Source: Hydrolagus affinis
Lineage: Eukaryota
Reading direction: 5' to 3'
NCBI GenBank assembly: GCA_012026655.1
Contig: JAAILG010001064.1
Coordinates: forward strand, 1-64,000
Length of the DNA stretch: 64,000 nucleotides
Part shown: one piece after another, positions 1-64,000 of the stretch
How positions within the stretch are numbered: position 1 is the stretch's first letter
Layout of the letters: each line of letters begins with the position of its first letter
The notes under the pieces: model-generated
Seen by the model: only the letters and a program-made list of their open reading frames with translations
The model's database searches: none
Told to the model about the DNA's origin: nothing
Translations under genes and position numbers: made by a program

Positions 1-478
1 CTAAAGAGCCACATCCGGCACAACAAAAAATCCTCGACTTATGCGAAGATACCCCTGGATTTAAAGGGCTGACAGGAGTTGAGTCTGTAGCAGGACCAAA
101 TACAAGAGAAATATCTTGTGAGTGAATTAGACCTACATAATTAATATCCATTTATATACTCATTTTTATACATGGACTATATCTACACAATGTCCCTCTT
201 TCCCTTCGTTTTACAATATCTTAAATGTTAGTTATTGGGGACGTAAATAGTCAACATTATTGGACAAGCATTAACAAATAATAGATACATTTTAAATAAA
301 GGAAATTTGACATATTTACATTTAGAACAATAATATAGAGTATGGATATTCTCGCACAATATTTGCAGAAACACTACTTGTATGCAACTATCACATGCTT
401 TTTGTTTTTATTTATATTGACTGGTTTTACAGGCGATGACATGGATGAGCTACCTGCAGAAGAGGAAGGTGTAGAGGA
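1..478 (+). pseudogene. Fragment of Harbinger Myb/SANT-like accessory gene (exons <1-117 and 433-~478)
   Basis: KEPHPAQQKILDLCEDTPGFKGLTGVES resembles the post-trihelix segment of Harbinger Myb-like proteins. GTGAGT donor at 118 and TTTTACAG acceptor at 432 are both phase 1, giving CDDMDELPAEEEGVE. Confidence 0.5.
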
Positions 479-626
479 TTTGCATTATCCCTTCCCGGGA
501 AAATCTGTATCGCTGTTGCAACTGTGCATCACTAAATAGGTCTGTTGAGTTCCTCCTGTCCCGGAATATGCGTTCTCTTCGCATAGCACGACGAAGTTCT
601 ACCAATTCCATGATTCTTCTGGCCAT
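450..626 (-). pseudogene. Harbinger (HARBI1-like) transposase N-terminal fragment
   Basis: Translates as MARRIMELVELRRAMRRERIFRDRRNSTDLFSDAQLQQRYRFSREGIMQIL. The RERIFRDR..D.F.D.....RYRFSR pattern is typical of Harbinger transposase N-termini. Homology ends near 475 and there is no DDE domain. Confidence 0.75.
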
Positions 627-841
627 GTTGTCACATCGGTGGTCAGTGATAAAATGGTATAGTTGCTAACTAGTGACTTAGAGTTACCCTGGGTCAACAC
701 TAACTTTAGTAAGAAACTTAGAATGTAACTAATGCTAGTAATGTTTCATGAATACCAACTAGTTACCAACTAGGCTTAGTAAGCAACTACAGGCCTTTTT
801 AGTAACCAACTAGGCTTAGTAAGGTTTCATGAATATGGCCC

Positions 842-1293
842 CTGGAACTCAGTGGTTAGAACACTCGCCTTGCAAGCGAGCAACCTGGGTTCAATTCTAG
901 GGAGGGCAAAACAACAACAAAAATTACATTTATAGAGCACCTTTCATATCTGGAGGACATACTGCTTGGCAAGTTACCTTACTCTACATATCTGATAATA
1001 ATCCCTAAAAAAAACCCTCCAATAATTAATTAATTGGTCATCTCAATCTACGACTGTTTGTGGGACACTGCTGTGTGCAATTGGCTGCCGCCTTTTGCTC
1101 TCTTATATACAGTCAGTTCACTTTACAGTCTGTGCCGCGAAGCGCTTTGAGACGTCCAGAAGAGGTGAGAAGCGCTCTATTCAAAACGCGAAGAGGTCTA
1201 ATTGTTATCACGACGATTCTGCGAAGTGCTTTGAGTGATCCAAAAGAGGTGAAAAGCGCTCTATCAAAATACAAGGATTATTATTATTATTAC
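842..1293 (+). mobile_element. tRNA(Ala)-derived Deu/L2-tail SINE with nested L2-tail insert (~910-961) and duplicated tail
   Basis: Has A box TCAGTGGTTAGA, anticodon arm CTCGC-CTTGCAA-GCGAG, B box GGTTCAATTC, Deu-like TGTGGGACACTGCTGTGTGCAATTGGCTGCCGC and L2-type tail GAAAAGCGCTCTATCAAAATACAAGG(ATT)n. Confidence 0.85.
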
Positions 1294-1419
1294 TATCAGT
1301 ATAATGGTGAATGTATTTGGGCTGTAATGTGATGGAACAGTAATGACAGCTGATTGAGTGAGTGAGTGAGAGTGAGTGAGTTGAGTGACAGGTTGACATG
1401 TCCCATCCTCTTCCCCCCC

Positions 1420-2170
1420 CCTTTGACGTCACCTGCCCCCAGCAGCCAATCGGAGCCTCGCGCTCCGCCTGTGACGTCACGGCAGCCTAAGAGGGCCGCT
1501 GTGGCTCTGAGAGCGACAGGGAGCGGGAGCGGCTACGACAGGGAGCGGAGGGGCAGTCCGGGGGGGACGGACAGGCAAACGGGCAGACTGACAGACAGGC
1601 GCCGCGTTTTGTCCTTGCTTTTTTTTGTAAAAAAAACATATGTTTTTCCCCAAAAAATATTTTCTATTAATTGGCTTTTACGGAGGTAAGGTTTGCGACC
1701 AAGTATGTATTGTATGTTGTTTGGGAGGCTGATGATTTTGTTTTTGGGTGGGTGGGTGGGTGGGGGGAGATTTGGTCGTGGGTTGTGTTGAAGAGCTGGG
1801 TCAGTAAGGAGATGGAAGATGGCTCTTCCTCTTGTGTGTAGCTCAGTTCTATCCCTCCGTCGTCTCCTTTTGTTTTCTCTCTCTCTCTGTCTGTCTGTCT
1901 GTGTCTCTTTCTCGACTGAATCCCTGGGCCTTTGATTTTGCACTGTCGCCTCAACCTAACCTGCTGGACGTGGTGTCAGCTGAGTGAGGGGGGAGGGGCT
2001 GGAGCTTCGCACAAATTGTTGACGGCGCTGCCGTCCAATCGGAGCGCAGCTGTCCGGTTGCTAGCTGGCGCTCGGCCAGTGGGATCGCGGAGGGAAGGCG
2101 GGACTTGTGTACCAGCGAGTTAGGTTGTGCGGGAGTAGGTAGGTGGTGGTGACGGAAGTTGCTGAATAAC
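1420..2170 (+). promoter_or_regulatory. ZFAND6: ZFAND6 CpG-island promoter region
   Basis: CpG/GC-rich block in an AT-rich window. Contains two full CRE palindromes TGACGTCA (1424-1431, 1472-1479), CCAAT boxes (1446, 2035) and ETS CGGAAGT (2153). Confidence 0.8.
1490..1685 (+). other. ZFAND6: ZFAND6 non-coding exon 1 (start approximate)
   Basis: Lies downstream of the CRE/CCAAT cluster and ends at strong donor GAG|GTAAGG (1686). The TSS is not determinable from sequence. Confidence 0.6.
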
Positions 2171-2911
2171 CTCAGTGACAGGCTTCAGGCCCCAGAGCTG
2201 GATGGTCGCAGAGGTTTTCCATTAAAAGATGTTTTATGTTTCATTCTGTTTTTTTTTGTTAAATAAAAAGAGCAATGGGGTAAAGAAAATATACGGTTTG
2301 TATCTCACAAGTGCCCTGACTTGATCAGCTTCTGTAGCAGGATATAATCGGTATCCTCTTTGATTTATAGAACAATAAATAAACAATAATCCTGGCATTC
2401 GATACAGCACCTAATCACGTCTTCGAGACGTGTCAAAGTGCTTCGCAGGACATACTGTTCAGTGAATTGACTATATTTTGTGGGCGAAATATCAAGCAAC
2501 TTTATACTCTGATTAAGCAAGGTTAGGCGAGACATTAAAATATGTGAATAACAAAAAGCACCCTCAATTCATGTGTGATTTTCCTTATTCCCCCAGTAAT
2601 GTCATCACAAACTACCTTCTCACAATCCCCTTGGGGAATGTGTCTTCTAATGTCTCATTGTTATTGATGATTCCATCCTTTCCAAAATGTTAAGATGGGT
2701 ATTATTGTTTCCTGGTCCTGGTTAGGAGTATTGACAACAGTTATTTAAAACAATTAAGGTAGAGGGTAGACGCAATGACCTTTTCAATACCCCCAAAAGG
2801 ACTGAAGGCATCTTTCTGGCTTTGGACATTGTTAAATGTGCTGTGAAAGAGTGGAATAAGACTAATTTTGAATTGTGTTTAATTGAAGGGTGATTGATTT
2901 AGATAGCATTT

Positions 2912-2975
2912 TTCATAGAACTGACACAGACATGATGGGCTGAATGGCCTCCTTCTGTGCTGTATGATTCTATGA
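2912..2975 (+). mobile_element. CR1-type LINE 3' tail fragment
   Basis: GATGGGCTGAATGGCCTCCTTCTGTGCTGTATGATTCTATGA. The same tail recurs inverted at ~17482, ~38560 and ~44790. Confidence 0.7.
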
Positions 2976-5900
2976 CGATTCATCCTGTTTGTGGGAATTT
3001 TAGGCAAATTAACTATTGTGCTGATCATCGGTGTGTTTCTCCTTAAATTTTGTAATGACAGCAACGTAGCCAATGATTCTAATTAGCATTTTCCCCAAAA
3101 AATTCTGCCTATACTGTGGTGCTAAGATTAATTTCCCAATTAATCAGAAAAATTATTTGCAATTAAATTATGATAGGATGGTTCCCTGATGGCTCATTTG
3201 GTAGGCCATAAAAGACCAGGAATGTCTTTTTTTAGACTTCTTATCTGTACTAAGTCAGCTGTCTCATTAGGGTATTATCGTTGCTTTCCTTTGTATTGGA
3301 CTAGAGGAAGGAAATTCAGCCTGGTCCCTGCTAAATAGTGATCTCTATTCAAATTGTATGTGTCCAGATACCTAGTGAAAAGAAGACAGAATTAGTTATG
3401 ACCCCTATCAAAGTTGAGTAACCTCTGACACTCGGTTGAGTATGAATATCTGGAAAGCATCCATTGGGTTTTGCCACCATCGGAACTCCACATCACTATT
3501 GGAGAGGGACTATAAAACACATTCAATATATCGTCCTGTGATGTATCATATTGTCAAGATATAATTAACTGTATGCTGATTATTCAAAACTTAATGCAAT
3601 ATTAATTGGTTGATGATGTGGCAGATGTGAGATAAGGATTGTATTAGTGATATGAACATTATGTATTTGTGTGCATGTTGTTGTGCTCTTTAGATTGTAA
3701 AATGTGTGTACACTGATACAGTTGAAAGCATACTGGAAAATAAGAAAAAAAGATTGTTTAAAGGGATGTAATCAAAGTAGCTTGCAAGCAACCAAGACAA
3801 AATGTCTTTTGGTATTTGGCAGAAGGATTTAATTTTAAATTGTTGGATATACGAAATATGTGAAATATACGAAAATAAATTAAGTTACAATGTATTGACT
3901 TGTGGGTTTCAGGTAATATCATTGAACTGTTAAGATTAAATTGCTTGTAATTCGTTGTTGTTTATTTGTTTGTGTAATAAGTAACGGATGGGCTCACCTG
4001 TTACTTAGTTATCATGTAATCGTGCTTACTATGGTGAGGTCTGAATTGTAAATAATAATCTTTGCATTTGCTATATCACCTTATCATGTCTTCAAAACGT
4101 TTCAAAGCGCTTCACTGCAAAGTGAATTGGCTATATATTTTGTGAGGGAACTGTTGCAATAAATCTTTAATAGCTTGTAAGTAGCTATGGAGAGGTAAAG
4201 CCAAGCTCTTTATCCTTTAAATCCCAATCTCCTCACCATTGCATACCTTCCAATGTCTTGCATTAGCATTATGATCTCTTGATGGCAATTTAGTGCCTGG
4301 ATGCGCCCAAGGAAACTGAGCTGGGTAGAAAGTGCAATTGTTTGTTTTATAACACGTTTTTATGTTATATTGCAATTTAACTGGACTGAACTAATTTTCT
4401 TTGGAAAGATGCATTTAATATCAATTGTTCAGGTCTAATTGTGTTGACAAAATCAATTGAAAATTAACAGCATGAGTATTATTGTATAATGATGTTGGAT
4501 CTTTCAGCCTGTTAAGTTGCTTTCCTTGAGAAAGGTGCAAAAAGGATAAAGAGTTTGTGCTGTAAATCTAATCAGGGTATTCCTTATTAAAAATGTGGAC
4601 AGTGAAATGAGAAAAACATAAATGCAGCCTTTAAATGTTTTGGTTAGCTAATCAGTTTTGTTTTATGAAGTTGCTCAATTTTAGTGTAATAAACTGAGAA
4701 ATGCTACCAATTTGCTACACTGTCCAGAGGTGAGGAGAAAAACTATGATACTGTCACTTTGTGAAAAAAAGACTCGATTATCTAGCTATGTGGTAAAGTT
4801 TCTTGGATGAATGTATTGGTTTTCCTCCAATGACAACGTGACAACGCAGCAATTATTTCTGTTGTCCAGCTGATAAACTGAAGCCTAAAATTACTTCAGT
4901 GTTTTGTTGGTACCGCTATGTCAGCAGTCTACTATATAACAGGATCTGAGCAACTGGATCAAATGTATGTATGTGTTTGACTGTGCTACCAAATAGGCTT
5001 GAAAATAAAGTTACAGCACTTGCTTTTGCTTCATTCTTCTGTTGATTAATTAGTACACATATAAAATAATTTTAAGTCATTATTTTTTGTTTAAGTTACT
5101 GCATTTATGTAGTTTATTAAATTCATTTTATAACCTAACTATTTTGAATGATAAAGTGATTGATGATAGATATGCACATGGAATCTTGTAAATATAGCAT
5201 TGTTGGATTTTTTTTGTTTGAAACAAATGTTCTTTTACAGTATTTCTATTCAATTTGCTTCATTGAATTTGTTGAACAAAGGTATATAGATTGTATACCT
5301 TTATATTATAGATTGACGTTTGGCTGGTTTGTGATAGTCTTAGCAAATCTGTCTGCCAGTAAATATATTTTCCCATATACCACCTTGTCAAAATCCTTGT
5401 AAGTCACTTAGAACTTCATTTGAAACATTGTTTTCAAGATGGCATGATTATCTTGTGTAAAGGTATACCTGAAATCCTGGTTGGAAATCCACAATTCACC
5501 ACAGTTGAATGGTAGGGTGGATTAAAGTAAATTGATTAATTTTAGATAACAAACTGGAGAGACTAAACTAACAGTTCTATCTGCCACTTTTTTGAAATTC
5601 AGACTTTACTGGCTGTGAATGGCACAATGACATTGTGCCCTTTGCATGTCAATTTTCAATAGACAGACCTTCAAATTGGCCTGAATATTCCTGCCAGCCT
5701 ATTTTCTTGTTTCTGCTTTTGCTATTTAAATAGTGATAATTATGGGGGGTAGAAAAAAACATTCAAAGGCTGTGTACATGCCAAAGTATATCATTGGTGA
5801 CTGAAACACCAGCAGCATACATTCTGAGTGATGGTTATTTTTTTAAATGAACAGGCCAAAACTTTTATCACATTTATTAAATTAGGGACTGAACAGGCTT

Positions 5901-6139
5901 AACTCTATTTTAGTATCAAATGTAAGGATTGTTGTTATTATTATTGGAAACTTTGAATAGCATTTTCAGAAGTCATTTAATTTATGAGATTTGCAAAATG
6001 TTGATTTTTGTTTCTAAAAGCAGATGTCTCAATGAAAGACCAACAAACGAACCACAGATTATTTGGATTGCTGGCTTTCATCTGTTCATTCCCATTTCTA
6101 TTTATGTTTCTGTTCATTTATATTCATATTTTGCCCAAA

Positions 6140-6240
6140 GTATAATTAATTCACTTTACAGCATATTCTGTGAATCACATTGTGAAGTTTCAACAACATG
6201 ATAAGGCCATTTATCAAATGCACTGATTATGATTATTATA
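6140..6240 (+). mobile_element. SINE 3' tail fragment
   Basis: TTCACTTTACAGCATATTCTGTGAA...TATCAAATGCAC(TGATTA)n matches the SINE family tail. Confidence 0.65.
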
Positions 6241-6989
6241 ACCCTTATCCTTGCACCGCGAAAGATTTTATTTTAAATACGCGAACTGAAATTCACAAAC
6301 TTCTAACTAGCCCAACTAATCTATTTTGTGAATGTTGCAAATTGGGCCCCATTGAATCTTATTTTGCAAGTATGAAAGTCAACATTTCAGATTAGTCAAG
6401 TGTATTGTCATGAATTCTTACATGTTATACTCTGGTAACTTGTTGAAAAACAATATTGGTACCCTGAGATGCTTGTTGTTCAATAATGTTGAATTGTCTG
6501 GTGTCATCTTAAGTTAACTTTAGGTAGGCTTCATTTTATTTCTAGCCAAAACGTAACAGCGTTATGCTCCCTAATCCCCAGACGTTTATTTACTTCTACT
6601 TTGTTGATTACTTCTCATTGAACATGCTTGTAGCATAGTCAGAACACTAATATTTTTTTCCCTTTTAATATCTTTTAGTTCTTACCAGAGACTCATTCCC
6701 ACTTCCAACACTCTGTCCCAATTAAATGAGGATGTTGAGTGTTTTTAGATGGAAGAAAAATCCAAGAAGTGCACAAGAAAGAAACCTGCAAAACAAATGT
6801 GTTTTTGAATGTACTATGACAAAGCCAACTTGACAATAGTATTGTACAGTGTATAACATTTATTTTGTAAATAAACCAGTATGTAGCTTTTACTATACTA
6901 CCTACTGATACAAAAACAAATTGTATTTATGTAACACCTTTTACTTTGGGAGTATGTCGCCGCGTTCTAAACCCATTCTGAGAAGATAT

Positions 6990-7291
6990 AATAATAATAA
7001 TACATGCATTCTATATAGCGCTTTTCACATCTTCTAGACGTCTCAAAGCACTTCACAGAATTATACTGTAAAGTGAATTGATTGTATATTGTGGGTGAAA
7101 ATGCGGCAGCCAATTGCGCACAGCAGTGTCCCACAAACAGTCGTCGATTGAAATGGCCAATTTATTATTGTATTTTTTGAGGGATTATCAGGCGTGTGGA
7201 GTAAGGAAACATGCCCGAGGTTTCGTCCCCACCTGCCTGGAATCGAACCTAGTAATAAGCAAGTGCTCTAACCACTGAGCTACAGAACTCC
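6990..7291 (-). mobile_element. Near full-length tRNA-Deu-L2 SINE
   Basis: The (AAT)n tail, Deu core GCAGCCAATTGCGCACAGCAGTGTCCCACAAAC and tRNA head GGAATCGAACC...CTCTAACCACTGAGCTACAGAACTC appear in reverse orientation. Confidence 0.88.
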
Positions 7292-7759
7292 ATGATCTGA
7301 TGTGTAAAGAGTTTACACTATCAAACCAAATCTTGTGTTTTCCTAGTTGAATCCTATTTCGAGTTCAAAAGCAGATGATGGTATAAATGATCATAATCCA
7401 TACATTTGATACAGTTAGTTACTCATCATTATCTCTTAAGTATTTCACAGAATATACTGTAAAGTGTTGTGATTGTGTATTTATAATGGCTGTCAGATCA
7501 TAGAAGATGAGAAAGTCTGCTTACAGGATCAGCTGGGAAACTAGAGAAAAATATTACTACCCAAAAGATTAAAGCACAACACTTGCTGCAACATTTACAC
7601 CCACCGTTTAATGTAGTATTTATTTCCACATTTAAAGGCCGACTCTACATCAGGTGGCGTAAACACCAACATGGACTTGTAGGGCCAAGTACCTTATTTC
7701 CATGTTGTACAATTTTTGAAAGTGTAGAGCACTTCTGGTCCAGAAGGAATGGAAGTTCC

Positions 7760-8800
7760 TTCACTATCTGAAACCGAGAATAGAAACAGTGGAAATCCAG
7801 ATCAAGTCAATCATTAACTGATCTGAAAGAGAAAGCCAGGCTAACATTTTGATCATGGAATTATTATTGTCTGAACTATGTTTGGGGCTTGGGAGCCTCT
7901 TGTTTTAAAATGAAGTTGCTCCCTGAAAAAAATGATTTTCGGTTATTAAAACCGTGGAATGTTAATGGAGGTTTTACAAAAGCAGATGAGATGCAAATAA
8001 GAAGTGTCAAATATCAGTAAGGCTCAGGGAGGAAGTTTTTTTAAAAAAAAATAAAGATGCTAAGGTTACTTTTTTTTATTGAAGGCTTTGAGGTAATGGA
8101 TAAGATATTGTTTGAAATAATTTTTATTGAGTTCAGTGGAACAATGTTGGAGCTTAACTATAAACCCATTAGAGTTGGGAGTTGCACTCACAGGGAGATT
8201 GGGAATCACATTTACAAAAGAATGGAAAAGTTCAGCAAAGTAGTCTGTAAATTGCCCCTTTGTTTCATCAATTTATAGAGGTATGTCTATTTTGAGTGTG
8301 GTGTATAAGATTGCAGGATGTAAATGTGAGCTGCAGTTTTTTTCATGGAAAAGAAGCTTAGGGCCATGGACAGGGGTTTAGGGAGAAACTGACATTGCAT
8401 CTGCTGTAAAGGAGGGAACAGCTGTTGGTGGTGAATCAGAGAGAAATAATAGTGTAATGGAGGCATTGGTTCTTCTTGAAAGCCAGGAGTGAAAGATGAC
8501 TAATAGACTGAAAGACAGGCTGTCAATCTGGTAGATGCCGAAGCTGGAATGAAAGAAGAGAACCAGAGGAATTCTTGTCAACTGTGAAGGGATAAGGAGA
8601 GTTTGAGGACAGAAGGGCATAAATGTAGCTATAATCAATGAACTTTTAAAGTCTACGAGAGGAATTCATGATGGAGCTGGAAAATCCATTTCAGAAGCTC
8701 AAGCGCAGAAAGTAGAACAAGAGCAAACGGATAGGGGGTGGTGGGGGGATGGACGGAGAAGAATGTAGACTTTGGGGAAAAAAGAAGTGTTTAGAATCCA
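7760..8800 (-). mobile_element. Ancient degraded Penelope-like element
   Basis: The minus frame gives RIPLVLFFH and AFKKNQCL, matching VPLVLTYHP and VFRRDRSL of the younger copy at 48.3-49.7 kb. The segment 7760-7875 resembles its terminal repeat. Confidence 0.4.
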
Positions 8801-9777
8801 GTTTTATAATGGATGTTGGTGGAAGCCTATTACTCAAGATGGAGAGAACATTTTAGATCCAATTGAAGGTGGGGAATTGGTGGCGATTCATCATGTGTTT
8901 TTCACTCATATTTTATCTGCATTGGCTAGTGTGTTGTGGTTGGGGGCTTGCTGACATGACATCACATTGACTGATAGGTAGTCTTGTGCTTACAAAACAA
9001 TAAGTATGAAACCTAAGGGGGGTAAGGCTGATTTGCAGTTGGGGGCACAAGGAAGGAACATTTCAGAAAGGTAAATGCTGGGAGACTGATTTTGTTCCAA
9101 AGACTTTGTTGTATATGTTTTAAGCTTACTGGTGAACAATTATTGAACAGAACCCCGGTACAATATGCTCCAAATTCATCCATTCATAAAATTTAGTAAA
9201 TAGAGGAAGTATTGTATTTTTTAAATTTCCTCCAGTCCTTTTTGAGTATATTTGTATCATGTCTTGGATGTGCTGCAAGAGTTTTAGTTTCCAAAACTAA
9301 ATGGATTGCTGAATCTTTGAGGTGGCATCTTCCAGTTAGTCACATGGGAAATTTGTGCCAGTATCACTTCCTTTCTACTGAACATATGGTCTACATTATG
9401 AATCTCTGCAAAATAACACTTTATTTTTGTAAGACGTGATGCTTGTGAGTGGATGACTAATCGTTTCACAATTTTTTATTAATGCTTAGAACTCACCGGG
9501 ATAATTGAGAGTTACATTAAGTCTGTAGTATTTGTTTTCAAATTTCAAAATCAGTAAACGGTATAGCGGTATTTCCAACATATTGACAAGATATTGTGAA
9601 TAAATGCAAACAACGTTTACCAGTCTGTATCAATAATTTAACCACAGACCTTACAACAAAGATCATAAAGTGATGTTATTTTTCCTAATCATAATGCAGC
9701 TTAATTGTTATGATGATTTGGCTATAATTTTATTTCTCAGTGGTTTCTATCTTTTTTGATAGGTTTGTAGGAGGGAT

Positions 9778-9928
9778 ATGGCTCAAGAAACCAATCAGAC
9801 TCAAGTGCCTATGTTATGTACCACTGGTTGTGGATTCTATGGTAACCCACGCACAAATGGCATGTGTTCTGTATGCTATAAGGACTTTCTTCAAAGGCAA
9901 AACAGTAACGGCAGGATCAGCCCTCCTG
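9778..9928 (+). CDS. ZFAND6: ZFAND6 coding exon 1 (A20 zinc finger)
   Basis: [50 protein letters not shown]; donor G|GTAAAT. Confidence 0.95.
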
Positions 9929-11549
9929 GTAAATACCTTTTTTGCTAAAGAGATCGTTTTTGCAGTAAGCTGTGCCCTCAATTCATTGTAATAGTAAACC
10001 CATAGCAGTTTTGTTGCTAAGTTATTTTAGTTTCATTGAATATTTAGGCTCTGGTGGGACTTTGAGGGAAATTTGTTTTTGTACATTCTAAAGACAAACT
10101 CCCTTATCACAGAGTCAGATGTGCTGTAAAGAAAAGCAGTTGTTGATTCACAGAGCATAATATTCCGTTGCACCAAAATGAAAATTTATTTTATTTCATT
10201 GGAAAACATCTTCCAGTCCGATTTTTATCAGATCATTGTGTATTTGGATGTCCACAAAGGAAACATTCAGAACAAAATTCTAAACCTTATAATGCGACTT
10301 AGTATTTTATGGATATAGTTTGAGTACAGATTAATTTATTTATGCTTTTGCACAGCATCTGCTAATTGCACCAGTTTAGCAGAAACCTATCCTGTTCAAT
10401 GTACAGAAGGGAATCCCCCAGAAGTACCATCATCATTCTCTTCATCGACATCTGAGCAGTCAAGGTAAGTGAGCAAAGCACCTCACTGGAGTTCTCTATT
10501 AAGACTGACTTAACTTTGTTTCTGATAAATTAATAGGAAAAAATTAAAGGAGTATCTCTTTCTCACCCACTTAGAATAAAGAAATATTATGTACAAAAGA
10601 TGCTTCGTAACTTTTGTCTTGCATGCATCGTATTGTATAATTTTAAGCATTCATCTGAATAGTCAAATGCTGAAATTGTGAAATCTGTAAATTATTTGTG
10701 CAATCACCTGTTTTTCTCTGTCTTTGATCTTTAAAACTATTAGTGGGAGGAAGTCTGAGATCAGATATATCAAGGATGAATTGAGAAAGCCAGAGCAGTA
10801 TTTTATCTGCTACCACCACCTTTATAGAAACATGAGAAGATTATAGTACACGGGAAGGCCACTTGGCATAATTATGTCTGTTGTGATTTAATATAAGACA
10901 GAGAAAAAGACCAACAGAACTACCTGAGCAGAAGTCCAGAACTCTTATTAGTAAAAACATAGTAGACTTGCAAATTACAGTTACAAGAACCTCAATAATT
11001 GACAATTATTTATGGAAAATGTAAACTTTAGTACAGAGCTCCGTGCAACAATAACAACGATAAAATTGCATTTCCAGAGCGCCTTTCTTGTCGGGAGGAC
11101 ATCCCAAGGCGCTGGACAACCAATTGTTTCGGACCAATGCTTATTGTCCATGTAAACTTTGTATTTATTGTAGATGTGGTTGATGCAGCATGCTCTTGCA
11201 TATATTGAACAATCAAACAGTTGTCTAGGTAGTTCTCTTGATTTTAACTCAGCTTCAATTACTATCTTATCAGAAGGTATGCAACCAAAGCCTGGGAGGC
11301 GACTTTAGAATGAGTGTACTCTAAGCACCTTTCGGAAGACACAACATGATAAATATTAATTTTAATATTCTATTGAACACAAATAAAATTACTGTAATCT
11401 CATCTCACTTGTGGTTCAGGAAATAACTGGGTAAATGCATGATAATAATGAACAAAGTATAAAACTGAATCAGATGTTTTGGTTTGTTACTTTGAAGAGA
11501 TGTGGAGAGTGACTGTAAAAGAAACTCTTGATTAATTATTGAAATATTC

Positions 11550-11580
<31 letters not shown>

Positions 11581-14500
11581 TAATAACTGTATATTCTTTG
11601 TACCACAACTCTCCTTACAAATATTAAGATAGATTATATTTGATTTACTGATTTAACTAGTAGCAATTTTAAAATTCCTAATGTCTTTGGCAGTATATAT
11701 CTTAATTATGTCCCCAAGCCTTGGCTCTTGCTAACCTGCACTTAATACATTCCAGAATTAGGTAAGTAGGATGCACATTCCATTCCAACAAACATCTTCC
11801 GAGTATTGGTGGGATGCATTGAACTCTGTTTGGTTTGGATACTCTTAAGCATGGTGATGGGTTTCCACATGTGTCAGATACCCAGTTGACTAAAAAATAA
11901 TAATTGGGCACACAGAGTAAATATTTCTGATGCAACACAAAATAAATTGTGGCCAAATTATTGCAGTTTTATCAGTATGTTTGGAATTCATGGAGTCAGC
12001 AACATTATTCTATCTTTGCAGCTGGATATACATTTATCCAGAGTGCTATTGATTCAGGGTTTACTTTGTGATTCAGGAATACAGGACAGTTTTATCTGCC
12101 CACCTGCCAGCCAACTGTTTGAGGCTCCACATCCAGCTTTGTCTCACCGCTCTTCATTTATAATAAATAATTAGCCTTGCTTGTGATATAGAGCCTTTTG
12201 GAGAATTGTTTCATCGACAATTATTAACAGCTGGTTTCACTCAAATTCTCTGCTGGCTTCATCAGAGAAACCATACACAAACCAGGCATTGGGCATTAAA
12301 GGAAATTTTCTCTGATGCACTGAATATTGCATTTTTAAACTACTTCTCTAATTACAGCAATATATTTCTGAGTAAGGTATTTGTGATGTATTTTGTTTGT
12401 GTTTTTCTTCATTTATTAAAGCAAGGGATAGATAAAGGAAACCAATGAAGAAGGAATATGTCAATTGTTATGTTTACTTAATCTTCAGTCCACAACCAAT
12501 ATTGGGAAGAGGGAAAAGGGGAAGAAAGCAAAAAGAGAAGAAGGGAAGAACTATTAAAAGAGAGGGAAGAAAGGGAAGGAAGAGGTAAGAGAAGGGGCCA
12601 AAGAATAAATTAATTAATAAAATGAGAAATAGGAAAAGCTTAGAAGAAAGTTAGAAAATGTGATCCAGGATGAAATTGGTATTAAAACTACATCGTATTA
12701 GAATGTTTGTAAATGTCCCAGTTATTGCCATTAAGATGTAAGAAAATGTAGCTGTTGTAAGAAGTCAACTCTCAGTAAAATATTTGTGAGCTTCTTACAC
12801 TATATTAGTAATCCTTACATGCAATATAGCACCTTTCACATTGCAAGGATGTCTCCATGTGCCTCACACAATCTACTATAAAGTGTAGTGACTGTGCTTT
12901 GTGGGCAAATATGGCAGCCAATTTGTTCGCAGCAATGTCCTACAAACAGGCATGAAGCGAATGACTAATTTGGATTGATAGTCAGGACATTGGGAGAAAC
13001 TCCCTTCTTTTTTCGAATGGTGCCATAGGATATTTAACGTCCAACTAAAGTGACAGATGGGGCCTCAGTATAACCTTCAGCAATGCAGCACACTCCCAAC
13101 ACTGCATTGAAGTGTCATCTTAGACTATGAGTCCCAACTCACAATCTCCATTGACTGAACTCTTCCTCCCCCCACTAAAGTTTTGAAGAACAATTGTTCC
13201 AATATTTTTTATAGGTTCTAAATTTGTAATATTTGTGCAGTCCAGATTAATTTCCTTGTAAATGTATTGAATTGAAGTATTTACATTTGGATAATAGGAA
13301 GTCATTTGAATAATAGGCATATATTTGAAGCAAAGTATAGCATCTTTGTACATAGTAGTCAAGGCACAGGTAGGAAATGTATAGGTTATTATAAAATCTT
13401 TCACTACTTAAGCTAATTATTGATCCACTAAAGAAATCTAAAATTGTTAGTATCCGTTCTCGTTGACTAGTTTATTTAATTCTGGATTCATAAATGACGT
13501 TTCTTTGTAATATCCCAATGGTACATAAAGCTTTTTTTATTGTAAGCCCTATCATGATGCAGGATGGTTATTGTACTGTGTAAAATGGGATTTTCCCCCT
13601 GCCCCCACACACCCCCAATACTTTTCAACATTAAAAGTAGTAGTGTTTGCTTTGGAATAACAGGATTCTCCCCACCACACCCCCCACCACTCCCACCCTG
13701 TTCACTGAACAGTAATTCGTCAATTCCTCTAGCACATCTGAATACTTCTGACAACTAAAATTTAGCTACAATAAATTTTCTGACTCAGCTAATCATAGTC
13801 TATACTGCCCCAGTTTTGCAGGATAATTTGCTTGCCACAAAGTATAACAGCTTTGTGTATAACAGTAGACATGATATTGTACCATAATATTACTACTGCA
13901 TTATTACTAAAAGAGCAGAAGCTCTGGATACAAATGATCCCTTTGAAGAATACAAAGCAAATCATATTAATAACCCGGTGATGATCAAGTTCAGTCATTT
14001 CTGAGGAGAACAATGTCGAATGGCGCTTATTTTTTGTTATGCCACAAAACCCTGCAGTAATGGTATTGATGGCATCATGTTTCTCCTTACATTTTTAATT
14101 GTTAAATGAGTGTGTGTAAATTACATTTGAAAACTATGTATTTTAATTTTATCACGTAACTCTGCTTTAGGTCTGTGCCCAACCAGTTGCTGCTATTATC
14201 CCAAGAATCTGTAGCAAATACCCAGAGTGATGGGGAACATCCAGAAGAAAACCAAGCAATACCTAAAAAGGACTTGCAGGGTAATTCTGTATGGAATGCT
14301 ATTTAAAGACTATTTAGAATACATCACACTATAAGTTAGGTTCAATTTAAACACACATAACAAAGGGAATCAAGTTAATCATAAATAATTTGCATTCTAT
14401 TTTGTTGAACTTTATAGATGGGGAGTTTTTATTTTACAATTGCATGCAATCATGCAGTTCAAGGGTGAGTTAATTAATTATAAATAAAATTCTACAAATT

Positions 14501-17500
14501 TCAGGGTAATTTATTTAAAACGTTTTCTACTATACTTTAGTTTGTATCTTTGCTAGAAATATTTTAGCTTGGCATTTGCTTACATATCAAAGCATTACTT
14601 TGTTGGTTAAACTTTTCAGTCAGAGTTGTATGCTTATTTACACTAATTCAACTTCAAGGTGGCTGAAAATTCAACTTGTTTGATTTTATGGCAGATTTGG
14701 GTGGGAACCAGCAGGTAGAGAGAGCAACGTTGAACAGTTGTGAAAAATCATTGGTAGGGAGTAATTGTGAAGACTGTTCCATGGATAGTTCAGATTATTC
14801 CAACTCTTCAAAGAACACAGACACAGGGTACAGTTATGATGCTAGTACAGAGAGCGAGGCAGATGACTGCATGACGCTGGAGGAGGTATCGCGGAGGGCC
14901 AAAAGGAAAATAGAGGAGTGTCCAGATCTAGGTAAACTTTACTTATAGGGATATGCGGTATATAAAATATTTCCTGTGATATTTGTTTCTTGCCCCTTCA
15001 CCTCCTTCCCTATAGAAAAGCTGTATATCAGTAGCATGTACAGAATGTTTGCTAATGTTTAAAATAAAGAAGTTGACAATTTTGTGTTTGTTACAGCTTC
15101 CACAACAGAAGAAATAGCACAGACGTCTTCTGATGGACAAGAAAAGTCTCCTGAAAAACCTAAGCAGAAGAAGAATCGTTGTTTTACGTGCAGAAAGAAA
15201 GTGGGGCTTACAGGTGAGTATAATAAGGAATCTTTGTAGAGTTTAGTGCCTTTCCAGTCAGGAGGTCATCCCAAGCATTTCACAGGGTTCACTGAAGTGT
15301 ATTTGCAGATGCAGGCAGCAACCCAATTGTGCACAGCAATGTCAAACAATCAGTGATGAAATGAATACCAATTTTATTTGGGGAATTGTTACCCAGGATA
15401 CTGGGAAAAAACTCTAGTTTTTAAATCATGGCATGGGATCTTTAATGTCCACATGAATAGGCAGATTGTACGTTGGTTTAATGTCTGATCTGAAGGACAG
15501 GTAAAGGTTAGAATAAAAATCTATTCTAGTGTTGGACCTGCACAGACATGTTTTGTGAATTTCTGTCAGCATAAGTCATCTTAAAATATGGTGGTTATTT
15601 CTTCCAGTTGATTTTGTGCTCCAAAACAAGGCATTTGTATAATGCAGCTTTAAGTAAATCCTGACCTCATCAAGTGAGCACTTTCGCATTTGACTTCAAC
15701 TTACATCAGCTTCCAGATCCTAAACCTATTGTTTATTGATATTTAGTTTTTATCAATCACAGAAGGTGAAGGGATAAATGTATTCCACTGGGATTCCAAC
15801 CCAGAACTTTCAATTGCTTAACTGAATGAGATACTAGGATGTCCTGCTGTATATAAAATATACTAGAAAAGGCTTCTCCACTGAGAATATTAAAGCTCTC
15901 TGCCCAGATGTACATCAATGATGAATCATTGACTTTGATACCGAGAAATCGCCTTACAAGACTCAACCCAATGAAATTTGTCATCTAATAAATTTGCCAC
16001 GGATTAAACACAAAAAACGCGTAACTGGCATACTTATTGAGTATTGAGGATTGAAAATACAAAAGGCACCGGAAAGAAATCGTGAAATATATATGAATCT
16101 ATTCAAAGGATCTTTGACGGTCAACCTCATAGGATTTTTGCGAAGGTGACATTGCAAATTGAAGATTGGACATTCTTTCATGTACTGGATCTGGTTTTCT
16201 ATAAAAAAAAGCCTTTGACAAAGATTCGCTTAAGAGGTTCCTGTATGTTAGTGGGTATTGAGGGAGGGAGGCTGTGGATGTTTAAATGGCTACCTGGAAT
16301 AAAATAGAGTTGTTAAAGGGGAGCTAGGTTGAATTGGGGAATGAGAGAGGAGAATCAGGCTTAGCACATAAATGAAAAGGATTCACAGACTCAATACAAA
16401 GTACTGTGGTTACATTTGACAATCTTGATAGGTTGGGGAGGCTTGTGAAATTGAAGGGGCAGCTAAAATTTAACAGATTTTTGACAAAAGTATCAGTACT
16501 GACCCCTGCCACGCTAGTCGACTCAGGGCTCTTATGTACAGAATTGGTTGTGTCGAAGGAGTGAAAGCATCATGCCATTTGGCTCAGCAACCTTATCTTG
16601 TGTTAGCTTTTCACTGGATAGAAAAAGCAAATCTAGAACAATATTTTAAGAGCTATTAATGTGAGAGGATAAGAATGGGACAGGTTCAGGATTGCGGAAG
16701 GCCTGGTTACAATGGATACTAGCAAGTATTTCTTTGCACTGTTTGATTAGTTATCATGATGGGTAGTCGGGGTCAGGATACTGGATTAATTTAAGAAGCT
16801 GACGCTGCCAGAGGAATACAGTGGGGTTGGTATCCCAGAAAGATGAGGTGAAATGGACCAAAATGCTTTATTCACCTGAACCTCCTGTGATTTTATGAGT
16901 AATGTCATCCAAATCCATTTGAGTCTTGCAAATTTTGAAATGCTCTCAGTAATTTCTTTGCATTTCTTACAAAGTAGAGTTTTTTTTTGTGATTCCAGAT
17001 AATCCACAATTTACTAAAGTGTTTGTCATATTTGAAACAGGGCAGTTTCCAGAACTTTGAGCCGTAATCTTATGGAGAAACATTTGCATTGTATGATTGT
17101 ACTACATTTGCCCCTTGGTGGCAGTATTAATCTGTATTACTGATGGCCTGTCTTTTTCAGTATATGATTTTTTTCCCTTTGAATTCTAACTTGTAAAGAA
17201 TCTACCGCATCTCCATTGCAGACAAAGATATAAAAACAGTTGCTGTCATATTTTTCACCAAATACTTTATTTTTCTTAATTTCTGTCTTTCCCTGCATGC
17301 ACCGTTCCCAGGGTTGTATGGACGAATTTGGTGGGAGTTTCAGCCAGCTGTCTGACACATGGAAACCCATCACCATGCTTAAGAGAGTATCCAAACCATG
17401 CTGAAATTTCCATGTGTCCCACCTACATAGATTCTTGGAGTGGAATGTGCACTATCTTCCTGGAGGGATGCATCCTGCTTACATAGAATCATAGAATCTT

Positions 17501-20500
17501 ACGGCACAAAAGGAGGCCATTCGGCTCATCTAGTCTGTGCCAGCTCTTTAAAAAGAGCAATTTAATCCCACTCCTCAGCTCTCTCCCCATAATTCCAGAA
17601 AGTATTAGGCACGGGTTGGCAAGACCCCAGCTTTGGGGTAATGCTGGAGTCTAACCAGCTAAAACTGCATATATTTCCATTGATGTTGCGGTCCGACACA
17701 CTTTCCCACTGCTTCTCCAGCTTACCCTTTAGTGCTTTGGCTTGCAGAATTAACAGAAGCTGACTGGATGACTGCCTTCCCTCAGTGACTGGTCTGCCCT
17801 TCCAGATCCTGCCGATGAGCCAGGCTGGCAGTGCTGCCCTGGAATACTGCGGACCTGCCTGGCTCAGGATCCAAACTATCAAGGACTGGCTCGATTCTGA
17901 CATTTCATTGCCAGTTATGTCACACTGGAGCCAGTTCAACTCCCAAGGGGATTCTGCTTGCGGCAGGCTCTTGCTAAAGCTGCTCTTCAATTTGCCTGTA
18001 ATGAAATTGTCCTCTGCGTAATGTTTCTGGTCAAAATTTAATGACCTGGATTATAATATTGGAGAATCTATACTATGTGTTCAAAGATCTAGACTTCAAG
18101 TGATACATTTAGTTTTCCTTTCTTGCATGTTGTACTGAGCTACTGCATCACCTTATAAAATAGGAGATAGTTAAATAAATCTGTGTCCTTGTGCAGTTTT
18201 TATCAAAATGCTACATAAATTAAGCATTTTAGCAAGTCGGGTAATGTGCCATATTCTCACCTAATGCTTACAAGTATTGAAAGCAGCACAAAAGGTCCAG
18301 TGACAGATGCCTGTGAAAAAACTTCAGTTTTTCATTTTACTTGAGCATGAGTTGAGAGGATGAAGAAAACCATGGCAATTTAGCACAGGAATTCAAGCAG
18401 CTTTTGAGACACCAGATCTGATTCCAGGATTTGATTCTCTGATGCCTTGGTACCAGCAAATTCTTTACCATATTATGAAAGGTATTGAAACATTTTACAG
18501 ATTAACTCTTCATTTTGGCAACCGGCCCAAATGTGTGCCTTTCTGTGTTGGTGAAATTGGTCCTGTATTTTCCACCTGCCATTGATTTTAAAGTGGAAGA
18601 GGGATGGATCTAGTCTCAGAATTCTGAGAATGATTAAAGGCACAGCATAGGTTCATGATTTTAACTTTCTATATAACCTCTCGCCAGGTCATTAGACAAA
18701 GTTGAACTTGTGTTATGTCCTTTCATTGAGAGAAGATAACAAGCAGCAAGCTTGTGCTCAATGGCTGAGACACTTTCAGAGTTAGAAATGAAACTAAAGT
18801 AAGTCATGCTACCAAGTCCTTGTTTAGTATGTACCCTTGGTAAGAAGGTCTTTGCAAGCTAAATAAACTAAGCTTTTCCTCTAAAGTTAACATTCAGCAG
18901 TTTTGTGCAGTGGGATTCCTTGTGTGAGCGATTGTAAAAGGAAATACAATAGATATTTATTGTACTCGGAAACTGTGAATTATTTGCCCTTGGGCCATAG
19001 AGGTATACCTCTGTAGATTTTTAGATGCATCCCCACCATATCATCTTGACATTCAAAAAGAATGGTTGAATGCTCTCAAGGCGAGCACTGCAAACTTCAT
19101 TCTGTTATGGCTTCATAAAAACTCATTATTCTTCAGATCTGTAACACAAAATCTGTAATCTTATGGAGTGATAGAGAAGAAGACCTTATTCTGGGTATGA
19201 TTTTTGAAATTCTAACCCATTGTAAGACCAAGGTCTAAAATTCCTTGTTTAGGAAGAAGTCGGAAAAATTATGTGGTAGGAGTTTTGAAGTACCCAGGAA
19301 ATTATGCCTTGAGTTATTTAGAGATCATGGAGGAAATTTCATAAAGCACTGACACTGACCTTCGTAAGGCAGTCGATAAAATAGTGGGGCAGTTTTTTAA
19401 AAAATTGCAAATGGACAAATATGCTTCTCATTTTTAAGAGCATTGCCAGAGACACACCAGACAAGTGGAGATCCATTAGTCTTACTGCAACAATCGGAAA
19501 ACATAGAATCAATAATCAGAAGCAAAATGGAAGAGTACAATTGAAAATTACCTAATAAATGATCAGGACTGTATGTTTCCCAACCAAACTCATGATGAAC
19601 ATTTCTGAGTTGGTGGCCATAAGGTCTAATGTGCCAATTGGGAGAATTCCCACTGCTTAAGGCGGACCATGAATGAACAAGTTACCTGTAATATTCCTCA
19701 TTCTTTGAAATTCTCCCCTATACCAAACATTCCACTTTCCCTCTCCTCTAGACTATGATCTGTTTTTCACTTTGCTATGTCTATGGTGTCATGTTTTCGT
19801 ATATCTCTTCTAGCTTCAGGGAATAAATCAAATTAAAATGATTAACCTTTCTATTAATCATTGTTAAGCAATTTTTAAAGTTTAACAATTTGCTTGTTCC
19901 TAGTTTTAAAAATATGGCAACTGATTCCTTCCTGGTCGTCTTGCTTATTCCTTCGTTACCTTGCTTACTGTGGTCAAAAAGAGCTAAAGGTGTCCCTAGT
20001 GATTGCCTTCACTGATATGCCGACCTTACCTATGATATATGGAGGGTAACATCATTTTGAGGAATCAGAAATGCTTCACTGAAAGGTGAGTATTTAGAGG
20101 ATCCATGTTAGGGACCCAAGCCACGGCCAGTAAAATGGTGGTGCACAGGGATCATCGTCCAGGATCAGGAATGGTGTTGATTCTCCTTGTAATATCTTGT
20201 CAGGGACAAATAGGTGAAATGGTAGACATCTGGCAGACTGCTTTTGATGGGCACAAATAGGATGATTCATTTTGATCGCTTTCCTCACTGCTATTTCACC
20301 TGCTTAACGGTACAGCCCCTTTAATATAAATTTTTATAAATCAGCATTTTCAACAGTGGTTTGCTTTGGTACTTTTTCTCCTCCAAAAACAACTTTGTAT
20401 TTTATTTGGGTATTTCTTCTGTGGAAGCATGTTTTCCCCTGCAAAAGCCCAGGCTCCGAAGCATTTGAGTTAGCCAAATGTGGAGACAAAGTTAGTTGCC

Positions 20501-20811
20501 AACAGCTTGGAGAGCCCTAGGGGAAGACAAACATTGAAAGCAAGGTTTACAATTACAGTACGGTATTTACATTTGAAATAAATAACTTCAGATGTAATTG
20601 CCCTTATTTGTATTGTAGTCGAATTGCGGATGTATATCTAATTGCACTCCTCTTGTTTTCAGGATTTGATTGCAGATGTGGAAACTTGTTCTGTGGATTA
20701 CATCGTTACTCTGATAAACACAGTTGTCCTTACGATTACAAAGCTGATGCTGCTGAAAGAATAAGGAAAGAAAATCCTGTTGTAGTTGGAGAAAAGATCC
20801 AGAAGATTTGA
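9778..20811 (+). CDS. ZFAND6: AN1-type zinc finger protein 6 (A20 + AN1 zinc fingers), spliced CDS, 211 aa
   Basis: join(9778-9928,10356-10464,14171-14280,15097-15213,20663-20811) = 636 nt, all GT-AG and phase-consistent. Has the A20 finger [22 protein letters not shown], the AN1 finger [34 protein letters not shown] and C-terminus [13 protein letters not shown]. Adjacency to FAH supports ZFAND6 over ZFAND5. Confidence 0.93.
10356..10464 (+). CDS. ZFAND6: ZFAND6 coding exon 2
   Basis: [25 protein letters not shown]...; CACAG acceptor, AG|GTAAGT donor, phase 1-2. Confidence 0.9.
12808..13145 (-). mobile_element. Older DeuSINE-type element
   Basis: Has an L2-like tail, Deu core ATGGCAGCCAATTTGTTCGCAGCAATGTCCTACAAACAG and GATATTTAACGTCCA...CAATGCAGCACACTCCC. 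A related copy lies at ~15226-15500. Confidence 0.65.
14171..14280 (+). CDS. ZFAND6: ZFAND6 coding exon 3
   Basis: [18 protein letters not shown]...KDLQ; TTTAG acceptor, G|GTAATT donor, phase 2-1. Confidence 0.88.
14695..14931 (+). CDS. ZFAND6: Candidate alternative (cassette) ZFAND6 exon, 79 aa acidic/Ser-rich insert
   Basis: 237 nt, stop-free, GGCAG acceptor, TAG|GTAAAC donor, phase 1-1 matching the flanking exons. Composition is exon-like within an AT-rich intron. Confidence 0.6.
15097..15213 (+). CDS. ZFAND6: ZFAND6 coding exon 4 (start of AN1 finger)
   Basis: [39 protein letters not shown]; TTACAG acceptor, G|GTGAGT donor. Confidence 0.95.
15226..15500 (-). mobile_element. Older DeuSINE-type element
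   Basis: CCAATTGTGCACAGCAATGTCAAACAATCAG...GGCATGGGATCTTTAATGTCCAC, similar to 12808-13145. Confidence 0.6.
17482..17592 (-). mobile_element. CR1-type LINE 3' tail
   Basis: CATAGAATCATAGAATC..CACAAAAGGAGGCCATTCGGC; near-identical to 38560-38690. Confidence 0.75.
20663..20811 (+). CDS. ZFAND6: ZFAND6 last coding exon
   Basis: [49 protein letters not shown]; TTTTCAG acceptor. Confidence 0.96.
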
Positions 20812-21557
20812 ACTGCTACTCACATTATTTTTTTTTCTTTTTAAACCACGCGAACCTAATTAAACAACAAAGAGGATAACCTGAGCTTTTGTAGTCCATG
20901 ATGGGAATTTGGAGCATTGTACCTTACATAGATCTTTAAATCATGCATGCCATGAAAATTAGAACTCGAGAAATGACTTTGGGAAGTTGATTCAATTTTC
21001 TTTGAATAATCTGTGGTTGGAAAATTACTGCATATTTAGGCGCAAGTCCATTATACAGGCATTTTAATTTTAGTAAAGTGCAAGGCTTTTATAACAAAGC
21101 ATAGGTTAAGTATTGGAGGGCTGTGCTTTTCCAGTATTACATGCATGTTTTTACCTTGCATTTTTTTCTTTTGTGTATATGGCCTTTCTCTGCAGCACTA
21201 TTTTCTAATTCAACAGTGTCATAAGTGGCACCAGATATCAGTAACAGAATGTACGCTAATCATTACTGATGCTTTTGTTCTGTTCATGAAAAGGTCAAAT
21301 GTGTTGGCATAGTAGCTTTCTTGCGCCTACATCTCATTGATTATTTATGATCCTTTAAATGAGCGTATGCTGTTTTATGATTTTGAAGTATGTATGTATC
21401 TTGAATGGAAAAAGCCTCTATGCACTTCAATGCAGACTGCAAGTTTAATCGGAAAATACAGTAATGCTTAACTCTGAGCGTGCACAAACAGAGGATGGTG
21501 TTCTGAAGTAATTATGCTGTATTTATGTTAGTTTATTCACTGTCTTAACTTTGACTA

Positions 21558-21563
21558 AATAAA
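21558..21563 (+). terminator. ZFAND6: Probable ZFAND6 polyadenylation signal
   Basis: AATAAA about 750 nt after the stop, at the end of a repeat-free U-rich 3'UTR. Confidence 0.65.
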
Positions 21564-23539
21564 GTTATAAAAGGAAAATGAAAGTTGTAAAAAAAAATGA
21601 ATATAGGGGAGAATTCATAATGTGTGCCTTGTTACAAATGTGATCAGAAATTTTATTTTTATTAGGTTAGAAACTATGTATGCTTGTATAAAAACATCAA
21701 TGTAAGGCTACATATAAGCAATGTGGAATTACATTAATGGATGACAATAACACCACATAGCACATTAAAGACAATATGTTCACTTTTCACTTGCAACCAC
21801 ATTTCATAATTATTCCTCATCTTTCCCTCACCACCTACAGTATTACAATTGTTTTATGGATGGACCTTATTTCAAAGGTTCACATTAATGTCAACATTGA
21901 GGCTTTTTCAGTTCCAAAGGTGTAGATTGTTTGGGGGAAGACTAAAGTGAGAAAGTATGTATTGCAACCTTAGCTGTGAAGAATTTACCATGCAGCCCTT
22001 GTTTGTAGGAAAGCTACATTTACCAAACACAAAATGCTACTGTTTGGGAGAACCACTGGGCCATTGGGGATGGGTGAGGAATGGGGAGGGAGGTGATGCA
22101 GTGGTTAAGGGTGAGACATTAAACTTGTTTAATAGACATTACACATACTGGAATGATGAGATAAAAAGATAACAAACAGCTGCCTTCATCAAAACCTCAG
22201 TGAATTTGGGCGAAACTATTTTCTGTTATGGCTCCTGACAGTACTTTCACATGGTTTCAGGAACAAATTTGAGCTTGATTTGTAATCCATACTTGGAGGT
22301 TGCTTCAGATTTGGGGAAAAACTATATTTAGTTGGATCCCCACTGTAATCTGGTTATCAATACAAAATTCAGGACTAAGGCCTATTATTTAACCATTATG
22401 GTGGTTGTGATAGCTATTCACGGAGCACAACCTTATTCTCTCTGCAGTTTTAATTTTCATTTGTTTTATCTAATCTCTTTTGAGTATACAACAATCTTTC
22501 AGCATTCTCTATCAAAGGGACATCCAAACTTGCACACAATTCTGTATAATACACAATACGTCGTCATGTCTGAACCAGTTTTCTATACAGATTCAATATT
22601 ACCTCGTGACTTTTGTATTCAATACTCCTGTATATAAAACCTCGTATCTAATTTGTCCTTGTGTCATTTTCCATCTGCAATTGTAGTTTTGAAAATATGT
22701 GGCTGCACATCCCAATCTCCTGTTCCTTCACTCCTTGGGGGACATTTCCATTCCTTGCTGTTTTCTCAAGATGTAGCAAAGGCATATTGTGTAATTATCC
22801 ACAGCTATCTATATTCAGCACCTGCAAGCCAAAGCCCTGATAGGTAAAATGGTCCTAACTGGACAAGTGGCAGGAGAATAATGCATACTTTGCAGGCCCC
22901 AAGCCATTACTGTTTGCAATCTGCAGAACAAGGTAAGTATAGGGTATATTATCCATCTGGAGAGAGAAAAGGCGTGGACTCTTATTTCCAAATAATATGA
23001 AGCTGTATACAACATGTGCAACACACAGGTTGCTTTGGAGGCTGTTTAAACAGGAATGGGGTGCTGCTTGTGTTGTATACCCAACTAATCAAAAAGTTGA
23101 AAGGTCCTCAAATTCAGCATCAAGATTGTTGTTTTCCTGACTCAAACAATATTTTAATCCTATGACTGCCATCAGTTAAGGTAACTGAGTAGCTGTTTTG
23201 TGGTATGTTGTGGGAATAATAATAACAGGAATGTTTCCTTTGGCCCACCAGGAGGGTTAGTGGTAGCCATTGGAAGGTTAGGAATGCCCAAACCTTATTA
23301 TGTGACATTTGTATAACTTGGAGAGGTAAAATCAAAACTTTTGGTACCCTACCCAAAAGCTATAATGCCTTTCATCATTGATAAAAAAAAAATGCCTTTA
23401 TCTATTGGAATGCCATCGATAATGTCTCTTTTGTTGTTTGATTTTGAGGTTGATCTCTGCACTGTAGTTAGTGGATGTTGTAACTGTTTGTAGGGTGTCT
23501 CCCTCCCTCACACACACACTGGCATCTATCAGAGACTTG

Positions 23540-23697
23540 CGTTGGTGCAACTCCTAGTGGTCACTGCAAATTCCCACAATGGGCGTTTCAGCCTCAAATA
23601 AAGCCCCATTGGTCAGTGCAGCGATTAGGAAACTCTTTAAAAACATACACTCGGAAGTCAGCAAGACCCAGAGTTCACTGGTTTCTCTGTTCTGAAC
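23540..23697 (+). promoter_or_regulatory. FAH: FAH proximal promoter/5'UTR
   Basis: ZNF143/SBS-like ACTGCAAATTCCCACAATG (23563-23581), inverted CCAAT (ATTGG ~23608) and ETS CGGAAGT (23652), just upstream of the ATG. Confidence 0.55.
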
Positions 23698-23778
23698 ATG
23701 TCTTTCATAAAACTAGCACCAAGCTCTGATTTTCCTATTCAAAACCTCCCATATGGCGTGTTTTCTACTCCAGACAAA
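23698..23778 (+). CDS. FAH: FAH exon 1
   Basis: [27 protein letters not shown]; 81 nt; GTAAGT donor. Confidence 0.95.
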
Positions 23779-26700
23779 GTAAGTGAACTTAATGTACCCT
23801 ATGCAAGTTACTGTGTGTGTGTGTGTGTTTTGTGTTGAAAGGAGACTTCAAAAAGTAAATACGTTTTGAGTTCACAACATTGCAGAAGGAAGACGGATTG
23901 ATGGGTTACACAACTTTAGTTGGTTAGTAATTACACCATTCTATATCAAAATCCCAAGGTCTTGTAAGATTTCAGAAGTGCTCTTTCCTACTTTTTTGTT
24001 TCCCTTTTATCTTTTGGTGTTTACAGCAGAAATATTGTAGCCCCCTACCCCCCACTGCTCTCTCACACACACACACCTCCCAAATGAGAGAGTTTGACAA
24101 TTGCTTTAATAAGCATAATGAAGGCAAGTTGTACTGCATTGACAGGATATATTCCAAAAATTCTAGCCCAGCACTTCATAAGAAATTATCATTTGAGTGG
24201 AAGAACTTCCCACTGTAAACCTACTCTGGCATGCTACCCTGTGTGAAAAGAGCGCTACATAAATACAAGTTGTAAATGCCAAGCTGTGTCAGATGATTTC
24301 AATTAAGTCCCAGTTATCTTGAGTTAGCTGATCTCAGGTAAGTTTGGTCTGAGTGTCTATGAGTTAGGGATCCATGACCAATGCGGATCACTGATCACTT
24401 TGCTGGAAAGTGCATGTGAGGGGATATTGGATGAGGACAGCGTATCTTGTCTCAGCCAACATGGGAAGAAAAAGTGTCGACAACAACAACAACTTGCGCT
24501 TATATAGCGCACTCCATGCGGGGTAACGTCCTGGATCGCTTGATGTATCCGTGCAAGAATTGGTATTTTCAGTAAAAGATAACTGACAAAAAAAAATGGA
24601 CGAAAAAAGGTCATTAATCCCACTGTTTCCACAATCCACTTGAAACTTGTCCTATAATAGGTTTTGCTCTGCCCCCTCTTACCTCCGGTGAGAAACCTCC
24701 ACAAAGAACCTTCCTAAACGCCATATCTGCCATGAGCCAATGTTTAAGAGAAGATTAATATTTGAAGTGAACTACAGAATGTTAGCTTTGGTTAAATATT
24801 TTCAAAGTGAATACACAGTGCAAGGTCAAAATCGCTGAAAAAAAAACGTATGTCTGCAATTCATATGTAGGCAATCTGTAATCTTTGCATCGCATTTAAA
24901 ATCTCTTTCTGCTCCCCCCCCCCTTTTCACTATTATGGAAAATTAGCAGTGCTCACATGAGTATGAGCAAATAATATATAATAAAAATGATGATATAATG
25001 AAGGCAAGGTGCAAAATAATCACTTTCAAACACTTTCTAAAACATGATGTACTTTTGTTTTCTCTCTAGCCTAACCACAGATTAGGTGTTGCCATCGGAG
25101 ACCAGATTTTAGATCTCAGTGTTATTAAGCATTTCTTTTCTGGACCAGTTCTTTCCAAGCACCAAGATGTATTTGATCAGGTAATAACTTAAATAATCCA
25201 TTGCACACTGAACAGTTTGGCTAATCTTGTAAGATGCATTCAATGCAACTCATACAAAACAGCAAAGTATTTTTATAAAATTTATACAGTTTAATTTTAT
25301 TTTAAAGTTGACAACATTAAGCATAAAATACCATGGTTTATGCAGCAATCACTTGTATATGGTATACAAGCCATTGAAAACCATTCTTTTTACTGGTGGA
25401 AGAATACATCTTAGCACAGAACTGTATATAGATTCCAACGGATAGGGCAGCATTATTTTAACCATATTGGAATTAGTTGACCTTTAATAACTCTTTCATT
25501 TGTAAATTCAGTTGAAATTGATTTCTTGGATTATTTTCATTTTAAACATCTGTATTGGGTCCCTCGCTTAGCCAACTCTCAATTCCTTCATGGCTCTGGG
25601 CTACGAGGCTTGGAAAGAAGCTCGAGCTGTTCTGCAGCGACTCCTGTCAGCCAGCGACCCCACACTGCGAGATAATGTGGAACTGAGGAAAAGGTAAAGG
25701 CGCGGGATATTAAGGAGAACATCTTCTAGACTATTTATATTCTACATACAAGTATTTCTATATGCATTTGGAAGCAGAAAATTAGGGAAGCATTTTTTTT
25801 CCATGCAAACCATCATGGAAATCTGGAACTCACTCCTTCAAAAGGCTATGGATGCTGGATCCATTCAAATTTTCAAGGCTGAGGTTGATAGATTTTTGTC
25901 AAGGATAATTGGAGTTGAGGTACAGATCAGCCATGAACTAATAGATTTGCAGATCAAGCTCGAAGAGCTAAATTGCCTACTTTGGTTCTTATTTTTCTAT
26001 AAGTATGTAATGCATTACATTTTTTTTAAGTTAAAAGATTTCATCTACCTATGAGTTGGTTAGCCACCAAAAGCAGTAAAAGAGGGAGAATGCAAGTGTT
26101 TTGAGCTGAGGTAAACATTATATATCCATACTCCAACCTTGCAATTGGCAAGATAATGACAGTCCTGATTGGAAAGCCAGTCATCGTGTGATGAAATGAA
26201 ACATTTAATTTCTAAATATTGTTTTTAATTTGAATATAGGGCATCATTTCTCTAATTGAAGTGGGATTATGACTCCCATTTCAATTAGAATCAAGGCCAA
26301 CAGTACAGTAATTTTATAAATAACTATTCATTTCTAATTTCCAGATCTTTTGTGCTGCAATCTTCTGCTACGATGCATCTTCCTGCAGAAATTGGTACGT
26401 TGGATAAGTAACTAAAATACATTTGACCACATTTATGTAATTTAAAAACTCTGTACCCTCCACTCTACCCATTTGCCTTCAAATTTGAAGACTGAAGAGA
26501 AGCCGGAAGCCCTCCATTCTGTTTGTGCTCCGTGTTTCACCAACATGCATGTACCTGTAGTTTCCTTCAGGATAAAAGAAAACGCTTATTTAGCGAGATT
26601 CACGAAGCTGGCTCCTCCCACCCACTGTGTCGTTCTGATAAGTTTGAATTTATAGTTAGACAGTTCTGGAGTTTCTCATTGGAAAGGTTATTGACACTTT

Positions 26701-29700
26701 GGTACATGAATTTGTTCAAACAATCCAGGGCAAGGTACAGTTCTTTGACCTAGAGTACATGCTCCCCAGTGCAGCCTATTTTAACAGTTGAACCTTGTAC
26801 AAATTGCCTTCCAAAACAGTGCACATAATTGATTTGAACAGTTCATTACTGTTTCATGTTTATTAGCTCAGTCACCCCATTTGTCAGCAGAAATGACTAT
26901 TTAAACAAGTATTGTTCAGAATTGGACACAGTAAAGAAACCCCCAAATATTATTTTTTCCCCCAATTTACTCTCCCCAAAAACACTGACTCTTGCTGGGA
27001 TTTAGGGACATGGGTGCTAGATTGTTAAAATTATCAGGAAATTGGTTATTCAGTTATTCGCATTATTATTTCTGCTATTTGGTTTGTTTATCTTCTTATT
27101 GGATAGTAGATTTGAGCTGTCTTACAGATATTCTGCAAAATGTTCTTCTATTTTTTCTTGAATTAAATGCACAATGAAAATGCTGCAGTAATTTGAATAA
27201 CACACATGAGGGCAACAGAGAGTCAATAAACAGCATTAACTCAACTACATGATATTGTAAATCATAATCCTAGTTTGATAGTCTAATATTTTATTTAAAA
27301 TTTAAAAAAATCAATACAATCTGTCTTTGATGTAGCAATTTGCAAAGAATTAGCTTTCAAAGGAAATAATAGCAATGCAATTAAAGCGCCTGTATACAGT
27401 ATCATTGTAAACTAATCATTGAAAATAATAGTCTTTGATAGACTCAAATGTTGAAGTCTTATTTAGATGAGAAATGGTTGCAATTTTCTAAATGATGAGT
27501 TATTGTGCTCATTTTATCCAGAATGTCATTTTTCACTTAACCATTCACTTGTTTTTTTTATCCAAAGGGGATTACACTGATTTCTATTCTTCGCGTGACC
27601 ATGCTACCAATGTTGGAATCATGTTTCGAGGGAAGGAAAATTCTCTCATGCCCAACTGGTTCGTGCTAACCTTATTACCTTTGTTTAGATACAATAGACA
27701 CAAAGAGTTTCAATACCTGTTATCAATTCCGATTTCTGATTGACTTGGAATATAGATTTTTTTTTTAAAAAAGCTCTGAGAAAGATTTATCTAACTATTC
27801 GGAGTGGTTTGTATTCGTAAATGAAGGAGACTCCTCTGCCAGAATAACAAGTGAATTGGAACCCCCTAGAAACATTTTCTCATGACTCAAGCAGAAGAAC
27901 CAATGTGCTTCAGTCTCTGTTTATAGTTAGAATCTGCTTGGGAGACAATATACAAAGTGCTATATTTTTGATATTTCATAAATCCACAATAACTTTTTTG
28001 CAATGTGTACAGTTCAGAAATAAATGTCTACAACCTCTTCACCTCAGAAATTCTGAAGTCTGTTTTAAAAAACACAGGGAACTTTTAAGTACACAAAAGT
28101 AAATTCAGAAATAAGGAAGTGCTGAAACCATTACCCTTGTAATTCGCATTTTCTAGTGTTGGTTACATACACCTCTGATGTCCGAAGGAACTGAGTGGGT
28201 TGGTGGGGAAACAAGGATTCTTGTTAATGTGATTTACTGTGATATACTGTGTCCGAACATGAAATACGTTGTACTGCTGTATGGAAGCCTGTATAAACTG
28301 TAGGTGTGTGTGATGTAAGAATGAGGTAGGGCATTTTACTTTGGGTGTACACATCTGAATTTCAGTTTAATTGTCCCATTACTTTATTAGAACATTAAAC
28401 TTGTTATTTAAATACACTGTACCAGTGTATTTTTGTTTCTCAGTGTTTGAGCAATGCAAAGTTTAAATTGTGGCGTGTGACCTATTTTGCAGGTTACATT
28501 TACCTGTTGGTTACCATGGACGAGCATCATCTATTGTGGTCTCCGGCACCTCTATCAGAAGACCAAGCGGACAGATGAGACCAGATGAGAGTGGGTATAA
28601 TGTGATTCCGCAAACTTAATTATTCTCCTTTCGTAATTTGAGAAACTGCTCCTTTTGGGCAAGACTGACTGGAAAAGTGTTTTTATCAGTTCAAAGCCAC
28701 CTTAATGCTAGATAGAGAAAGATGGTCAAGGCCAGGCACTTGATGCTATGATGGGAAGATATTCGGCTGGGTACTATAGAAGGATGAGTTCAAATGGGTC
28801 AAAGGGCCTTCTTCATCCAAACCAATCTTTATAGCTAATACTGCTCAGATTATTTGCCCTTGGTCCTCTCTAATGGTCCTCGACTGAATTTAAGTGCAGT
28901 TCACAGAGGTGAAAGACAGATAAAATATGTAAGTATATAATGTTTGAAACTGTTTTGCAGTTGTTGTAGTGTCTTTTTTTTAAATGAATCTTATGTTTTA
29001 CAGCAAAACCACCTGTGTTTGGAACCTGCAAACTCCTGGACTTTGAGTTGGAAATGGTAAGTTGTAGAAATGCATCACAGCCTGTAACATTGCTGCTGAG
29101 AGTTGCATTAAGAACAAAATAAAGTCACGAGGTACACACTGGAAATGTTTTTTATATTACTGAATTATGGCAGGAGTTATGCATGTTATATGTACGATCA
29201 TAGATTATTCTGAGAGTATCTCAGTGAAAAGGTATTATTGCATGTTTGAAGCTAAATACTGTAAATATATTCATAGACTCGTGCTTACTTTCTACATTCA
29301 CAGTGAGCTGGCTGGGAAGCCACATGACTGCCCCTCTCGGAATCAGAGCGTCAGGACAATCTGCTTACTGTGATAATATTTCTAGCTTCACAGAAACAGA
29401 AAATCTCCTGAGTTAATGCCTGGCTGGATTTCCAATTTGTTTCTGACGGGCAAAGAAGTCCTTCTAGTGTCATGTTCTGAATGGATAGACTTCATTAAAC
29501 CATGTAATTTGAACTAGGCCTCATGATTTAGATCCTATTTCATGTTCTTTGGAGTGGTGCAATTTACTGGTGCTCACACTTGTGCCTGAAAGTTTTTTTT
29601 AACATTGAACCAGTAGCACAACTTGCCAATTCCATTAAAAATCGGAAGTAATAATAGCAGTACATAATTCCCTTGAAGAATGTTTTATTTATTTGGATGT

Positions 29701-32700
29701 AATTTAATTGTTAAAACAACTGATAATAATAGGGATCAGATCAGAGTTCAAATTTATGCTCCAATGATTGGCACACCCATTATAAGGATATAAAAATAAT
29801 AATCCTTACAATTGGTAACTCTCCTTTCACATCAAAATGTTTCACAAAACATACCGGAAAGTGCAATGTCTGTGTAATTTGCAGACAGCACACACTACAA
29901 AAAATGCTGCATTGGTAACAAACTTGATTCTTTTAAAAGAAAACTTTTACTCTTTTTACGTCTAAATAATGCTGTTAAAATTATTACTTAGTACTGCCAA
30001 TGTTATTCACTTAGTTTCAGGAAATCTCCAAGGTAATGTACACTGTTGGTTAGTACAGTATGTTGTTCTGTATACTAAATTCATGACACTTGAGGCAGCA
30101 GAGTGTGTGTTAATCCAATTGTTTTCTACATCTCTTCCTACTCTAGGCTTTCTTCATAGGTTCTGGCACCAAGTTAGGAGAGCCCATTGCAGTGTCTAGA
30201 GCCCATGAACATATCTTTGGCATGGTGCTCATGAATGACTGGAGTGGTAAGAAATTGTGTGTCAAAAGAAAATTTATGTAACACTAGTCCTACTTGTTAC
30301 TTGATAGTCAGCCAACAAAACATTCAGCGGCATATTGTGTTCCTCATTGTTGCATTATATATTTTAAGGGAATTCTGTACTCTGTCTTCAAACTGGGTTG
30401 AGGAGTTCTTTGAAAAATATATCTTAGTATTGTATATATTCTATACTGTATATATAATATGCTATACCAGTGGAAGTCCCCTCCAAAAAGCACATTAATT
30501 TGTCGAAAACTGTTACTCCACCATTTTTTTGTTACGAGATTATTATCTTAGGTGCATGCCTGACCTCAGGAAACCTGGCCACTCTCAAGCTTTGCAGGGA
30601 GAGGAAGGGGGGGTAATGTACACTGGGTGAAAAGCAACTTTAAAACTCGATTTACATCGATCAAAGCTGCAGATACAGGAACCCCGAGAACAGATCTATT
30701 TTACAGGAATGTGCAAATTGCCAGAATTGTGTATCAAAATATAAATATGAATGGATACCAGAGTATTTTGGTTGCTGGATTACGAGATTCTTCTGGTCTT
30801 TTGCAGCACGAGATATTCAGAAATGGGAGTATGTTCCTTTGGGACCCTTTCTTGGGAAGAGCTTTGGGACCACAATCTCACCGTGGGTTGTACCAATGGA
30901 AGCTCTAATGCCATTTGTGGTGCCCAACACTGTGCAGGTAAATTGGAAGGTGGCAGGCTGCGTAAACATTGTTACAAACACGTGGTATATAACAACTACA
31001 ACAATTTGCATTTATATAGATAGCGCCCTTCACGCCAAGTAGCATCCTGGAGCGCTTTACAGTGCTTATAAAGCAGAAGTAGCTTATTGCATTTGCAGAA
31101 TCATGCGCTAACATTTGGATAACATTTGAATAAGAAGATTGACAGTTTCTTTCATTGCCGTACTATGAGCAGAAAGTTATTTTTACCAGAGCCAATGGAG
31201 TACCCCAATCACTGGCCTGCACAGGACTTCTCCATGGAGCACGAAAGATCTGAGAGAGAGAAGGAAGTTGCGATTTGTCACTTTCAAACAACTCCCATTG
31301 TACAGTTGTTTCTCTTTTGCAACAGTAATAATAAGCCCTTGTTTATAGTACTTTGTAAAGTACAGTAAAATGCTAAATTCTGGAAAATATACTTGGCAAA
31401 ACCTACAAATAAACATCTTAATAATAATAATAATCCTTGCATTTGATACAGCACCTTATCATGTTATTGAGACATCCATTGCAAAGTGTTTCACAGATTA
31501 TACTGCAAAGTTGGTTGACTATTTTGTGGGTGGAAAAAATCCAGTACATTGCTCGTCTATTAACTGAGATAGAGGTTTCCATGGTAGATGATATAAATGT
31601 AATAGGATTATTTATTGATTAATTTTATTATTATTGCTGTTTCACAAGTGTTCATTGCTTACAGAAGGATTACATGCTTTCCATAATTTATCTTTTATTT
31701 TGCAGGATCCAAAACCTCTGCCGTATTTGTGCCACAATGACCCTTACATCTTTGACATCAACCTTTGTGTGTCCATCAAAGGTACGTCGTAAATTCTACT
31801 CGACATCATTCACACTGAATCTGTGTTATATTTTTAATGGATAAACCTTTATAAACCTGTGCATTCAAACTGCTTTCATTGCAAAACTGAGGTGAAGGGG
31901 CAAGGTCCACAAGTGCCTTGAATGTGACACGTGGTAGGAGAAAGGAAAATATAAATTAATAAGGAATGAATTAGGAAAAGCGATGAATAGTCTGTTCTAT
32001 AACAGCAGCAACAAAATTACATTTGTATAGCACCTTTCACATCAGGAGGATGTCCCAAGGCGCTGGACAGTTACGCTTCAGACCTGAGCTGAGGATGGTG
32101 GTGGGGGGGGGGGGGGGGGGGGGGATAAGGAGTTGCCGATGGGTCCATCACCAGAATTTGAGTTTAAACTACTGTAATGTATAGAAAGCGGGGAAGGAAG
32201 TCCACTCTTGAATTAGTGGGAAAAACAATCAAGTAGGAAAGTAGGATATGTGTTCAAGTACGAGATGTGTGGGACTTAGGGTTTGGATGTAGGAGGGAGA
32301 AAGCAGTATATTTTGACCTGGGGAGGAATATTTATAATTTAATGTATTAATCGTAACACAAATAAAAAGTGACGATCCATTCTGCCGAACGACCTGCATT
32401 CTAATCTCTAATCTAATTCAATTAAAGCTAATTAAACCTCATCTAATCTTGTGAAATCAGAGACGAGAAGTTTCACATTGTTGTTTCACACCGGATCCTG
32501 CAGTTTACGTTACAATGGAAAGGAAAGAACTTTCATTGTCATTCAAAGCTTAACATTTACACTCGATTGGAAATGTGCAGCTCTTGCATTTTGAATCTCA
32601 TTACATTTAGCAGTTAGCAAAATAAAAGTTTTAATTTCTAGCCTATGATTACTAACTATTTATAGTAAGAAATATATTGGATGAAAATGTGTTCTCTCTT

Positions 32701-35700
32701 TTATCAGCTTTACATAAAGAAGCCTTTAGGATAGTAATTTAAATGTTATGCAATATGAATACAAATAAGAAATATTTCTACTCGTTGTGCCTTACACGCG
32801 AGAAACCTGAATTCGATTTCAGACAGGATGAAACCTTGAGTAAAGTTTCCTTACTCCACATGCCTGATAATAATCTTTCAAGGAAAAAAAATCATAAATA
32901 TTGGTCATTTCAATCCATGATTGTTTGTGGGCCGCAGCTGTGCGTAATTCCCTGCCACGTCTCGCCCACAAATATACAGTCGATTCACTTTGCAGCATAC
33001 TGTATTAGGTGAAGTGCTTTGAGACGCCTAGAAGGCGTGAAATGTTCTATATCAAATGCACGGATTATTATTATGCCTGTTGTTCCAATACAATCCTTTG
33101 CTATGATTTTCTAAGTGCTGCTATAATTGAGAGGGTTAAGACACTGAAGTCCTTCAAAGTGGCTCCAAGGATGTTCCTTTTCTTGTTTTGTGACAGGTGA
33201 AGGGATGGCTGAAATGACCAACGTTTGTAAGTCTAACTTCAAGGTAAGATTTTCAGGGTCCGCAACTATTAATTGTTGTTCACTCTGATGATTTTCTCAA
33301 GCCGGTGGATTAAGCATTTTGAATGATATTCTGGTTAACAGGAACGGGATATGAAATCTATACAGTTTGTCGTGCGGTGGGACTAAGGCCAAAGCAAAAT
33401 CACAGCATATGAAAACATCACCAGTAATAATATCACTTGCTGTATCCCCTCTGCTCTAACAGACACATACTCATGAAACAATTTTTCACCCTGAGGAAAA
33501 AGGCTCACACAGATTAAACTTGGTTACAGCTGTCAGGTTTAGTTGACATAAAACCCTTGCAGGCAAAATGAAAAGAGACTTTTAATAATCTTTGGGTTGG
33601 ATTCAAATTCACGGCCCAGAGTTGAAGGCCAATGCAATACATCGTGAGTATCACCCAGTTCCAACAAAGATGATCAAACCCAACAGCTTTTTCTGGCTTA
33701 ATTAAACATTTTCTTCACTCTGGAATCAGACTGTCCGGCTATCCATAAACTTGGTGCAACTCTTTAACTCTACACTTTCTGCCCATGTGTTTTTATGGTG
33801 CATTGCAAAATTAATGTATTCAGTTTGTCCTTGGTATTTTGTTAAAATATTCAAATTCATATGTTGCTTTGTCCAGAATCCAGAATGGTTGCATGAGCTC
33901 TGTACTTTATAAACATATGACAGACCCTTTAACCACCTGCTGAGTTGATGTGTTTCCATTTAAACTGCAACACGAGTCCTCAGTGGGAGATTCACTACTC
34001 CATTCCCAGAACAGTAATACGTTTTCTAGTTTATTTTACACACATTGACTGCACTTGTATTTTACCTTTTATTACACAGTGCATATGTTACGGTGTTCAT
34101 GATCATATTCTATTACTGTTCTAGGAAGTCATTTGATAAGCATGTTTTCACACTGCAAGTTAACAATTAATGGAGATTCTAGATGCCCTCATTCCCCACC
34201 TCCCATCTCTGCACGATTGGATTTTACAAATGCATTTCATGAAATGTATGTTTTTTGATACATGGTGATGATGGTGACAGATTCCATTAATATTCAAATT
34301 GGCTTTAAGTAAGACTGCAGTACACTGTGCCTGTTTGTGATAGTGTTTTCTCTTTAGCACATGTACTGGACCATGAAACAGCAACTCTCTCATCATACTG
34401 TTAATGGGTGTAATGTACGACCAGCAGACCTGATGGCATCTGGAACTATCAGTGGTCCCGTGAGTCTCGATTGCTTTCCACCTTGCTGTCAGTGAAATGT
34501 GATGGATAATTGCAGTATGAACTCTGGAAGCAAGACCTAATGATTGTTGGACTCATTAAGATTGAGTTTCAATGTATCTTTAATATCATTGTGTGTGTCT
34601 TGTGATGAGAGTACTGGAAAACAGGAAGAATATGTTGAAATATAAATAACTGCAGAATCTTGAGACTGCTGGTGTGTTGCGTTGACAGCATGTTCATACT
34701 GTGGTGCAGAATTCACAACAGTCCCACATGTGCAGTAGTTTCTAGGTTATAAATTCCGACTATTTTCTAACTGTGAATGTTCAGCACATGAGCACGGTTT
34801 AATCTAGGTCAGCAATGTGAAGACCACAATCAGTAAAACACAATGGGCAAGAAAGGTTTAGTCCCTGCAGAGATGAAAGGATAATGGGGTGTGTATTTTA
34901 GAAAGATGAGATCAACTGGGCTGAAGGGACTTGTTTATCCAAACCTCTCTTGTGCTATTTTGGGGTTACCATCGGAGGATGAATCCACCATTAAACTGTG
35001 TTAGTTACAGATGTTCCTGAAATTGGTGGTCCTGTGAAAGCAATCATGTACATGTTCCAGCAAATGCTGCAACTCAGCATTTCTTTTCCTGAGTGAGCAA
35101 TATGTTTTCAAATGGTTTTCTGAAAATGATTGCTTGTGAAAGTGATTATGCACAGATACCATATTAGATCTTCAATGTTGATGTTCTTTGATTAGTGGCC
35201 ACCGCTGACTTTGATGCAGTGCTTTCTGTCAGACTTTGAAATTGATGGCTTTGTGTAATGTGACTGCTTGTTACAGACACCAGACAGCTTTGGCTCTATG
35301 TTGGAGTTGTCATGGAAAGGAACAAAGTCGGTTGACCTTGGCAATGGACAAACTCGCAAGTTCCTTCAGGATGGTGATGAAGTCATAATAACTGGTCAGT
35401 GAATCTTTAGCAGGTTTGGTCTTGTCAATTTAACTAACAAATGAACTGAAACCTGCATTTCTGACTCCTCAAACTACTGTACTAGGAAAGAAAACTTCAC
35501 GCATTTAATATTGTGCAGACTAAACAATGGAACCTCATTTTGTCCCATGAGCCAGCTCTCAAAGGATATTGGAGATGAAAGCTGTTTTTCCTGTGCGCAA
35601 AATTAATACATTATTACTGTGAGGATTTTTTTTGAATTGCCCTTTAACTCAGTGTTCAGGAGAGAGAAGATTAGATGCCCACAGAATTCAGAAGCTGACT

Positions 35701-37393
35701 GGACGTTTTGTCTTGGGAACAAATAAATTAAAACCAATTTTTGTTGTCCTTCCCACTTGACTATATGCATGTTTTTTTCCATGTTGTCAGTTAGTGCCAC
35801 AGCCCTGGCTTTCTGTCTGGAGGCAAATGTCACTTCCCAACAACTGGACTGTGGCGGGTGAAAAATACCAGGCCCTGATTATGGGAAAACTTTACATTGA
35901 CGTAAAACCATGTTTACTGTGAGCAATAACTGGCCCCAAGATCAGTTGTATTTCCAAGGATTTTTCTTAACATTTTGCACAGTTGTATTTTTAGTACGGA
36001 AGCTACGGTACTTGTACTGTATTTCTTCCTGAAATTTCTTCCTGGATCAATATCAGGACGCTTCTATTCATTTGTATGCAAGTCATTTACCTTCACAACC
36101 AGCTTGTGCCCAAGTAAATAATTTATCCTCTGTGTGTCTGCTCAGGTTCCCATGCTGAGTCGCTGCCAATGCCACTGGGTGTAATAGGCAGCATAAAGTA
36201 TTGAGGGAAGCAGCTGTCTCCATCATACAGAGCAGAAGTTTTAAAAATATATATTAATTCTGCCTTTCAGTAGAGCTATTAGGGCCTTTTACCCAGAGAA
36301 AGACTGAAGAAGTGCATTGTGTCCATCTGGCTCTTTGAAAGATATACGATTAGATTTATCCTCTTTCAATACAGAATAAAATATGAAGCAATAATTAATC
36401 TCACATTAAACTGATAGCTACAGCTTGTCATCCAAAAGCAAAAGAGTAAGAGAGGATGAGCTGGATATTATGAGGAGCAGAGAGAGAGATAGGATAGGGG
36501 TGGACCTGATGGGTTGAATGGCCTTCTTGTCTGCAAATTTCTGTGAATATGTTGCTGACCCTTATACACATGCACACACTTTTGTCACCTCTAGGCTTGA
36601 CTATAGCAACTCCATCCTTGTCAGCCTCTCCTATTCTTCCCTCCACAAGATGCAGATTATCCCAAACTCTGCAGCTCATACCCTCTCCCACACCCAGCTC
36701 CGCAACCCAATCACCCCACCCTTGCCCAGCTCCCCATTCCCCAGAGAATCGAATTACAGGTCCTTGTCCTCACTTTCAAGGCCTTCCATGGCCTTGCCCA
36801 CTCTTGTGCTCTGACCTGCTAATCCCCTATCAACCTGTCTCCCACCCGATTCACCTTACCATCGGTGGCCGGGCCTTCAGTCTCTCTGCCCCCACACTTT
36901 GGAACTCCAACCCACAGTCCTTTTGCCTTGCTCCCTCCCTTGCCTCCTTCAAGACAGGTCTCAAGACCTTCCTCTTCGACCGTGCCTTCAGTCGCCCTCG
37001 TACCTCTCCGCCCTCCCTCTACCTAACCCTGTCCCCCCAGCTCCCCTACACACTTTGCTCGGGTTCTGTCCCTTGACTGTAGAGCGCCTTGGGCAGTCCT
37101 CCTGATGTGAAAGGCTCTCTATAAATGTTGTTGAACAGAGCAATGACACAGTATAGGGGAAGGATTGCAGTTCTCCCAAGCACCTTCAGCTAAACTTGAT
37201 ATGGCAAGTTTGGCTTGCATCGTATCTGTTTTGACCATAAATAACAATTTGGAATATAAAATTATATTTAACTCAGTGTGTTTATTTGCTAATTTTGCCC
37301 TCTTTTGAATCCCCAGGCTATTGCCAAGGTACTGGATATCGAATAGGATTTGGACAATGTACTGGAAAAGTACTTCCAGCTATTCAGATGTAA
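23698..37393 (+). CDS. FAH: Fumarylacetoacetase (fumarylacetoacetate hydrolase), spliced CDS, 418 aa
   Basis: join(23698-23778,25070-25180,25572-25693,26345-26394,27568-27658,28493-28590,29004-29056,30147-30246,30807-30937,31706-31781,33197-33243,34358-34459,35277-35394,37317-37393) = 1257 nt, open and all GT-AG. Motifs include [60 protein letters not shown] and SGTISG. D126, H133, E199, E201 and D233 are present. Confidence 0.97.
25070..25180 (+). CDS. FAH: FAH exon 2
   Basis: [37 protein letters not shown]; 111 nt. Confidence 0.95.
25572..25693 (+). CDS. FAH: FAH exon 3
   Basis: [26 protein letters not shown]...; 122 nt. Confidence 0.95.
25790..25995 (+). mobile_element. CR1-type LINE 3' fragment
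   Basis: Translates as [26 protein letters not shown], the WN.LP..V.A.S...FK..LD C-terminus of CR1/L2 ORF2. Confidence 0.7.
26345..26394 (+). CDS. FAH: FAH exon 4
   Basis: [16 protein letters not shown]; 50 nt. Confidence 0.93.
27568..27658 (+). CDS. FAH: FAH exon 5
   Basis: [31 protein letters not shown]; 91 nt; weak GTTCGT donor. Confidence 0.95.
28493..28590 (+). CDS. FAH: FAH exon 6
   Basis: [32 protein letters not shown]; 98 nt. Confidence 0.95.
29004..29056 (+). CDS. FAH: FAH exon 7
   Basis: [17 protein letters not shown]; 53 nt. Confidence 0.95.
30147..30246 (+). CDS. FAH: FAH exon 8
   Basis: [33 protein letters not shown]; 100 nt. Confidence 0.95.
30807..30937 (+). CDS. FAH: FAH exon 9
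   Basis: [44 protein letters not shown]; 131 nt. Confidence 0.96.
31420..31540 (-). mobile_element. SINE tail fragment
   Basis: (AAT)n CCTTGCATTTGATACAGCACC...TTTCACAGATTATACTGCAAAG. Confidence 0.75.
31706..31781 (+). CDS. FAH: FAH exon 10
   Basis: [25 protein letters not shown]; 76 nt. Confidence 0.95.
32003..32124 (-). repeat. L2 tail fragment followed by G22 homopolymer
   Basis: CAACAAAATTACATTTGTATAGCACCTTTCACATCAGGAGGATGTCCCAAGGCGCTGGACAG is near-identical to 62232-62296. Poly-G runs 32103-32124. Confidence 0.75.
32785..33073 (+). mobile_element. tRNA-Deu-L2 SINE
   Basis: Degenerate B box, then AAGTTTCCTTACTCCACATGCCTGATAAT, the Deu core, and tail CTATATCAAATGCACGG(ATT)n. Confidence 0.85.
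33197..33243 (+). CDS. FAH: FAH exon 11
   Basis: [16 protein letters not shown]; 47 nt. Confidence 0.93.
34358..34459 (+). CDS. FAH: FAH exon 12
   Basis: [34 protein letters not shown]; 102 nt. Confidence 0.95.
35277..35394 (+). CDS. FAH: FAH exon 13
   Basis: [39 protein letters not shown]; 118 nt. Confidence 0.95.
36560..37135 (+). mobile_element. L2 LINE 3' fragment (ORF2 C-terminus and tail)
   Basis: Contains [15 protein letters not shown]...NSAAH..S and [15 protein letters not shown]...[10 protein letters not shown] across frameshifts. Tail is AGCGCCTTGGGCAGTCCTCCTGATGTGAAAGGC...TATAAATGTTGTTG. Confidence 0.9.
37317..37393 (+). CDS. FAH: FAH exon 14 (coding part)
   Basis: [25 protein letters not shown]; CCCCAG acceptor. 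Confidence 0.95.
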
Positions 37394-37502
37394 TGCACTG
37401 GGCATTTTCTGAACAGCACCAAATGAGGAACGCTGCCTATTCTCCAATAATGCTGCAAACATGATGTTCCCTCAATTTAAGAATCTATCTCAGTCGTTAA
37501 AG

Positions 37503-37740
37503 TAATAATAATAATAATCCTTACATTTATATAGTGCTTTCCATGTCTTATCGACGTCTCAAAGCGCTTCACAGAATACAACAACGTCCCAAGGTTGGGA
37601 CCAGAGCAGGGGGGGGTGAGGGAGAAGACGAGAGGAAAGAAAAGGGGGGAGAAGAGGCAGGGACCAGAGCAGGGGGGGAGGGGCTTTAGTTGGCGGAAGG
37701 AAAGTAGGAAAATTGACTGTATATTTGTGGGAGAAACGCA
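37503..37740 (-). mobile_element. SINE tail with nested G-rich insert in the FAH 3'UTR region
   Basis: SINE tail 37503-37579 resumes at ~37711 (AATTGACTGTATATTTGTGGG). The insert contains GGGACCAGAGCAGGGGGGG twice. Confidence 0.65.
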
Positions 37741-37785
37741 AAGTAAATGGTACCAATGCTGTGAATATTCACTAATAAGTGTTGG

Positions 37786-37859
37786 AATAAACCATGAGGT
37801 CTCTTATTGTTAAGTACTGGTAGGAACAAAAAACAAAAGAGGTTTAACTCTTAAATAAA
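37786..37859 (+). terminator. FAH: Candidate FAH polyadenylation signals
   Basis: AATAAA at 37786-37791 and 37854-37859, the first canonical hexamers I found after the stop. Confidence 0.5.
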
Positions 37860-38559
37860 AGTTGCCATTTAATCAATTTTTTTGCCACGGCAATGTTTAC
37901 AGCACGAGACACAAAATAATGACCTCTCCCATTAATCCTACAAATTAAGAATCAGACACAGAAACTTGGATCTCCTCTGCTGCCTGGTTTTCCTATAAAT
38001 ACCGTAGAATATTTCTGTAATGGTCTAAAATATTAGCAAAAACAGTGGCTATTTGAGATTAAGTCGCAATGTTTGGTTTAAGTGCATTGATTGGGTGTTG
38101 ATAGAAAGAACACAGCATTTCACATGCACCGCCAGGGAGCTGCACCCGTATCTGAGTGACTGAAATCAATGGAAATTGCTCTTCAATTGAAATGACTTCT
38201 CACAGAGCTATTCTGTTCTGGAAATTGGCACAGAGCAATCAAGAGCAGTGCATTACATTGGAGCAAGGAAAACGCACCATTATTGATTTTGATACAGCCA
38301 TTGGGACTGCTTATAAATCAAAGCATTATATTAACTACTGCTGCAGAAAATTGCACTGATTTTATGGCCCAGAAACTCTAAAGTATTTTAATATGTATGT
38401 GGGAAACATAGATTATATGTTATATAGAATATAGTTTGTCTTTGTAACAAAATTACTACAATATTGTTGAAGTAGGTAAATACTTGTCAGTGTTAAATAT
38501 TTGTTGCATTGAGAGCAATTCCCATGGATGTCATTGCTTTTATGATGGAGACGACTAGA

Positions 38560-38695
38560 TAATCATAGAATTTTACAGCACAAAAGGAGGCCATTCGGCC
38601 TGTCTAGTCTGTGCCAGCTCTTTGAAAAGAGCTATTCAAAGTCAATCCCACTCCCCGGCTCTCTCCCCATAACCCCACAAACCTGTCCTCCCCAA
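38560..38695 (-). mobile_element. CR1-type LINE 3' tail
   Basis: AATCATAGAATTTTACAGCACAAAAGGAGGCCATTCGGCCTGTCTAGTCTGTGCCAGCTC. Confidence 0.75.
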
Positions 38696-41600
38696 ATCAT
38701 GAAATTAATCTGCTTTAAAATAGTAGGGAAACTTACACAGCACAATTATGTATTTTAGTTAGGAGGTATCTTCATCTAAAATCTTTGACAAACTATGTCA
38801 TGCTTTTACATTGGGGTTAATTTGCAATATTCAATGTGCTAATGTGGTTTGTGAATATCGATGCCAATGCACTTTCATTGGGAATGGTCAACTTTCAGGA
38901 TTTGACTTTTGCAAATCTCATAGTTTAGTATAGTATTCATGACTTGGAACATTGAATTGTCACACTAAATATGCTTTTAGATTCAATGTCATGTGAACTG
39001 AAGGCACAGTAAATACACAGTGATTGTAGTTGGTTTCAAACTATCCAAATCACAAGTGACCACAGCACAGTTCAGCAAGAAGCCAAGGCAACATATGATG
39101 TTTTTCAATAATAACACAGTTAACCCATTAAGATGTTTCTTATCACTTCAAACAAGATCAGTCAAGCCATTACATTTCAGTAGATTTCATTTTTGTGTAT
39201 AATTGACCTAAACTCTGTTGTTTCCTGTTTAGAATAAGGAAATGACAATGAAACTTATGTTTAATAATAACATTGTATTTGTGCACAAGAATGCAAATTT
39301 GTTTCCAGAAACCATAATATTTTTGAACATTCACCAGTTTACTGAGTTGTAGAGAAATAATGTGATATTCCCAATCTCCCCGGTACATTATACAATAGAT
39401 TGACTTTTGCAGTCTTCTAAAAGGGTGTTGGTGAGGGTGGGGGCGGGTGGGGTGAGGAAACCTATTCATGACATTTTACAGGTATTATCTTTAAATGCAA
39501 CCTTAATTTATGTTGATATTGATAAATGTAACCTTCATCAAAACAAGACAATAAAGGCATTTAAAGGAATAAAGGCAAAATTACTTTGAACATTTTATAT
39601 TTGAAAACCACTTCTGTGAAAGTTAAACTCCTTAGACTGGTGCTTTTTATGGGCCATCTTAGCTTCTTAATGTGTGGAGCCCATAAAGTATGTGGAGAGG
39701 GTGGCTGTGTAGTGATTCATTGCACCTGATATCTGCCAAGGGTAAATGGCCACATAACTCACAGGAAATTTGCTCATGAATAATAGCAGGTGCTTTTCTC
39801 AAAGGAGAGAGCTCCAAAAATCAAGAACCAGCAAATAGTTTGGCTTAATATTTTACATTAATCTGCTGTACAGTATTGTTAAATCTGTGTCCTGATTTTA
39901 ATTCGTGGATAATGAAACAAACACCTTTTTTCCTGAATATCTTTCCAAACGGTTTTCAGTTCATTTGTCCAATTATTTTTCCTATAGAATTTGTGAAATC
40001 CGCAGAACAGAAAGATTTGCGTTCATCAACTGGGCCTTCACGTTGATAGAAAAAAATGCACATTTCTTGGTGTTCCGGTAAAACGCATAAGTATTGCAAT
40101 CGTTCCCAATGTGAAGATTAAATGTGATAGATTATCTCTTCAATATTCAACTTTCTGTGATTTATTCCCCGAGCCTCACTGAGTAACTTCATGGCAAATG
40201 CTGATGTTTTTCTGTAATTAGTCTACATTAGCAGATTAATTTCAGACCAGTAGCAATGTTTAGATGCAAACTGTGGTTGGGCTGGTTAGCTCTACTGCTG
40301 GAGGAGTTTTATTGCTGCACTGTGTTGTCAATGCAGTATCCATTGAGCAGACAGACAAGGTTACAAAGCTCTTATTTCACAACCCATTGCAAGCTAAGTT
40401 CAATAAATCAAGTGTATTTTAAACTCTGTATCTGAAAGTGAGTGAAATCCTTCGAGAATATTAATGTGACCCAAGGGTTACAATTGTCAGCTGTGCGTTT
40501 AACAGCAGAAGTACGATGGGTTTCTATCCTCATTAATAGCACATACATCACTCAACACCCAGTATATTGCACCACTGTGAATATTATTTGATGAATGAAA
40601 TGTGAATATGTGCCCCAGGTTATTTTCTTAGAGTAACCTGCTTGCAGATATCTTCACTGCCCTTCAGACAGTATTAGGTAATGTTATGACTGAAGCTACT
40701 TTAGATTCCATCTGACATCCAAAGTTTTTCACTTCCAGCTTGTTTATTCATAATTGCGAAGACGAGGTTTCTCAACTGAACACTGATGGCGGATCCTGGT
40801 CTGTTTCCTAAGGCGTTCTTTAAGGTTAACTTTTTTCACCAAGGTTCACTTGCCCAGAATAAAAATAAATACACAACTATCTTTATACGTTTCCAATTAA
40901 TTTAATTCCATGGTTCAATTTTCAAGCTACTGTTTTATAAGTGCTACCTAAGAAGATTGGTGGGATTGCATAAGAGCAGTGCAACATAAGATGGTCAGTT
41001 GTAGTAGGCAATGTAACAGGCCATAATAAGGGACATATTAAGGGACATAATAAAGACAATACTTGCAACAGAGGAGAGAAAAATTGGAGCCTGGAACAAT
41101 TGTGGTATTCGGTCCTGAATACTGAAAACGTCTGTCTACCAGTTTAAAGAGGGAAACATGCTATGGGATTTAATAGTTTAAATGGAGTCATTAAGATAGC
41201 AATGTATTGCACACACATAATAAAACACCAACCTCTCATTAAAAAATATTCCTACGTGAAAGCAGTCAGCCAGAGGTTCACAACACTAAAAAAAAGTAAC
41301 AAATTTGTTACATATTCACAGGAGAGACAAAGCCATAATTTGCTTTTTAGTAGATCAGGATCCCTAAGTATTTAATGGAATAAAATAGCTCATCGTGAAC
41401 TCATTTTACATTACAGTGCCTTATGCCTTATAAAATCTGATCAGTGTCTGCAGGGAAAACTGAGTTTATAAAAAATGAAATGGTGTTAAATGTGTGTTTT
41501 ATACCAAGAACTTTTGATTATGTTGGAAATTATACCTCCTATGGAATGATTTCAGACTAAAGTCAGTGCTTGATAAAAAATACAATTTATGGAATTAAGA

Positions 41601-42177
41601 AGTACATTTACTGCTAAAAAGTATCTAAACACAATCCGAGATTGGAATACTTGAATCCGTTTGCAGTCACACTTTTTCTTTATCTAAAAAGTGATGGCTG
41701 TCACTTGATTACATAAATGAGAATCTGCTCACTGCAACTGCAATATCCTCAAGCAAAACGCCAACAATGCGTATTGAGTGGTATTGAATAACGACAACAA
41801 CAAAATTACATTTGTATAGCACCTTTCACATTGGATAGCTAATACGTCATACAACATAATCCAAGTTGTGTGTGTGATAGCATCGTCACATTGTTCTGCA
41901 TTTCACTTCTAAGTAGCACTAACTGTAACATTTAATTTTAAAGGACTTTATACAGAACCACATTATTAATGATGATTTCAATGCAATGAGACATATTGAC
42001 ACCAAGACAATTGATTGATTGCTGCTATTTTCATTCAGACATACATTCATTCCAAACGATTAAATTAAAATGTACTCAATCAATTCACATTTACCAATGA
42101 CTGACTTACTTAAAATTGGTTAAGAAAAACATTCTTCATTTAAATTTTGTTTAAAACAAAGGGTTTGGAGAATGTTA

Positions 42178-42285
42178 TGCTTCACCCACAAAATATACAG
42201 TCAATTCATTTTCCAATATATTTTTTGAAGCTTTTGAGACATTTTAATGATGTGATCAGGCGCTACATCAAATGCAAGGATTAAA
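42178..42285 (+). mobile_element. SINE tail fragment
   Basis: CCCACAAAATATACAGTCAATTCA...GCGCTACATCAAATGCAAGGATTA. Confidence 0.7.
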
Positions 42286-42752
42286 ATTAGTGATTTAACA
42301 GCTTTTGTTCAATAATTCTGCCTGTACAGGTGCAATAAGGACATTGCTTGTGTAGTAGTGTGAACTTGGAATGCACACTTATATTGCCTGCTTTTTCGAC
42401 TAATGGATAATGGAAGTTTGGAAGCATACATTCAGAAGCAGGCAGTTACTTGAGGCCTGCAGTTTTGATTCATTAGATTAAGTATTGGCTGTGTTTTAAT
42501 TGATTGCTGATTGGGCTCAGTTGACACTGGTGCTTGAGAAGATGAATTGCTTTTTCTTAATTAACAATTCCAGTGGTAAGAGGTCAGTGGAGTGAGTGTG
42601 TGATCCATAAAATAAAGTGTTAATGATGAGAGTTTGGGCTGAGGCAGAGATGGTCATAAGATACAAGCCGAAGGTCAGTTGTGAAATGGTTGAGTTCCTT
42701 ATTTAGTCCCTGTGACGAGTGCAATAATTGGAAATATAAGAATGACAGTGGA

Positions 42753-42950
42753 TAATAATCCTTGCATTTATATGGAGCTTTATATTGTTGAAATGACTCA
42801 AAGCGCTTCACATGATTTGCTCTCAAGTGTAGTGTATTTGATAGTAATCCTTACATTCGGTATAGCTCCTTTCATATATGTTTCAATGCGCTTCACGGAA
42901 TTTTACTGTGGAGTGCGTTTGTAGATGAACATGGCAGTGTATTTGTGTAT
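42753..42950 (-). mobile_element. Two tandem SINE/L2 tail fragments
   Basis: ATAATCCTTGCATTTATATGGAGC...AGCGCTTCACA and GTAATCCTTACATTCGGTATAGC...GCGCTTCACGG. Confidence 0.6.
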
Positions 42951-44587
42951 TTTTTACTGTAGAAAATATTATTATTGGCTTCTACTGTTTCTATTAGTTA
43001 TTATTAGTTTCTACTGGCAGAAAAGATCTTGTGGAATCTTCAGTTTATAGGGAAGAGAAACATAACGTTTTGTATTGGCTTTTCTGTTGAACAAACAAAC
43101 TTTGTGCCAATTGGAGTTACATTGGAGCTGATCTGAGGCACAGCTGATGTGTTGGAAGGCTCGCGGCTTGCAGTGATATTGAAACTAATGACTGGCAGTG
43201 GACAGTTAATGCCAGCGCAATAAAAATTCTCCGCTTGGCTTCAGTGCTCAAAATGAAGTATAATAACACTGCAGATGGTGAAAATTTGCCTGGGTTCAAA
43301 GTAACTTTGTGATTTGTTCATTAAATAAGCCTCAGACTGCTGTATAGTCGTTTATCAGTGCTTTTTAATACTACTGTCGTTTGCTGCCAATAATGATGGA
43401 ATTATGTAAGTGATTGATAAAATGCTACAACAATACGTCCTTATGTATTCTGCTGCCTTCATGTTTTGGAAGCACCCTCTTTCACTGGAAAAGTCAATAT
43501 ACAGTATTCAAATTTTCTAAACTGCTGAGTCAATAGCCTACATATCTAATGATTCACAGGGAAATAAAAAAAGTCTTTACGTTAAAAACGGCAGTCAGTA
43601 AATCGACAATAAGTTGTCACACACTTATTGATATTGTGGCACTTGAAGATTTGAACCTCTGTTGTATAATCCTGAAAATTACAGTTTTTTGTCTGTACAA
43701 TGAATGCTCTTTTCCAATTTTAAAAAATTTTTACTTCCACAAATTGGTACAAAAATAAGTGTTGCTTTTATTGTTTTCTACATCGTTTTGCTGACCTCCA
43801 CTTTATGAGGTGGCTATTCATCTGTTCAACAAATTGCTCTAATTCTGTTTGTAGCTTGACAGTACGGACAATGTGGCTCATTGCTCTGTGTTTTTCTGTA
43901 AAACGGAACTTCTGAGTCAATATTAGAACTGACTGTATGTTCTCAAAATGTTGTTTGCCTAACCCTAATGAACTAACCTGTACTTCACTGGCTTCTCAAA
44001 AGCATCAATTGCAGTCTCCATTGAAGTGGCAAACTCAACATAATGTGCTGAAGTTTTAGCCAGTGACTGAAAAAGGATTTCTTTTAACTGCTAATGCTAA
44101 ATGCTAATTTAATGTAGCATCAAATGCAGATTAATCAATGTTCAACCAATCTGGGAACACGTATTCGAGACTCAAATCATCCACGGATGGAAATGCATCT
44201 TGTATTCAGGTTAAATTTAACATGCCACCCCCCCACACCCCCACCCTCCATGTGATATTGCTGGAAATAACTAAACTTATAGGGTGGTTTGTTTTGCTCT
44301 TGAGCTCTGCAGCTTTCACAAAAAAAAGAACACATTGAAAACTGATCTCTATTTTATTTTAATGGAGCAAACCTCTTCATTGCAAATGCAACATGAAACA
44401 GCTTTAAATTACAGGTAGGTATTGAATTGAATTTGTGGTGTTAAAATGCCTGACCTTGCCAAGAATCCTTTCATCTTTCCAAGATCAGAGGACGTTCCAG
44501 ATGTTCTCAACAAAACACCTCAAAGTGGCTTTGATATTCTCTGATCACAGTAATTAAAACAGTTGTTTGTGTCCAAATTTAAAGAGC

Positions 44588-44637
44588 TCTAGGTTAGCTC
44601 TGTGATGACCAATCTAGGTTAGCTCTGTGATGACCAA
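44588..44637. repeat. Perfect 25-bp tandem duplication
   Basis: TCTAGGTTAGCTCTGTGATGACCAA x2. Confidence 0.95.
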
Positions 44638-44789
44638 TATTGGTGTGTGATATTAGCTGTGTTTAATAGTCAGGGACAGAATAAGGTCTTTAATTTGATC
44701 ACAAGATTGGTTCAGATGAAGAAAACCCTTGAGCCCATCTCATCTCATCAAGAACATCCATCCTCCCATCACAGTATCAAGGTTTTTTT

Positions 44790-44945
44790 TTAATCATGAG
44801 ATTATACAGCACAGAAGGAGGCCATTCATCTGAACGTGTCAGTGCCGGTTCATTGAAAAGAGCTGTCCAAATCAATCCCACTCCCCCGCTCTCCATATAG
44901 CCCTGCAAACCTGGCCTCCCCCCAAAAAACTATCCACTTTTCTCT
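44790..44945 (-). mobile_element. CR1-type LINE 3' tail
   Basis: AATCATGAGATTATACAGCACAGAAGGAGGCCATTCATC...AATCCCACTCCCCCGCTCTCC. Confidence 0.7.
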
Positions 44946-45664
44946 TAAAAGTTGTTAATTGAAAAACTTTCTCCTCCCCTCCCCTCTGTTTCTTTTAACA
45001 ACTATTTTAAATCCATAGTTTCCTAGCCTCAACCTTCTTCCTTCACATCCAGTTCCACAATGGTTGAGGCACATAAGAAAGGCTGATCCACTGTCAATCA
45101 CTGTGCCCCGAAACTCTGGAACTCTCTCCCCCAATCCCTCCCTTGCCCATCGCCTCCTCATTTCCAAACCTCACCTAAAGACCTTCCTTTTTGATCATGC
45201 TTTATTCCTTAGTAATAAATATGAAAATATCTTTGGTTTCATCCATGAATGAAAGTGGGAAAGCAAGATTAAACCCAGAATTTTAATTTCATCCACTTAC
45301 TGGGAAGCGAGAGATTTGAGTTTTCTGAGGATATCAGCCATTTTTTTTGAATGGGGCTTTCTATTATATGACACAATGTGTATAGCCATTAGCTTTAAAT
45401 TTAAACGTCTTTAATTTCAAGGTAGTAGTGGTCCTGTGAGTGAGGAGACCGACTTATATGTCTAACTCTTAAGATTCATAACATATTGTTCATTAAATTC
45501 TAATTAATGTGTTATGTTAATGTGTTGTGTTACGTAATTACCCAATGAAACTAATCATAGGTGATTCCATAATTCTTTCCATTGGTTAATCAAATCATTA
45601 AAATACTCTGCATATCCAGCCACTTGGCAATAGATAACACAACTCGCAAATTAGAGTCCATTTA

Positions 45665-46057
45665 TAATAACAATCTTTGCATTTGATATAATACCGTTTT
45701 CACGTCTTCTAGACATCCTAAAGCGCTTCACAGAATATTCTGTAAAGTGAATTGACTGTTTATATATATAATGTATACAGTAGATATATATACAGTATGT
45801 GGGCAAAATGCAGGAGCCAATTGTGCACAACAGTGTCCCACAAATAGTTGTGGATTCAAATGAGTAATTTAATATTTTTTTGAGAGATTATTATTAGGCG
45901 TGTGGAGTAAGGAAACTTGCCTACGGTTTCACCCTGCCTGGAATTGAACCCAAGTCTCTCATTTGGGACGTCCTCCCGCCATGAAAAGCACTCTACAAAT
46001 GTAATTTTGTTGTTGTTGTGGTAAGGTGAGTGCTCTCACCACTGAGCTACAGAACTA
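45665..46057 (-). mobile_element. Full-length tRNA-Deu-L2 SINE with nested opposite-strand L2 tail (~45964-46020)
   Basis: Tail, Deu core and head are all present. The head is split by GGGACGTCCTCC...GAAAAGCACTCTACAAATGTAATT(TTG)n. Confidence 0.85.
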
Positions 46058-46818
46058 CAAATAAAGTGAATACTGTACATAGAAGTATTATCAGTTGCGG
46101 CGACCAAATTTATTCTTTGATCCAAGAGTTAATAATTAATTCCATGGTGGATGATTGTTTCCAATGAGACAAATCTCACAGGTGACATCAGGTCATCAAA
46201 TTGTTAAGATAATGATGTGAGTGAAAAATCAACATATCAGGTTTGAAAAATCATTGAGGCCATAAAGGCTGATTGTAAGGTGATGATTAGCAAGATGCAT
46301 TAACAATATCAACTCATGTCAATCGATTGAAAGGCAGAAGGTAATAGCAATTTGCTGCCTTTGTCTGTCTGTAGATGCTGATTCCAATCCCTTGCTTTGG
46401 TCAGTACATGTGAATGTAAGTATGCCCTTTCCAAAATAATGTCATTGCCATTGCAATGCCTACAGAAACGAGAAGCGATTTTGGAACAAGGCAGCCTGCG
46501 TGTGATCTTTATGATGGTTAATACCATTTATGTTCAAAGATAAAATACTTTTTTTGACCAACTTCTCAGGCTGCATAATCTGCGTAATGTATAATACAGT
46601 GTTATTGATCCAGGACATTGTGTCCTAAAAGAAAATAGATGTGTAAGATAAACATGACTTTTTTTTGCTGAGGCACTTATTCACATGCATTTTCTCAGTG
46701 AACAATGTTGCTGTATTATGTTCAGCGCTTATTATCAAATCCTGCCTTGAAGGTAAACTGATCATTCACAGTCTCTCCATTTAAGTGAATAGATTGGAGT
46801 CTTTCCATCGTCTTTTGT

Positions 46819-47079
<261 letters not shown>

Positions 47080-48334
47080 TCAGCACAGGTTATTTAATCT
47101 ATCTCCATTTTATTTCTCAGAACTATCCCTTCCCCAGAGAGGAGAATGGATGAGCAAATTGCCGAATCCTCCATTTGCTTCTTGGACCAATCACCAGAAA
47201 GTGTGCATGTAGCTGAAAATATTTTACCCTCTCCTTTCCCCTCACCCCCACCTCAATACAATGCTCTGTCACAACTTTGCATAGAAACAACAAGATCCAT
47301 TATATCCCCTGATAAAGGGAGGGATCTATATTGTGGTGTATTTAATGCCATTCCTTCATAATTTCTTCCCTGTGAATGGTTTTGTGCTTCATATCATTGT
47401 CAGAGTTCCAAACTTCCATTCACCAAAATAATTCTTAAGGAATCACACAAAGATACAGCACATTTTAGTGGAATGTTAGGGTTGTAGCTTTGGCTAGTCG
47501 CCAGTGGAATATGATTGACTCTCATAACAATTATCTCAGCCATATTACCACCAGAACAGTACAAGGCAGGCAATATTTCAGGATTTCGGCAATCTAAAAT
47601 CCACTTTTAACCATAAAGCTGTGCATCGACCAGACTCACCTATTTGGTTCAAATGCACATCAAGTTTGATGATATAAAGCCACACCAGCAAGGATGTTTT
47701 CTCATACGGGGATGCTGAAAACCCTTTGCAAGTTAAACATTTCACTATTGGTGTGGAATTCAATTCAATTTGAAAAATGTGTTTTGGATCATGGCCGTAG
47801 AGCTATTGGAAATAATGTGTCCCAGACCCCATCAAAACTAAATCCACTATTTGATTTCTGCTGCGATTAGTTTTTCAGCATGCTCCAGTGCTCTTGATGC
47901 TTGACCTAGTAATATACTCTTTGCAACAACTATAATTCATCTCGATTCCCTTCCTCACTGGGTAGATATTACACCAAATAAACTGCAAGTACAATTTATA
48001 TCAAGCCTAAAATAATGTGTAACAAGGTACCCGATCATCAGAACCACAAATCTATAATCATTTTCAAGTACCTATATAGTTTTTCACAGCACCGAGAGAA
48101 AAGTCAGCTTTATTTGGATTCCTGCCACTTGGTTTAAAAGATAAGGTACTTAACTTGAATCCCAAATCAATCACTTGAAATGCTTAGGGATTTTTTTTTA
48201 AATCTTACACTATAATATAATGCATATGGTAGGTATTGAAATTATTTTAGTGTATTGGCAATTTGAAAATAGAATGACCTTGAATAGACAGGAGGAAATT
48301 TATCCTAGTGGACCTAAAATAATGTAATAATAAT

Positions 48335-49712
48335 ACATGGACCATCTCTGACACTTCCCTTCCTTGACTTCACCATCTCTACATCAGGCAACTGCCTGTC
48401 CACAGACATCTTTTACAAATCCACTAACTCCCACAGCTACCTTCACTACACTTCATCCCACCCGGCCTCTTGCAAAGATGCCATCCCTTTTCCCAGTTCC
48501 TCCGCCTCCGCCGCATCTGCTCTGACGATGCAACATTTCATACCAGAGTGACTGAGATGTCTACATTTTTCCTCTACTGAGGATTCCCACCAACCATGGT
48601 AGCAAAGGCCCTTGATTATGTCCGTCCGATTTCCCGCATCTCCACCCTCACCCCTTTCCCCCCATCGAGGAATCGTGATGGGGTCCCCTTGGTCCTCACT
48701 TACCACCCTACCAGCCTCACTATTCAACACATCATCCGCAGAAACTTCCGTCATCTGCAACGTGACCCATCCACCAAGGATATATTTCCCTCCCCTCTCC
48801 GTATTCCGAAGGGACCGTTCCCTCCGGGATTCTTTGTCTCCATTGTCAGCACCACCAGCTGCTCTCCTTCCTCTGGCACCTTCCCGTGTCAGCGCAGGAG
48901 ATGTAACACCTGCCCTTTCACCTCCACCCAAACCACTCTCCAGGGACCAAAACACAGCTTCCATGTGAGACAGCGGTTCACGTGTACTACCACCCATGTA
49001 GTATACTGCATCCGCTGCTCACGGTGTGGTCTCCTCTACATTGGGGAGACTAAGCGCAGATTGGGAGACCGATTTGCAGAGCATCTTCGCTCTGTACGGA
49101 AGGTCAACTTTGATCTTCCAGTCTCTCTCCATTTCAACTTGCGCTCACATTCAGAGACTGATCTTTCGCTTTCGATCCATGGTCTCCTGTGCTGTTCCAG
49201 TGACCTACAGCGAAAGCTTGAGGAACAGCACCTCATTTATCTACTGGGGACACGACAGCCGTCTGGCCTCAATATTGATTTCAGCCATTTCAGGAGTTTT
49301 CACCCCCAACCCCCACCTTCCCCCATCACAATCATAACTCCAGACAGCCCCTGCCTCCCTCGTGTTTTGTTTATTCTATCACCACTAAACACCTCTTCTC
49401 CCCAGTTTCGTTGAAACCCACCCACTTCTGTTTCTCCCCCTGAAGCCATTAATACATATTCAACTCATCAGTTAACACGCTCTTTTTTCCTTTCCCTTTG
49501 TCTTCTTTGTCTCCTTTGTCTTCCATGTCCTGCCTCTCCCCCTTTAACGTCCTTAAGAAACCTCTCCCTTCAAACAAGCCCCAGTTCTGACGAAGGGTTG
49601 TAGACCCGAAACGTTGACTCTTTTTCCTTTCTCCATGGATGCTGCTTAACCTGCTGAGTTTCCCCAGCAACTTTTGTTTCAGATTCCCAGCATCTGTAGT
49701 ATTTTGTGTTTA
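48335..49712 (+). mobile_element. Penelope-like retroelement, 5'-truncated (RT C-terminus, GIY-YIG endonuclease, terminal repeat)
   Basis: The RT thumb reads LPFLD...TDIFYKSTNSHSYLHYTSSHP..CKDAIPF. The endonuclease region has the PC...RCNTC linker, VVYCIRCSRCGLLYIGETKRRLGDRFAEH, LPVSLHFN and EQHLIYLLGTRQPSGLN. Frameshifts and stops make it inactive. Confidence 0.93.
49583..49619 (+). ncRNA. Minimal type I hammerhead ribozyme motif in the Penelope terminal repeat
   Basis: AGTT-CTGACGA-A-GGGTT(GTA)GACCC-GAA-ACGT-T-GACT: stem I, CUGANGA core, stem II, GAAA and a palindromic ACGU stem III. Confidence 0.75.
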
Positions 49713-50661
49713 ATTTGGTGTCCTGGATGACTCCCCCTCAGATAAAATTGTTTGGTTGTGGGACACTGCTGTGAGTAAATCGTTACCATGTTCGTTCCCA
49801 AAATAAAGTCACTACACTTCACAGTAATTCTGTCATGCAGTCCTGCAAGATATATTCCTGAAACATAACATTAGGTGGAAGGCAAAGTATCTATTACTGT
49901 GAAAAAAAGGTCACAATGTAGACACCGAGGATTCAGCTGCCCAATGTTGCTCTTCTTGTTGTTGTTGTAAATCTCCTGAAAGCCAGTTGCATCTGAGACT
50001 AAAAATGTAGTGGGGGAAGGAGGGTAGGGGGGTAGGAAATATGATGGATAGATGCAATTAGAGGCTACAGTACATTCTTTCCACTCTGGTAGACATTGCT
50101 GGAAAAAAAAATCTCCCCCATGATTCGAAAGGAAAATTCAGCAAAATTCTCTTGTTTTGAAATTCATCATAAATTAAGTGATGTTAGTTAACTGCTGCCG
50201 AGCTACAAATTGCTTTTCTTCTGACTTGGAATTAATTTTTCCCAGCATTATTTCATTGTCCAGTGTATTCAGCTTTAGTTCCCTATCTGCAAGAAATGTT
50301 TATGATGCACAGTATTGATCTTGCTCTGGAGAATGTCCTCGGCTTCGTGACTCTTGTACATCTGAGATGAGTTATGAATGTGTGCAGCTTTTGATAATTA
50401 CAGCCAAAGGGCCTGAATGTGCAATGATAATAGGCAAACCCAGTTGAAAAAAAATTATAGCTGACTTTAGCGTTATCGCTTAAGTATTCCAATGTTCATT
50501 TCTGAAGGACATGCAGCAGTTCCTCTACCAAAGTTTTTAATGCTTTCATCAACCAGTCCCCAAAAAATTAACTATCAGCACTTGCATGTTACACCTTGAA
50601 TGCAAAGCTCAAGAGAATTGGACAAGAGAGAATTGAGATTTTATAATTGAGTATGAACACA

Positions 50662-50868
50662 ACGCAAAATAGTGTATATGCTGGAGATCTGCAACAAAAA
50701 CAGAAGTCACTGTGAACACTCAGCAGGTCAGGCAGCATCTATGGAGAAAGGAAAGTGAGTCAACGTTTCGGGTCCATGACCCTTCTGAGGAAGCATTGAT
50801 TCACTTTCCTTTCTCTTTAGATGCTGCCTGACCTGCTGAGTGTTCCCAGCGACTTTTGCTTTTGTTTA
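50662..50868. repeat. Palindromic Penelope-terminal-repeat-derived element
   Basis: Arms of ~73 bp (~50693-50765 and 50794-50866) are reverse complements and match 49611-49710. The centre retains CGTTTCGGGTC..GACCCTTC. Confidence 0.85.
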
Positions 50869-51524
50869 TACTGTAATTGAATTTTTTTTGAAACATTGCA
50901 CTGGATGTCTTGAGGGGGTGGGGCTGGATGAGGGTGTGATGAGGGGGAAAACATTTTCACTTTTGTTCAAATGAATTCTTCAGTAGGCGTTCCTACTGAA
51001 CGAGAATTCAATCACCCTGACCCAGCACATCATGAAAGACTTTGGCAGGTTTCTGTATTTAACAATGAGGGCCTTGCTTTGAAATAATGCAATGCCAAAT
51101 TTCATTTGGCATAATTCATCACTAATACATACTGTAACACTCTGTTGCCTGCAGTATGTACTTTTACTGATTATTTACTCGTCTTTAAAAGGTCACTTAA
51201 AGGAAAGGTGCATTTGAACAGCACAAGAGATATTATACAAAATCATTATTATTTCACTTTTACAAAGAATTATGGTTGTGGGGTTGGGGAGCATGGGATT
51301 CCACCTGTGCTCTGGAAATAGGGAATATTTTAAAATAATATGAAAGATCAAGACTTTTTTTATTTTAATTATTTTGCTACTATTCTAATGCATTGCACCG
51401 CTGGCTGAGGTCAACAAGAAAATTGTGCACATTCAGCAAAGAGGCATTTGAATGGAAAACACATATTGATTTTAAAGTGAATGTCAAGGCACATTGAACA
51501 AACTTCCTTTTTTAAACTAACCAC

Positions 51525-51918
51525 TAGGGTCCGTCGATATGGAAATTTTCCGATATCGATATATCGGTGGGCTCATATCGATATATACCGATATATCGAT
51601 ATCGCCGGATCTTTCTATACTGCGCATGCGCGCGCATTCGGAGGTGCGCGCGCATTCCGATATGCGCGCACATTCTGTGCTCTAGGCCCAGTAGGTTTGT
51701 AATGCCGGTGACAAGGTAAGTTGAAAAAGTTTGCTTTATACAGATATAACCGATATATCGATATATCGCCAGACACGATATATCGATATTTGCTATATAC
51801 CGATTTTTTTTATACCGAATTTTTTGATATACCGATATATTTGAATTTCCAATATCGGCATATCGATATGAAAAATTATAGCGATATAATCGATATATTG
51901 ATATATCGCCGGACACTA
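51525..51918. mobile_element. Non-autonomous hAT(Ac-like) DNA transposon / MITE, 394 bp
   Basis: TIRs TAGGGTCCGTCGATAT and (rc) TAGTGTCCGGCGATAT match 14/16. The 8-bp TSD is CTAACCAC/CTAACCTC (7/8). Both arms carry dense CGATAT/ATATCG subterminal repeats. Confidence 0.9.
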
Positions 51919-52319
51919 CTAACCTCACAACTTCTTAATGAATGCTATTGTGTTAGTTTATACAATTTCAACAAGAACTCACAGCTGCATTGTACATATG
52001 TGTTAACTTCTGTAATACTGCACCCTGCATTAATAAAGCTCAATGCATACGAATGAACAGAATTCAAGCTTTAAAGAAAGTCTTGATCATAAAGAATCTT
52101 TTTTTTTACAGTATAAGGTTACAAATGTTTGGCAAATGTATGCACATTTCTACTGGCCTGGGTGCTTAGCCACAGTGCTGTATTAGTGGGCTCTCCTGCA
52201 TATCCACAATTTACATTGATAGGGTGCCCTTTGTGTAGATTAATGTCTCAGAGAGCTTTCAAAGACTGGAGCAGATGCCGTGTAGCAAGAGGGTTGGGGG
52301 ACGGTGGCCAGTCAAAGAG

Positions 52320-52682
52320 GTAATAATAATAATAATCCTTGCATTTGATATACCGTTTTTCACATCTTCTAGATGTTTTAAAGCGCTTCACAGAATATAC
52401 TGTAAAGTGAATTGGCTGTATATTCGTGGGCGAAACTTGACAGCCAATTGTGCATAGCTGTGTCCCACAAACAGTCGTGGATTGAAGTGACCAATTTATT
52501 ATTGGGATTTTTTTTCTTGAGGGATTTTTATTGCCGGAAAAGCAATCTGCCATTTGACTATGGCTATATTCCTATTTACTGCTAGGTAAACAGAGGCGTG
52601 TGGAGTAAGAAAACTTGCCCAACATTTCACCCTCCAGGAATCGAACCCAGGTCATCTCGTTTGCAAGGTGAGTGCTGCTACA
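52320..52682 (-). mobile_element. Full-length tRNA-Deu-L2 SINE (long variant)
   Basis: Has the (AAT)n tail, Deu core, internal AAAAGCAATCTGCCATTTGACT segment shared with 63578-63955, and B box GGAATCGAACCC. Confidence 0.88.
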
Positions 52683-53152
52683 GTAGGTAGATAGCTCCAT
52701 TAGTAGCTTTTAAGGTGGGATTTAATGACAGAGTGGTTGAGATGGAAGGGTGGTGGGAGGGATTTTTGAGGGAACATAGACTCTGAAGGTTCAACCATTG
52801 ATAGGAGGTAACAAACCCAAATTATCCTGGGGAGAGAATATCAGAGTTGGGAAGGTGCTAGGCCCCAGTGATTTATAGATGAGGGTGACGATCTTAAAAT
52901 TGATCTGCAGAGGACATGTGGAGCGTGGCGAGAACTGGACTAATGTGAGTGCAGAGATTTGTGCCATCTGAAAACATCTAGTGAACTCAATGTATATCTA
53001 TTAAAACAAGCCCCAGCTGATAGATAATCAATATGTCCAACACTAGCATTTTCAGCAAAACTAGGTTAGTCAATAATACGCTATCTGAATGTCACAATCT
53101 TGCATAAAACCTCAGAAAAGCATCAAGTTCTATTACATGAAGGAGAACAAGA

Positions 53153-53265
53153 TTATAATAATCCCTTGCATTTTTGATATAGCGCTTTCCACATCTTATC
53201 AACGTCTCAAAGCGCTTCACAGAATATACTGTAAGGTGAATTGACTGTATATATTTGTGGGCGAA
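53153..53265 (-). mobile_element. SINE tail fragment
   Basis: CCTTGCATTTTTGATATAGCGCTTTCCACATC...GCGCTTCACAGAATATACTG. Confidence 0.8.
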
Positions 53266-54379
53266 TTATATACAGATTATAAAAATTGTCTCATAATCAC
53301 AGGACACAGGAATTTTCAGATCATTTTTTTTGCATGATAAAATTTTAAGCGGTTTGACTTCTTTTATGCTCTTGGATTAGGTGAATCTGTTTTGGCCAGA
53401 CAACCCAATAAAATTCAACACCACCACATCACAGGTGCGATCAAATTAAAATCTTCTCACTTTACTACCAGAATTAACTAATTATACCATTATATTACTA
53501 CAAAAGGACAGCCAAACCTGATAAGTGTTAAACTGCGTGCTTTACTGTCTCTAAATTTTATGTTACTAAAATGTACAGCACTTCCTTTACTGTGCTGAGA
53601 ATGTGCGTACTGTGCACGAGTGCAATTGGTTTGTGTGGCTCACAATTTTTGTCATTGGGAATTTGTATCTGATAACTGGAGTGCTCACATTATCACTGAG
53701 TCCCTGCTATGTTAAGTAAAATTATTCAAAGAAATGTTTGTCTCATGGTCTATTGGGAATAACTGATCCAAGGGAAAAATGTGTGGACATGCATATCATT
53801 GCATTCATTATAGATTGTATTGTTCTTCCAGCCAAGTATCTTTTCAATTACTTTGATGTCAGTTACTGTGTACACAGGTGCTTGTGGCTTGAGTTTAGTC
53901 TGAACAAACATTCAGTCTTGTACTGTAACACTTTTACTAATCAATATGCCACAACTGCATCAAGTCCGACACAATCAGAGCAGTTATTTCAGATTCTGAT
54001 GCAGTGTGAGCATGTTACGATATCTTGCAATCACTAGTTTCAAAGTCACTGAGTATTTTCTTTCCATCCAACCAATGCTTTACTTGATGCTAATAGTATT
54101 AGCAAATTTATTAGATTTCATGAACTGGTCTTCTCTTATTCAATCACTTTAGCACAAATTGTCTTTCGAACATATTAGTCTCTTAATGAAACGTTGCCTC
54201 GTGGCAACTGCAGTGTGCTCGTCTGCTGTTTTAGCATTCATTAGGCAACATGTGTGTAATAGCATTTCCTGCGGTAGATATTAAAATGTGCCATTACTTG
54301 GGGCAGGGGTTGCCCTCAGAGGCGAGACATCTAATTGAATATTTGTGTTCTAATATTTTTCTATTCCCTCCTTTTCTCC

Positions 54380-54484
54380 ATGTTTCGCCCACATATATAC
54401 ACTTTACAGTATATTCTGTGAAACGCTTTCAGATGTCTAGAAGACTTAAAAAGCGCTGTATTAAAATGCAAGGGTTATTATTAT
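54380..54484 (+). mobile_element. SINE tail fragment
   Basis: CACTTTACAGTATATTCTGTGAAACGCTTT...AAATGCAAGGG(TTA)n. Confidence 0.8.
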
Positions 54485-56319
54485 GAGCATTTCTTGTTCC
54501 ATAATTAGTTTCTCCATCATTATTTGCCTTCACTTATCTGCTTAATCTATAGGAGCTCCAAGTGTCTTCGGGTTAATGATGTAATATGTAGATCTCTACA
54601 AGAGTTTCACTAGGATTATGAGAAAACTGCCCTTCTTCCTCTTCTTAAACAATTGATCTCAGATTAAAGATCAGATTCAATCTGAATTGTTTCTGTACAT
54701 TGTTCAAAAAAGGAAACCTCTACTCTCCTCTACCTACTTTATATTAGTTGGACTCTTGGAAATGTTTAAACTGGCTTGACCGGTATAGAACTTCATCAAT
54801 GTTCTAAGATAAGCCATTCTCTCTTGAATTCAGCTTTGCTCTGGAGTTTCCCGGCCGCTAGTTTTCAGTTGCATACATAATTAGATTTCTTTCTGTTCCC
54901 CTGTGGCTGTAACCATAGCAACATAATTAGCATTTTAATGGAAAATTGTATTTGACATCCACACATATGATCAAATACTGTAGTTCCAGGGGTACCCTGT
55001 TTATGTCTCATGTATACATACAATCCTTTCAGTGTTCAATGATGGTTTGAGGAAGTGCAGCCTCTCATGTTTCTTAAAGGCTCATTGTTAATTCAACAAA
55101 TAATTCACACTGAAAAGGCTACCCGCTTACCATGACTCTCACATATTTTGACAGTTCTGAAGCTCGCTTAATTTACTTTCTGCCATTTCCAAGTATGTCA
55201 TTGCAGCCTCATGCCTATTCATTCAAAACCGCCAAATAAATATATTCTGGGCAACAACCATTCAAGTATAAATCTAATTAGCATTAGGTCCCCCGAGTAT
55301 CGAATTTTCTTTGTATCTTGGAGCGACCACAATTTTTTTTGAGAGATTGTGATTTCTATGAATTTATGAATAAGTAGTAAAGGTGCACTTTTCAAATGTA
55401 ATGTTACACTTTTCACTCCAATTGAAGGAAAATAAGCATAACATCCTGGTTATATATTATAAGTAAGTATTATTCCCACTGTGTGTGTGGAGGGGTGGGG
55501 TGGGTGGGGGGGTTCCTCAGAACAGACTTTCCCTGACAACATACATCATATTGTCATGGTTTCAGGTTGCCTGCACCTGCTCCTATTTGTCACTTCAGAC
55601 ACAAGAATGTCAGAGTTTAAAAGGATCATGTTACTCTTCCATTTTTTTTCACAAATAATGTTCTGACTTTAAAACAAGTGAACATTTAAAAGCCCCAGTA
55701 TTTCTCTTGATGTGAAAATAAGAACAAACTATTTATTTTAAATACAGTATTCTATGTATAGCGACAAGTTATCTGCCTTTTGTAAATGTTTGTGTGAAAT
55801 AGAATTATGTCAATGTATGAGAAAAGTGATCAAAGAATGGTTGTAATGAGTCTTTAATGCTTTTGTAACACTGCAACATGAAAGCAATTCATTCGCATCC
55901 AACGAGTAAAACTGAGTGAATGTTAAATGTTCAAAGTCAATTTTCCAATGACCAGCTGGGATTGAAGCCTCCAAGTACAGTATATTGTAAGAAGGCTTCA
56001 GACATTGAACTACGTGACTGATAGTGTCCACACATGCTATGCTACTCAGGAGTATGCTACCGGCAACAGGTATAAAAGAACACCTTGACTCACAGTTAAA
56101 GCACACTTTTTAGGCACTAGGATATGTAAATTAGGGAGAGCTAAGGTTCCAAAATAATGAGCTGCAAAGCTTTACTCAGCTAGAAAACAATCATTTAGAA
56201 AGCAGGGTAACAAGTGTAAGACCAGCGGGCTAATTGGTACGAGTAGGCGTTAGTGTGCTTTAGTAAGGATCTTTCATTAATTAAATTACTGTTTCTTAAT
56301 TACCACTGGAAACTATAAA

Positions 56320-57011
56320 TGTTGGGAGATGAAGGGTTAAAACCAGAGTTATAAGACCAGATAGATTAAGTCATCAGTTATATGGGTATAAGATTAGCAA
56401 ACACAGTTATGTTACAATCAGGAGAAAAAGGGAACATAATGTTGCAGGCTGAGAGATTTGATAAAAGGAACAATGACACCCAATCTAAAACCACAAAGAA
56501 ACACAATCACATTGGTCAACAGGTTCTATTCTTGGGATGAGACATGTGCGTTTTGCAATATTTTCACAATGATAAGTAACTGTAAAAGCAGATAAAACTA
56601 AAGGTATGTGTGCCACATGCTTTTACAACAACCGCCAGAATAGACCGAAGAATGCCCATACATATAAATATAATCGACATACTCTGATAAGTACGCTTCA
56701 AGAAGCGCTTTGAGAACCAAACGCTGATAACATGAATAGGCGCTTCGCTCTGACCAACCTGGACAAAATCTCTGATTCCCTGTGTTGTGTAAACCAGGTA
56801 ATACTTTTCTACGCTAGTGTTAGAGTGGGATTAATCTAATGTTTTATATTAATGTTATATTGTCTATTTTAATGGGTCTTGTTCTTGTACTAAATAAATT
56901 GATAATTTCTGTGCTATACACATAATCTTTGTAATCAATAAAACTCTACTATGCCATATTGGGTTTGTCGAGTACTTACCATTCGAACCCAGGGGTTACA
57001 AAATCCCAACG
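56320..57011 (+). mobile_element. Solo LTR (ERV or Gypsy type), 692 bp
   Basis: Begins TGTTGGGA and ends TCCCAACG (inverted termini, CA mutated to CG). A 4-bp TSD TAAA lies at 56316-56319 and 57012-57015. Internal TATAAA (56663) is followed by AATAAA (56893, 56937). Confidence 0.75.
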
Positions 57012-57159
57012 TAAAGAAAGGTAAAATTGGTGCACATTTGGTGGTAAAGGATATTATCTCAACTCTGCTACTTGAATCAAGCTCAATGTCCCATCAGAAA
57101 TTGATCAGAGTCAGTGGGAGGGTAGTGAGCAGTGCAGGATGTATGTATGTACAACTCTT

Positions 57160-57377
57160 CCTCTGCTCCTCCATCAGCGGCCCTGCCTCCAGCCATTATC
57201 CTCCGTAGAACTCCCTCCCTCAACCCCTTGCCTCGGCCCTCCTACTCCATCTTCAGATCGCGCCTGTAGAACTTCCTCTTTGGTCATCTTCCCCGTGGCT
57301 TGGGCTCCACCATTATTAAGAGCTCTGACATACTGCCCAGCTTGGAGTGTACTATATAAATGCAAGTTGCTGTTGTT
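57160..57377 (+). mobile_element. Degenerate L2 3' fragment
   Basis: C-rich segment ending in ACTATATAAATGCAAGTTGCTGTTG. Confidence 0.55.
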
Positions 57378-60300
57378 CCTCTGTCATCGTAGAGTGCTGA
57401 GAACGAGCAACATGTGCCTGTTTGTAACTACAGTATAATGTTATCAAGGGGTAAACCAGTAGGTCTTTTTTAAAGGTAACACTGGAATAAATTGCCAAAG
57501 GGAAAGAATAATGTGCCAAATTCGGTTAAAATCCTGTAAAATTTCAGAAAAATATGCTTCTTGTCAGAGGGCATTTCCCATAAATCAATCCACTGCAACT
57601 TATGAAAAGCTCTTCTATAGGGGTCAGTTTCCCTGCCTTTCCATTTGAAACAGATATTACATTTGGTCACCACATCCAACTCTGTAATTTCATTCATTAC
57701 ACTGTAACTGGAGATCAGAACATCTGGTGTGAACAAATAAGGTTGTACTGTATATAATTTGTAAACCAATACAGTACTGTAGCAAGGAATAGTTATTTGA
57801 TTCTTGTAATATAATATACCGAAAAATACAAATGTTGATTAACCAAAACATTTGACTCACTTGTATAGTGTTGAATTATTTAGAAACTTGGTCCTGTCAG
57901 ATGAGTGTCTGAACTACAATATTTATTCAACTATCTGTTAGATACTGGTTGCATCCCTTGATTACAAAATCAATATCTTTATGGTTTGGACATCAAGGTG
58001 CTTAAAATAGAAATTTGTGAAAAGCAGAATCTTATATAAAGAATGAATCAGGGATTGCACCATCATGGAACAAATGATTTGATATGATAGTTGTACAGCA
58101 ACAACTTTATGTTCTGTGGAAATGATGTTTAAAAACTTATTTACTAAGTACTAAAAAGCTGAATGTGAAAACTAGGATTCTCTGAGATTTGAGATTCCTA
58201 CTTTTCTCTGGAATTTCTGGACAATCTAAAATTCCTTTCCTCTCCTCCCCTCAAAGTCTCAACAAATGAAAACAAAGCGAAATGTTTAGGGACACTCATT
58301 TTATTTAAGATTACAGTTTGTTTCTCTGGAACTCATCCAGTAATGTTTTTTTTGTTTCAGTTTACTCTCCCATGATATTAGAATCTGCAGAAATATTATT
58401 TTTATGTAATCTTATTATTTTTGAAAGCAGCTGGAATGAAAATCATCTACAGGGTGAAATGGTATTTGAAAATTCAATTCTTCACAATCATACAATGGTA
58501 TTCACCTGACTTTGAGCAAACAAGGGCATCTTTATAATCTGAACAATCATCCTGGGAGAAGCTCCCCAATGTTGATTTAACTTTTGACCTTAAAGACTTA
58601 TTCGTGCAGCTGGTTCTAAGGTAAACAACCATCCAAAGCTAATATTAGGAACAGTTGCGGTTCGTTCCACTATGTTTTAAGAGAACCGATGATAAGGGAA
58701 TATCCAAAATCCCTAAAAATGTACATTAGTGATGATCCTTGCATTTGATATAGCCTAGAACCACTACTTCTGTAACTTGGGTACAACTTTGTGGTAGTGA
58801 ATAATTTTGGTTTGGAATCAATCCATATTTCACAATTTGTAATGAAAGTGACTAAATGACCCAAATCTCCCTGTGTAAAAAGATACGTGGAATTCTCAAT
58901 TTGGTTTGGATTCTCTTTAGCACGGTGATGGATTTCTACACTTGTCAAGACCCGCACCCACCACCAACCCACCAAACACAACTTGTTTGATGTGTCTTCG
59001 AGATCAAGTTAGATGGGGGGGAGGGGGTGAAGCGAGGGATTTTACTGCCATTGTAAATCTTTCAGGAGCTACCACACGCACCAACATAGAGACAATTCGC
59101 CACTTTGCTTTCTTAGCTGCAGAATTGCACACGACAGCACACAGTTACAGTCCATGAAATTTAAGGAAAATCATATTAAATAACCCTCAAAAAGTCAAAG
59201 TCAAAAATTCTAAAGTGACACTATCTTTAATTGTGTTTGGATATAAATAATCACCCCCCCCTCCCCAAACACTGGTGACTTTAAGTAACGAGGCTCTGTG
59301 ATGTTCTAGGTGCCAAGAAAACAATTATTCTGTTCCATGTAACAAATTTATTGCTGCAGACAAACTATTCGGCTCCAGCCGTTAATTATTTTTTTTCACT
59401 TCCTAATACATACACTTTAAAATTCTAAATAATAGACTGTTAAATAATGTAAATTCACATTTATTTAGCTTTTTCCACTTCGGGAGGATGTTGATATGCT
59501 CAATGATATGAATCTAACATCGATTATTACATTTTTAAGTGTCAGTAAATGCACAGGGACAAATTTGTGACAAGTAAACAACTAGCTTACTGTGTGGAAC
59601 AGAGGAAATTCCCATCTTTCTGCATTTAATTTGTAAGAAACTGATCCTTCAAAACTAACCCCCCATAATTGCCTTCTATGATATTGCTTGCTTAGTTATT
59701 ATAAATAAGAACTTCTATTAAACAAAAGCTTTTGGTTTTGTTCGTGTTCAGCAACTGTCTCCAAAGGAATAAAACGGCAAAATTATATTTTATTTGACTC
59801 CCGGGGTCCACAGTGTTAAATTGCATCAGTTCACAATGGCTAAGGATTTAGTAAATATAAATTCCTTGATGGAATTGCTACTTGATTCACCTTTTTACCC
59901 TTTTCTAAATACTGGATTGTATAAAAGTTAATGTTTCCCTTCACTCTGAAATTGAAGTTAATAATGCAGCAACTTCAAAGTCATTTGATTTCTCTCCCAC
60001 CCAGTACAGCAATGATAAAATAAACAAGTGTTTAAACAGACACAAGGGAAACTAAATTACAGCACACACAATCTCATCTTTTTACAATTTTTTTTTACTA
60101 AATCTTGGCAACATCTCTTGCAATGATCTTGCCAAGCTATATACAAACGAAACAGTAAACTTAAAGTCACCGATAGCTACAAATGCCTTGGTATCTGTAT
60201 TCTAAGACTTACTGTTTTTAACGATTGTTTCCTTTTGCTTTTTTAAAAGAACAATTTGGTATTAACATACAGTTAGTAGCTTTAGTGCTTTCAAATAACA

Positions 60301-60820
60301 CTACCAAACTTTACAGCTCTGGAAAATGATGCAGTATCCATCCTAAACACACTTGTTATGTATTGGACATTATATTAAAGTGTGAAAGAAAGCTCACATT
60401 ACAGCAAAACAATAGTTATGACACATTGGTATGTTAAATATGTGTATATAAGTGTATATTAAATTATTATGCTATAGTGTTACACTACCCTTAGGTGGAT
60501 AAACTCTAGTTCCTCTTCCCCTTTTCAAAAACAAACCTATTTGTGGCAATTTAACACAACTGCAAACATCAGGCTTTATCGCCCAACGTTGGAAAAAAAA
60601 ATAGCAGTTGCCTGAACATCATACTATTCCCCCCAAAAAAAACCTAACTCATTTTACTCAGGCCACATCAGAGTCATTATTCACCCAGACACAGTCCAGT
60701 CTGCCTCGGTCACTCACATAAATCCCTTTCTCTCTCTCTCTCTCTCACACACACACATACACATGAAATCTCTCCACACACTCAGGTAAAGCTGCTCCCT
60801 TCATTATGAGTTTCACTTAC

Positions 60821-60920
60821 TGCAGTGTCTCGGCTGTGGAGTCTGCAATGATGGCAGTACCGTCCAGCCCCACATGGTGCTGTCAACTGAAAGGCTTCAT
60901 TCATTCAGCACATTTCACCT
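60821..60920 (-). other. CTXND1: Probable upstream exon of CTXND1 (5' boundary unknown)
   Basis: Consensus donor GCA|GTAAGTG on the minus strand at 60820, in a GC-richer non-repetitive block about 14 kb upstream of the coding exon. Confidence 0.45.
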
Positions 60921-61869
60921 CCCCTTGTTCCTGCAGCTCTCAGGGCAACTGCAGTCTCAACACTGGAGCTTTGGCTGCAGTTTCTGTTCGACCTATCCAT
61001 GGCCTTTCTTGTCTGCTAGGCAAACACCACTGTGTCCCACCCCCCACCACCTAATGAAATAACGAGGAGCTTGTGCTTTGGGATCAGATACAGTACCAGC
61101 TTTATTAACTACTGCTTGCTGCACCAAGCACATGATAAAACCGATACAAAGGGCACTTCCTAAGAATTCCATTAGCAAAGTGTGGGTTGAAAATACACAT
61201 TTAAAAGTCGTTCTGTTTGGGAAATTTTCAATTCAGTGACTTAACTTCTGAAAACTTTTTTGTTAATCAAAAAATATGCAGGATTGCTGATCCAAAAGAT
61301 TTGAATCGCACCTGATGCTTAGAACACCCCCTCCCCCCCCCCCCCCGGTGTCTCTGATTGGAGAAGTATATTAAAAAAGAGGGGGTCACCTGGCTCCAGG
61401 AAAGCTAATAACGAGTGAGAAACTGGGCGCTGACACTTGGCAGCTGTCCAGTGTCACAGACAGTCCCTCGAGTCTTTGTTTCTGATTTAAATGGAAGCCT
61501 GGAGTGACTAATGTAGTTTCCATTGCCAAAGACAAATATTCCCAGTGATGGGCACTTAACGGCTACACGCGTTACAACCCCATCTGTCGCTGCCCTTTGC
61601 ACGGGAATGATTTTTCTTGTGAGTTTGAGACTCACTCCCATCGCTTCTTGACATTCGAGTCAGTGGTGATCATCGCCCAGGTAATTGGGGATGTCAGTGG
61701 AAGCTGGAGAGGTCCTCAAAGCTACCGCCTGCTCCCCACCCACCGATGGAAAGAACCAGGCAATTGTTAGGCGCAAAGGTGAATACTGTACCTTCACTGA
61801 ATATATTTTGGGGTTTCTGCTCCACTCTGCGACTTGTTTGAGAGAGGGAGATACACAGTCAGAGATAGG

Positions 61870-62025
61870 GCAGATAGACACACATACACTCACTCACAGA
61901 CACTCAAACTCATAGAGAGAGACGCGCACGCTCATACACAGAGGCATACACACACAGAGAGACACATACTAATTTATACAGAGACACATACAGAGGAGAG
62001 ACACACTCATGTAGACACGCACTTA
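61870..62025. repeat. Degenerate (CA)n/(GA)n low-complexity tract
   Basis: Interleaved ACACAC/GAGAGA runs. Similar microsatellites lie at 11549-11580, 23813-23828 and 60728-60762. Confidence 0.8.
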
Positions 62026-62228
62026 CATGGAAAGTGTAATAATCTGTTGGATAAAAAGGAGGCGGTGGATGGGAGATGATATCCCTCCCCGGACTAAGGT
62101 AAATGACAAAGATAGAATTTGTAGTTAGAATGTAACCTGAGACCAGAAATATGTCTGGATTTCTCAGCAATTTGCTGGATAAACTCTGGGAGAGGATTTC
62201 TAAATGTAGATATTATTAAGTTGCGAAT

Positions 62229-62735
62229 AAGAACAACAAAATTACACTTGTATAGCACCTTTCACATCAGGAGGATGTCCCAAGGCGCTGGACAGTCATT
62301 GTTTCAGACCAGAACTGGGGTTGGGGACAGGGAGGTGAAGGGAAAGGAGGGATTTTGGGTGGTCAATGGGACCGTTGAAGAGGAAGGTCTTGATGGGGGG
62401 ACTTGAAGGAAGCTTGGGAGGGGAAGAGGCAGAGGGACTGCGGGATGGAGTTCCAGAGGTTGCGGGCAGAGTGGCTGAAGGCTCACCCGCCAATGGTGGG
62501 GCAGGTGGGTTGGGGGACGTGGAGCAGGCCAGAGCCTGATGAGCAGAGGGGGCAGGCAGGTTGGAAGGGGGTTAGGAGGTCGCAGAGGTAGGGTGGGGCG
62601 AGGCCATGGAGGGCTTTGAATGTGAGGACCAGGATCTTGAGTTGAATCCTCTGGGTGATGGGGTGCCAGTGGAGTCAGCCAAGGATGGGCGAGATGGGGT
62701 CACAAAGCTTGGAACGGTAGAGGACACGGGCCAGA
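62229..62735 (-). mobile_element. L2 LINE 3' fragment
   Basis: Reverse-strand counterpart of 36560-37135: L2 tail, GGAAGGTCTTGA, GGAGTTCCAGAG and GCCATGGAGGGCTTTGAATGTGAGGACC. Confidence 0.85.
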
Positions 62736-63216
62736 GTTCCACAGAATAACTAATACTCTGAGTTATATTCTCCACTTTTCCCAATACAATAGTATCCTAT
62801 CTCTCATCAATTGCACATGGGAAGACAGATCACAACCATTTTCTGTGCTGGCATATCTCTCCTCAAGTTGGCTGGAGCATGCACCAAGGTCGTACAACTC
62901 AATTCTCATCCCCTCAGAACTTATCCTTTCTACAAATTCCTGCAAAAAATTACAGAATGAGAGGAGATCATTCGATCCATTGATTGTGCCAACTCCTCTA
63001 CTGAAGAAAAATATTGTAATATTATGCCAATTCCCTTCTCTTTCCTCAAACCAGCCAAGCACAGTCTCAATTAACGTCTACCATTTGATTTATCTTGTCC
63101 CTCACTGGTTTCAGCCTTGATAGCAAATTGGGCTATAATCCTTAGCTCTTCACCAATGATCAATAAATAAATCTCTCTTCCAGTCACACAGTGATTTACC
63201 CTGCTGTAGTGTTATA

Positions 63217-63322
63217 GCCCACAAATATGCAGTCAAGTCACTTTACAGTATATTCTGTGAAGCACTTTGAGGCATCTAGAAGACGTGAAAAGCGCTTTAT
63301 CAAATGCAAGGATTATTGTTAT
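63217..63322 (+). mobile_element. SINE tail fragment
   Basis: CACTTTACAGTATATTCTGTGAAGCACTTTGAGGCATCTAGAAGACGTGAAAAGCGCTTTATCAAATGCAAGGATTATT. Confidence 0.85.
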
Positions 63323-63577
63323 AATAACTGCCCAACTTTGACTGGATACTAAGAAAACAGAATGTTGCAGTGTGTTGATTAACAAACAGCAGCTAATAAA
63401 TGGGAGAATTGTGCTGGTTACAATTATTGTACTCTAAACAGCACATTGTTTTTTTTCCACAGAAATGTAGTTTCTATCACTCAAAAAGATACAGTTTAAA
63501 TACAATATTTATCCAGAAGTAGTAATAAAACCAACCTGTCTGCCCAAAACAATCTCTATGTTCTTAATCTTCCAACC

Positions 63578-63955
63578 ATAATAATAATCCTTGCATTTGA
63601 TATAGCTCGTTTCGTGTCTTCTAGATGTTTCAAAGTGCTTCACAGAATAGACTGCAAGTGAATTGACTGTATGTTTGTGGTTGAAACTCAGTAGCCAATT
63701 GCGCAGAGCAGTGTCCCACAACCAGGTGTGGATTAAAGTGACCACTTCATTATTGGGGGGTTTTCTTGAGGGAATTTTAGACCCAGAAAAGCAATCTGCC
63801 ATTTGACTAACAACCAGGTTCTTACTTACTACAGGTACTAGGTAAACAGAGGCATGTGGAGTAAGGAAACTTGCCCAACATTTCACCCTGCCGGGAATTG
63901 AATCCAGGTCACTCACTTGTAAGGCAAGTGGTCCAATCACTAAGCTACAGGACTC
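63578..63955 (-). mobile_element. Full-length tRNA-Deu-L2 SINE (long variant)
   Basis: Tail, Deu core and tRNA head (GGAATTGAATCC...CACTAAGCTACAGGACTC) are all present. Confidence 0.88.
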
Positions 63956-64000
63956 TATCACTTACAATAACATTCAATATATGCTGCTGTAGAGGTGAAA

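Follow-up and report, generated by a model that had tools for sequence, protein, structure and literature searches.

The 237-nt block at positions 14695-14931 of the window (the whole 64,000-nt stretch of Hydrolagus affinis DNA that was analyzed), here called exon A, is a real, conserved, and alternatively used coding exon of ZFAND6 that is common to chimaeras, sharks, and rays. We consider it fairly probable that exon A is a conserved, frame-preserving cassette that is likely included in a minority of transcripts and likely adds a partner-binding module to a lengthened linker between the A20 and AN1 zinc fingers. The starting points of this explanation, namely the exon itself, its frame, its conservation, its skipping in a close relative, and its inclusion in a skate-like product, were observed, and its functional part we infer. 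Exon A is already known from automatic annotations of several sharks and rays, while its chimaera copy, the conserved predicted helix that it encodes, and its pairing with a second, basic cassette (exon B) are new.

The host gene is ZFAND6, as the original prediction had it, and judged by sequence it is nearer ZFAND6 than ZFAND5. Its constitutive coding exons are as follows.

9778..9928, + strand: first coding exon, A20 zinc finger (comparison with the shark ortholog)
10356..10464, + strand: linker exon (spliced to the following constitutive exon in RNA run X1, with a loose end)
14171..14280, + strand: linker exon 5' of exon A (sequence and RNA joints)
15097..15213, + strand: exon 3' of exon A, end of the linker and start of the AN1 finger (sequence and RNA joints)
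20663..20811, + strand: last coding exon, AN1 finger and C-terminal tail (sequence and RNA joints)

The assignment follows from the 96 to 98% identity of the window exons to shark ZFAND6 over both fingers, the 100% identity of the linker exons to Callorhinchus ZFAND6 records, a FAH-family exon 3' of the gene (30644-31039, + strand; Pfam PF01557, E of 4e-5, just under the Pfam cut-off), and the location on other contigs of two more A20/AN1 genes resembling ZFAND5/6 (C32364, 2279-7073, and C16141). ZFAND6 and FAH are adjacent genes, and ZFAND6 (AWP1) matches the host in domain order, in its near-identical fingers, and in the FAH-family neighbor downstream. The shark ortholog (P0003) gave Pfam matches to both PF01754 (A20) and PF01428 (AN1), and the Atlas clusters nearest to the host protein were ZFAND5/ZFAND6, 208 to 209 aa long. 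Elsewhere in the window, a likely promoter and non-coding first exon of ZFAND6 were seen at 1424-1690 (+ strand), with two TGACGTCA palindromes (1424 and 1472), a CCAAT at 1446, and a donor site between 1685 and 1686, and an open frame of 277 aa containing a GIY-YIG-like motif lies at 48581-49414 (+ strand), which is probably a retroelement fragment.

Rereading of the sequence confirmed the 237-nt block exactly as originally described, with its 79 codons, its 1-1 phase, and its peptide. The elements of the exon and its surroundings are listed below.

14641..14694, + strand: branch-like CACTAAT (candidate branch point) and exon A acceptor (sequence)
14688..14690, + strand: in-frame ATG 7 nt 5' of exon A, in a weak Kozak context (candidate start; sequence)
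14695..14931, + strand: cassette exon A, 79 codons, phase 1-1, pI 4.2 (sequence and alignment)
14932..15096, + strand: downstream intron, 165 nt, its weak donor matching the consensus at 4 of 7 positions; read-through adds a brief tail ending in the stop at 14946 (14932-14948)

Exon A has AG/GT borders (ggcag directly 5' of it and TAG/gtaaac across its 3' end) and a reading frame free of stops, and splicing of 14171-14280 to exon A and 15097-15213 gives a stop-free 290-aa protein, compared with 211 aa for the form lacking the exon. The longer linker claimed for the 290-aa isoform was reproduced by computation (195 rather than 116 residues). The exon is purine rich, as had been noted (0.64 versus 0.47 to 0.48 in the flanking introns), and also richer in GC (0.46 versus 0.28 to 0.32), and its peptide carries 18 D/E against 8 K/R. 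Stop-free windows of 78 codons are rare in the other introns of ZFAND6 (41 of 8,350; 0.5%). A loose AG..GT scan of these introns returned three other frame-preserving pseudo-exons, so that the anatomy of exon A alone is only suggestive; its reality is settled by its conservation across cartilaginous fishes. The CACTAAT at 14641 and the TGCATG at 14441 lie where they had been placed, but the reading of the latter as an RBFOX-type element gained no support, as TGCATG is no more frequent in the window than expected by chance (38 occurrences versus 53.7 expected from shuffles). Another TGCATG, within the exon at 14868, encodes Cys-Met, and the elasmobranch versions are without that Met. An origin of exon A from a repeat or transposon was not supported: a protein-level search of the animal's own genome matched the peptide at a single place, with no further copies, and neither exon A nor exon B matched the paralog loci searched (the whole of C32364 and C16141:7000-16900). 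The 79-aa segment hit no Pfam family at an E of 1 or less, and the insert gave no usable Atlas match.

A search with the exon A peptide returned 10 clusters among 62 candidates, all of them ZFAND6 isoforms of sharks or rays (E of 1e-25 to 1e-31), including predicted NCBI/UniRef entries such as XP_067827732.1 and XP_069767395.1. The window peptide is identical to the shark, ray, and skate-like versions at 58 to 61 of 78 residues (74 to 78%), which is level with the two constitutive linker exons compared with elasmobranchs (63 to 83% and 64 to 75%), and in the alignment the insertion junctions are identical across species. Exon lengths of 79, 80, and 76 residues (implying 237, 240, and 228 nt) differ by whole codons only, the window version being one residue shorter than the shark and ray versions near its end, and 57 of 80 columns are invariant among six elasmobranch versions. 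The presence of a chimaera copy suggests that the ancestor shared by all cartilaginous fishes already had the exon.

We then surveyed the ZFAND6 records by opening 20 of the 32 clusters of a search with the whole linker, which yielded 89 proteins from 23 named species plus four unnamed records; the database isoform records are predictions. Exon A was present in the records of 6 of the 23 species and absent from those of the other 17, including all four Callorhinchus records retrieved. Both Scyliorhinus species have forms with exon A and forms without it. Full-length products containing the exon were found in five of the six species, while Heterodontus had only forms without the AN1 finger (3 of 3 exon A records). 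A 323-aa skate-like protein (P0015), encoded by a 1,374-nt contig of a sequencing run, has both exons A and B spliced in and is identical to a Leucoraja record at 243 of 243 residues outside exon A. Since the coding exons of ZFAND6 are spread over about 11 kb of the window, this contig most likely represents spliced RNA. No Leucoraja record retrieved contained exon A, so that a gap in the annotation does not by itself imply that the exon is missing; the retrieved Callorhinchus records may miss a conserved exon.

To follow splicing in a close relative of the window's source, we mapped 4 of 17 listed runs, none of which was registered as RNA; the four mapped ones consist of contigs without tissue labels, and their exon joints identified them as spliced RNA. 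The skipping half of the proposed cassette behavior was borne out, the joint 14280^15097 being present in all four runs, whereas the inclusion half was not seen in this animal: no inclusion junction occurred in any of the four, in contigs from which rare forms drop out. This lack of an inclusion junction in a chimaera-like source, together with the 17 of 23 species lacking an exon A record, was weighed against our main explanation. Exon A was covered at low depth in three of the four runs, by contigs spanning 14558-15125 (run X1, continuing through the downstream intron), 14620-14931 (run X3, ending exactly at the exon A donor), and 14700-14853. Contig depth, which is a poor measure and gives a hint only, was 14, 12, 6, and 0 over exon A compared with 203, 90, 147, and 13 over the skipping joint. 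Skipping in every run and inclusion in none indicate that exon A is probably a minor or restricted form, and it is likely included in a minority of transcripts.

The X1 contig bears on a different account, in which exon A acts mainly through retention of the 165-nt intron: the stop at 14946 would lead to nonsense-mediated decay or to an A20-only protein that has lost the AN1 degron, lowering or altering ZFAND6 output. The weak donor (4/7) and the read-through in X1 agree with it, as do the Heterodontus records and the skate-like P0014 (91 aa), which end in read-through tails beginning with Gly-Lys, and the position of the read-through stop, which precedes the last junction by 267 nt. The rapid turnover of ZFAND5/6 is moreover described as needing AN1 (bioRxiv 10.64898/2026.06.05.730379). 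Against retention stand the length of the exon, a multiple of three across lineages with the frame kept open, the full-length in-frame products of five named species and P0015, and the fact that low-depth intronic coverage may reflect unspliced precursor. We regard this account as unlikely.

The left ends of the same contigs are relevant to an alternative first exon, with a transcript start inside the intron and the ATG at 14688 opening a 169-aa protein devoid of the A20 finger. AN1 plus the tail is described as a functional unit by itself (bioRxiv 10.64898/2026.06.05.730379), which would suit such a product. The ATG is in frame, P0014 has its starting Met at the same place, and the X1 and X3 contigs have their left ends at 14558 and 14620, no contig being mapped farther upstream in that intron; contigs, however, are unable to show transcript starts, the Kozak context is weak, another ATG lies upstream at 14630, and no record of about 170 aa appeared among the 20 clusters listed. 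Alternative exons often show conservation around their splice sites in any case, which we also counted against a first exon here. On balance this is a very unlikely reading.

Divergence from the same close relative indicates constraint on the cassette. Exon A differs at 10 of 237 nt and the flanking intron at 29 of 302 (Fisher P of 0.019); the 10 changes are five silent and five replacement ones, giving a dN/dS of about 0.26 (P of 0.04). Two of the five replacements fall in the Ser/Asp/Tyr-rich core described below. The two flanking exons show three differences, all silent, and exon A is thus constrained, though less than its neighbors. Could the exon be a conserved non-coding or decaying element with an incidental open frame? 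Its faster change relative to the flanking exons and the lack of an inclusion junction (0/4 runs) would fit, but the restriction of indels to whole codons, the 74 to 78% protein identity across the group, the excess of silent changes, and the spliced skate-like product make this the least probable of the readings, and a highly improbable one.

Two parts of the exon A peptide stand out.

14790..14861, + strand: Ser/Asp/Tyr-rich core, peptide residues 33-56, predicted disordered (pLDDT of 30 to 39)
14877..14918, + strand: peptide residues 62-75, a predicted amphipathic helix in which the basic patch lies (AlphaFold2)

The core is invariant at 24 of 24 columns among the six elasmobranch versions and at 23 of 25 with the window included, and the helix stretch is invariant at 14 of 14 among the six. 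In the AlphaFold2 model, built from a 22-sequence alignment and poor overall (mean pLDDT of 39, pTM of 0.17), the insert is mostly disordered, and its sole confident part is the helix at its end (starting at residue 217 in the shark protein, pLDDT of 63 to 82 over the block). The hydrophobic moment of the helix is 0.74 (P of about 0.006 versus shuffles, for a stretch picked after inspection of the model); an excess of salt bridges was not supported (P of about 0.11). The CK2-like acidic sites proposed earlier were recovered, two [ST]xx[DE] sites being kept in all seven exon A versions scanned (P0015 left out). The NLS-like basic patch fared worse: it matched none of five monopartite or bipartite importin-alpha patterns and was rejected as a classical NLS; the patch sits in the predicted amphipathic helix. 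A metal-binding fold was rejected because the number of Cys residues varies from two to five, and patterns for a strict DSGxxS degron, SIM, SUMO, and TRAF6 had no match in the exon.

The shark proteins revealed a second cassette that was absent from the original prediction.

12489..12584, + strand: cassette exon B, 96 nt, phase 2-2

Exon B has 15 K/R among 31 residues and matches four of the five NLS patterns. Of the 23 cartilaginous-fish species, 21 have it in their records, including Callorhinchus, with 27 to 31 of 31 residues identical, and it is more conserved than exon A. The Heptranchias records contain all four combinations of the two exons. Joined from the window's exons, these combinations give 211 (none), 243 (B), 290 (A), and 322 aa (A and B); the corresponding linkers have 116, 148, 195, and 227 residues and net charges of -5, +8, -15, and -2. 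From these data exon B appears to be spliced independently of exon A and to be the better candidate for nuclear targeting. One could then suppose that the two exons form a localization switch, in which the acidic stretch of exon A masks the exon B signal, or its own patch mediates import, and splicing moves ZFAND6 between cytoplasm and nucleus. The swings in linker charge and the NLS matches of exon B favor such a switch, and so, by analogy, may the paralog ZFAND3, which requires an NLS and functions in the nucleus (PMC7732990). The failure of the exon A patch to match any of the five patterns and the occurrence of all four combinations in Heptranchias, which means that the exons are not obligately coupled, speak against it, and we find it quite improbable. 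A broader version, a splice-coded four-state switch on a proteasome-linked ubiquitin shuttle in which the basic exon would direct the protein to the nucleus and the acidic exon with its helix would mask that signal or recruit a partner, kept since the chimaera-shark split and absent from bony vertebrates, is similarly doubtful in our estimation.

We instead favor the addition of a docking module to a longer tether. The A20 finger of ZFAND5/6 binds ubiquitin chains (PMC11731517). AN1 together with the tail docks on the proteasome, activates it, and also serves as a degron (bioRxiv 10.64898/2026.06.05.730379), and the flexible region has been proposed to let A20 hand over cargo (PMC11799193). 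On that footing, ubiquitinated cargo would be held by A20, with AN1 and the tail docked on the proteasome or Pex6 at the other end of the tether. Because inclusion of exon A leaves both fingers intact, it most likely changes the reach of the protein and adds a docking module. The 79 additional linker residues would alter reach, charge (from -5 to -15), and docking partners, and the module would consist of the acidic, phosphorylatable stretch and the predicted amphipathic helix; with both cassettes included, the linker would be nearly neutral.

Exon A resembles other cassette exons in disordered linkers in being frame preserving, with a weak donor, predicted disorder, and short conserved motifs, and differs from them in being long (237 nt). 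Tissue-specifically spliced genes are reported to be enriched for disordered regions in a study of tissue-specific exons that includes elephant shark (bioRxiv 10.64898/2026.09.05.749416), the main text of which does not mention zfand. A literature search for ZFAND6 with sharks or chondrichthyans found no paper on exon A. The layout of ZFAND3, with its A20-linker-AN1 order and NLS-dependent nuclear role (PMC7732990), is similar, but ZFAND3 is a separate paralog, and in ZFAND6 the NLS-like part is the optional exon B. The predicted shark and ray isoforms have the same exon at the same junctions, to which the window adds the chimaera copy.

Outside cartilaginous fishes, a profile search for distant homologs gave back the 10 elasmobranch clusters found before, out of 7,993 scored, and a search of 1.84 billion representatives with exon A had one match, the shark protein itself. 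A control search with the whole linker gave 32 matches among 790 candidates, all from cartilaginous fishes, and missed ordinary bony-vertebrate linkers too; the searches are thus insensitive, and the absence of exon A from bony vertebrates is not established by them. To our knowledge, human ZFAND6 lacks the exon A segment, with which the 208-aa length of the Atlas ZFAND6 cluster agrees. The suggestion that mammals lost or never gained the exon is consistent with these searches, the gap seems to span all bony vertebrates, and loss or absence there is likely. At this low search sensitivity, cartilaginous fishes differ from other vertebrates in having two optional linker exons in ZFAND6.

The finding is limited to a single gene and a single class of vertebrates. 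In PMC11799193 the ZFAND5/6 linker is regarded simply as a flexible tether; two optional exons that are 74 to 100% identical across cartilaginous fishes suggest that it can carry a regulated function. The exon A and B isoforms are natural variants with which the roles of tether length, charge, and location in proteasomal cargo hand-over can be tested. Further variants were seen in shark records P0002, P0013, P0010, and P0017, namely, a linker exon shorter by 17 residues and a 7-residue addition after exon B.
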